NCBI GenBank assembly: GCA_977030845.1
Contig: OZ365113.1
Span: forward strand, 21,266,001-21,330,000
DNA from: Fimbriosthenelais zetlandica
Lineage: Eukaryota
DNA: 64,000 nucleotides
Direction: 5' to 3'
Each line of letters starts with the position of its first letter. Positions within the stretch are counted from its first letter, which is position 1. This document shows, piece by piece, positions 1 to 64,000 of this stretch. A model generated the notes under the pieces. It made no database searches. It was not told where the DNA came from and saw nothing but the letters and a program-made list of their open reading frames with translations. The translations under genes were made by a program, and so were the position numbers.

Positions 1-961
1 GCCTCTTATAACAGTTCTGTTGTGCTGCTTCTCTAGTGCATTTCTTTCCAATCCAAACCAACTGCAGCTCTAGATTTTTATGTACATCAACCTGTAGTCT
101 TGCTATCAAGCTCCGTCCTTTCTTCCGTATTTCAAAGTGCCTCCATTAGCAGCAGAAGCAGTTCACCTTGACAGATGTCAATCAATAGCGAAGAATGACA
201 CAATACAATCAAATTGGATAGAAATCAATGTGAAACCTTGGTAATCTATTATCTGAACAATAACCACCTTGATCCTGTTACTGAATGACTAAATTTTACT
301 GATTATCTCCAGTTTCATGGAAGGTCAGTATGGCCAAGTGGAATTATGTTTAGTGATCAATCTTGTGGTAATCAATAAGAGTTTGCTCCATTGAATGGTT
401 GGTCGATGACCGTCAAAGGTGGTCATTACAAGTGACTCTCACTGGGAGCGTCTATTGCTTAAACGTCCATACCGTGACAATAGGCAGACTGTGTCGATGG
501 TTATAACACAGTACTTTTCACAACAGTCAGCCTATAGGCCTGAGATGAGTGGATAACATGCAAAGGGTCTGGAAATTCCATCTGAAAGACTTGTAACCAA
601 TTTGCCCTTTTCTAACAGCAGATTATGGTTATTTGTATCCATAAGTGGCACCAGAGTGCTTTTTGACAATCTGGGCCTGATGGGACTTCTTAGTTCCTCC
701 AATATCAACCCAGTATTGGGTTTTAATGTTACATGGATTGGATCTATTTTTTGTGTGTGCAAAGTTTGCAAAACTGAATCTATTTTCAAAGGGAATCTGA
801 ATGAGAACAGCATGTGCTAAGGTTCTCCATTTCCTCCTTGGATGAACAGGGCCTGTATGGAACACCGTGTTGTTTTGAAGTGTCTTGGGTGTCAGTCTCA
901 CACAGGCCGACTATCCCAGTTAGGATTGTTACAACCACAACCCCCACCCCAACAATCACCA

Positions 962-1100
962 AAGAAGAAAAGCTGGAAGAGGTCTGAGGAAGAGAAGGAG
1001 GAGGAGGAGGCCTATGGGAGGAGTAGGAAGAGGAGAAGGAGGAAGAGGTAGTAGTAGCAGTAGTAGTAGAGGAGGAGGGTTGAGGCCACCACCACCAAGG
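962..1100 (+). repeat. Low-complexity purine-rich tract (GAG/AGG runs, imperfect (TAG)n, (CCA)n) upstream of the 1115 ORF
   Basis: Seen directly: gaagagaaggaggaggaggagg...gtagtagtagcagtagtagtag...ccaccaccacc. Confidence 0.8.
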
Positions 1101-1114
1101 GAGGCTTCATAACG

Positions 1115-1879
1115 ATGGTGAATAACACCAGTGAGGCTGTTGGTGTGTCCATATCCAGCAGACCATTATCAGGAGTCACAGCCACTACATCCACCACCAC
1201 ATCCACCACCACAACAATGACCTTATCATCACATCACACCTATGCCGCAGTCGTCATTGCCGACCCTGTCGATGACGTGGAACGCACTGCCATCGGCATC
1301 CCTGTGCGCCTTCTATGGGTACCTTACATAATATTCACAGCAGTGATCTTAGTGCTCATCATGGTGTCTTTCTGCAAATTCCACCGGAAACACGGACACA
1401 AATATAGGCGGCGACGAATGGAGCTCTTTCAACAAGGGGCCAACATGGCCTCAATCATGAATCAGCTCCAAGGTGGCGCCACAACCACCTCCACAACCAC
1501 CGGAAGTACACACCTTCCACCGAACGGGGGTGCCCCTTCTGCCACTTGCAATACACAGATGCCCTCAACGTCAGTGATGACGAGTCGAGAAACTAATCCT
1601 AATAGCTCCACAGTGAAAAAGAAACAAAAAGCAAGGCGGAAACAAAGACCTTTAACCTTCATGCGAAATGCAAATGGCAGCATGGTAGATTTACGTTGCG
1701 GAGAACGTAATAGCATGAATATCTTCAAGACGCCATTTTCTACACATGCAGAAAGTTCAATATGGACGTTGCCAAGTCGTAGCGGTGCGTACCGGACATT
1801 AAACTCACCGACAGGGAACAACTATTTCTCAGACGAAGACGATGATGATGTGTTACTCATACATTCAACTAAACTCTGA
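1115..1879 (+). CDS. Intronless single-pass membrane protein, 254 aa, unknown family (Ser/Thr-rich ectodomain, one TM helix, long cytoplasmic tail)
   Basis: Longest ORF in the window, closed upstream by an in-frame TAG at 1067. Coherent topology: N-glycosylation sequons at N3/N4 (NNTS), Thr-rich stalk, hydrophobic segment LLWVPYIIFTAVILVLIMVSF, then Cys plus a basic stop-transfer cluster (CKFHRKHGHKYRRRR). Tail ends YFSDEDDDDVLLIHSTKL. Confidence 0.8.
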   Translation: MVNNTSEAVGVSISSRPLSGVTATTSTTTSTTTTMTLSSHHTYAAVVIADPVDDVERTAIGIPVRLLWVPYIIFTAVILVLIMVSFCKFHRKHGHKYRRRRMELFQQGANMASIMNQLQGGATTTSTTTGSTHLPPNGGAPSATCNTQMPSTSVMTSRETNPNSSTVKKKQKARRKQRPLTFMRNANGSMVDLRCGERNSMNIFKTPFSTHAESSIWTLPSRSGAYRTLNSPTGNNYFSDEDDDDVLLIHSTKL

Positions 1880-3942
1880 GCAGTGCTCAAAAGATCTCTT
1901 CATTTTTTTTCGTTGTAATATGTATTAACACATTCACAGTAGCTATAAAATGCTTTGTCCATAATTTATGCCATTTATGAACCGTCACAACATTATCACA
2001 GGTATATATACATTTAAAACTGAGTGAAACATGGTCCAAAACTATTGATTAACGTTTAAGTGGAAGACTTTCTTATTCAAAGCACAAATGGTAAAGGTCA
2101 AGTGTCTGGACCAGCAGGTATTAGTCTACTACAGTAATATCCTGGTTTCAAAATTCTTTCTGCATATCAAAGGTTGTCCTCAGTAACTTAATTTAACAGT
2201 AACCATGTTCCCCCATTATATTATTATGAATAGCAACACAACACCTTTGGCACTCGGTGCTTCTAAATGACCTATAATTACGCCTAACGCTTCTTGTGAT
2301 ACCACAGCGCTCTTCTCATGTTTAATTGTTATTACGCATCTTTCACTTCAGTCTGTTCACCGCCATCTCATTGATTTGTGTTTTAACTGTAACCTGGGTG
2401 GATAGATACTTATCTCATTGCTGGCTCATGATATAATATTACTACCACCCAATATTACTAATCCCCATGAAATAAGCTCACATTCCTTGTTCTTTTCGTT
2501 GTTCATTTAATTCATATATTCTCTTCATTCGAGTGATTCACTTTTGGTGATGCAATTGGATCTCCAATTCAATATCATGGATATGAAAGGTATTGCCTAT
2601 GGATCCAGTTACACCATCAAGTATTGGACCACCTAGGTGCAAGCACTCTTATAGGGGAAAAAGCAAGAGGGTCAACATTTTTGAGACTGCACAATGTAAA
2701 CTGGAGATATGTGTGAAGATATGTGTCTCCAAGTGCCATCTCATTAAAATATAATCCCCAGGTTTCTTCTTCGGTAATCAAAATATGGTTCATAAAGTTT
2801 CCTTTATGATAGAAGTGCACATTTTACTTGGTGCAATCACAAAAATGTTGACCACTTTGATACATCCCCTAGAAAATTGGTGAGCCAACAAGATCTTTTT
2901 GATAATTTGTATATGAGATTACCTTCGTCTTTGGTATACACGATGGACTATTTTCCATTAGTCTCCTTTGTTAAGAGAGGTATTCATGAGAACTTAATTT
3001 CCTGGTTGCCACAAGCTAATTCATAATACATATAGGATATTTTACCTGGTGTCTATGAACAATGGTCGCATGACCACTGGTAGTTATTGTGATAGATTCT
3101 CATCATGATCCCATTCAAAAGATCATTTCTAATATTTTGCCTTTCAACAATGATTTCCGCTCGCTCGCTTCAAATTCAAAACTTCATTGCTAAGAGGAAA
3201 TGTCCTCTCCTATTAGAAATACCACAGATGTTGGGAAATACTGCAATCTATCTGAGAGTAGGCGAGTAATTGATACTTCAGTCAGTCTTTCGTGATTATC
3301 ACAAAAAGAACAGCACACAAGTACGTAGATAATGTCAGAGTGCATTCATGTAAAACGTGCTCCAAACACCTGTGTGAAATATCAAGAAAAAAAGACATAG
3401 AAACAGCGGGACCTATCATTCTTTTTCAAAAAGGGTGAGAGTGTGTGAGTGAGGAATTTCAGAGTAACCTATCATACTATTGTTTACCACCAAGGAAAAT
3501 ATGGTTTGGAAGGAAACGAAACTTTCTTGGAAACGTGTACATAATCATGGCGTCTAAACATTTTCGAAGAATAAAAACAGGGGAAAAAAAGAAGATACAA
3601 AGATGATAAATCATCCATATGAATCAGGATGAGACGAGTGAAGCAACTTTGTCTCCCAGTGGCACGAGCATTTCGTGTATGCTAAACCTCACTAATCTCT
3701 ATATAAAAATATATACATGTACGATGTAGTGAATTGTATACTGTGAAAAAGAACTTTGATCTTGATCCGATATCTGCCTTAAAACTGTGGAGCCTCTTCC
3801 TCTAGATGTAGAGAAAGAGAGGAGACGAAGATAATGAAGACGAAGATGATATTAAAGAATCTATTTTGTTGGCAAAGTTTCTATTTTGTTGAATCTACTC
3901 TATGATTCACTAAAACATATAACCTGGCTGCCTTGACATGTT

Positions 3943-3971
3943 TCTGGTCCTCCAGGCGCAGGAGGACCAGA
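3943..3971. other. Perfect 11-bp GC-rich inverted repeat with 7-nt loop
   Basis: TCTGGTCCTCC-aggcgca-GGAGGACCAGA in an AT-rich context. Confidence 0.85.
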
Positions 3972-6900
3972 GAGATTATTATGGTTATGATGCTAAAAAC
4001 TGTAATAAGAAAATCAACAAATATAAACTGTTTGGAAAGATAACACTAAATGGGACAAGATAAGAACTATTGTGAGGACGTTGAGATTAAGCGAGTGGAA
4101 CAAATTGGCATATGTTGTCACAATGTTCATAAAGACAACACAAAAATGCGGAATTAAAAAAAAAGAGTAAACAATGGCACGAACAAATTCACGATGACCA
4201 TGACATTTATTATAATTATGATCGTTGTGCTGAAAACAAAACATGACTACTTATCTCATATGTTGTACATACATGTCAAAAATGAGAATGAACGCAGTTG
4301 TACTGAAAATGAATAAATGGAAATGTTTGTATGTCATAAAATATTTGAGTGTCTCTTTGAAATGCATAGATTATTCCATTGAATAGTGTAACTTATGAAT
4401 TTGAAATGATGATACACACGGATTCACTGGTCTGTGGGTAGTGGGTATAGATTTGACTGACTGATCAGAAAGGGAAGTGCCTATAAATCAGTTGGGACTG
4501 GCATGCACTACTGCTCATGTATTGATGATTCAGTTAAACATGGCTCAATATAATATCAGATAGATCAATATCTGTTGGAGCAAGAAGTTTAAACAGGGAG
4601 AGTTGAGTGGCCAGCCTTCATATATACCAACCTTTCCAAGTAGCACTCAGTGAAAAAGCTTCATAACTTATGTAGTTGGTAGGTGATGGAGGCACGGATT
4701 GGTTGACTGTATATAAGAGCTTGGCGTGTTAGACTATTGTTAGTACAGTATGGTTTCACCTGTCTATACCTATACTGGTGGGGTGGAGGTGTGTGGGTAG
4801 GGTGTGAGTGTTGTCCTATGTCATAGGAGAGGGAATCAATGAAAAGTCTTCTTTCTTAATACACACATTACCATACCTGTAATTGCTGTTACTTTTACCT
4901 GCCAGCTAAGCATTTCAGTATGGGGTAGGTGGGTGTGTCCGAGAATATAGATTGGTGCGAGGTCTGGGTGGACTAGAGCGAGACGCAAATGAGCTGTGAC
5001 CGGCAAAGATAATTGCATAGTGATTATACACAAAATGTCCATATTTTGTCTATATATAACATGGCAGTTCCGACCCGTGGTTAATTAACAATAGTGTACA
5101 AATGTGTTACTCCTGTACACTGTAAACACTAGAGCCTGTAGCAGACAAACACCTGGTTTATTTTTTCCCATGATAACATAAACAGGGGTCCGGATCGCAG
5201 GTATATGTAAATAGGTTGATAAACATCCCCAAGCATACTGCATGGTAACATGACCTTGTCTTGTAAACCAAAGGCTCAGGAGCTGAGCGCATTGTGGTGT
5301 ACTAGCAATGTTAGAGAGTATTACATAGGTTCATACAATTATATGTGCTACATCCATTAATTCACCACAAAGCCCCACCCTAATGAGATACACCCAAGCT
5401 GAATGGAAATTATGTGCAGTGAAATGTCAATGTGCAATAGCTCTCCGGTAAAATGTCTACTTAGAAGGAAAGGGACAATGTCATGCAGTAGACTGACAAT
5501 TACTTAAGTTTTAACCATTAACTCTTCGCTATCATCCAAGACAGTTAAGTGAAATATCTACTATGTAGATTTGTAAAGATTATATTTAAGTAAAACCATC
5601 TGAAGATACTAAAAGTCTGTGACCGTGTAGAAAGTGTACTACAATGCCAAACACACAGATAACAATAGTACCTCTTGCAAATTCCCAGCAAAGCCAACTC
5701 CCATGAGATGACATCGCCTGAGGGACATAGCATCGAGTGAAATGTCAATGCTGGCTGTTTGGCTATATGAGGCTCCATAGACTAATAACACATGGACCCG
5801 GGGATAAAACAATACCATTTTGGTCCCGGACCACGATTTACAAAAACATTTGTTCATTAATTAGCACTGATACTGCACTTAGAAACAATGTAATAATATG
5901 ATTTAAGTATGTCTTTACTCAATAGTAATGTCTTTTTTTTATAGGGCGATTATATACATGTATATACATCTTCGGCATCAGAGTCAAAATCAATATAGGA
6001 AGTCTGTCAAAGGAAAGCTACCTTCCCTCGATCAAAGCAATGTTATTGAGACTCAGTTGATCCGAATTGCCTCAGTTTTCCTTGTGTGTCTGCCAAGGCA
6101 AATTCAATTAATTATTTCCTAAGGGATGCCACCATCATATGGATTTTTAAGATGAGCCATATAGAGGAATATGGATGTAAACTGTGCATACGCTACAAAA
6201 CCATAGCTAGCCCTTTCTTCTTTTCTGAGAATTTGTAGATTTTGAATATCATGGAGAATGGGTTCGGATGTCAGAATCGACTAAATACCAGAGCAAATAA
6301 AACAAATGCCAGCGCGCCTCCATGGCAGAAATGCTCGAAGTCGTTTGACAATAGGTGACAGAAATTTATCAACACTGACAAGCCAAGGCCACATCTTCCT
6401 GCAGTAACAGCCTCAGATTTCATGAGGGGAACTCCGGGGAAAATAAGCTTACCAAACATATCTTTTTGTCACCTGTTTGAGCATCAAACTCAGAAGGGGG
6501 CCTGGGAAAATAGAATTGTGATTTCACATTGCGTGTGAATTGGGTGTCACTTTGAAGGGAATTTGTCAACATTTGCATCAGAAGAGGACTTGTAGAAGGA
6601 AGCGGATAAGGATGAATTTCCCATCAGAGCGCACTTTAAAAGGAAAACATGTCAAGAATTTCAGCTGAAGAAAAGCAACTCCGGGGGTTTTTGAAGGTCT
6701 TTTAAACAAAAACCCGTGCTTAAAGCTGAAATCTGGCGCCTGTTTGCTTTCAGGCAAACGGATGGCGAAAACAGCCATCAATGTCTGTTTACGGTGGAAA
6801 AGCCTTTGGCAAAAAGCCCAAATGGCAAAAGAAAGGGATTTTAGTTCGTCCAGGATAATCACTTTACTGCCCATTGTGATATTAATCTGAGATTATCCTA

Positions 6901-9900
6901 AAAATAATCGGTTGAGTCAATAGGCGGGATTATAGGTTCAGCAACAAGGGATAAGCTGAACAAATATATCATTTTTCGACTGAATGAATTAATGAATAAA
7001 TATTAATATGGCTCGATTTCTAATCCATAATACGTATATTAAGGAGGCAAGGCTTCCTCACGCGCTTGCTATAGTGTGGGTAAAGTCTGGCTAGTGTGGA
7101 GGCTTGATGTTTTCGTATAGACCTACAAGGGGGCAGAGTGGTGGACTAGTGGAGGTCAATGACTGAATGAGGGATTGATCATCTAATTGATAAAGAAAGA
7201 ACACGGCCTAAGTTTGTGTGTTACAGGATGGAGTCACGTACAGCCTAGACGCTTAGGTTTAGTATGACTGCCTGTGATACATCTGACCATTGCCTCTGAC
7301 TCTGCTTGAGTTAGCTTCAGTTAGAAGGGGGCGGGAGGAAAACAAGGCATTGTTTCAGATCAGTCAATTCCCACTCAAACCAAATCCAGCCTTGTCTAAA
7401 AGACTATGTTCTAGAAACCTGCTTATCCTGCAATATTTCCAACTTAAGCTAGGGCGGGCAGGCAATAACGTGGTTGTACTAAAGGTCGATAGACCGTAAT
7501 GGTGTTTTTTCTTTCCTGTGTAGGTGTGTGTGTGGGTATGTCTGAATTACAGCCATTCTACTCTACCTGATGGTTGGCATTCCATCTTTTTCAATATGAA
7601 TACTTGACAGTTAATTCACCCATATAAAAACTCACTCCTAATCATAAATCTATATCGCAACAAAAAATACGTTTCCGATGCCGGAAGTTATCTTTGTCAC
7701 ACGTAACAATTACTTGCCCATTTATACTCGCCCTTTGAGACCAATTTAGAAAGGGGTTGGTAAAAACTCAAACTGGACTGCTGCAGGATGGCTGCTAAAG
7801 GCCAGCCTAGACTAGGCCAATCGATGGACCAATTCCACTATCGGCAAATGCATAAATCCATTGGTTGAAGATGGATTATCAATTTTAGTGTCAGTCTACA
7901 TCGTCTAAATCATTTTTCATTGCTTCTGCGTCAGATAAGGTCCAAAGGGTTTGGAATTTTATATCATTTATCAGTTTGTTTGAAATGTCAATGTCCTACA
8001 CAGGAGAGAGAAGGGGTTTATGACACTCCAATCAGTAAGTTGTAATATTTAAATTTTCGGTCAGCAGGTCTCAGAAGATTCATATATACAAGGGGAGTGG
8101 TCATTTCATGGAAGCGACGACCAGTGTAATGGCCGATTGCAGACCTTTGCAGTCAATCCATTGCTGGTGCTTAATGGTCTGAGGGGCCTGGCTGCTATCA
8201 AGGGTGGACCTTGACGTTGTCATTATGGTAAAGGTGGAAAGTCTGAAGGTAATGGAAGTTGACACCATCAGACAGGGTAGGACTCATGAATCAAGCAGAG
8301 CGCCATTCAGCTTCAACCCCCATCAACATATTCATTGTCTCTTATACACAAGCTGCCAGAGATATCTATATAGCTATAGCAGTTCACAGTCTATACATTC
8401 ATATAAACCTGACGGTCTATAAATAAATAGCATGGCATTAAATGCATAAGGGCTGACTGGTGAATCATAATAGTATATTTGAATTAATTTATTATTGGGA
8501 TCATTATATCGATGGACTATGAACAAAGAACGGTCTTTGCCGCATAGATTCTCAGAATTGGCAGAATTCACTTTGGAAATGGATTAATAAATTATACTTG
8601 ATGTCATGCAGACACTGTTACTGGTATATTTTGAGCTTGGATGGGCCACCATTAATCTAGTGGAACATATTGGTATATCTATGTTATACTCATCCCATTG
8701 AGACGTATTGATCGGAATCATTGGTATCCAACAGTATTGCTAGAGTACAGTTATAAGAATGCCATACAATTTACCCCTCTAGTCTAGTCTAATAAACGGC
8801 TGATTACCATCCTTTTATACTGGCAAATGATGATCAAACAGTGAGTACTGAGTAAATATTGAGCTATCTCTGTAGGGAAAAAAATGTGGGGAACTGCTTC
8901 AGCATGTATGGGCGAATGTGCAGGACAGGGTTAAATATTGATTAAAACTGGGATCAGGGATGGATCTCCGTCTTCTGCTTTAGATCAACTTAATCTAATG
9001 CATGATGTAGCGCATATCCTGTTATGTCACCGAATAATCAATCTGGTTCCGGCTTTCAAAGACCACTAGAGACTGGTCGCTTTCAGCAATAATAGAGCCA
9101 GGCGATCTACATTGCATATGCAATCGGTTCCACTGAAGTGTGGACATTGGGAAGAAAATCCATGGTTAGAGCCGAGCATTCATACATGTGTATTGAATAA
9201 TGTGGTGGTTGTGGTGGGTGACGGGGTATTGTAGGTGGGTGGGTGGGGGGATGACAGGTATGGCTGGGTGGGGAAGTGCACATGACGTTGAGCCGGATCA
9301 TCGCTGCTGGCCATTCGCTCTAGATTTGCCAGTGATGATTTATAGGAAGCCACTGCTAGGCCTGCTCCCAGCATATAATCACGTGGGGGATTTAAGCTGT
9401 GGGATTATCACCAGACAGCCGCTACTGATCTCCAGGAAACCCCCGTTGACTGAAATCCCACACCTCCACCCCCTCAGGCTGCATGGCTTTGTCCCCCCCC
9501 CAAACTTCATCCACCCTAACTCACTATTCACCACTCGCTAAGCCAGTCAGTCCTATCCCAGATTAAATAGCTCAGCATTGCCAGGAGTTGTGTGGACCGT
9601 GGTTGAATAACCCGCAGCATTGCCACTTCTACCTACAAACTTTTATTAGCCCCCCTGTGCTCTTTTTCCCCCTGTCCTTCCCATTCCCCTCTTATCTCTA
9701 CAACAGGTATTTCCATGCTGATCACAAACTTGTTTCAACGACAAAAATGTTATAGATCGACATCATTGAAATCTATAACAATGCTCTGTAGTACAGAACT
9801 TGATTTTTTAAAAATCAAAACCGCCACGTTTTTCAAGAAAAATAGACTGAAATAATCGCTGATAATATGAGTAACAAGTGAACATGACACTCGTAACGAA

Positions 9901-12900
9901 TCTGAAACAGTTGAATTAATTCGACAAAATTTCTTCTTTCGGAGCAAATGACGTCCAATCTAATCCCCAATAAAGCTGCAGCACCAAAGGCATAAAAGCA
10001 AGGGAATTGCCGTTCCGTGAAATCAATTGTCCCAATTTTCTCCCGCTCTTTCCTCGGGGACATTAACACTGCCACATTTACTCAATTGCAAGCGCTGAAA
10101 ATAAATGAAGAGGAGAGCAGGCGCAAAGATGAGGTCACACGCAACACCGAAGAGCACCAAATATATCAATATAGGTAACACTGCATGAGCAAATAGTGCA
10201 TTGATGGACTCTGAGTTTATAGAGTTATATATAGGGACACTTGTACACAGGACAACTTCTGGGCTGATGCCGAAAGGTTCTTGGGAGAAAGCCCTATGTT
10301 ATCAACAATGCTTATTGACAATACCTTAACTAATTTCAGAGCTTCTTTGCCAAGTGAAACTGCATGAACAGAGAGGAGGGAAAGGTCAATGGATGTTAGG
10401 CAGTTAGCCAGTAACAAATGCACCAGGTCAGTATATATGCTAGGGACATTGCCAAGGTAAAGTGCCCTCATGAATATCACTGCATGTAGTTCATTAGGGA
10501 CCTCCTAAAAGCTTTTAGGGACGGGAATATAGGGGAGCTATAGGGAACAAACAATATGGCAAGACTAGTATGAGCAATGGACGTCTGCCACACTTCTGTT
10601 CTAGAAAAATGAGACCCTTCAGTTCAACTTTTTGTCTCAAGTTTCAAATGTCAGTTGGAAATTACTCAGCAGATTAGTTCTCATGAAAGAGAAGCTCAAA
10701 TACAAATCTTTCTTATTTAACTTATCTTCAGAGGCTGTCTGGAAGTAGTATAGGAAACCATTTCAACACATCCGTAAGGTATAAGTATATAAGCCTCAAG
10801 TGCACACAAATGCGCTGATATGTTGCCTGTACCATTCCAATGCAGTGACAAATGCACAAGACTGCCATTCACCAGGCAGCTCTTATCTGGTATATGCATT
10901 TCAGTCTAAGCCAGCCAAGTCATACTGAGGACGAGTCCTCCTTCGCCTGATCATCTATTTGCATACTACTCAACAGGAAATTCACCCCTGGGGAGAACTG
11001 ATGCTTTTGTTCATGGATGCATATGGATTGGTTTTGCCTGGGAAAAGCTTTCGAATATAGATGGCAAGGAGTTGACATGAGGAGGCAGTGAGCAATGATA
11101 GATGTGATTTATATACACAGACAAGCCAGGACTTCTCAGACCTACATCGATTTGGGATAGTTATAACCGGATTGCATCAAACCGAGTTATGAATATAAAT
11201 GAAGTAGAAAATAGAATCATAGGCTAAAGCTGGTAGGACAGAAGCTGTGCATGTTACAGAGGGCAATGCCCTCATATATATATTGGGTTCCTCTGCATGT
11301 ATTCCAAGTGTCCAGTTGGTCTGAAGCAGTCCCTTAAGATCTAAATATTATTAGAAACCATGAAATGTTCAATCACGTAGATGAAAAAAACTAAGGTATT
11401 TTTTACTCTGGAACTATATCAAGAGCCTGATTTCCTTAAACCAGACGAGAATGGCTTCTTTGTGATGGGTAGAAATGAGCTGACACAGCACATTTGGCTG
11501 GGCCCGCGAGGAGGCCCCAATATCAGTTACATTGCCATCCTTTATCATACTTGATGCATGAAGGAGGTGGGTTTAAATTGAATTTTAATACCACAGAGGG
11601 AACGACATAGCTCTCTGGCTAAATTGCTCAGGAGCGGTATATGCACAGATGTGAAGCCTAGGGAGACTTTAGCATCGAAGATTGAATGAAGCCACTTGAG
11701 CGACGATAGCTTGAAATATATAGAGATAGACATAAACATCTAATGATATTGGAGGCAATCACTGCAAGGATGAGGAGGCTGTCAACAATATTGACTGAGC
11801 ATTATGTTTCCCGAAGGAAACGGGTCATAATGTCTCATTATTATAACTGAGTCTAGGTTTCTAAACCTTTGCCAAAGTCCATAAATTTAAATCATTTTGC
11901 ATGGTAAACTATTCACTGATTTCATAGGAAACGGAAAGAAGCTATTTGCCAGTGACTTAATTACAATTATCATTAGCAATTCAAACACATTTTATATTAG
12001 TTGTTTGAGTTTTCTTTTAATTCATTTGACTAAGGTAAAGGCCATCAATGAATTTTGGCAGATTTCAAAGAGAAAATAGGTCAGTGATAGCTGGGAGTGC
12101 AGTCTAGATGAAGCGATGCTAATATCTTATGCCGGATCTTGCTTATTGCCCTGAATGCGGACACTAGCCAAGAAAAAGAACTCTCTCTACTTCTACACTG
12201 TCAGACCAATATGTCAATTTCCATCATCCATTAACCACTATCTTATAATTTATCTCACTTTCAGTCAGAGATGACAAGCAATCAAGACACTTCCTCGTCT
12301 ATTTTTTATTTTCATGTCTTGTGATTAAATGCCATTTTAGGATATTAGCAGTGAATCGAGATAACATTTTTTAGAGTGGACAGGAGGTGGAGGAATAGGA
12401 AGGGGAGGATAATGCTGGAGCAGGCCTCATCTCCAGGGTCTAGCCTCCAGTCTAAACACCGTAGAAGCCACAGATGGGCCTAATTCAGCCTCCAGTCTTC
12501 ACTCCAGTTCCTCATAGTCATACCGCTATCTTTGCCCAACAGTTCAAAGCTAGACAAGGCACTCGGGGAGGCAAGACAATGTTCCAGGGACATGCAGAGA
12601 GGAGCCTGGGTAAACGACGGTCACTTGAGGGGATGTGCTCCAAGTATCTCCCACAATTGATACTAAGCACTGAGCACCAGGACTCATTTACAGCAGAATT
12701 ACCTGGATTCACTTTCAAATACAGGGGCATTTAAAGGGCTATTTGAGGAGGCAATTGGGTGCTATCAAACAAGGTCACCAACACCAAATCAAAAGTTGGC
12801 AAAGTTTCGAAAGCCTAAAAAAAGAACTTTCGAGGCAGAAAGACAAACCAATTTCCCTGGTGATGGAGCAGAAAATGGATATGGCCCTGACACTGAGGTG

Positions 12901-15900
12901 TTTTGATGGCTCAGGGTCGACAGCCCAACTAATCGCGCTCATTGAATATTAGTGACAGTGTGCAGGGCAGTAATATTTAGCCACTTCAGAGAAGGCCATG
13001 CCAATATTATCTCTATCCACACCAGCAGGCTGTAAATGGCAGGCCCCCAGCCCAATGCCAGCCTCATAACATGATATATACTGATCGGAAATTAAACTGG
13101 GATGAAGTGAGTAAGCGGGGATATTAATTTTTCACCCCTAACAAGCAGTGACAGACTCTCCCAACTCTAAAAGGCTTGTGTTTCCATTCAATGTATCAAC
13201 GGAGACTGGTGAAGCCATCTCACTGCAAATGACTCCCTACCATCCATCTCTCGAGGTGGAAATAATAGAGTTAATCAAGGCAACGAAATTATTTGTAACA
13301 AAGTGCTTGCTACCGCATTTTCCTCAAATATCCCCATCTGTCGTTGCCCATAAGAACAAACACTATTCATCTAAGAGATTATGGTAAAGACAATGAAAAG
13401 AAAGGAGAAATGTATAATGCGTAGGGGGTGGGGAGAAGAATAGATTATTTAAACGAACAGCAGATAGGGATAGCAGTAATCAAAGGAAAGTGCAGTGAAG
13501 GAAAACACTGGAGGAAAAGGAAAGTAAGGAGAACGAATAAGAGAATATTTGGTAGATAATCGGTAGTGATGGCGTTGCCTGTGCAGTGGTTTCTGGCTAT
13601 TAAGTAGAGTAGCAGTATTTAGATGAGAACTAACCGAGTTGTGCTATACTGTTTGTTCACCTCCAAATAGCCACGTCCAAACATGACCATGCTGGGTCCC
13701 AGGCTGTTTGACCAGTGCGGAGTAGAGGCGAGGTGTGGGAGAGGCATGTGATCACAAACAAGACACAACCAGTGTCCTGCTACTACAACTAATGGACTGT
13801 TATGAGAGAATTAGCCTCAGGGAAAGAGATCGAGAGAGCAGAACAAAGAGAATGGCAGAGGAAAGGAATGAGGGAAAGTAGGCAAAGAGTGATGAAAGAA
13901 GGGTGTATTTGGGCTGCAACAGATTTGATGCGTCCCAGAAACTCTCGGTTCGGTGGGTAGATGATTCTTTGTCTTTGGTCATGAACGCCCAATACAGAAG
14001 CAAACATCAATCACTTACCAGGCAAAGAAAGTAAAGTATATCCATCAGTGCATGATATATTTTCTCAACACAAAGTAAGAGCAAGCAAAAAGCTGTATAG
14101 ATGCAGTGTTCAATAGATCTAGGCTAGCAGATATTGAAATATTACAAGCTGGGTCGATGGGTGGACAGGCAAGAAGGAATCGATTATGTCTACCAGGTAC
14201 ATAGACTGAATGCACCTGAGTTTGCTATGTCTCACAAGGTTTGTGCATGTTTAGGATTCACCTCCCTATACTTCGCTCTTCTAACATCTTCCTAATTGAT
14301 TTCAGCCACTTGCAGCATATAACGTCCACAATACATACAAACAAGCCAGCATATAGAGCCCCCTGTCTATTGAGAGAACGCTAAAATAAAGGCAGGCTCT
14401 GAGCAACTCAGAAATGGGTCAAAGAGGAAGAAACATTTTCTGCATTACAACAGTGGATGATATTCGGTTAGCGTACACAACAACTCTTTTTCAACAGCAC
14501 TGGTTACTTTTTACTTTGTTTGCACAAATATATAGATGTGTGGCTTTTTGCATGTCTCTTCTATATTATATATATATATGATCCCCTTGCAGATTGTCCT
14601 ATTGTAAACGGAGTGGTAAATGCGTGGGAGTGTTCAAATTGTCAGAGCAAGCCCTCCATTGGATTTCAATCCTACGTTCCCATACCGATCAATGTAATTT
14701 GAAAATACATAATTTATATTCAATACATGTTGTGTGCATTGCCCAGAAAGTCACAAATTTTGCATGTGGCTGTATGTTTTAGAGGCCCAAGCCCTGGCTT
14801 TTACAAACCGCCTTGAATCATGCACTTTAATCGTAAAGTACAGAAGGGTCGCCGGGTAGCCACCTCTGAACCCATACTTTCAGCTTTATCAGCCCGCATC
14901 AGGCTGTTCTAAAATGACATGAAAAACAATCATGGGCTTCAGCCATACATACAATGAAAGCATTACAACAGGCACGCAAACATGTGAGCGGCTATCATAA
15001 GTGTTTCCCCAGACAAAATCGTCTGCACACCAAAAACAAGACAGCTACCAGCAACATTGTATCGGGCGGGTAAAACATTTCAGCTTAGGAAAAAAATCAG
15101 GAAAGTGAATTCATGTCTATGAACAATCAGATTTCTGTCTCGCGTGAATGTTCTGGGCATGAAAAATGTCACAGTACATTCAAGTATCTTTGCAGCATGC
15201 TTGGAAGAGAAATCAATTCCCAGGGAACAAAAGGCACATTATGGACGATTTGCTTGTGTATTCATCAGAATTTCGGTTGCGATTCATGGAGCTATTACCA
15301 GAGAGTGCATGACAACTGTGTATGAGACAGACACATACATAGAGGCTATTTGTATAGGACAGGTAATGTTAACAAAATATACTGACAGTCAATTAAAATG
15401 TACCACTTTTTCTCTCAGTGCAGTAATATAGACTATAAGTATTGTTGGTGCGTTTGCACAGTCAGTTTATATATATCTATAAATAACTTAACTAAAAGCT
15501 CAGATCTATAGAGTATTTGTTTCGCCTATAACCAGATATTATTATGATGAAGAGACACGAGTTTGAGAAGACAATGCAGAACATTGCAGCATGCATGTTT
15601 GTAATACATGCAGTTAGAGTTGTACAAGGCCAGAGGGAACATGCCAAGGTTGGAATAACAGCATGTTTGGGGGCCTGCCTCTCAGTAATCGGACTTTTTT
15701 TTGCTAATAGTCAGCTGCCAACTTCATGTAACAAATGGCTGGTTACATTGCACAGAGAGACAAAAAAATCTTTATGACAGGCGTCCATGCAACCAGCAGA
15801 ATGGTTACAAGTTCCACATAATTCCATAGCCAAGTAAAGGTAATGGGTAATAGTACTGAACGATGATGAAATGCATGAAGGCATGAGGGGAAGTACGACT

Positions 15901-17104
15901 ATATAAGTGCCAGTTGGAACCGTGGCCAGGTCAAACCAAAGACTTAAACATTGGTAAATGTGGCTCCCTCACTTTGCACTCAGAAGTAACAATGGAGAGT
16001 ACTAGGATTGGTTGGCCAGGTGTCAGGGTACCGTAATGTCACAGGTGATGTATCATGTGCCTGTGACGTGATACTTCAGTGAGGCAGCACTAACAAACGT
16101 AGGGCTCACTGTCATAAGTATACATGAGAAAACTGAAAATTTGTGACATTAAACCCCATTAAACAAACAAACCATCATCTAAGTTTACAAGTTCTGAACT
16201 GTGCAATTTACCTCGATAACAGATGCCAATGCAGCATGAAATGTAGTCATGCCTGCAGGTAGATGGTTGTGCTGGCGGGGGTGGTCGTGGAGGTGTTGCT
16301 TGTTTTTGATGGGAGCTATTTTGGACTTGATGGCCGTCATAATGAATTGACAGGCAGTGATTCACCACCAGTTACTGTCATCCTTCTATTATGGGATGCG
16401 GTGTAACAACATTCATGGATGTGGCAGAGGGAAAAATTGGAAAAAAAATGCGGCAAATATTGACCTCCCCAATCATGACCACTTCCTTAGCTCAATCAAT
16501 TAGCACTGCCTCCAGAAACTAAACATAAATGTCTCAAAAGGTTCTCGAAGACGAAATGTCCACGCCATAAATTGTCATTGAGATCATGTTTATTTTAGTC
16601 TGTTATGGGACTCAGGGTTTAATGAGTGCAAGCTACACTAATTGGTTCTTTAAAAATTCCAAATTTATTTTAACTAATATGAGTGTGGATCAAGAAATAA
16701 TGCTCATGGCAATTATCCCTTAAATGGCAAAATACGATTTAAGTAGAAAATATTTATATGACGAGATTGGCAGTTTCTGGTACACAATTTTTATCATTTG
16801 AAAGTGTGTGCAAACACGCAAGTGTCTACAATCTGTACCAGTACTGACTCGTCTATAAAAGCATGGCTGGGTATAAGAACAACATCCTCCATTCCTCGAC
16901 AAACATCAAATCGAAACGAAGCATTTCGACAGCTGCAGGTCTGCGAATATCAGAGACAGAAATAAACGCAATAATATTTTTTCCACTGGTTTCCTTGGCA
17001 ATATGTTGAATTTGATAAGGGTGTGAGTGAAGGCTGTCATGCGAGGCCATGGATCTGCTATTGCCGGCCATGACAACATGCAAGCAGAGCTGGTCTTAAG
17101 AGTC

Positions 17105-17126
17105 GGGGGTGGGGGGGGGGGGGGGG
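17105..17126 (+). repeat. Poly-G tract (16 G at 17111-17126)
   Basis: Seen directly. Confidence 0.9.
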
Positions 17127-20100
17127 ATCTCGTTAATCCGATCCATCTGCAACCGGTGGATGACAAACAATGCAGCACGCTATCCGGGCGTACCAATGGC
17201 ATAAGATCATAAACACAGGAGATCAATTAAAAGAGCCAGTCAAGGTGGGATATTCACGAGGGATGCACAGTGCCTCCATACGACACCCGCTCAATTACCT
17301 CCATTCATTGTGTGTGTGTTTAATGATCAATCAGGAGATAATGGCTGCTACCTTGAGCATACTCCTAATACAAGGACATGGTGTAGGTGGGCAGGGTCGC
17401 AAGATCTGAAGAGGTCAGGGTACCCTAGTAGCCTCATATTTGTATGTGTGTTGATATTTTTTATAGCAGATGCACAATGCATCAGGCCTGGTTTTTGAGC
17501 ATTCAACGAGACTAATCTTGAGGATATGATAGAAGGAATGAACAATATTTCGATTATAATTCAACCATTTCTTATGTAAAGTGTTGTATATATTATATGT
17601 AGACTCGTAAGAAGCGGTGTGAACAAATGGCAGACATGCCGATGCCCACTGCACGTATATCAGGTACATTATTAACATCAATAAGACTGCAGCAGATTGT
17701 CACCTGTGAAGATTCCACACAAACCTAGCATGTGCACCTGCGTCCCCATCTCTTATTGCATGCCAGGAGAACATGACAGGAAATACCCTCTAAGGCTGTA
17801 CAGATTCCACAATAATTCCTCACCGACAAAACAAATAGGCCATTGAATTATATATACGACCTGAAACCATGTCTTGTCAATTGCCTTACAAAGGCACATC
17901 ATATAAAGTAAGGCCATGAAATGAATAATGTAAACCTCAAAATAGCATTCATCTTCTCAATATAGAAAATAACCTGGGTTAGCTGGTTATACCTGTTATT
18001 CCTGGCTAAATGAAGCCTGGCCAATTACGGGAAGCAATAGGAGATCTTTGGCCTTAAGTCTTTCATTATATTCTATGTAATTAGGAGACCATTCGCTCGT
18101 CCCTAGACTAATTACAAACACAAAACTATCACATAGACATGTGACTATCTACCATGGAATCCCACACGTGAAATATAAATGGCATTCATAAATAGCTTAC
18201 GGTGGTTTTTGCCACAAAACAATTAATGCCGCAGCACGACGTGGAATGACATAGAATATGGACACATTCATACATTAGCTTGCGGCACACTATGACCAAC
18301 CCATGAAAAATGTAGATGAAAACAAGTATCATACACATTTATGGCCAGAGAAGTGGGCCAGAGCCATTTCGTGTGGTCATGCCTTGAATACATCATGTCC
18401 ACACAAAAGAGCATAGATCCATACGAAGGTAAGGGATGGACATATTCAAGGGGCATTGTTCAGCAACACTATACACTGAGTTAACAACAAAATAGATGAA
18501 CTGGTCTTGACATATAGCTAAAATTAGCTCATCAAAATTAGCTCATCTATACATACCACCCTCTGAAACATTTAACTCGAATCCACCTACCAATTGACGC
18601 ACGTGAGAAACCTTATTAATCTTTTTCCCCCGAAAGGGACGGAATGAAATGAGTATGTAATATTTATGTCATGGTCTTGTCATGTGGGTGGATGATGGGA
18701 AGCTCAGAAGTTCTCACTACTGAGTGTAGCCAAGAGACTGGGCGTGGCCTCGAGCCATGTACGGATGTCCCTGTCACCCACATGAGTAAGTTGCCAAGTG
18801 TGGGGAAATAGGAATCAACATGCAAACAAGCCATCAGCCACGTGGGTGGCTTATCTACTGCCTAAAACACATAGCTACAAGTTCTTTTAAAGTGCCTCCT
18901 GGGAGATTCATCACCGCTCTCTCATCTAGCCTCGTAGAGGGGGAGAGGTAGGATGTGATCTGTTCAACATATTGAACAGGTCACGGATGCATGGAAGCTA
19001 GAGGTAGGAAGCCACTTTCATAAAAGTGAAGCCACTTTCAAAGTGGTCTCCCACCTAAAACTTCGAGAAGTTTCCAATTTCCGCCATCAATATGAAAGAA
19101 AACATTAAGAAGTAATAGCGACTTGAAGGTTCTGTACCTCAATCATTTACCCTTATCGTTAATTGTTTTTGACATCATGAAATTTGTATGAAAATAAGGC
19201 CAATGATGAGAATATAGACGAAGTACATCAGAGGAATTTTGGGCATTTTTATCCATTGTACCTGAAGTGCACAGGGGAACAGTAACATATGGAACAATCT
19301 GACATATAAAGCTTTCTTGATAACCCTTGTCCATGAAGAATACATGACCTGCTACCAGAATTAAGAGGGTTTAGAATTAATACTAAAGAGAAGGGATGTA
19401 ACGCTGCCAAAACATTAATCAGGTCTTCTTCCTTCTTGGCTTTATTTAATCATGTCACTTTTTCTTATCTGTTCTGAGAGACAGAAAAGGAAGGCACATG
19501 CCCTCGTTAAAGATATTGAAACACTTTATTTTCACGCCAATGCTGGCTGAAGGCAGTTAACATTTGTCAACAGGAAGTGCGGACGGTTATTTTCCGAGCT
19601 GTTTCTCAACTGGAAAGGTCCCACTTTCTAGATAATAGCATTTGCGGACCAAGTGAGCGGAAAAGTCGGTGCAAAGAGCAGCTCCATCCTGCTCTTCTGA
19701 GCTCAGTTTTAGGAGATTGATAATATGGTTTTAGCCTGGGGAAGGCCGTGTGGTTCCTGCTTAGCAAAGCCAATGCCTTTCTTCGCAGAAAATTCAATTG
19801 GAAGCACAGGTTTTGAAATTTATATAATGGCCTTTTTCCTAGCCATTTTGTATTGTATATAAAGGCCCAGCTAGTTAGGTTATATAAGGAAAGAAGTGAA
19901 CGACAGTAATCAACTAATGGTTCAGGCTGTAAATGGATCAGACACTTCCATAACTAAGTTGAAGGATGAAGAAACGCAGCCTGCGACATGGCTCTGAAGA
20001 ACCACCCGTAACAGGTTTGATCTGCCACCAATTGAGTTATCACTAGGTGTAACAATAAATCATCCACGAGGATCAATTGATTTTTTTAAAATCAATTTCA

Positions 20101-22030
20101 TGGACCTTGGCCATGTCAGACGAGAGTACCACTTCATTGTTTTTGTCCGTGAATCAAAAGTAGCTCCTATGGTAATGGAGCTGCGACAATCTCATTAGTA
20201 TTCATAAGATCATAGTGTATGGTTAAAAGATAAGCACTCTTCATGGAGATATTAATTGGATATAAAGTGGTTGGGGGTGGCAGTGTTTTTAAAAGAGAAG
20301 AGCCTTCTGTTCAAGCTCAGAGTGGATGGGTGGTATATGTATTTGGATTACGCACCACTTATTTGTGGCAGCCTTCATAAGCTCCAACACTAAAGTGACA
20401 TGTTTACGGATGCAGAAATACGAGGGAGGAAAAACAGTAGGAAATCTCCACCTTGGTGAACTGCAGAAAGTGTATTCAAAATGTTAACGGTACGCCAAAG
20501 GTCATTTGGGATCATTGAAGAAAGAAGATCACAACTGACTAGCATTTGAATTAAACAAAGGCGTCGGAACAGGGGGCGATGAGGGTATATTCGGGGAGCA
20601 AGGCCATATCCTCAACTGGCTGAAAAAAAATCCAGGCTTGCCCCCACCCCTAACCAGGCATAGCTTACAACGACCGTAGGTGCTAAAGTTGACTAGAGTA
20701 TCTGTAGCCTAATGGAATTATGCAAATGGTTATTTCCATTAATCAATTGGAAGGTAGGCCTAATGTTTAATATAATTTTTACGAGGTCTGAACTACCACT
20801 AAACACCTCCCACCATCACACAACTAACTTTCCCTCCCAGTCCCATTTTACATGCATGCTGGTCATTTTCCCATCCAATAGTCTAGGAGAAAAGATTTAT
20901 TACTGGCTGGGGCGGCTAGCCCCTTCCGCCCCGTGATAACAACTCTCTGGCCAACTCCAATGAATAGCCAGGCCATTACTAGATGTTGGCGAATCCATTT
21001 ATTGGATATCATCCCAGGCTCCAGCAGCTATCAAGGAATCTAAAATGCAGATTGACCCCTGCTTTCCTTCACTGGTCCCCTGCCGAGGGGAGGCTGGCTT
21101 GGAGAAACAATGAGCATTTCGAGCCGTCAGAAGCAATAAGTCGCAGCCGCTCCAGTAGACCACAGACCTCGCAGATCCCCAGCATTAGTATCCCGCCGAG
21201 ACACTTGACACTTTCTTAATCATGAATATTTACCAACATTAAAGCAACATATCTTAAACGGATTTTCCTGGCAAGTCATTTTATTATAAGGTCAATATCA
21301 AAAGGAAATTTGCTTTTCATTGTTCAACAAAAGAGTGATAGATTCCTGTGGTGCATACAAGGCTCTATGACTCTATATAATTGACCTATGAAAGAAAAAA
21401 CTATGGAAGCAAATATCCGGTTTCTTTCATAAAGGCATGAATCTTTCCAAAAGTCTATAGGCAATCATGTTGTAGGACACTGTCCGATCATGTTCATAAC
21501 TTCTATCGTGATGTCCTACATGTAAGCATAAGGCCCTCAGCAAACTATGTGAAGGAGCTGGGCCTGGAATAAGAGCACATTCCATCAAGTGTATCAACCA
21601 GGCTTGGTATGGACGAGGCTGAGCCAGGATCCTTCCAGGAGAGCCTTTGTGTACAGTACTCTCGCCACTTGTTTGGTGATAGCGACCACTTTGCTTGTGA
21701 ACGTGCTTGCGTCAGTCGGTCCATGGCACTTCTATATCGGACAGAGCAGTATTGCACTGGCCTCAACCAAAGGGGGCCATTTAAGGTGGCTTGTAACGTC
21801 ACATTACCAGTGAGAGAGTGCCATTTTTATGGCATATGCTGCACTCCTCCATGCAGTAGATTATGGTCATTGGCAGTGCAGCTATGGCATTTACTTCATC
21901 AGCCTGTGGGAACATGCATTTATGACATCAAAACGAGAGGATCCCTCTAGGTAAACAGTTAAAAAGCCAAGTCTTTAATTTCCAGGCCAGGGTGCAAACA
22001 CTCTGCAGCTTGGAAATGTGTGCTGGCGAT

Positions 22031-22080
22031 GGGTGGGTAGGTGGGTGGTTGGGGGCGGAGGGGGGGGGGGGGGAGGGGTG
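22031..22080 (+). repeat. G-rich tract with poly-G run (G-quadruplex-capable)
   Basis: gggtgggtaggtgggtggttgggggcggag(G)14aggggtg; more than four G runs of 3 or longer. Confidence 0.8.
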
Positions 22081-25000
22081 GTGCATTACTACATGTCCAT
22101 TTATGAGGAGGCCCTACATTAAGAGCAAATACGTGGCTTGAGATTAATGGCGATTTTATCCTGCACTGGACTAATCGCAGAAATGGTTATTCGGGGGAGA
22201 AAAAAAAACCCTGCTCTGCTTCATAATAAATAAAATGAGACCATCAATCAAGTTAGTTGGCTCTATGTAGCACCTGCAGTGATTGACAGCACATTACAGG
22301 GCTCATGTGAGATTATAGCAGAGAGGATGTAACGAAAAGAGGAAAAATGAGGAATATAACATTACACCGTTCATACAGCTCGCCCGAGCTGGCAATCCAA
22401 TATCATCTATTATAGTGACGGATCATCCTTAATGAGACACAAACCGCACCATTTACAATCCACAGTATTTTTTCCCCCGTTTTTCAATTTTTTAGCAGGC
22501 ACACTCCATCCATCATGCTCCCCATATCGCGGTCTCTATCTGAGAAGCTTATGGACACAGATCTGGACTGGAGCTTAAACACAAACGGGCAATCTATAAA
22601 AACAAATGTTCCCATTGAATAAATGACCATTAGTTTCACGGTTAGGGAAATTAGAAATGACTGTAGTGAAACAAACTAGAAGAACTACCTGCGAAACCCT
22701 ATCAATTAGTGTTGCCTCAGCCGGTGTAAATATCCATTTGTCAAGCACGGCCTTCGATCCGTCATGATTTATTGTCAGCAGGTCAGTTTAAAAAAGGGCG
22801 GAGTGGCCATCATTCTCGATGTATTGATATTGATTGTCAGTAATTGCAGCAGAGGTCATATGAGGTGGTGGTGGGGAGGGGCCCACACTACACAAGCACT
22901 TGCCCCACCGCTTTGTTTTTTTGCCCAGAGCGACATGGTCGTACAGCAACAGCTATACAGACATTGGTGTTTGGGCAAAAGATATAACCAGAAAGATAAT
23001 GGCCGCTAGAGTTGAAGGGATAAATCTAATACTGGGCCTGTATCATGAATCTAGTGCCCTACTACCAATCTCATTTCTCTTACAGGCTGTAAAGCCAGTG
23101 CTATCACTTCTGACAGTGGATTTCAAGAAGATGGAAAAGCCCCCGATATGGTCACTGACCATTTTCAAAAGTCTAATGCACCATCAGCAAATGCATTTTA
23201 GTACAGTGGAAATTGATTACAGGCAAGTACTTGACAAATGTCCCTGTAAATGTAAACTGACTGTTATTGATGAATGATATGCTAGTGGTAGGGAGGTAGC
23301 CCTAGGGACAAGGTGGTCTCAGATGGATGTGAGGGAGGATGGGGTGCAGAGGCAAGAGGCCTGCATGGTTTTAATAAGTGGGCAACGCCTGCATAGCAAG
23401 CAGCTAGCTTATTAATCCCTAGACTCATAGAATGAACACTTTACATGGAAGGGTCCACACACCATACCTGAATCCCCAGTCCGGCCATTTGCCGGCTCAG
23501 CGGGGAATACTGTGGCAAGATAACAGCAGAGGAGAATCACCGTGGAACATAACACAGAGTAAAAAGGGCTCAAAAAGGTGATCAGCAAACACCAACTTTT
23601 TCGAGCTGCTTCTTTTTACGAGATCTGATAATATCTCCATGCCGGTGTAACCTCTTCTGATTAAAATCGGAGGCAAGTTCATTATGTAAATGAAGCTGAT
23701 TCAATCAGTTTTATGAAGTGAGCTGCTGGGGGATTATGAATTTCCACTGCCATGTATGCAGGTGGTACTGGCAGGAATAACTCGTCTTGGCTTTCTCTTT
23801 AAGCCCGAGGATTTATCGTTAATATTCCCAAGTTCAACTTTAATTGATTTTTGATCATTTGCCTATTAAAATGATGTATGCTGACACTTCAAAGTAGGCC
23901 TACACATGTAAGTTCTTTATTCCAGGCTTTATGCCTTGGGTATTGCCCAGTGGAATGCTATACGGTGAGAAGAATTCAAAGCTCACTGCAGGAAACTGAC
24001 TAATTAAAAGCATGCCACCATTTTACGACGGAGTCTCGGCATGCTGCCGAAGAGCAGGCCCCATAAAGCATGATTTAAACCGTGATTCCTGGAGCTACTA
24101 TGGACCAAGGTGGGAAGAACCAACACCATAGTCCAGTGAATGGAAGTAATGGGGTTTCTCAATGCTGGTCGTTCAGAATATCACTCAAGCAAGTTGTGCT
24201 ATTGGAGGCTGGGTGGCAGGAAGCGGAAATGGTGGAAATTCCTCAGCTTGATGAGAAGTGACCCGCTATCAGCTTCTGGTCATTGATCCCCATCGTGCAG
24301 ATCACAATGCACACATTAAGGCCAGTCAGTTAAATGATGTATGGCCGCCGCATCCTACACACAGCCTCCCGCCAAATGTCGCCTGTGACGTTTCTGCCTT
24401 TTTAGTGCCAAAGCAAAGAGAACCACCGTGTGATTTATCAAGCATAGGTCACTAACAAACTGACAGATATCAGGCCTGATGACAGTCACACCATGAATAA
24501 TTAATGAGGCTTTTAACAAAACAATATGTTAATATTATATTGTCATAGAATTTACAAGCCAACTTGTACACATCTCCTAGAAAAATCTAACAATTGATAT
24601 TGTCTTATTGTAAGAGATAACAAGTGTTGGACAAGTTGTCCATCATACAGAGCCAATACAAATGCCACAGTGACTATCAGAGCCGCAAAAATTCTATGGT
24701 TGAGATGTCGCAAAATATTATGATGCATAGAATGAGATCTCTATCGGTGCAGCGCTATCAACTTTGATATCTGATTCTGTCAGAGAATTGACTTAACCGA
24801 GATCATCAGGGTGACTAAGTAGGTTACAAGGTTCCAGAGCAGCAGCCATATCTGTCTGTTTATAAGATGGTAATACGGATATACACCTATTATAAAAACA
24901 TCCATCCATCATCTGGCACTGCTTTCTCCACAATTGACCCACACAGGTCAACTGAGCGACCTCAACCTTGATCCAACAACCAGAAGACATACAGCCTTAA

Positions 25001-28000
25001 TCTGAGCAGAGGGGGAGGTTGTACAGACATCTCCATTAAAACATTTCCCCTCGATGCCCTCATCTGGCTTCTGTAAAACTCCTGGGTGTCAGGCTGGTAA
25101 GAAGGTAAAAATCCGCGGCTGATTTATTAATCCTACGAGGCTCCAACAGCTCTCTACTCTCAAGGGGTTAAGCCATTTTGTGATAAAATAAAAAGATGTT
25201 TATTCAGGAGGAGGATACTGGGGTATATCTATAAGGGTCTCATATTATACGAGAACCAGAGCAGAGGTCATCCAATCATTCTTAACCGACTGAAAGGCTT
25301 CCACATCAAAGTCTGGCATTTGGCTTCATCTATTTCAAACAGCTCCCTGGAAGACTGAAACTAAAATCGAAGGATATTTCATTATTTCTCTATATCTCCA
25401 GATGCAGCAATCCAAAGGAATATTGGGAAAATTTCGGGTGGATCTAATCCAAAAAACATTGGGAAATATGGCTATAACAACCGACACAGTTTCATCCTAC
25501 CTCAACCATGCAAGGGATCAATAAAAGTGTTTGAATAAAGCTCCTGTCTTTGGTAATATCTATATGAGAAGGGTCAGGCAGATGCTGGAGTTGGGTCTCA
25601 ACAAGCTATAGGCATGACAATGCCCAGGGGTGTGGTATACGCACACACCAGCAATCAATGTGCACGGACAGGTAATGAAAGTAAATGCAATTAGATCACT
25701 GGGATCGGATAATGCTGGGGTTGGGCACTTGGGAGGAGACCTTAGCTGAGGGTTAAACAGTCACACGTCGATAAGTTATGGGGTGTACGGGGCGGTCGGG
25801 TGGCAATGTTCGTTTGTCACCAGCAGCGGCAGAGAAAAGGAGACTGGGTGCCCAGTGGTAATTAACATTTAACATTCAAGAAACATGTGCAGCACGCAAC
25901 TTCGCAATTTATTACTGACTGAACCTCAGTCCAGTGCAAATTGCATAGTGAGAAAGGTGCTTTTCATTACGCACAATGGGAATGATTATGCATATCTGAA
26001 GATGCAGATTGTCAAGCGGCAGCAAAACTGGATATCACACCCGCGAGAGTGTGATAGAAACTCTCCGCTGGGCAACATGGCAAGCAGCAGGCAATATTTG
26101 GATGTAGGGAAAGAAAGCAAGACAATGCATAAGCAATGAGTGTTGTCTGAGAAGGGGGTATAATTAAGGTATAGATTGAGAAGCTGGGAGGTGATTCAGG
26201 GGGAGAATGGCGGCTCTGTTCTTATAGAAGTAACAGTAAATGGCGGGATGGATTAATAATGCACAGTCCTCAAGCCGTACCCACCAGAGACACATGACAG
26301 GCCATGGAGGAGAAGGCCAAAGAAAATTAGATTTGCTTCCTCGACCACTTCAGAAAATCAGTGGTCTAATGAATTAATGAATTTGAGGAAATGAATATTC
26401 ATCTTTTACCATTGAAGAAACAACATTTAACTAGAATGGTCTCTCCATGGAAGTTAACAGGGGTTCCATCCTTTCGAGATTTTGAGATGTCCAGTGCGAA
26501 AAAGTGTCCCTGAAGACAGGCCAGGCTTGAAGAAAGGTTGTTCCCGAGAGGTAAAAACAGTGTAAATCCGAATATATCGAATCATATCTTGCACTACATA
26601 TGAAATCATAGATCTCTTTCTATATCTATGATGAAACTCAGGGGTCATTCTTGGGCTTGACAACTTTCTGCCGATTGTTGCCAGCTGAGAATTCCCATGA
26701 CCATATGCTACTCACAGCATAAGTCAACTTATCTATCCCCGAGATCACTTTAAATTTCAGATCTGGAGCACCTTGATAATGTTTATCAGCTCCCTTGGAT
26801 AAACCATATTTAATGGTTTGGAACTTTCCATCAAAGTAAGGTGCACCTCAGGTCAATATTGAAAATACTGTACCATGGCAATCATCAGCACCAGTTTCTG
26901 GTAGAGAAAGCACACTGAACCTCCCAAAAGATGAGTCAGCAGTTTCATTCCTGGAAGTCGGACTTCAAGGCAATAGAAATAAGTAAACAACGAGCTATAG
27001 CAATCAGCGTAAATCATACCAGGAATATCTATATTTCCTTTGTGGGTGTGATAAATGGCATGTGGGGCCTCTTGGCTTTCAGAGGAGGTTTTTTGTCCTT
27101 CACAAAGCTTATTGCACCATTTTGCATGGCCTAATTATGTTCTCTATGACCGCATTTTTGAGTAGATGTCAAATCATGATGAGGACTACGCAACAACTCA
27201 ATTTCAGAACAAACAGAGGAAGATTGTCGCCAGAAAAGTAATTATTCCTGATGGTTGACCTGAATAGGCAGATAAGGATTTTGATTTGCCTAGAAAAACA
27301 ACCAAGGTCAATAAGTAAAATTTCCAGCCTAAACTCAGACCAGGACAAAAGATGCAAACTGGTACATATGTGAGCAGCATTGAATATATATGATGTTTTA
27401 GCCACAGGTTATGAACTGAAGGTGAATGAAGAGTTCAGGGAGCAGTTCAAGTGATTTCATTTTGTTGGAGTCATCAGGCCTTATAAGCCATGCGTAGACA
27501 GGCCCTCGCCTGCCCTCAGGTCATAGGAATGGCCCGTGAAATTGCTGATATACATCCACTTTCATACTGGGCTCATACGCTGCGTGGAACCGAGAGGGAT
27601 AAAAAGATGTCCCGGGGCCATGCAGTCCCATCGCAATTTGCGGCTCTAACAAATGCCCTCAGGACATACGACCTTGGTCGGTGGCATCACTTCTAAAAGA
27701 GCAACACTCAGTGGCATATCAGTACTATTAATCTATCTCACAGTGAAGTCACAACCACCGCGTTATATGTATACACGTTAGATAGAGCGATTTCTTATCT
27801 AAAGACAGACTTTCCTAGAAGAAGTTGCCGAGAAAAATGTCAAGACTTATCGCTTGTTTAATGCTTGCGTTCTTTGCCAAGTATCAGTGTGACGGCATAA
27901 TCCTGCAATCAATCATTCTTAAGTACATTGTTTTATGGAGCCTTTTAGATGGAACAATGCTGGCGGAAGAACAAACATACCAGAGCAAGTAGAAAGATAC

Positions 28001-31000
28001 CCCGTGGAGAGTTCAATACTAAACGATCTACGATAACCAAAACATAAAGTGTATAGCATTCAATCAACCATTCAAGCATTAAAGGGAAAGATAATTGAAA
28101 TGGATTCCCCTCCTGACCTACATAATTGTGGGCAAAGCTAAAGATATGGCTCTCTGATCATTCTTGAAGCCAGACGGGAAGAAGAAAGCAGCTGAGGAAT
28201 AGAAGCCACCGCTGTCAGAAGCCACATATCAAAGCGCGACCACTGGTGTGCCATGAGCAGAACATAGACTCATGAGGACGGCATGAAGACGCCATATTGC
28301 AGCACCTTAGGGCGGTTAACTAAAAGCCCCTAGACTGATTCAGTATAATAAATATGGGAACAATATACCATAGGTGTTACTGCATAACCCATATAGACCT
28401 TCTCATATGCAATCAATCTATATACTGCAATCGGAAATGAGCTTAGGAAATAAGGTCTAAAAGCCTGGAAGGCTGGGGTTTCAGTTGGAGCAGAGATCCT
28501 CGCTAATGAGTCTTGGAACAGCACTGCAGATTGGATTGGACTATTCTACACACATCAAGATATGTAGCAAGTCTGGCAAAGATGAGACATGGTTCTCCAA
28601 CGAGATCAAAGAGAAGCCTCAGCAGTTCCTGTGTCTACACAGGTGTGTGGTTTTATTTCTATCAGTATAGCGGGAATTTGCATCGTCGCACATCAGATAA
28701 ATCTGATCCAAATCCAATATGTCCCTCCAGCTCTGAATTCATTCTAGATTAGATATAAAATCATCCAATATCCTCCGACTGAGATCAAACATGAGACTTT
28801 AGGTGCAAATGTTTTTCATGAAAATGTTATGGAAGTCTTCCGCCAACCTTAGCTGTGAAAAAATCAGGGGCTTTTGGTGCATCATTCGGCAGAGCTGAGA
28901 TAATGCAGTTCCCATGTTGTTCGCGCCAGTGCTCACACTCAATGGATGTGTCTCTTAAGTGAAGTATCCTCAAAAGCAACTTGGGCTCACTATATGGAAG
29001 CAGGCGATCCGTTTGGTCTCTTTTAAAGCTGACAAGCACCAAGAGGCTTCGGCGTGTATGCTGCCTCGTACATATATATGAATCATTGAGGTAAGAAGTT
29101 GGAAAAACATCTAGAGGAGAAGAGGAGAAGGTTGTTTGACTACATATTCCCTACAAGCAATATCTGCTAGAGTAAGGCAAAGCAAACAATGGCAATCGTC
29201 CAGATGCTTTCAGTTTACATTGCTTTTACAGATGATTTGCTATTATATATGCTAACTGATAAAAAATAATTCAGGTCAATATTGCAGATTCATTGGGACC
29301 AAAGTAAATGAGCCAGAAGCCAAAACCTAAGTCATCCTTGCTGAATGGTCTGAAGATTCTTTCAAAAGTGGCACCTAGCAAAAGCTTTCATTTTGCTCGG
29401 GCTTGAAGATGTCTCTTTTATGTTTGGGGCCACTGTGTAGGTGTTCTATAGCAAGGTACAAGCAGGAGTGACCCTTGCAATAAACAGCTTTTTATACCAC
29501 ACAGAGGAAACAGCTCAGGGGTCTACTGACCCAGACACCAGGGTGAAAGATGCCATTCTAAGCGCGTCTAATGACTCACAAAAGAGAGCTTATAACTGCC
29601 CGGGCACCAAAGCTGGGCCCTCAATCTCTTGAACATTTACTTTTAACTTTTTCTCACAGGAGAACAAAAGAACGACTACACACAGGCATACTTTGAATTG
29701 CCAGTGTTTACAGATTCACTGCAGTCTCTCAGAAAGACAAGAATATTGCAGCTTCTCGATGCCTTTGACCTCAGATTCGATTCCAACCTTTTCCAGAATG
29801 CCGAACGCTGTATATGGAAGCAATGTATGAGATAAATATAACCACACTGTACTTTTTATGCATACTAATTCCAGAGTGGCTGGAGGCCTATAGGTAACCA
29901 TGTATGGATGGAGTCCATTTGGTTAGAAGTAAGTACATCAAACGGGAGTACAGTAGAGAGTGGGTGTAGCTGCCCCGGGAGGAGGCTGTCCACTCGTGTC
30001 CTGCTTTATTGGTGGAAAGGTCAGGCTTTTAGGTGGAGGCCATTGCTCACGCCACCGACACGGCCGCTATAAACACACCTGAGACATTTTCTCCAGCCTA
30101 AAATATTCTTCCCGCCGGAGGTCTTATCTCGGATGTGTCGGCAGATATTGAGATTCAGTAGCGCTGGGTTAACTCAGGCCGCTTATACCCCGACTTAGAC
30201 GGTAGTATTCAGGAACACATACATCCTTATTCCAATGATGAAGACCTGGCAGGCTGATATTTAAGGCACGCAAGGCTGCTCCATGGGAAGCTCATGTTTC
30301 ACCTTAACCTCAAGTTTCTCCCCGAGAAGGAAAAAACCAGGCATCTATATCAATACAGCATCATCAGAACTAGAGATGATTCCTTATATATATATAGTCA
30401 TAGAGGAAACAGGAAGGCTAGAGCAAGGCAGTCCACCAAGTGAAATCAATAACTATATGAATCTATATCTATACAATCGATGGGATTGATACTATCCACA
30501 TCTAGTGATAGACCAATTGATAACAAGTCTGAAATAAACAAAAATGCCAATATTGCGAAAACAATGATGCAGCATCTATAGATTGATAATGGCATGCACT
30601 CTTTCCGAAATCCTTTGAACATGTAATAATGCTTGTGTTAATAATGGACCGTCCAGCTTTTACAAACTATTATATATGAAGCCAAGATTTGCATAATCTC
30701 GTGCCTGGATGAAAGGACTAAATCTGGTTATTGGCTATTGATTCAGCAGAGCATTGAAACCTTGATCAGGTGCACCAAGTCTATACACGATTTACCTGAC
30801 AGATGATTATAACAAAGACCCCCTCCCCATCTCTACTCCAGCTTTACCAATAATAGAGGTGGTGTTCACGCTGAGAAGCTCAGAGCAATTTAGTCCATAT
30901 CACGGTTTAAAATTTGTGATTTCAAACAAAATCAAATATCCCATTTTGTCAATCTACACGATTTCTTTGTTGTTGTTTTTTGAAAACACCAGCGCTGATT

Positions 31001-34000
31001 TTGGAGTGGAATATGTATGATGGCCATTGGCGAGCAAGTATTCCTGGAAAAACAGCACATTCATTTTTTTTTTACAGTGTATAAAATCTGCACCCACTTT
31101 GCATCTAAATTCTCTAGGTAGTTACATGACAAGAGTACAGACTTCCAATGGGAATCTATATAACGGCACTGAGATAGGGGTAGGCAACTGGTGCAAATAT
31201 TTCCCTGTTAGCTCCGAGACCTGATTGGGACTATACCATCTGAGCAAATAACCCCATGGGTGCTGAAATATTCACTAGATGTGGCTCCCATAGAGTAATG
31301 AAGGCCGAGGGATGAGCCAGTTAAAGTCTCATCAAATTGGAGTGTACAAATGGGTATTACTTCGGCGCTGGATACACCAAGTCTCTATATGCACACTCTC
31401 TTTTCTAACGCTTATAAATTGTTGAATGGCAAATTCTTCACGGGGAATTACAGGTACGATCCTATAGCAATGATCTTGACACCAGTAATGTAGATGGAGA
31501 CGAGGCGTGCAGAGAACAAGTGATCACAAATGGAGACTCTAGTATCAGTTTACTATGGTCACCAAGTATAGGCCTACAGCAGTGCACAGCAAGGATTGCT
31601 GTAAATCAAAGGGTGGGGAGAAGGTCGAGGAAAAGGGTGAAGCTGGGGGGATATGGGAGGGGCAGGGATGGGAGAGGTATGGGTAGAAACATGTAGGAAG
31701 ATAGGGGAAAGGCTAGGGGGATGGAAAAGGTTAATCAGGAAGAATTCAGGTGCACATCAGACAGGCACAATAAAGAAGATGATTTTAATTTTCTCCCATG
31801 GCCCCTGATTTTGATTAATATTTCATTTCCCTTTTACTGGTCCCATATGGAGCCATCAAAGGCATTAAACGTGTCGACACTTTTTGAGTAAGGAAATAGA
31901 AAGAGAAAGAAAGATCCTTGTGTTTCGACTAATGCATCTTGAAATGACATCAAAAACAATTCATTTCAGTCCTGACATGAAACAAAATGAAATTAAAAGA
32001 CCAGTGCTCATTTTATTTCTCTTGTTTGTATCTGAAAGACCTCTTTCTGCACCATGTGTTTCTGTCATTCGCAATTTACCAATGAAAGAACTTGATTGTG
32101 AATTGGATGTGGAATTGGGCAGAACAGGGCAGACATGTCTATGAGAGATGATGTAAAACTGGAGGTATAGATGTATTAGGTAATGTGGGATTGAGGAAAT
32201 TACCATGTCTGGCTTGATCATACAGGCAGAGAGGGAGACGTGACAAATCTCATCATCTGATGAACACCGAGTCAATGGTGAAGCAATGGATGCAAACACA
32301 GGAACCAATGACCACAGACAGCAGTAATAAATCACCTATTTCACATGCACTATATTCCATTCAACTAGACAACAATTATCTGAAGTTACTCATTGAATAA
32401 ACAGATCTAACAAACAGGTTTTAGTTATTAGATCTTCCCGATCATTGTCCAAGATGAATACAATGACCAAATAGAAAGAGGTCAATAATCTCCACCACCA
32501 TGAAAAAGACCACTGAGTATCATTGAAGATCACTGAAGATGAATGGACAATTTCATGGGAGCTTGACTCCTTACAAATAGCAAAGAATCGTCCCATTATA
32601 TTGGAGAGTGCAACTTTTAGCTTCCTCCTAATTTGTTCTATATATTAGTTACCATGAAGGAAAATTGTCCGGGGAGCCATTGTAGTATTTTTTGTCATCC
32701 GAGGCAGAATGAAACGTGAGGTAAAAGATTTTGAAGTCGGGAACAAGAGCTTGTGTGTTCTGAAGGAGTAGATAAGGATGGCACATAAATAGTGAGAGGC
32801 TCAGGAAATGAACAGCCAAGAGGCAGCTGGAGAGCAGGAGGCAGGTCTTTCCAACTGACTGGCAGGATCCTCAGGGCTTGATGTAGTGGTAATGAGCCTC
32901 ACACATTTCCTTGGTTTATTTTAGTCCTTTTAAACACAATACTTGAATGTGAGGAAAGGGATACATTATCCAGGCAAATCCTATGCTTTAAATAATGTTT
33001 CTGATGTGTAAATTACACACAGCAAGATTCGGCAGCCTATTATTTTTAATCATAACTGCTGTAGTTTCATCAAATAAGCATCGAGGTTCAGGGTTCCCAG
33101 CAGTTCATGAAAACAGAATTTCCCCGAGTTTTACTTGAGTATGCCTCTAAATTCTAGGAGATATTTTAGTCATATGAAGCGCTCTGAACTTCATTGGGAT
33201 TGTACGCGTCAATCTCTGAAAGATTATCCTTCTGAGTCAGTATTTAAATAACCTGAGTTTTCCCTTATTTTTCTCAAATTCCCTGTCTGGAAAATGTAAA
33301 ACTCATTTTCCAGGTTTTTCTTACAGAGTCCCTGGGAACCATTTATTGAAACTCCGCATGGATTTTGACAGTATTGCAACAAAAGCTGAATAATTGGGCT
33401 GTAGGTTTTGGGCATTGCTGTGCAGAAGGTTATATGTATGTAGAGGGATATCCAGGGCTGTAAGTGACCGCTGGAGTATTATGATAAGCATGTATATTTC
33501 ACCAGGTCGTGGCCAGCGGTGACAGTTCAGCTGTCATTGCCTCGTCCCTGGGGCGCCCTCTCTGGAATATCTTTCCTCTGCCTGTACTACAGGTCAATCC
33601 CAAGTTACAGCTCCCTTCAGTCAGACAATATACAACACCCCCGTGGCTTCATTTCACATCTATATCTTTACAACAAATCTTATCAGTTCAATAAAGTTCA
33701 ACAAAGATTACGACCCTCCATCAACTATCAGGGCTTACCAAGCACGTTGAAAAAAGTAACCCCAAGAGAGTTGAGTTTGATATATTAGGTCCATTGAAAT
33801 GACAGGCGATCCGATGGAAGTACAGCTAAGAAAGTTTGTGTATCATGAAATTACTCGTATCGTATTTGTAAAGGTTTTGTTCCAGTGTTGAGATAAAACA
33901 TGGGAAGTAGTGCAGACTCATTGTCGTCGGCAGGTTAATGTAGGGGACTCTTCACATGTTGAAGAAGCAGCGCGTGGGAGTCGCTACCTCACTGAGCAGC

Positions 34001-35245
34001 TCTCTACATGTCTCTTGCATGATAAGCCATAACTGCCGTCTGAAAACCTTCTCACGCCTTTACACAATATCCATAAGACAGACGCCGAAAACTAGACATT
34101 CACATAAGGCACAATGCCAATGAGAAACAACAATCATGGACGTTAACAGATTGCCAAGATGGATGCATTCATGTCGGTTCACAGAGCTACTATTCCCATT
34201 GGGGAATTGTCCCCATATGTTGGATTTAAGTGGGAAGCAACCCATAGAAATGACATTATGTGATTTACTATTTATAGTCTAGAGAACAGGTAGACATAGG
34301 GAATCATGCTTTATTGGATTTATTGTTTCGGGGGCGAAGGCCGAGAATCCCTAAATCCGATATAGAGCATGAACTAAAATCGCATGTCACAAACAACAAT
34401 CATAATGGGATCTTGATTTGTAGATTGAAATGTATCGTATCTGCGTATAACAAAGGGAATAGCAGAATAAAATGTAAGTATTTTTGAGATACAAGTCAAA
34501 CCCTTAGAAAATTGGGGTATCAGAAATACATCACGATATGTAGGATCTATTTAATCAATTCAGCTTATAGTGAAGAACTGATCAAACACAGTGGGTATCT
34601 GTGATATGAGCACGGTGTGTGTTTTGATTGAGAGACGCACAGCGGGGATTTAATGAATCAATTCAACAACCGTCCCTCCTTCACCGATTGTATTTCATAT
34701 TGCCTCGAAAAGAACAAGCCGTTGCCATGCCAACATCAACTACATTGGTGACGAGTCTTTTTTTGAGGCTACAAAGGCAAGTCTCTTGCTTGAAAGTGAT
34801 ATTTTCTATGCATGGGACGTGTGATCGCGTCCGGCAACGATTCTTTATGCAAAGGGAGTATGAGCTGGGATTTGCCCTGGACATAGGCAAACTTTCCATA
34901 TACTATCTAGCCTACTAAGTCGCTCGAGGGAAAACTTGAATATTATCCCGATGAATATTATCATTTGTTGGTTAATTTGTAGCTAGTGACTAACCAATCC
35001 ATTGATTTCTTCAGATATATGCCTATTTAAAAGAAAATATAAATTCTGCTGCTTACCACAGGAATGCCAATGACCTCAATATTCTATGCATCCCAAAGAT
35101 GTACAGATCAACTAGTGGACATGTCCCAAGGACAACTACCTTGACCAGGGTCATAAAATAGCCCAGCGGGAACCTGGTTCACCTGTCCACCCCACCAGTG
35201 ACCTCATGACCACCGGAACTCAACCTACTGCCGGTCTGTCAGCTT

Positions 35246-35398
35246 GTAGCCATGGTTACAGGGAGCGGATGTGACGTCAGAACATGTCCACAGTTAATGA
35301 CAACATGAGAGTCTTCAAACCAATGTTTGGTATGTTCACCTGTTTGTTCAGCATGTGAGAGCTAGCCAATGACAAATATAGCAACTTGAGGTGGGCGG
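35246..35398. promoter_or_regulatory. Promoter/enhancer-like motif cluster: RFX X-box, full CRE, two CCAAT, GC box
   Basis: GTAGCCATGGTTAC (35246-35259, near-palindromic X-box), TGACGTCA (35272-35279), CCAAT (35320-35324, 35366-35370), GGGCGG (35393-35398), all within about 150 bp. Function not demonstrated. Confidence 0.45.
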
Positions 35399-38300
35399 GC
35401 GAGATGTTTCGCAAAAGGTTAATAATATCTGTTTTGATAATGAACTTATTGCATGGGATTCATTATGTAAAAACGGTCCAAGTAAAATAGCTCAGTTTTG
35501 TCAAAGTATGTGGATAACTTCTCACAAAATTGGCATCAATTGCATTCTTAAGTAGTATATATCATGAATTTTTAAAGGTTTATGGAAGCCCATTCCATCC
35601 CTCTAAATCCAAAGATATTTTCATACAACAAGGTTCAGGGGAAATTTAACATACACTAATTTGCCTTCGATAAATATAACAAGGTGCTAGTAATAAGGAT
35701 ACTATTAGTCTGATTATCTTTCTAAAGGAAGGATAGCACTAATGAGTGATAGCCACTTAGTCCGTCTATCGAGCAGGATGGTTCGTACCGGTTCAAGCCA
35801 AGGCCACTTCTCATCCCACATCTGGAATCTACTGATGTTTCCTAACAGTCCAAAATTGCATCAGAGACGGCTTCAGTTTTTGAGCATGCGAGCCAGGAAT
35901 AAACAAGGAGTGAGTCCCTTGATTTACCTGCCGACAAAGTGAGGGTTGTTCTTGTAATGTCAACCCGAGCCATATTAATAGCCCAAACATGTTGTTATAA
36001 GCCTAATATGGACCTACATGTATATTGAAATATCAATGAGCAGCAAGGGATATATATGAAAGGCTTGCCAATAAAGTCGTTCATGTGGAGGATGGCGTAT
36101 TAAATTAATGAGCAACATCTTTCTTATGAACATATAATGTCTTTTCCATTCCATCTGAGACTAATCACATTTTGATTATTGCAATATAAGTACCATCAGA
36201 TTACAGAAAACACGTAAGGGCTGAAAAAAGGTTCAACAGACTAAAAAAACATGCCTACAAATTACATCTGTGTGTGGCAAGAGCTACTAGAGGCATGGTT
36301 CGTCCACAGATTGTCTCCTATATAATAGGCCTATACCTATATTTGGCTTATCGCTCAGCAAACATTTTTGCTCCACAATATGTTGTGACCAGGCTAATGA
36401 ATCATTGTTGGTCACAAATTAACCATACATGTGAGGCGGTGGCCATTTACGCCATGTTTACCACAGGCCTGGATGTCGCAATCTGATCATCAATTTAATA
36501 ATAAAGATGCATATTATTACCATCCATATGAGTTAGTTTTATTAAATCATGATACACCTTCCAATTGTAAATCCATATATTCATTGCAATTCATATATGT
36601 ATAGGTATGAATGCACGGGAAGATGTATTGCACGCAATGGCTGAATAAAACCTGTATGGGAGCCTTATGGCCCAACCTTCCCAGGGGCCAAAGGGGATAG
36701 AAATGCCACACACAGGCAGTCATTACCATATGAGTACATCGATAATATGGATCGGTGGATTATGAGAATGGTCAACGGGAGAAACCCTGGGATCATCTTC
36801 ACCATTTACACTAGTCCCAGCACCATGGAAGCCACCCTGGAAGCCACTCTGATAAATGCGTCAGTAGGGAACCACTAAGGATTCTCTGATGCAAGTCTTA
36901 ACCGATATCTTTTAACAGACTGCGTATATTATTCACAGAAAATAAATCTGAAGAGACAATCTGGGTTTGTAGTTGGCCCTCGGAAGAGATTTCGGTTGAA
37001 TTTGCATTAAAGCAGAAACGTATTTTCATTGGCCTGGCCTGCAGCTATGGGTCGGGGGTGGGGGTTAGATCTCTGGCAGGGCCATGCCATGTCAGACTTG
37101 CAATCCGGCCATTGCTGGAAGGCAAGCTAAATGCATACACAGTGTATGAGTTATCGTCAGCCCATTCACTTAGCTTTAATATTTAAACCTAATAGCCACG
37201 CCCTCCGCCTATACAGAAGCACGGAGATAATCAGCCTAAGGCCAACATTTAGACCCAATTGGAAAATTGTCGCGCTGGGATTTGTAGATGGAAATGTCAC
37301 ATAGATTATTAAAGGTATGTAATTTAGCGTCATATGCCCTGCAGAAATGTCCTCTATGCCCTTTAAGGGAGAAGGTGGAGGCGATGGGGAGTTAGTGCAA
37401 GATCAGTTGGGTGGGTTGGTTGGGCGTTCATTGAGAGATAAAGACATGAAATCATTTTTTCTTATCCTGTAACAAGTTCCAGGCCGATGGATACAGTATT
37501 AAAGTTCTGTTTCTCAGCAGTTAAACCATTAACAATGCAATGGACAGTATAGTCCGAACAAGTTGGTCTTGAGATAACGCATACTTTAACCCTTCTAGGT
37601 CTACAGAAATCTTGCTATGCTGAACGCCTGTTCAAAAATATCACCAATGTTCAGCATTTCTTATTTCAAAATACCAGGTATGTTTCGGGGTGAAAAATCT
37701 GCCTTTACCCCTTTGACTGCATCACTTTGCCATTTCTAGGCCTCTTAGAAGGTTTCGGCCCATGGACTAGTATGCAATATGGTAAGGCCATCAATGGAAC
37801 GTTACTAGAAACTGGGATATTTCTGGCCTCACCTGGAGCCAGGCACATAAGGCCAGAAGCAAATCAAAGGCGGCAAGTGTTCCCATGAGAGATGGCTGCA
37901 ACCTGTAGCATGTGATGTACTGAATCTCATCCTACACCAGCAGCAAAAACTTGTAAATTGGCGAGGGAATAATGAATGAACGGATGCAGGGATGGAGCGA
38001 GGAGGAGCAATAGTACTACGAAGAGGAACAGCAGTCGTGGAACTGGGAAAGAGGGAAATGGAAGAAGAGGCTGGGGAGCCGATGAATAAGTCACAAGACG
38101 AGCAGGGGCGGTGCTCAGCATGGGTCAGGAGCAGTAGGTGGAAGGAAGAGTGGAATCTGAGTATCTCTGGGGCGTGACATTGACAAGAGGCAACCAGGCA
38201 GAGAGCAGAAAACAAGGGTAGAGTAGATGAAAGGGTGGCGGGAAGCAATGCTTTATTCTATAGTTTCAATGGGAAAGGCAGGTCATGATTTCTGCCTTGG

Positions 38301-39808
38301 GATCATCGGGAAACCATCCTTTCTAGGCTCTTGTTTGAGTAGAAGCATTGACAGAACAAACAAGAAGGCCATGCTCTCCCATCTGCCCTTCTCCCCTCTA
38401 CACTGTCTAGTTTGTGATTGCCAATATAGACCAGGGAAGGTGGAGGAAATCCCTGTGGGAAAAGGACATGGATCAGCTTTGGGAGGAAAGGATCAAACTC
38501 TATTGACCTGCGTCACATTGTTCTCATTCCACAATACAAATATACAGCTTCTCTCTACAGCAGACCTGGATAAAGCTGGTCTGGATCTTAAAAATGCACT
38601 CAGCATTTTTAGGAAGGAAGATACAAGCTTCAATCACTATTGTTTAAGTAATTGTATTCCTTACCATAACTCTTCTCAATTTATATCGCAGCTTTTTGTG
38701 GGATGAGAAGAGAAATCTGAGATATCGTTCCCATGTATAATGCAAGCGTGAGATAATTTATACACAATCAGATAGCCAGCCATATGATAAAGGGTTATAA
38801 ATGCTGGTGTATACAGAACCGCCTGTAAACCAAGGCATATCCATCGATCAAATGGCTGTAAATGTACTAACACAGGCAAGATAGGCAGTCTAAGCGGCGG
38901 TCCTGCCAACAGAGGCGCCATCTGAGGTGATGTAGTGGAAATAGCCAGACAAGAGAAATTATATACATCATTATAGAAGACGGTGGTCCTGATTTATAAC
39001 CAGAGATTTTATAGCCGTTATAAATATCAATTAAAAATATTATCAGTGTAATTAGGCCTAAATATATCTGAAGTAAAAATAGAAATAATGATGCTGGATC
39101 ATATAAAGGCATTCGTTAATTAACATACTTCAGGTCGCTGTGGGTGTGGGAAATTGGGTATATTTAAGAAGAAATGAAAATATGTGATGTAACAGATAAT
39201 ACAATTTAAAAATTTGCAAAAAGCTTCCAGCTAACTTGGAATTTGGGATTTAAGGATTTCATTTTATACCGCACAAAGGAATTTTGCATAATTATATTCA
39301 AACTTGTAACCTGTAAAACACTAATTTGTCAAACCACCTAAATATTTCAAGCGCATAGTATTATCAAGTCACTGGCCATCCTGAAAAGTTGGGCTAAGTG
39401 TAAGAGGACAGTTATCCATTTCATAGAATACTGCCACCTAGTGAGATGCCGGAGCACAATTATAAAACGATGAACGACTGATGAAGACAAAAACCCTATT
39501 ATATGACGATGTATAGGTGTCACTGCTAAAGGCACAGGGACGGGCACAGTACAATATTCAAAACACACAGAAAACACAGTACATGTAGTAGCACATAATA
39601 GTACAAAACAAGCACACTTTTCCGGAGAAAAATAAAATCTCTGCTATCTATCTCTTCTATTTAAAAATCTGATATATACATAGAACCGACCGAGGTTTGG
39701 GACGGGGGCCATATCAACACCGCCGAGGGGCTAGGTATTGACTTAATTTATATGTGCTTAGCCAACATCTTAATTAATAAATTATGATAATTATGATAGA
39801 ATACTGAC

Positions 39809-39953
39809 CTTCACCAGTAGTAGCCATAGAGGAGTACTTCATGGCGTGGCCCATGATGGGACATTGCTTGGCGTAACCCAGCAACTGGGGTGCGAAGCGG
39901 CGTAGATGGTTAGTGGGCACCTTGGTGAGGAAAGGACAACAGAGGGCCTTCAT
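39809..39953 (-). CDS. ALAS: 5-aminolevulinate synthase, first coding exon (mitochondrial presequence with heme-regulatory motifs 1 and 2); exon spans 39958-39809
   Basis: Reverse strand translates to MKALCCPFLTKVPTNHLRRFAPQLLGYAKQCPIMGHAMKYSSMATTGE, matching the ALAS presequence pattern CPFL..P...L......LL.YA..CP.M (compare vertebrate ALAS1 [31 protein letters not shown], from memory). Polypyrimidine/CAG acceptor at 39959-39961, context gaaccATG, donor AAG|GTCAGT in phase 1. Too short for the ORF track. Confidence 0.9.
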
Positions 39954-41429
39954 GGTTCCTGGAAAGAGGACAAAGAAACATCACCAATATGTACAAACGT
40001 TTAGTTCTTTGATTAGAATATTGAAACGACAGGTATGAATAGAACCTGAATGACATGTAGTCTCTGAAAATTAGACATAAAATTAATTTCTACATAAATG
40101 CTTACCTAGGAGAAAGTTTATGCCAATATTCATCTTGAATGAATTAAGTATATACATAATGCCGTCACCAAACAATAGTTATTAGTGAAGAAACAAAATG
40201 ACGGAATCATTAAGGAGTGTCAATAGTATGTACAAAGTCCTTGTCAGAGTATAAATAATAATAAATATCGCAGATAATATCCTAGAAAATATATTATAGG
40301 ATTATCCAAAATATATAATATATCAAGTCACTCAGTTATAGGGCTGAGCTTATCCCGAAAAACTCTGAGCTGAGTCTCCAAGAGGCAAATCCAATTACAA
40401 ATAATTAATAATATTATGTGATTTCCACCAGTTTCAGGCAGTATAATTAGAGATCTGCGAGTTGTTAGGAGAGTAGAAGTGCTATAAATGACTAGTTTGA
40501 TCTTTTGGTCTCCTTTGATTTGAGTGTGATAACCATCACATAAATCAATTCCGTGATGACTCCCATCCTTGAAGTTCAACCAATGAGAGTTCAAGAAATT
40601 TAAGTAAAACCATGGAAGGCGGGGTGTGAAAGTAAGAGGTACGTGCCATATTTAGCATTGTCCTCGGCTCGAAAATTTTCCCATATAAATCTACTTAAAA
40701 TGTTTCAGTTAAACCACTGCAAAAATGTCCAAACTTTATCCAATTTTCCATTGGTGACCTATGGTATATTATAGGCTTAATCATAAAATGACTTTTTTAA
40801 CACTGCAATTCTGTCCAGTGTACATTTCTTTTTTCAAAGGATATACTGAGAAAACCTCCTTACACTGTCCAGGATTCAGCTCCCACGAGCAGCTCATGAG
40901 GTGCTCTTAAGAGGTCACATCAACAAACGTGCGGGCGAGCACCCGTTTTACATCACCATGGTTAGAGATAGAAACCCATTGTTTAAACCATGCATTGACC
41001 TATACTGCCGTAAATTTCCATATGTTCGCACATATAATTTGCGCAGGGCCAGGAGATTTTAATTCAAGATCATAATAAAATTTGTATTCTTTCCATATAT
41101 AATACCACCTACATCTAAGGTTCGGAAGCAATTCTACAATCCCCGAGTAAATTAAATGCATTTTCTTCGGCTGAAAGTTTTCAGTTCTGGTACGCATAAG
41201 GCAATTGTCATCCTCTGACAACCAACTAAAAACTAGAGATTGTCAGAGATCGGCAATTGGTTTTTGAAAATCTGGAAAAGGTTGCCAGTTGTTGGCAAGT
41301 GGTTTTCAGGGCATTTTGGGTCAGCTGCAGGTTTAGTGCTGCATAATGAACCCCCAGCCAACTAAACTGCGATAAGTAGGGAGTAGGTCTGCATTCAGTT
41401 GCTGACAACTCTCAGACTGCCGTCTCGGG

Positions 41430-41524
41430 CTAGGTTTGTGAGGGTTAACCTAACCCTAACTTTTAAACCTAGGTTAACCCTAACCCTAGCGCAAACGCAG
41501 AGCCGGCTTCTGTATGGCTCTCGG
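41430..41524. mobile_element. Probable non-autonomous interspersed element with telomere-like (TAACCC) units, inverted repeat and short hairpin
   Basis: ctaggttt (41430) and aaacctag (41465) form an inverted pair around agggttaacctaaccctaac; further taaccctaaccctag; then agagcc...ggctct hairpin. Family not identified. Confidence 0.35.
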
Positions 41525-44500
41525 CGAACTTTAAGAGTTAAAATTCATGGGGAAGTTGCCAACTATTTGCCAACATTTCCACGACTATCACAATTTTGTT
41601 ATGATGGTACTATTTCCATAATAGATAGATATAAGGCTAGAGAGATCCTAACTCAAATTTGATATTTTATCACAAGTAAATCATTAATGTATAAGTCTCT
41701 ACGGGTACCGGTACATGATTGTCGTTTTTTTCTCGGTTCTATTAATCAACAGTCTACCCATCATTAGCACGTCAAGCTGACACACAAAAGTCACCAGTCA
41801 ATATTACGTTGGCTTAATATTAAGAGGTCAGGCGAGAGGGTGAGCACTATGAAAGTGCTCAAGGGAGGAAATGGGCAGATCCGAACAGTGGCCACGAGGT
41901 TTTGATCACGTACGCATCTCTACAGAATATAATGTGGTACAGGGGGTAGAAAAGGCATACATAGCAAAGACAATAAATAAATCAGATATTTTTCGTTATC
42001 TTCTACGGACTTATAATGGGGGGCTATATCTAATATAAATCCTTCATTGGTGACAATATTTGGACAACTTTAGGGACTTTTAGCAACAATAGTATACTCA
42101 ACTATTCTTGCTTTTAGTTTCACCCTTATACAATAATTGGATGGTGATATTTTCTGGATTTTCTTGCGATATAACTTTTGCAGTAAACTAGTTAATTGTG
42201 CAGAAAGTAATTTCGATCTGGCATTTGACTTGTATTTGAGTTCAGACCCCTTGATGCACAGCAGTGTAAATTAAACCAGATTAAACTCGGTGAGACCGAT
42301 GCAATGTGTGTGCACATATAATCTTCAGCTTTCATGGATAAACCAAAAATGATCAGGAAAAGTAGAATACATTCTGACTTCAAGGAGTCAATACCCTACC
42401 CAGACACGGTGCCTGGTATACAGATCATTTTACAATCTGTTTATATTCAAAGAATCACTCGTTTGTACACAGAACACTCTTCTAGTCAGGGATTGGCAGA
42501 TTATGGAGAAATATGCATTCATATTTTCTATGCCCCCGAACCTATATATAAAATTTACTTCCCACGGTAGTCGTGCTCAGGGTGCTGCATATATTAAACA
42601 CCAGACAGGGTGTCGAGCAAGATAAATTAGTGTCAGTTTTTTCATGAACATTTGACGTTAAAAATATGTCTAATTGTTGCATTTGAGCAGCGGTAGCAGT
42701 CTAGACAGGGTAAAGTACTGTAGGGTTGATAATATAAAAGGATTACATTGACAATTTGTCAGAAGGTTCAACCATGAAAAACGCAGCAGAATCTAGGGCG
42801 AATAACTCGGGAATATTTCGCGAATTGAAAATGGCCGCGAGTTACACTTTAAAACTCATAAGCCCGTTTTATAATAGTTTTTCCCCTAAACAAAATCGGA
42901 CCAATCATTCACAGCTAGATTCCGAATAATTGACAATTTGAAATCAGAAGTGCCTTAGATCTATTTACTTTGAATTTGGATAAGCCCTATTTATTTTTTA
43001 CCGTATTTCATTTTATAATTTGCTATATAATTTTGAGAATAATTTGTTGAACTTTGGTCTCCACAGAATTAGGTTACAAAATTAGTGTTCCGTACGTCCC
43101 ATAGATATAAAAAAATATTCCATCTCAGCCAATCAGAGCGCATAGACGGCAATTCTCACATTCCATTGTGACATGTTCTATGTGTTATTGCATAAAAACA
43201 CATGAAGAAATTTTTATACACGAAACTTGACAAACAAGTTTTCATAAGGAGATACGGCACTCGAACAAAATGCAGGACTGTGATTCCTTGCTCCCAAAAA
43301 ATTCAGTTTTCGGGCGCTAAGGAGGTGGGGAGCCCTATCAATGGAGCGCTATCAATGGTATTTCTTAAGTTCAATGGTTTGTTTATTTTTAAACCCTGCC
43401 CAGTCAATATATCCAACCTTCCCTTCCACAAAATGTATATTAATTATGATAGTGTACACATCAGGACTTCCACACACACACATATATATAATATATATGC
43501 TATTCCATATCTTGAAAATTAATGCAATGACAACGCTCATCTGCTGGGCTTTAAATTAAATACACATGAGTTATCGGGCCTTTTCATCAATTCGCAGATT
43601 TTTCATCATTCGCGGACCTCGAAAAGCGCACCGAGCCGTTTATAAAAGCTACAAGTAAACAATTAACTGAAACTATGAACTTCTCAGTTAAACAAACCCA
43701 TATATACTGAATCAGAGTACAGGTACAATCAAATCCAATAGGCCTCCAGCATTGCCCTCAAGGCATGCTATAATATATACGGGACAATTAAGGTTTTCAT
43801 TCTGATTTTGAGACAGAAACTTCATTCATAGGCCAAGGCTTCATAAACTTGAAATTATTTATCTTTAACCTAGATCATTGAGTGACAGATTAACAAAGCA
43901 TCCAAGCATTTTTAAATGCTATTACTGGAAGTCGCACGGGAACAATGCGCTATGAACTGTCACTGTGACAATTTTACGATTTGAATTTTCAATGATCAAA
44001 ACTACATGTATATGAAAAGACTTGAAATGTATGTTGACAAGACCATTGACCCAACAAAAGAACTGTGCCGCAAGATACAAAGACAATAATTTCCATAGAA
44101 AGGCATTCATGATTATACCAACCGGGCAACACACAGTATGAGATTTCAAGCGGAAATTAAATGAAAAATGATGACACAAATTAATATCGGTCTATCGGAA
44201 TATTGAAGAAGTGAACTTTCTATATTGTAAACACTCTCACGTGGAGTTAAGGTAATGTTTTTCGGAACTAACCTGCGGAGAGCGAGTTGGAGCTTCGGAG
44301 GAACATGGTGGTTCTGCCAACCGATGTTCACAGTACAGTACCAAATGATGGGAGGATGGAGATGTACGCTACTTATATACTACATTCAATCACTACCGTA
44401 AATCACTATCTAAACAAACCTGAGCTGCCTCTTACCCTTTACAACCTATTTTCTATCTACATTTTGTATTATACTATGTACAGATGTACGAATACAAATC

Positions 44501-45887
44501 TTTAAAAAACTGAGATACTTTAGGCTTAAAACAAAGTTTGTTATCCAAACATTACATAATAAGACAGATGAGTTGACCTTTGTGGGGGTTATTTCTATTA
44601 GAGGATTTACGGCAGGAAAAGTGTCCTGTCGAGGCAATAGCTTGGTGGGTGAGCAGCACTATATTTAATTATGGATATGAAGGGGGTTGGGGCAACGTGC
44701 CCACATCCACAGAGGAGTAAAAGGTTTTTTCCCCCTTCAGCTGGAAGTCATTTGGTTGACCATTGAACCATTATTATATTGCCCCCCAAAAAATATTATA
44801 AAAGTGGAAAAGAAAGCGAGTGCAACAGATGAGTGATAGCCAAAAAATATTATTTATGTTGTTTTAACACCATATAATAAATAAACCAGATTATGGACAC
44901 AGCCCTGGAATCAAGCTAAACTTGGTTTTATCTTACAATCTAGATTCATACTCCGGAACCATTGAGCAATTATGAACGTGAAAAAACGAACTTGGAACAT
45001 GGCAACATGTCAATACATGTATATTGTTGTCACAGGATCTGAGCTTAACATTATATCGATGAACGATCATTTGGAATATGATGGAATTATTGGCGCCTAC
45101 AACGAGACAGCTTACTGAACAATAATTTTGTTTTTTGAGGAATGAAAAAGTTAAGATCAAACCCTGTGCTACATACTATAATATGTACCTGGGTGGGTGG
45201 GTTAGGAGAACAATATGTGCATGCCTGGCATTCTGCTTTCACTGCTGGGATATTGACATCGTGCTTATATACATCTGGGTCGATGGAGGAAAGTTTAAAC
45301 AGAGGATAAAGCCTTCATCCGTCTATTCCCAACTTATACACATACCATCATATACTCGCATGCAAAATGTATGTTCACATGTCTATTATACACATAGTCC
45401 TACCTTAAAGGAGAGAAATGGCTTTTCATGAAAGCATATAAAGTCGTATTGTGTTAGTTGGAATATCTTTTAAAGAATGTCACAAAATGATAATTTGGAA
45501 TTTAATATTTCCATAGACATGACTATGATATTTCTTGAATAACGGCAACTGATATACATCAAGATGTCCGTTGTCTAACCTTTATTCACAGCCTTGATTT
45601 CAGAGTAACAGGTTTCTCACACATTAATATATAAATAGTGGACGCAGTTACACAAGACCAGTTATTCTATGTAACATGTATGTACTGTGGTGTGGGTGGG
45701 ATCGAAAGACTATAGTATAAAACCATAGAGTCCTCCCATACTTGTTTACACGTTCAACTACAATAGTTCTGACATGCATCTTGAACATAGATCTGCACTG
45801 TGCACACATAACCTTCTGATGCAGGTTGGTTATATAATTAAATTTAAAGTAATTGATAGTAATTTAAGAGACAAATACAGCACATAC

Positions 45888-46003
45888 CTTGGAATTAGAT
45901 GTATCAAAGAGGGAGGATCCTTGATCTGAGAGGGATGAGTGTACGGTGGGGATCGGGTTGAGGTGTGGTTGATCTAGTTATTCTCCGAGAAGCACCAGAG
46001 TGA
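45888..46003 (-). other. Candidate non-coding (5' UTR) cassette exon of ALAS
   Basis: Pyrimidine-rich acceptors giving exon starts at 46003 and 45925, donor AAG|GTATGT at 45888, no ATG inside. Lies between the putative first exon and the ATG exon. Confidence 0.3.
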
Positions 46004-46905
46004 CTGAGAGATGGATTGACTTATGAAGCAGAGGAAGGAAGCTAATGTATGTGACCTGAAAGAACCATGTCATAAAGGACAGGACTTAGGTAAAAGACCC
46101 TTATGAAAGTAAAATTGTTATTAGAAATACATCATGTGCAAGATGTAACATGAAACAGTTATTACACTGTAATAATAGGGAGTGAAAAATTAATTAAAAG
46201 TTAGATAACAGTTATAACTCGTAAAAGCATAGTCTGACAAAAGTATATAATTTCAAGATGTACTACTATATTTAGGTAAGGGTAGGGTGTGTGTTCTCAA
46301 ATCACACTGGCTAACAAATAATTGAGTAAATATACCGTATCCAACCTGAGATAGATTTACTGTATGAATACAAATTTCAGAATGACTTTTCCAAGCTTAA
46401 CCCAGTTCACCAGTGAAATATCTTTTTGAATATAATTCAATAGAAGGCCCACATTTTTTCAATGGACCCGCATCACAAAATTATAGTAAATGACACTCTC
46501 TTTAATTATTTTACGAAATATAACTTGCTTGCTACGCATTTAGCACATTACTGCCAACAAAAGGGATTATATTTCAGTAATTTTACCTGACGGTAATATA
46601 ATGTATAACACTACTGCCTATATAACGTTTAACTGGTGAACCCCAAAGTCAATATAGTTTCATTAAATAATATGCAATGTAATGTAACACTAACACTCTC
46701 TATGATATAAGTGGTTCATTTGTGATTGAAGTTACGAAGCTATAAATTGAAGTTGACAATTAGGCTACAAATTGATGATGTTAAAGAAAGAGAGTGCAGC
46801 CATTTTCAAATTTGAAAACTTCAAAGACTTTTAAAGTATTAAAGTAGGGAATTTTCTACCCTTTCTCTAATCTATACAGGACAAATAGAGAGATTTATGG
46901 CTTCT

Positions 46906-46929
46906 GGGGGGGGGGGGGGGGGGGGGGGG
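46906..46929 (+). repeat. Poly-G tract (24 G)
   Basis: Seen directly; further runs at 47128-47145 (18 G) and 48632-48644 (13 G). Confidence 0.9.
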
Positions 46930-49900
46930 CTACGTGTAAGAGACACTTCCAGCAACTTGGATGAGGCCAGGTGAAGTAGACACAGGTAGAAACTGGCCTT
47001 GACTTCAAAGCAATACAGGTAGGCCAGAAGCGTCACATGTGATCATAGACACACACAGGTTGGAGATTGGGATTAAATGGTGGAGTCAGGGATAAACCCA
47101 GCAGTGATGTGATTGGTCTTCTGGGGCGGGGGGGGGGGGGGGGGGAGCAGGTAGGCTTTGGCCTTGGGTGGAAGGGTTTACAGCGAGAGAGAGGATTGAC
47201 GTTTTTGGGAGAGGGGGGAAGATGGGGCCTTAACACCTGGTTGAAAGATGTAAGACATGATTTATAAACTGTAGAAATTATTGCCGCAATTAAAATAGTC
47301 AAGACAGTGATTTCCTCAAAGAAGTAAAAAAAAATCACGAATGTCGTACTTTTAGTCCATCTCTAAACTCTGGGTTTTTTATAATTTAATTACAGATAAT
47401 GTCGCAAATTAGGTCAGCTGCTCCCGTCCTTCCCCTCCATTCCTGATCACATAAATGTTTTTACTCCTCCAAGGAATAACATTAACCAAACCAACAAGTA
47501 AAACAAATTATGAAACTCATAGCAAGCATATCAATTAAAAACATGAAATTTTCTGGTTAAAAAAAATGAAAGGAAAGCCACATTCATATCATCCTGATTC
47601 CATTACTTTATAGTTTTGATTCAAGAACCATATATATGCATGACGAGTTCGTGACAATGTCTTATCTATTACAATTCTAAGAATAAAATAGGGGTAAGAT
47701 ATACTCAGTGGGAGTTGACCGGAAGGTATTTTTGAAAGTGGAAAATATATTCTCAACTACATAATTAAATACTATCGATTTTAACCACTGTGTCCTGGTC
47801 TGGATTTCAATGGATAAATCAGCACCTAATATTGTAACAAGTTAAAAGATATCAGATAAGTGAGGACCCGATTCTAATAAAAAGTGACAGAAAATCCAAC
47901 AACAATGTGATTATAATCCACCACGTGTACTAGTATTTCCTCCAGTATCTCGTTTGGCCAGTCACTGCAGCAGACCACACAAATCAAACAGGCAATTTGT
48001 AACATTGTAACAAGTTCAGACTTTTCAATTAATATATCTGGCTCTTCTTATCGGGCAAACTTTTGCACTCATTTACTTACATAAATAAGACATTACATCA
48101 TCACGCACATTTTTTTTTTCATTCTTCCCTCCTCATGATCCCACCCCCTGTCCTAATTCTATCTGATCAACTTACATGTAGGCTACATGTAATATCTTGG
48201 GTCTTTTATCATTAAAAGAAATTGTCTTTTCCTTTAAAAACGACTCACTTACACAAAGAAAGTAAACGTCAGCCTCAAGTAAAAGGACTGAAGAGAGTTA
48301 TACCACTGACTGCTTTTACAGGTGAAATGTTAGTTTTTATGGGAGGTTACCTGGTTAAGTACGCTTTTCACGAGGAAACCAAGGCAATACTCCCTCAGTC
48401 GATATATATCGTGCAGGTAAATTACGGTACTCAATATTGACTTAAGGCTATATATTAGCCTTCGGTTCCCCCTGCGCCTGCGGATGGGGAAATAATAATG
48501 GTTTTAGAGGACTTGCAGGAGATAGAATTGGCTTGTTTCCCATCTACACAGATTGGTTGCTAGGCAACATCACAATGACATCCTTCTAAGGCACCGATAT
48601 TTCATTAATTAGTAAAGGGGAAATGCGGGCCGGGGGGGGGGGGGAATCTTATCATTGCCTTGTTCTTGTCATTTCTTTTCTAGTGCCCTACCCCGCTTTG
48701 GACGTTGGCGGGCATGCGCCTCCTCAGACTCATGTCCCGAATTTGGTTTACATAAAATTTTATGGTTCATAATATGGCCTGGTGATTTATGTTAGCTGTT
48801 TACCCATGTCAAACTGGTTAGACCCTGTGTAGCTTGCCCTCAATCTTACCAGTAATTATGGTATTTTTGAGTGCATGTTTTACCATTTATCATTCAATTC
48901 TATATCTTCACCTTTACAATTACAGCTAATACTTGGTTGTACGTTAAGTATCTCTCTTAGTTTTATTTTTGTAGTTGCTCTTAAGGTTTGTGACTGACAA
49001 TGTAGTAGAGCACCCTCCAGTTGTGCACACTCTCTTTTTCCTATCTTTTCGTTTTTACACGAAAAATGTCCCAAGGAGTAATTTTGGGAACCGTTTTTTT
49101 TGTTTCTTTTTTTAGAATAGACCTGTTCGATATAAAATTAGAAAGAGCACGAATCAGTAAATTTTTAAAAGTAAAAATCATGAGATGCACGAGCACTTTT
49201 CATGTCACCTCCTATCTACTGAGTTATTTCTATTGAACCGTCATTTTATTTTTGGGACAAAACTTAAAAACTTTGGAGAATAATATTGTCCGTGGCGCCA
49301 CACTGGGTACGGTATTAGACAAAATATTCGCCTTGGGACCAATCCCGCTATGTGACAGATATGCAGGCTAGAACGATATTAGTGGCGACCCCTGGGGTAA
49401 ACTAAACAAAATGAACCTATAGTTTATACATGGAGGCAGGCCTACACACATACCGATAGGTAAGCTAAACACAAAAGCATTATTATAACCTTTGGATCAA
49501 TTGGCACGATAGTTCGAGAATTATCATGCCAACCATAATTTGTTGAGGACAAGTAAAACTTGAAATAGACTATGGCATATTTTTTAATTTTTTCTAATAA
49601 CAATATTTTAAGGGAAGGATATCATATGAACTTGAGAAAATTTGCGATTATAAACGTCATAAATATTGTAACGAAGAAGACTCATGATGACAGTGCAGAA
49701 AATATAATCGACTAAAATACATATATATGCTGGCCTCGTGCTGACGCATGGATCTATACATTATAGAAAGAACTCGTTGCGCATGATATAAGATCAGGGT
49801 TAACGACTGGATGGGGAATTTGAATGGGGAGTGGCTGGCCTGCCAACTCAGCCAGCAAATGTGGGAGGAGTTCCAGTGGACTGAGTAGTTTTGTATTTTC

Positions 49901-50695
49901 TTGATTCAAATTTAAAGCATTTTTTCAATGTGATTAAACAGATAGAGAACATTGTCATTGCTTTTTATTAATATTAAATTTAATTCAAAGAATTGGGCCT
50001 AAGTGGCTAAGACTACTGACTAGTATTAAGACATTTAACTTTAAGTGCTGGCAGAAATATGAATGTTATAATTTGAGGAAACCTCCAAGTGGAGGACTTT
50101 TGAGGTAGAAGTGGAAGTAAAATCTTAACAATTATATCTAAGCCTTTCCAATTCCAGGTCAATTTCCATGGTTATGGGGGTACTAGTAGTATCCTAATTA
50201 TTAATAGCTTGGACAGACTCAGAGACAGAGCCAAGTTAGAGGCGAGTTCTCTACAATCAATATTAATTATTAGTAATATTAGTACTACTAGTACTAGTAG
50301 TAGTACTACTAGGCCTAGGGACGGATACTTCCCGGGTTGTACCGGTACTTGTAGAAGTTGTTATCACAGGCGAAAAAAGATGTTTTGACATTTAATTTAT
50401 ACCGGCGTAACATTATGCACTCTAGTCAATGAGAACGTGTATAAGCAGGGACAGCTGTCCCAAACCAAGGGGCGGGAAGCTCACTGTCAGTGACACTCGG
50501 ACACTCCCACTCCGACGACGACAAGTCCCACTCACCACTGTCTCAACTCAACTTCTTTCTGAAGAGTGCTTGCATGTGTTCCATAATAACGTGACAATAA
50601 TGACCTACCACACAATGACTAACCTTAATTTACCCCGTACAAACTACATACACCCAATACCACTACATATATTTATTATTCAAAGTTTCACTTAC

Positions 50696-50775
50696 CTGAA
50701 ATTGATTTTTAGGAGTGGTGCCCTTGCACTGAGGGCGACTCACGTTCGATCCCTGTCTCTTATAAAACAGGAAGT
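50696..50775 (-). other. Putative untranslated first exon of ALAS (5' boundary uncertain)
   Basis: Consensus donor CAG|GTAAGT at 50696/50695, no ATG in the exon, adjacent to TATA/Inr-like and ETS/CRE motifs, 10.7 kb upstream of the ALAS ATG exon, which starts with a splice acceptor and so needs an upstream exon. The link to ALAS is inferred. Confidence 0.55.
50715..50743 (-). promoter_or_regulatory. Iron-responsive-element-like hairpin
   Basis: Minus strand GUG A GU C GCCCU CAGUGC A(A)GGGC AC CAC: CAGUGC loop, 5-bp upper stem with one 3' bulged A, unpaired C five pairs below the loop, lower stem GU/AC plus GUG/CAC. Confidence 0.5.
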
Positions 50776-50810
50776 GACGCAGAGCACAAGCCACAACTTT
50801 TAGTTTATAT
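50730..50810. promoter_or_regulatory. Dense, probably bidirectional core promoter (ETS/CRE composite plus TATA/Inr-like pairs on both strands)
   Basis: Plus: TATAAAA 50761-50767, CAGGAAGTGACGC 50768-50780, Inr-like GCCACA (A at 50793). Minus: TATAAAC from 50809 with Inr-like GTCACT (A at 50775), and TATAAGAG from 50764 with TCAGT (A at 50730). Confidence 0.5.
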
Positions 50811-51374
50811 TTTGGTATTTTGCTAAGTTGGACAATGAATGATTATAAACGATACCATTAGATTAGAATAATATTAATTAGTTTCAAAATATGTAATAAA
50901 TTGAAATCTATAGTTTACCTTTTGCAAAAGTATTTACGAGAATGTCTTTGAGGCTATTAGTTTCTGTTTTTACCGGTGGTGGCGTACTCGTACCAGATCC
51001 AACCCGTTACTGTAGAATGTATGGGGATTTTCCGATATATTTACTTCCAAATGAATCTTGCAATTCGAATGGGGTTTTATTAACTGATTACATGTTTATA
51101 AAAATCAAAATCTCTAGGATGAACATTAATTTACTCCAATATCTACCGAAAACAATAATATAGAAGGATAACTTCAAGTGTAGGCTGTTCCAGGAAGCGC
51201 TGCCCTTCCCTCCAACCATGTTATTTTTTATTGATTTAAAAGTTGTTCATATGAGGCTATACTCTTTAAAAATCACCCTGTAAGCACAAATATAAAAATA
51301 TAATAGTTTTGATATATCCGTTATTGAAATGTAAATGCAGCTGCTAAGATCCAATGCAACTTTTCATTTAGTAG

Positions 51375-51482
51375 GTCGGAGGGGGTGTTGCCAGTCACCG
51401 CATGTGCTAGCGCCATTGATGCCACAGTCAAACTAGCACAAGTCTAAACTTTGGCTCCGAACTGGGTGGCCGGGCTGTTGTG
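51375..51482 (+). other. Candidate 5' UTR exon of the plus-strand secreted-protein gene
   Basis: Donor GTG|GTAAGT at 51482/51483 and possible acceptor ttttcatttagtag at 51374. Could instead be the first exon. Confidence 0.4.
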
Positions 51483-52044
51483 GTAAGTTATTTTACTGCC
51501 TTTTCAGTGAATGTCTCTATTTTGAAATGTGGCCATTTGCTTATTTACGTCACAACCCATTCCTGTCGACAAGGATGTGTAGATATAGCGATCTGGGAGC
51601 GATCATGATGCACTTTTCCAAGCAAGTGGTAGAAACGGGGGAGGGGAGGACCCCCACTCGGCACTCCGCCTGCTAGCATACAAGACAGGCTGACCCAGGG
51701 TCGTACTTAGCATTAATTCAGACGTTTTCTTCCTATCCACATTGCTTTAGAAACACACTGATTTTCATTCTCTTTCCTCGTAGGATGAAGAGTTGAGGGA
51801 AGTGACAGGGTTGTGGCTGCCCGTGTCGTGTGTGAGTGAATGAGTGAGAGAGAGGGACAGTAGAGGACTGAATGTGAGAGTGAGGGATCTCCGTGAGTTT
51901 AGCTCTCCAGGGATATCCCCCGCCGCTCTCCTTCACTCTCCCCCACTTCTTCCTCGGGTTGAAAGCATCTATAGCAGCCAAGGGAGTCCCAAGTCTGATT
52001 CCAGCTCCCAAGGCCAGGGAAATACTACCACAAGGGCCTTGTCT

Positions 52045-52141
52045 ATGGAAGGAAACCATCTGTACAATTTGTGGATCGTTCCAAGGAAGACTACCAAAAT
52101 GTCACCCCTGGTACTATTGATAGGGATTGTTGCACTATTTG
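52045..52141 (+). CDS. First coding exon of an unknown secreted or type II membrane protein (exon 51784-52141; ATG at 52045 or 52099)
   Basis: Acceptor tctctttcctcgtag at 51783, donor TTG|GTAAGT at 52141 (phase 1). Encodes (MEGNHLYNLWIVPRKTTK)MSPLVLLIGIVALF, a hydrophobic signal-like core. The second ATG has the stronger context (ccaaaATG). In-frame TGA at 51841 closes the frame upstream. Confidence 0.65.
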
Positions 52142-54803
52142 GTAAGTCTGATTTTTATGCCTTATTTTTCCTTATCCATTTAAATTTTGCATTAACTTAA
52201 CTCTAGCTGATTTCATTGGCTAACAATATGCTACATTAAGAGATATTTTTTATGGGAATTTTTCTCCCAACTTGAGGTTTGTCGAAATATCCATCGGTCT
52301 ACTTGGCATACCGGTACCAATACACTGAACATTGTTTAAGGAGAAACCTGTTCATTTGTGTATTGAGGTATTCATAGTCTCTTAAATTACGGTATTGGTA
52401 TTATAAGCATATTCTGTGTCTAGCCCTAAAATTAATGTTGAGATAGAAATTGAAATGTAGTATTGTACGGGTCATTACATGTTTTTGTTCAGAATATATA
52501 ATTGTTCCATCAGAAATAACAGAAACAATTTACTAATTGAGTGTACCGGTACACATCTTCTATCTGTTAAATATTTTGTTTTGTGGATGTGTATTGGGAC
52601 GAAGAAAGATATTTTAACATCTCTGTATCCATATACTTCCCCTATCTGACCTGCCTTGCCCACAGAAGACCCAGAATCAATAACTTAGTGTTGGAGAAGG
52701 GGGTAAGATTTGGTGGAATGGGGGTGGGGGTTCTTCAGAAGTCAGTCATGAGAATAGAGGGGTCTGTCCAAACCTCCCCCCTCCCCATTTTATGCCCCAC
52801 ACCATGTGTTTTCCGGAGAGCCCCACCTAAAATGCGTGATCCAAGCTATGCTTCTTAACTCCTCCGTGGGACGAAATGACCACATGGGCCCCAGCCTCCA
52901 AAACAATGGCCCCATTCTTCACCGCAATATGGGCCTCTCTACACGTCCGATCCTTTCCACAATAACCCTCTCTGTGGGGTTCATATAAGCGGTATGTGTA
53001 TGTAGAAGAAGGAAAAGGGGGTGAAAGAAATCACCCCGTCTGCCTCCGGGCATAAAATAGGGTAGTTTGCTATTATTTATCCCCCGGGGCATTTTTTTGT
53101 TATCCCAAGAACACAGGCTAAGTTTGGACTTAACATGCTTAAATCTGGGGATTAATTAAAGAGGCATTCTTTAAATAGTGGCTAGCTTTTAATGTTGATC
53201 CTGTAGGAGGCAATCCTCTTTGTGGAGTTAAGTCGCCTGACAGTAAGGCACCTCCCCACCCCTCTATACTTCACCCATTTAATCCCGTTGCTCCATTGTT
53301 GTGCTTGGATGGTGGGGGTCACTTGAAAAGGCGCACAGGTCACGATTGTACTTCCCAAATCATTTAGCTTGGATGTGAAGGTATCCCAGCGTAAAAGCTA
53401 GTTGATGGGAAGAAATGCCAGCCCTATTATTATAAACCGTTTAAATGCATGGTGATAGATAGGCTAGGGGTAGAAAACGTAACCCTACCTTTTACATGCA
53501 TTAGCTTTTGGTTATGGTTTCAACACCACCAAAAATATTGGGTTGAAACGCATCGGTTTTTTCCGAAGACAACTGTGTTTTTTTTAAAGTTTTTAACTGT
53601 TGACTTCTGACTTTTTAGCCATCAGATCTTATTCTGATTTGTGGCCCGTTTTGTTCTGGGGTATGCATGACTGGTACACAATGGTGTAATAGTTATCAGT
53701 GCTGAACGGGGAGGAAAAACTTGAGAAAAATACACCAATAGGCGAGGAAGCTGTGTTTGATATTTTTTCACGGTTTTTGCACCTCTAGTAACGATTGGCA
53801 ACATGTGATATTTTACATTGCCTGTCGAAATTCACTCTTTATAGCTAGACTGTTAAAACTATCATCAACCATTAATTGATTTATACAAAGGGAAAATTTG
53901 ACTAATCCTTTCCCTATTTTAGTCAAATGATTGCTTTTGTGGATTTCCTGAGAGCATTCATAATCCCTCTTAAAAAAGTGGGAACCAACAGTAGGTCAAA
54001 CGCTTTACAAATATTTACATGGGTGAGACACATGTATAAGAAATACATGAGTACCAGCTTATAGCTTTGAAAAGATGGAGGGTTGTTCACTCCAGCCACC
54101 TGATCTGAATTCCAAACCAACGAACAAAAAATAATAGTACATCATTTCACCTAGTAGTACAAGATTTATAAATATTGAAATAATTCCATAATTCATAGTG
54201 AAGGATGAATGACGAATCTGAGTTAACTTAAAGATGTCGCCATGATCTTGAGATTGCTATTAATCTTTTAGCAGGCCGGTATATTAGTCTTGTCTCTCCC
54301 GCGGGGGGACGGCCTCAGTTGATGTTACCTTGTGGGAAAGGTGCCAGAATTTCTCAGACGGAACTGAGACATGGCAAGTTTTTCGCCAGGGCTTCTCTTT
54401 TTCTTGACCTCTGTGCCCTTTCCTCCATAGAAAAAAGTTGCTGCCTTGGGCTCTCCTGATTATGGCTTTGCTTGTGTCCTTAACCATCAAAACATAGCAA
54501 AGCTAAGCAAATATTGTCACTTGATCCGATGTAGCAAAAGATTTACTACCTAGATTCCAACATGGTTTTGATAATCTGTTATTATCTACAAAAAACATGT
54601 CTGGTATGACCAGAATAATATAGGAGTTGGCATATTTTTAGATATATGTTGGATTTTATGGATTTTAGTGTACTGTTTATGATAAAACGCAAGTATATAG
54701 TTTGTGAAAGTACCAACAATAGACTGTACAAATCCCTCTTAAATTAGCATGGGTGATAGATTCTCATTTCCCCGTCCTGTGCTATCTCTATACACATGGT
54801 GTG

Positions 54804-54845
54804 AGGGGCGGGGAGGGTGTGGGGGATGGCGGGGAGGGTGGGGGA
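54804..54845 (+). repeat. G-rich tract (G-quadruplex-capable)
   Basis: ggggcggggagggtgtgggggatggcggggagggtggggga. Confidence 0.7.
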
Positions 54846-55043
54846 TGGTATCAGTGGTGGGCTGGGTGGAGTGTAATGGAATCGTGACTGGGCATTTCCC
54901 CTTTGGGAGCAGTTTAGTACAGACTGGTCAGGGTCAGTGGGAGATTAGAGAGGCACTACAATGATTCATTGATTGGACATATGATAGCGCTGGGGCAAAC
55001 TGTTGCATCGGTTTTTTCCTGACTTTGGTGTGAAGGATATGTA

Positions 55044-55176
55044 TGAGATGTTAGACATTTATTCATTCTTCAAGGGAAATTCTTGATTTTCCCATCTTTG
55101 TTGTGAGGGATATACATTTGTATGTACATGTATATTGAGATGTTAGGTTTTATTCATTCTTCAAGGGAAATTATTG
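55044..55176 (+). repeat. Local direct duplication of about 43 bp, spacing 92 bp
   Basis: tgagatgttag..tttattcattcttcaagggaaatt.ttga occurs at 55044 and 55136. Confidence 0.8.
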
Positions 55177-57584
55177 AAAAAAAAATGTTTTCTAAAATGT
55201 TCGTTCAGAAATATAAATCTTGAGAACTGAGTGTGGTCTTGGTAGTTTGTGAAGGGAAGCCTCAGACCACAGACTGATATCTGACCACAATACTGCTAAA
55301 TGCTCCGACACGGAGTACATACCCCATGCCATGGCCAGGAAAGGGGTCAGTGTTTGCTATAGCTATCTCACGCTGACCAGTATGAGGCGTGCACTGTGCG
55401 ACCCTGGGGTCATATCTGGACCTCACTCTGGGTGTGATTGAGTGGGAGAGAGATACCGTATTTCCCATTTCAACACCGGGCTTCTTAAGCTGGTTACACT
55501 TTCATCTTGGCACTTACTTGAAATAATGAATTAAGTCCCCAAATAATCATACAAAAATTATGGGGTTTGCCATTCCCGAGCCTTTGAAATATGGGTCTAT
55601 TTTAAAACAAAGTTTAAACGAATCATTACGGTAGTCGCTAATCTGCCCATCTCTCCATCTCCACCTGCCCCTCTTTACTACCAATAGACCGATAATGCAC
55701 GCACTGGCAGTTGTAAAACTCCTAAATATATCTCTAAAACAAATAAAAAATATCGCTTCAGGGGCAGATAAAGGATCCCACGCCTTTAAATAGAAGGCCA
55801 AAGGTTTTTTTCTAGATGCTGAACCCCAACCGTGGGCCTCTACGATGCTTATGATGTACCTTATTTCAAAGAGATTATACATTTCCCATGAAAAAAACTA
55901 CCTTTAAATAGAATTTATGTAAACTAAATTTACGAGTGAACTTTCTTTGGATGAGATTCCGTTTTAATGCACTGGCAAATGACGCAAAGATTGGATTACT
56001 TGTAGATTGTGAATACATGTACATGTTAATATTTTCCTAGAAATCTCTATGGTTCAGTAACACCGGATGACCCAGTGTGAACGTGGCTTTTCACAGTCCA
56101 TCCAGACACAGGGACCCTTTTTGTCGGGTCCTGGGTTAAGAAGCAAAAATTTAGATCAACTTTTTTTTGTACCTTATGTAGATTAAATGATCTGTGACAA
56201 ATTTCCATTCCTCCATTTTGGAACCTAAACCTTGTAATGATACTGGTACATGGAAATTATAATTAATGTTGATACCTTGATTCCCTTAATCTTTCTGCCA
56301 GATCTTGGCCATTGATTACCATAAACAGTTCTCATTGAGATTAACATCAGAGCCACCTCCTAAAGCGGTAGAAGATAAAGTGGATTTTAAGTATTATTAT
56401 CAGTATAGGATAGAGATCATACTGATAAAGCCTGCTTTAACAGGGCTTATGACCCATACATAAGAGGGTTCCTGCAATTAACATTGTCACCCAAAACTGG
56501 TTTTAACCTAGTCGTTTTAAATAGAGACATTGGATGTCATCTAGAGGCACAGCTGAGTGATAAAGCACTTAAAATGAGAAAATGTTAATAATCTGTTTCT
56601 TTATACCACATGTGTTTTTGTCAACATTACTGGAGCGAGAACAAAAATGTGCTCTTTGTGTGTTCCATGTGGTATCCATAATCCCCAAATCTCCCACTCG
56701 TGCATATCTCCATGAGGAGGCTATAAAAAGTCCCTGTGCTCAGAAGTGTCCCTCTGTTCTATACTTGGTGTCTGGGTTTGAGAATTCCCATTTTAAACAA
56801 ACTTATGAGCTAAAGGTTATTTATATGCCGAGTTTAGATTATCTTTGCCAAAATTCTCATTAGAATATCTATATTTAAATCTATCCCTAAAAGTTGTTAA
56901 ATCAGATTTTCCCAGAAATGACCATCTGACCTTTCGAGGTAAAATCATTTGGGCCCATATTATTTTCCACCTCATCAATACCAAGCTCTCTATGGGTTAG
57001 ATCCCACATGGAAAGTCAACATTATGGGGAATGTAGAGATTTTTAGAGTTGGAAGACCTGTATTTTGGCATGAATGTCCCTATGGTCTAATGGACCCCGC
57101 ATTGTCAACCATGGCGGCCCATGTATGTATAAATACTGCCATGTTGCAGGCACTCCATCAAAATTTGCCACACCATAAAAACTACATTAAATAGGCATGT
57201 TGACAGGGGGGAATACAAATTGATCCAAGCCAGACTCACTCTGTGACAAATGATGCATAACCACCCATTCACACACTCATTCATTTGCTAAAAACAGGGG
57301 TCGCCAATTAACTTGTCCAGTACTGCTTTGAGAAAATTAATGATATTACGAAATCATTAATTTGATCGCAACAGGTATGCTCTAATTCTATTTTGATAAA
57401 CTCTTTTTAGAATAATATAGAGACTAATTTTGGGTCTCCCAGATTATGATTTCTATCAAGTTCAAAGTAACCATGCTAATAGTAAACTGGATTTTTATCC
57501 AGTTTAATGTTTATAAATATTGTAGGTGTCTTGTCACTTTGTGTACTATATTGTGGTGATTGACATTGTGTGTTCTTTGATCAG

Positions 57585-57716
57585 TCGGCTGTAGGTGTCA
57601 AGGCATCCATTATGAATATGAGAAAGATGTCCACGGTCACGATGGTCTGTACTACTACAATCCTAGAGGCAGTACAAGGAGAACCCATCATAGTGATAAC
57701 CACATTCAGATGAGGG
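57585..57716 (+). CDS. Second coding exon of the secreted protein (phase 1-1, 132 nt)
   Basis: Acceptor tgttctttgatcag, donor AGGG|GTGAGA. Continues the frame as VGCRCQGIHYEYEKDVHGHDGLYYYNPRGSTRRTHHSDNHIQMRG, completing a plausible signal peptide (cleavage near GCRC|QG). Confidence 0.65.
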
Positions 57717-58178
57717 GTGAGAAGGTTAAACATACCCTCTTACCCTGGTTACTCCTTCACACATTTACTCGAGTTTCGGTTATGTTGCCTTTTGAAAGTG
57801 CTTCCAGTTGGAACCTTTCAATGAAAGTTAATTTCCCTCGGTTACAGGGGAAAATTGACCAGTTCAATTATTGCCTTTCAGGAGTTGGGCTTCTCTTTCC
57901 CTAGTTTCTTCATTCTTCAAAGGTTGTTTTGAATCAAAATTTCCGTCAATGTTAGAGGGAAAGTTTGATACTTTTACAGGTTAATTAATTTCCTATTTTC
58001 TCGCTCATTCCATGAGTTAATTAGCTTTGTTTGTTGTTGCGTTTCAATGTTGACATTTCTTTCACAATGTTTAATCTTTCTTTCAAGCAATCTGAGCCGG
58101 TTGTGTATATATTTTGTAGTCTATTGACTTAGCCAACGTTAATTGGTCAGTTGAATTAATCTGTTTTAATCCCCCGCG

Positions 58179-58191
58179 CCCCCCCCCCCCC
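58179..58191 (+). repeat. Poly-C tract (13 C)
   Basis: Seen directly. Confidence 0.9.
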
Positions 58192-59634
58192 GCCCCCTTC
58201 ATATTCTCCTTTAAAAGTCGAGACCAATGTAAGGATTGTCCTATGAGATTTGCTGCCAGTCCAGACTGCCATTTCCTTTCTATAATTCCCAATTAATAGG
58301 GGAAAGCGTTTAAAAAATCAATAGATAAAAGGCCTAATCAAGTCTATGCCGTATAACGCATTCTGGCATAGAGAAGACAAGCGTCTGGTATCTGTGGTAT
58401 GTCTGGTTGATGTGTCCTGCGTTCCTTACCCTCTCATAGCCATGATAAACCCTGACCCTCAGCTGCTGTATTAGAGGGTTAACCTATAGACTCCCAGTCC
58501 TCCAATGCCATACTCAGCATTCTGCCAGATTGAATGACCAACCTCATGACAACTTGATGTATGTCATCCCATACAATTATTTATAGAAAATATGATCCAT
58601 TGGCACGCAAAGCTTTACTATAATAATTTCCCATTACTATTTTGTCATTTCGTTGTAGATGCAAACCTTTTAAACGAACTCTCATTCTACTGGAGAGATG
58701 TCCATCAACCAGTTGCTATTTCCTGGTCTACGAATTGTCTATCATATCCCATGCATCATATGCTTCAGACAGACGGAATCACCAGTTTTGTAGTCTTTAC
58801 GCCTGAAGCAAATTAAACTGTGGAAGCTTTTAATAAATTAAGTCAAGTCTTGCAAATCAAGTCTGGCGAGTAACAGCTTGGGATAATAGCCTTTGTCCAT
58901 GTACCCTCTGGGCATTTATAATAGCAAAACATGCCAGTCAATGAGGACAAAATGACCAGTGGAAAGCTATGTCCCTCCCTTACCAATAAATTGATGGCAT
59001 TAAAATTAGCTTTGGAAAAAATGAATGTTTAATATCATACATGTATATTCAGACCAACTCGGTATTCTTAATATAAAAAATATTGATTCATGGCTGAACA
59101 GTTACTGTGGTAATAATCACCACAATTCCAAAAAATTTAAAGATGAATTCATTGGAATTTATTCACACCATAACTGCCATTTTACCAAGCACATGAGAGG
59201 CTTTCCATTTCATCACCCCTCTCTGTTCTGTCCTTATTTCTGCCCCTTGTAAGGGGACAAGGGCCAGTCTATTTTGCCCCTTGAAAGCATTGCTATAAGC
59301 TGAGTGACAACCTACTCTCCTTTTGCAAGGGGTGTCTTGATCCTGTTACCCTGACAACGCCTTGTCAAAAAATGGCTCCGCCTCTTCACTCGAGTGGCCA
59401 TCTAATTGCCCTACATCCTCACCATGTATTGACCTACTTGAAATATCTAAAGTGTATCCAGATAAATTAAAATGGCCTATTTTAATCTATCTGGTATATC
59501 TAATATCATATAATATGTGTGTACTTAATATAAACATTTCCTTTTGAAACCATTAATTTTTGCAACACAAAATTATTTAAATATACTTAAATTTTGATTT
59601 GAAATTTAAATTTTAAAATGTATGTAGATACAAC

Positions 59635-59720
59635 TAATTTGTTGCACTTACATTTTATTTCGTAAATTTTATGCAGAAACCTTGAAAACCATTAATTTGT
59701 TGCAGTTAAATTTTATTTCG
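59635..59720 (+). repeat. Local direct duplication of about 28 bp, spacing 58 bp
   Basis: taatttgttgca.tta.attttatttcg at 59635 and 59693. Confidence 0.75.
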
Positions 59721-59839
59721 CGTATGTACAGATATTCTTTTATTGTCAAAATGTTTCAGGTAAACCACTGCCTTGACGTCATGCCACTGAATACCTTTTT
59801 ACAAGGAAGCAGTTACAACCCTTCTTTTTTGCTCTCTAG

Positions 59840-59946
59840 GAAAAATGGCCAAACCTAGCAGACACCCACACTCAACTCGACATGGCGCAAATAAACAAAC
59901 TGAAATGAAAAACCTCCAGAGGAATTTTTATTTCCTCTTTGAAGAG
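59840..59946 (+). CDS. Third coding exon of the secreted protein (phase 1-0)
   Basis: Strong acceptor cttcttttttgctctctag, open frame GKMAKPSRHPHSTRHGANKQTEMKNLQRNFYFLFEE, then GAG|GTATAG, which is either a donor or reads V-stop if the exon is terminal. Confidence 0.55.
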
Positions 59947-61239
59947 GTATAGATCAAAGTGGAGCCTTTTTAACGCTCTTGTTGCTTTGTGTCTGAGCTG
60001 TGAGTGGACTTTTACCATCCTGGCCCAGTGCTGTCCCTCATGCACCTCGGGCTATACTATAGAACTGGGTGCATCTGACTTATGAGTACGGGCTATAGTT
60101 TGCCCGGGGACAGGGTGTGGGGATCGAGTCACTCACGAGCAGTTCACCACTCCTCTGTATGTGATATATAACTTGACGAAACACTTTCTCTCACCCACTT
60201 TGTGGTATATGAGTTATACATACAAAGGTTATATTGCCATACAAATCGTCTCTACAGTTGGCCGGTGCAGACTATAACTGAGACAGGGGGCTCATTGCTC
60301 AAGTTCTGGGTCAAAAACTAACATTTCGAGGTTACAATAGATATGTCAGTTTGTCCTGGCCAAGTATTCATTGTACAAGGAGGAGGAGTGTGAGAGAGAG
60401 AGGGACTCCCAAAGGTCTATTGTTTATATGTCCCAGGCAGGACAAGAAAAGATGACAAAGACATCTCAGCTGGAATACTATCTCTCTCTGGTATTTTTCA
60501 TTGGGCTGTACATTATGTTGTACATAAGTCATTGTATCCCCTAAAAACATTCAAAAATTGCTAAAAAGAATTCATTATATCCTCATGCAAGAGAGATCTT
60601 TTTCGGAATAATGAAGTCTTTTCGTGAATAAAGAAACTTTAATCTGCTTTGTGGGGGATATGTGAGTTTCCGGAAGCACTCAATTACTCCTATCAGAATC
60701 TCATGTACCCCCACTGCTGACGATTAATAGGAACTTGATTGCTTTTATGATAAAGGGAGAGGAGGTAGGTGGAATGCCTCGGATGAAGAACATTCAGAGC
60801 TGAGACCTGTGAAATTAATAATACGCCTATGAACTATATAGAGTTTCAACAACACAGAAGTCTTTAATTTGTTATGGATATATGCCAATGATAACAAAGG
60901 TTGTTTCCTTGCACCTTAGAGTAAAATGAGAGTAATCTTAGAGTACTCTAAGCTTCCACTAATTTAGTAAAGTTAATATTGAAGATGCTGGTGCAATAGA
61001 AAGGCTATAATGCCCGTGAAAATGCCTGAGCATGCTGTACACAAAAAGTGAAAATCTTGTGAACTGATCATGTAGACCAACATGTATGGGGTAGAGAAGG
61101 GGCATCAGATGACAGGGAAGAGAAGGTGGGTATGGTCATGTATCTGGGGGAGCAGCAGGTTTCCTCCCCGTACCCTGCTGATAAGTGCCAGGGGTAAACT
61201 AGCACCAGCTCCAGCTCGGTCACTCTTACCTCCTCACAG

Positions 61240-61301
61240 CTTCTTGACCATTGCCAGACACATCCATCCCTTCTTGAACCCCGCATATATCACAAGACTA
61301 G
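61240..61301 (+). CDS. Possible fourth coding exon of the secreted protein (phase 0-2)
   Basis: Acceptor cactcttacctcctcacag, reads LLDHCQTHPSLLEPRIYHKT, donor TAG|GTATAT. Supported only by splice signals and phase compatibility. Confidence 0.25.
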
Positions 61302-61388
61302 GTATATGCCATACTGTAAGATTTCCCAGAATAATCCATGAAATTAAATCTAAAATGAAGACAGTTCCATCGATGTTATACAATCAGT

Positions 61389-61560
61389 TTCTGTTCTATT
61401 CTCATAAGATAAATTAAACTTTTAAAATTTTATTTTTCAAAGAAATCGATCGATGCACTCTGTCATGCAGTGAGTGTTCTGTTCTATTCCCATAATTTAA
61501 AATGAAGTTTTAAAATTTTGTTTCTTAAAGAATAGATGTATGCGCTCTGTCAGTGAGTTG
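61389..61560 (+). repeat. Diverged tandem duplication, unit about 88 bp
   Basis: ttctgttctatt.ccataa...ttttaaaatttt...ctctgtca..tgagt occurs at 61389 and 61477. Confidence 0.8.
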
Positions 61561-63540
61561 TGGTAGAATAGCATCTGTATATGTGTTAACTAACACCAGT
61601 CCTGCTGATCTGTGTACATGTTTAGGGGTTGGTAACATTCATTGCATCATTTGAACCCAGCTGCTTCCAGGACTGTAGGCCTGGGTCTGTAAATGTTGTC
61701 CAGCATTGGCAACAACTTGTTCCCCTCTCTTTCCAAACGTTGCTGCAATAGTAAAACTTTGCAGCTGGCCTGAAGATGCAAAGAGGGCACTCCCAGCCCA
61801 CGTACACCCTGTTCAGGACCATTTCACATGTTAATTCTAACCTGCTCCGTGATCATCTAATTATGGATTTCAGTCTGGTTTAACATAGGCTGCAACTTTT
61901 CCTCGGTTTACATTATAAAACCCTCGGACACATATCGCAAGGGAATTTCATTGAGATGTTTATTTGAAGTTTACTTTGAAATATTCCTGCATGGGGTATA
62001 CACTTCTAGCCTAACCACACACACACGACCCAAACTGTAATCACCAATATATAACACGTGGGTCTTTCCTAGAAGACTTATGGGAAGCTGGAAATATCAG
62101 GCCCCACCCCTCCACTACCCTCCCTTTCTTTTGCCTCCTGGCTTCTTCCCTCGGCTTTAAGTTAACTTTTTAAACTACTTGGAGCCTCATGTCTGTTCTC
62201 TTGATACAGTCTGGAGTGGGTTGATCCAGGAAATGCAGGATATCTAGCTCCAGCCATATGGACACCACTCATGTCATGATATCACTGAGATAGTGGAGAA
62301 ATACCAATCAATTAGTTTTATCATGCAGATACAAGGGTTTTCAGCTGTCAGTCATTTAAGCTGACCAAATCTGACATCTGTCAGCCCTCCTGAACCTTGT
62401 TTCACAACAAAAGTCCCACCAAATTCTAACTATACTGTGGAGTCTTAGCTCTGGCAGAAAGCAGCCTAATCAGAAATCCTTGACCTGAAATCATCAGCAA
62501 GGACCGCCTTTATAATAAGAGGCCCGAGTTTAAAGAAAAATTAATAATTAATCTGTTTTCTCCATCCTGCATTCCCTAAACAATACCTTTTTTGTGGCAT
62601 TAAATATCTCATCTTTTTGGTGGTGAATGTCCACATTTACCTTGCAGTCAATGCCACTCGACCTCCAATACTAGAGCCTTGGAATTTTAAAAGTCACGGT
62701 GTTACTGAAACTAAGTTAAGCTTCCTAGAAGTGGATGATGATAGTTTGCACATGGCCTGCGTCCAGGGTCGAAAGCAAACCCTACTCCCCCAGAGACCTA
62801 GAGAGGGGAGAAAGTGTTACCCCTTCCTAGATCCCCGCACAAATAGGCATGCTTACTCCAGGCCTGGACATTTAGTAGTGAAACTGCTTACCTTAGAAAA
62901 ATAAGACAATGTCTTAATTAACCTCGTGTTTTGATACTCGGTTTAGTGGATTTATCTTAACGCATTTCAAATTAAAGTTGCTGAATAATATGCTCTATAT
63001 ACAAAACATGAAATGTGATCTCCATATGCCTCCAAAATATTATGGTACCGAGTACATATATGTACACAGTGGACGTAGGTGGCTTGTCTATTGCAGATTA
63101 CCAGCTTTATCAATGGTTACCCAGTCCATGCACTTCAGATCACTTTGTCCTGTCTTAACTGACTAACTTTAGCTCTTAAGTTCATTCCCTTGTGCTCTGA
63201 TAGAAGCCAATTATGAGTGGAAATGTATAAAATATGTATATTGAAATTATTTGATACTTTTATTATTCACTGTGGGGAATTCCAGATTGTCTTGTCTCCT
63301 TCTGTGTGTTGGAAATACAAAGAGGTCTTGTCTTCAATGAAAGGAAATTCATCGATTGTTTGGTTTGGTTGACATTAACCATAGATGACTTGAATATAGG
63401 GTTTCATTGACAGGAGGTATAGGATTACTTCTGTGGGTGACATTCTTCTAGTCTGACTCATACTGACCAGTTCTTATCATATAATCCCAAAGTTCAAATT
63501 TCACGATAGTATAGTTCCAGATTATGTGTGTCTGTTCTCA

Positions 63541-63860
63541 TTGTCTCTGTCTCCCCTTTTCCTTTCCCCTTTCTCTGTCCCTATCCCTGTGTCTTAAGGT
63601 CCATCTCCACTGCTGCGATTTTGCTTCCGACAAAGGTGATGCTTGTGTCGCAATGAAAAAAAATCCACTTGATGATGGTCACAAGACCTTGATCACCTCA
63701 ACTACAATTTTTAAATTTTATTGCAAGACAAACATCACCGTTGTCGCAGTAGTGTCGCAAGTAAAATCGCAGTAGTGGAGAACGGCCTTTACTCTCCTAT
63801 CAGAATTCTCTTTCTCTCTTTCTTCTCTCTCATCTCTATCTCTATCTCTTCTCTTCTCTA
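63541..63860 (+). repeat. Pyrimidine-rich / imperfect (CT)n tracts (63541-63590 and 63805-63860)
   Basis: Seen directly; they account for the spurious RDRDRDEREERE ORF on the minus strand. Confidence 0.75.
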
Positions 63861-63957
63861 TACTCGTTGCTCCCATCCATTCGTTCTTCCGTCCACCACC
63901 TTGTATATAAGTTGCCATGACTTGACCCTTGACCCCCGTGACCAATCTGTTCTCCAG

Positions 63958-64000
63958 CCTAAGGTGGTCATCAATGCCCTCAGCCTGTTATCCGAGTGAC
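63958..64000 (+). CDS. Possible further exon of the secreted protein, running off the window end
   Basis: Acceptor aatctgttctccag. In phase 2 (matching the 61240-61301 candidate) it reads SLRWSSMPSACYPSD and is open to the edge. Confidence 0.25.

Follow-up and report, generated by a model that had tools for sequence, protein, structure and literature searches.

With moderate confidence, a hairpin on the minus strand of the 64-kb stretch of annelid DNA analysed here (the window) is regarded as a 5′ IRE in the non-coding first exon of the single ALAS gene of this pleistoannelid, a reading that comes from the DNA sequence and its predicted signals. The control of ALAS by IRP, which textbooks give as the link from iron supply to haem synthesis, has to our knowledge been demonstrated experimentally only for the erythroid ALAS2 of vertebrates. 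Among invertebrates, annelids are the principal group with haemoglobin as blood pigment, and an IRE on their single ALAS would tie the making of this pigment to iron in the way seen in the red cells of vertebrates. If the reading is true, this hairpin would be the first lophotrochozoan candidate for an ALAS IRE and would extend iron-gated haem synthesis to animals outside vertebrates. The features on which the argument is built are collected in Table 1, in which, as in the text, slashes within splice sites mark exon–intron boundaries.

Table 1. Observed and predicted features at the 5′ end of the annelid ALAS gene (positions in the window).
Feature	Position	Strand	Basis and remarks
TATAAA box	50804..50809	-	Sequence, motif scan; first T 34 nt upstream of the Inr A+1
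Inr-like TCA(+1)CTTC, predicted start at 50775	50771..50777	-	Motif scan; fits YYANWYY and BBCABW
Predicted non-coding ALAS exon 1, 80 nt, no ATG	50696..50775	-	Sequence, motif scan
Second TATA-like box, TATAAG	50759..50764	-	Motif scan; 34 nt upstream of CTCA(+1)GT
Second, weaker donor-like AAC/GTGAGT, one mismatch	50738..50746	-	Motif scan; overlaps the 5′ lower stem
IRE-like hairpin	50715..50743	-	Sequence, RNAfold, rule scan; SIREs core rules passed with one 3′ bulge
Hairpin n07-n25 pair, U-A	U50738-A50719	-	Sequence
Hairpin unpaired C8, five pairs below the loop	50737	-	Sequence; bulged C in the minimum-energy fold
Hairpin upper stem GCCCU/AGGGC, five Watson-Crick pairs	50736-50732 with 50724-50720	-	Sequence
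Hairpin loop CAGUGC	50731-50726	-	Sequence; canonical SIREs motif 1
Second Inr-like CTCA(+1)GT, inside the hairpin loop	A at 50730	-	Motif scan
Hairpin extra A, between loop and 3′ arm	50725 (or 50724)	-	Sequence
Perfect donor CAG/GTAAGT	50690..50698	-	Motif scan; exon ends at 50696
Predicted intron 1, 10,737 nt	39959..50695	-	Between exon 1 donor and exon 2 acceptor
ALAS exon 2	39809..39958	-	Acceptor ttccag/GAACC, donor AAG/GTCAGT; Preseq_ALAS and tblastn

Read from the window sequence, the minus strand from 50743 to 50715 is GUGAGU-C-GCCCU-CAGUGC-A-AGGGC-ACCAC, in which the lower stem (GUG(A)GU with ACCAC) contributes five pairs and one bulged A. The loop has the CAGWGH form expected of an IRE, with C14 and G18 able to pair, C8 is present together with a paired n07-n25 whose n25 is not G, and there is a lower stem, which in IREs is of variable length. 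The sole departure from the canonical IRE form is the extra A, which can be read either as part of a 7-nt loop or as a bulge at n20b. When the local 51 nt were folded with RNAfold, the lowest-energy structure was the hairpin with its C bulge (-14 kcal/mol, z -1.66), and 13 of 200 shuffles folded as well as the hairpin segment; within the spliced predicted 5′ end it is kept in the minimum-energy fold, but the ensemble probability of its stem is only ~0.29. An earlier reading of this DNA, made from the letters without database searches (the sequence-only reading), had described the CAGUGC loop, the five-pair upper stem with one extra 3′ A, the unpaired C and the paired lower stem, and both sequence and fold bear this anatomy out. 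An origin of the stretch from a repeat or a mobile element was rejected, since it is single-copy in the 447-Mb assembly and the interval contains no repeats.

The SIREs core extends from n07 to n25 and requires CAGWGH, C8, five upper-stem pairs and the n07-n25 pair, and one 3′ bulge is permitted at n20b-n23b, as in SLC11A2 and EPAS1, both of which have it at n21b (PMC2896125). Compared with these published core rules, a check that the sequence-only reading had proposed, the hairpin conforms, with its bulge at n20b. The five pairs of its upper stem are all Watson-Crick, yet the extra A lies by the loop, and verified bulged IREs have n21b instead. Like the IREs of SLC11A2 (DMT1) and EPAS1 (HIF-2alpha), the hairpin carries one unpaired 3′-strand nucleotide in a five-pair upper stem; unlike them, this nucleotide is an A adjoining the loop (n20b or 7-nt loop) and not a U bulge at n21b, and the DMT1 IRE is located in a 3′ UTR, unlike the annelid 5′ hairpin.

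The end of the hairpin lies 19 nt upstream of the donor CAGGTAAGT, on the same strand. This 9-mer occurs only once in the window on either strand (128 kb counting both) and is also the only AGGTRAGT, and the remaining donor-like sites in the 24 kb upstream of exon 2 are every one mismatched. The CpG observed/expected ratio reaches ~0.7-1.05 over 50.2-51.2 kb (~1.0 at 50.7-51.2 kb), whereas its median for the window is 0.47, and further CpG-rich patches are found between the hairpin and exon 2, at 42.5-44.5 and 48.9-49.8 kb. A transcription start at 50775 is predicted from the TATA and Inr motifs by themselves; from there, the leader after splicing would measure 85 nt and carry the hairpin at +33 to +61. 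Goossen and Hentze reportedly found in 1992 that translational repression needs a cap-proximal IRE, within roughly 60 nt. The main elements of this arrangement had been pointed out in the sequence-only reading and were recovered here, namely an exon-like stretch free of ATG (the 80 nt from 50775 to the donor), a consensus donor (CAG/GTAAGT, exon end at 50696) and an Inr some 30 nt from the hairpin (about 32 nt upstream of its base).

The gene to which this predicted exon would belong is recognizable from exon 2. The acceptor context of exon 2 is tgtcctctttccag/GAACC ATG, with a strong polypyrimidine tract, and the ATG at 39953-39951 (minus strand) opens a product, MKALCCPFLTKVP...CPIMGHAMKY, that corresponds to a presequence with haem-regulatory CP motifs. 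The ORF matches PF09029 Preseq_ALAS at 35 bits (Pfam) and is also matched by annelid ALAS proteins (tblastn). Exon 2 opens 5 nt ahead of the ATG, preceded by a strong acceptor, and an upstream non-coding exon must therefore exist; in the ALAS gene of Capitella, too, an intron ends 5 nt ahead of the ATG (gcag/GCGTA ATG). The sequence-only reading had linked the exon to ALAS over 10.7 kb, and the ALAS presequence exon is indeed found 10,737 nt downstream on the same strand. Predicted intron 1 yielded no Pfam-recognisable coding ORFs and no repeats in an ORF Pfam search and a repeat search, and the presence of another gene between exons 1 and 2 was rejected, the intervening ORFs being without Pfam match. 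The link between exon 1 and ALAS, drawn from position, strand and splice signals, is rated as probable.

The catalytic ALAS exons are situated outside the window, at C19:21244319-21247209, 19-22 kb past its low end, and tblastn searches with annelid ALAS proteins located an exon with a second CPFL motif at C19:21254106-21254017 and another ALAS exon at about C19:21249216-21249100. The introns are large in the 5′ part of the gene (~51.7 kb for intron 2) and its 3′ half is compact, a layout into which a 10.7-kb intron 1 fits. On the opposite strand, inside ALAS intron 2, the window also contains a 254-aa ORF (1115-1879, plus strand) with Thr/Ser-rich tracts, one hydrophobic segment and a CpG observed/expected ratio of ~1.0. 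Its match to Neur_chan_memb is weak and below threshold (E 7e-4; 20 bits, the cutoff being 28), and the ORF may represent either a gene nested in the intron or a terminal exon.

The genome holds one ALAS (TIGR01821), and its other matches are weaker paralogous aminotransferases. In a maximum-likelihood tree, this ALAS falls in a clade with those of Glycera, Capitella, Ridgeia, Paralvinella and Helobdella (support 99/99), and Owenia, molluscs and a nemertean fall outside that pleistoannelid clade. A vertebrate ALAS2-type locus, for instance from a fish, was rejected by the same tree. No ALAS closer than ~77% protein identity was found in a representative-library search, two homologue searches and the tree.

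The resemblance of the hairpin to the vertebrate ALAS2 IRE, represented here by the human element GUUCGUCCUCAGUGCAGGGCAAC (NM_000032:13-36), goes beyond what the IRE rules prescribe and extends to gene-specific stem and loop sequence. The hairpin core, UCGCCCU CAGUGC (A) AGGGCA, and the human ALAS2 core, UCGUCCU CAGUGC AGGGCA, are identical at 18 of 19 positions, and among the positions that the rules leave free the identity is 6 of 7 (p about 1.3e-3). Eight other IREs, including those of TFRC, FPN, mACO, DMT1, FTL and the annelid's own ferritin, agree with the hairpin core at 7-11 of 19 positions overall and at 1-3 of the 7 free positions. The two elements have the same target enzyme and are identical in the loop CAGUGC, C8, n07 U, n25 A and the stem arm AGGGC; both are cap-near in a short non-coding first exon, with the annelid ATG just inside exon 2, as far as the annelid side of the comparison is predicted. 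Unlike the ALAS2 IRE, the annelid hairpin has an extra A where the loop meets the 3′ arm, a C instead of a U at n10, so that a G-C pair replaces G.U, and a different lower stem, with a bulged A. Its host has a single ALAS and not an erythroid paralogue, and the annelid element is known here from sequence alone.

The partners of such an element are encoded in the same genome. A ferritin IRE, CUUUG C UGCGU CAGUGA ACGUA CGGGC, is located at C25:12977428-12977454 (L015:8428-8454), within a region that comprises a TATA box, the IRE and the first coding exon (C25:12977376-12977700; L015:8376-8700). It is cap-proximal, with a canonical C8, and lies ~25-50 nt after the TATA box, the ATG following 137 nt further on. 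The ALAS hairpin has in common with it the C8, the five-pair upper stem and the CAGUG loop, and presumably the same IRP; unlike the ALAS hairpin, the ferritin IRE is fully canonical, has no bulge and stands in the same exon as the ATG, and the two stem sequences differ (10 of 19 core positions identical). Exons of an IRP1/AcnA-type aconitase are found at C10:42443178-42454911, and in the earthworm Eisenia a recombinant IRP binds both mammalian and earthworm ferritin IREs (PMC4184891).

Three observations were made in passing around ferritin. A review gives G as the nucleotide at position 8 of the ferritin IREs of annelids (PMC8466369), whereas the ferritin IRE of this annelid has C there. The 10 kb upstream of a second ferritin-like exon, at C10:31457052-31457195, proved free of IRE-like motifs (C10:31447201-31457200), and the gene of this exon may be an IRE-less, e.g., secreted, ferritin. 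About 8 kb upstream of the ferritin gene with the IRE stand three tandem tRNA genes (L015:109-534, minus strand) with 169 nt spacing, each with an 18-nt intron, two of the three being identical.

In the proposed mechanism, ALAS transcription would start near 50775, and splicing would join the end of the 80-nt exon 1 (50696) to the start of the presequence exon (39958), giving a leader of 85 nt that has no upstream ATG and places the hairpin at a distance of 33-61 nt from the cap. Under low iron, the apo form of the IRP1-type cytosolic aconitase would bind the AGU pseudo-triloop and the bulged C, and the bound IRP would block 43S recruitment on the ALAS mRNA. ALAS, and hence haem synthesis, would be made only when iron is available, as with vertebrate ALAS2.

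Predicted IREs have been described in the ALAS 5′ UTRs of Ciona, Strongylocentrotus purpuratus, Nematostella and Apis, and also in teleost ALAS1 (PMC3904948). The same source credits the Ciona ALAS IRE to Piccinelli and Samuelsson 2007 and, citing that work, gives an ALAS IRE as proposed for the ancestor shared by vertebrates, other chordates and echinoderms (PMC3904948). Likened by description, the annelid candidate and these invertebrate cases are computational predictions in the leader of an unduplicated ALAS; unlike the annelid candidate, none of the ALAS IREs predicted there comes from Lophotrochozoa, and our literature search found no report of an ALAS IRE for annelids or other lophotrochozoans. 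The premise of the sequence-only reading that ALAS1 mRNA lacks the element stands with a qualifier, namely the predictions for teleost ALAS1 (PMC3904948).

Conservation in related species, which the sequence-only reading had named as a check, did not turn up in the 5′ ends sampled. The 5′ leaders (95-271 nt) of seven ALAS transcript contigs from the annelid clade contained no IRE-like motif even when the rules were relaxed, nor did one mussel ALAS transcript leader or the 10 kb upstream of the ALAS start codons of Capitella and S. purpuratus, the last a species for which an ALAS IRE has been predicted (PMC3904948). Clearly, the element is not one that annelids in general possess. These relatives are distant (the nearest at ~77% protein identity), and the assembled leaders may derive from other first exons. 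Metagenome scans, one an exact scan for the 24-nt hairpin and the other for a degenerate N-terminal coding pattern, returned no match. The iron-gated haem synthesis put forward in the sequence-only reading has a mixed record: its sequence claims held, and the single ALAS, the Capitella intron, the ferritin IRE with an IRP1-type gene and the 18/19 core agree with it, whereas the absence of the element from the other sampled annelid ALAS 5′ ends speaks against it.

Covariance models add little on either side. The Rfam IRE models, a further check named in the sequence-only reading, gave no match to the hairpin at the gathering threshold or at E<=10, and the control, the genome's canonical ferritin IRE in a 91-nt search, was likewise missed at E<=10; because Rfam also misses this canonical IRE, the negative result on the hairpin is not counted as evidence. 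A purpose-built model (R1), trained on eight non-ALAS IREs including the ferritin IRE of this genome, gave the candidate hairpin 6.1 bits with a wrong parse and an unrelated, context-free hairpin that passes the rules 7.9 bits; the ferritin IRE scored 27 bits and, being a training sequence, is no independent control. With its eight training sequences, R1 is dominated by TFRC-like primary sequence and therefore does not discriminate.

It is conceivable, if unlikely, that the promoter and the first exon are real and that the hairpin is no functional IRE or is bypassed in most transcripts. A start at the second TATA/Inr pair (A+1 at 50730), where TATAAG stands 34 nt before CTCAGT, could yield an ALAS mRNA without the hairpin; splicing at AAC/GTGAGT (50744/50743), a one-mismatch donor over the 5′ lower stem, could remove it from the mRNA, but the perfect donor at 50698 is the stronger of the two. 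Failing these routes, the extra A or competing folds would have to block IRP, an idea to which the non-canonical upper stem and loop and the low ensemble probability of the stem lend some weight, as do the sampled annelid ALAS leaders without an IRE. The covariance models, which do not score the hairpin, point the same way, but their Rfam part is uninformative for the reason given. An IRE-like motif in a given 80-nt exon would be expected by chance at ~5e-4, and the agreement with the ALAS2 IRE at 6 of 7 free positions is difficult to account for unless IRP binding was under selection.

We give an equally low rating to the possibility that the hairpin is a chance look-alike in intergenic or intronic DNA, outside the ALAS mRNA, whose true first exon would lie elsewhere, for example in the CpG-rich patches between the hairpin and exon 2 (42.5-44.5 or 48.9-49.8 kb). 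The rule-based IRE scan, which required a CAGUGH loop, C8 and five pairs and permitted one 3′ bulge, found the hairpin as the only CAGUG-loop match on both strands of the 64-kb window. Under a Markov-1 expectation, 0.73 rule-passing matches are due per 128 kb (0.2 without a bulge), and the motif alone is therefore not beyond chance; in addition, the exon was defined only after the hairpin had been noticed, and a canonical, context-poor match occurs nearby at C19:21265385. Context is what a chance match would leave unaccounted for: the sole IRE-like match of the window and its sole perfect donor stand within 20 nt of each other on the ALAS strand, below a well-spaced TATA/Inr pair, a coincidence of the two on one strand at that distance being estimated at ~5e-4. 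The core is moreover ALAS2-like, and within the 24 kb upstream of exon 2 the donor by the hairpin is the one that fits the consensus, all others being mismatched.

The nearby match served to calibrate the chance rate of IRE-like matches. It is a canonical motif, GUCAA C CCCUU CAGUGA AGGGG U, at C19:21265374-21265399 (L004:9374-9399, plus strand), 615 nt before the start of the window; it falls within ALAS intron 2 and reads in the direction opposite to the gene. A donor-like site, AAG/GTGGGT, follows ~20 nt downstream, and the motif is without clear gene context.

Even if the hairpin is a 5′ IRE of ALAS, its homology with the vertebrate ALAS2 IRE, as opposed to convergence, is doubtful. A continuous distribution of the ALAS2-type IRE from annelids to vertebrates was not found, the element being absent from the other sampled lophotrochozoan ALAS 5′ ends. 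If the two were homologous, iron control of ALAS translation would date to the last common ancestor of protostomes and deuterostomes, and would have persisted in ALAS2 when the gene was duplicated in vertebrates; many lineages, among them most of the annelids sampled, would have lost it or limited it to alternative first exons. The near-identical ALAS2 core makes it testable whether the ALAS IRE was gained once early in bilaterians or several times.

That the inverted repeat GCCCT(N7)AGGGC works otherwise and independently of IRP, as a palindromic transcription-factor site or as a pre-mRNA hairpin steering donor choice, is very improbable: its position, no more than ~50 bp from the predicted start and flanked by two donor-like sites, with a second hairpin (CCUGU...ACAGG) directly upstream, would suit such a role, but no known factor site was matched, and the exact CAGUGC loop, the C five pairs below it and the ALAS2 IRE match would be left unexplained.

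At the very start of predicted exon 1, the window also contains a ten-pair hairpin, UUCCUGUUUU with GAGACAGGGA, at 50773-50750 (minus strand), in whose loop the second TATA-like box sits; if the mRNA starts at 50775, it would form a cap-adjacent structure upstream of the IRE.
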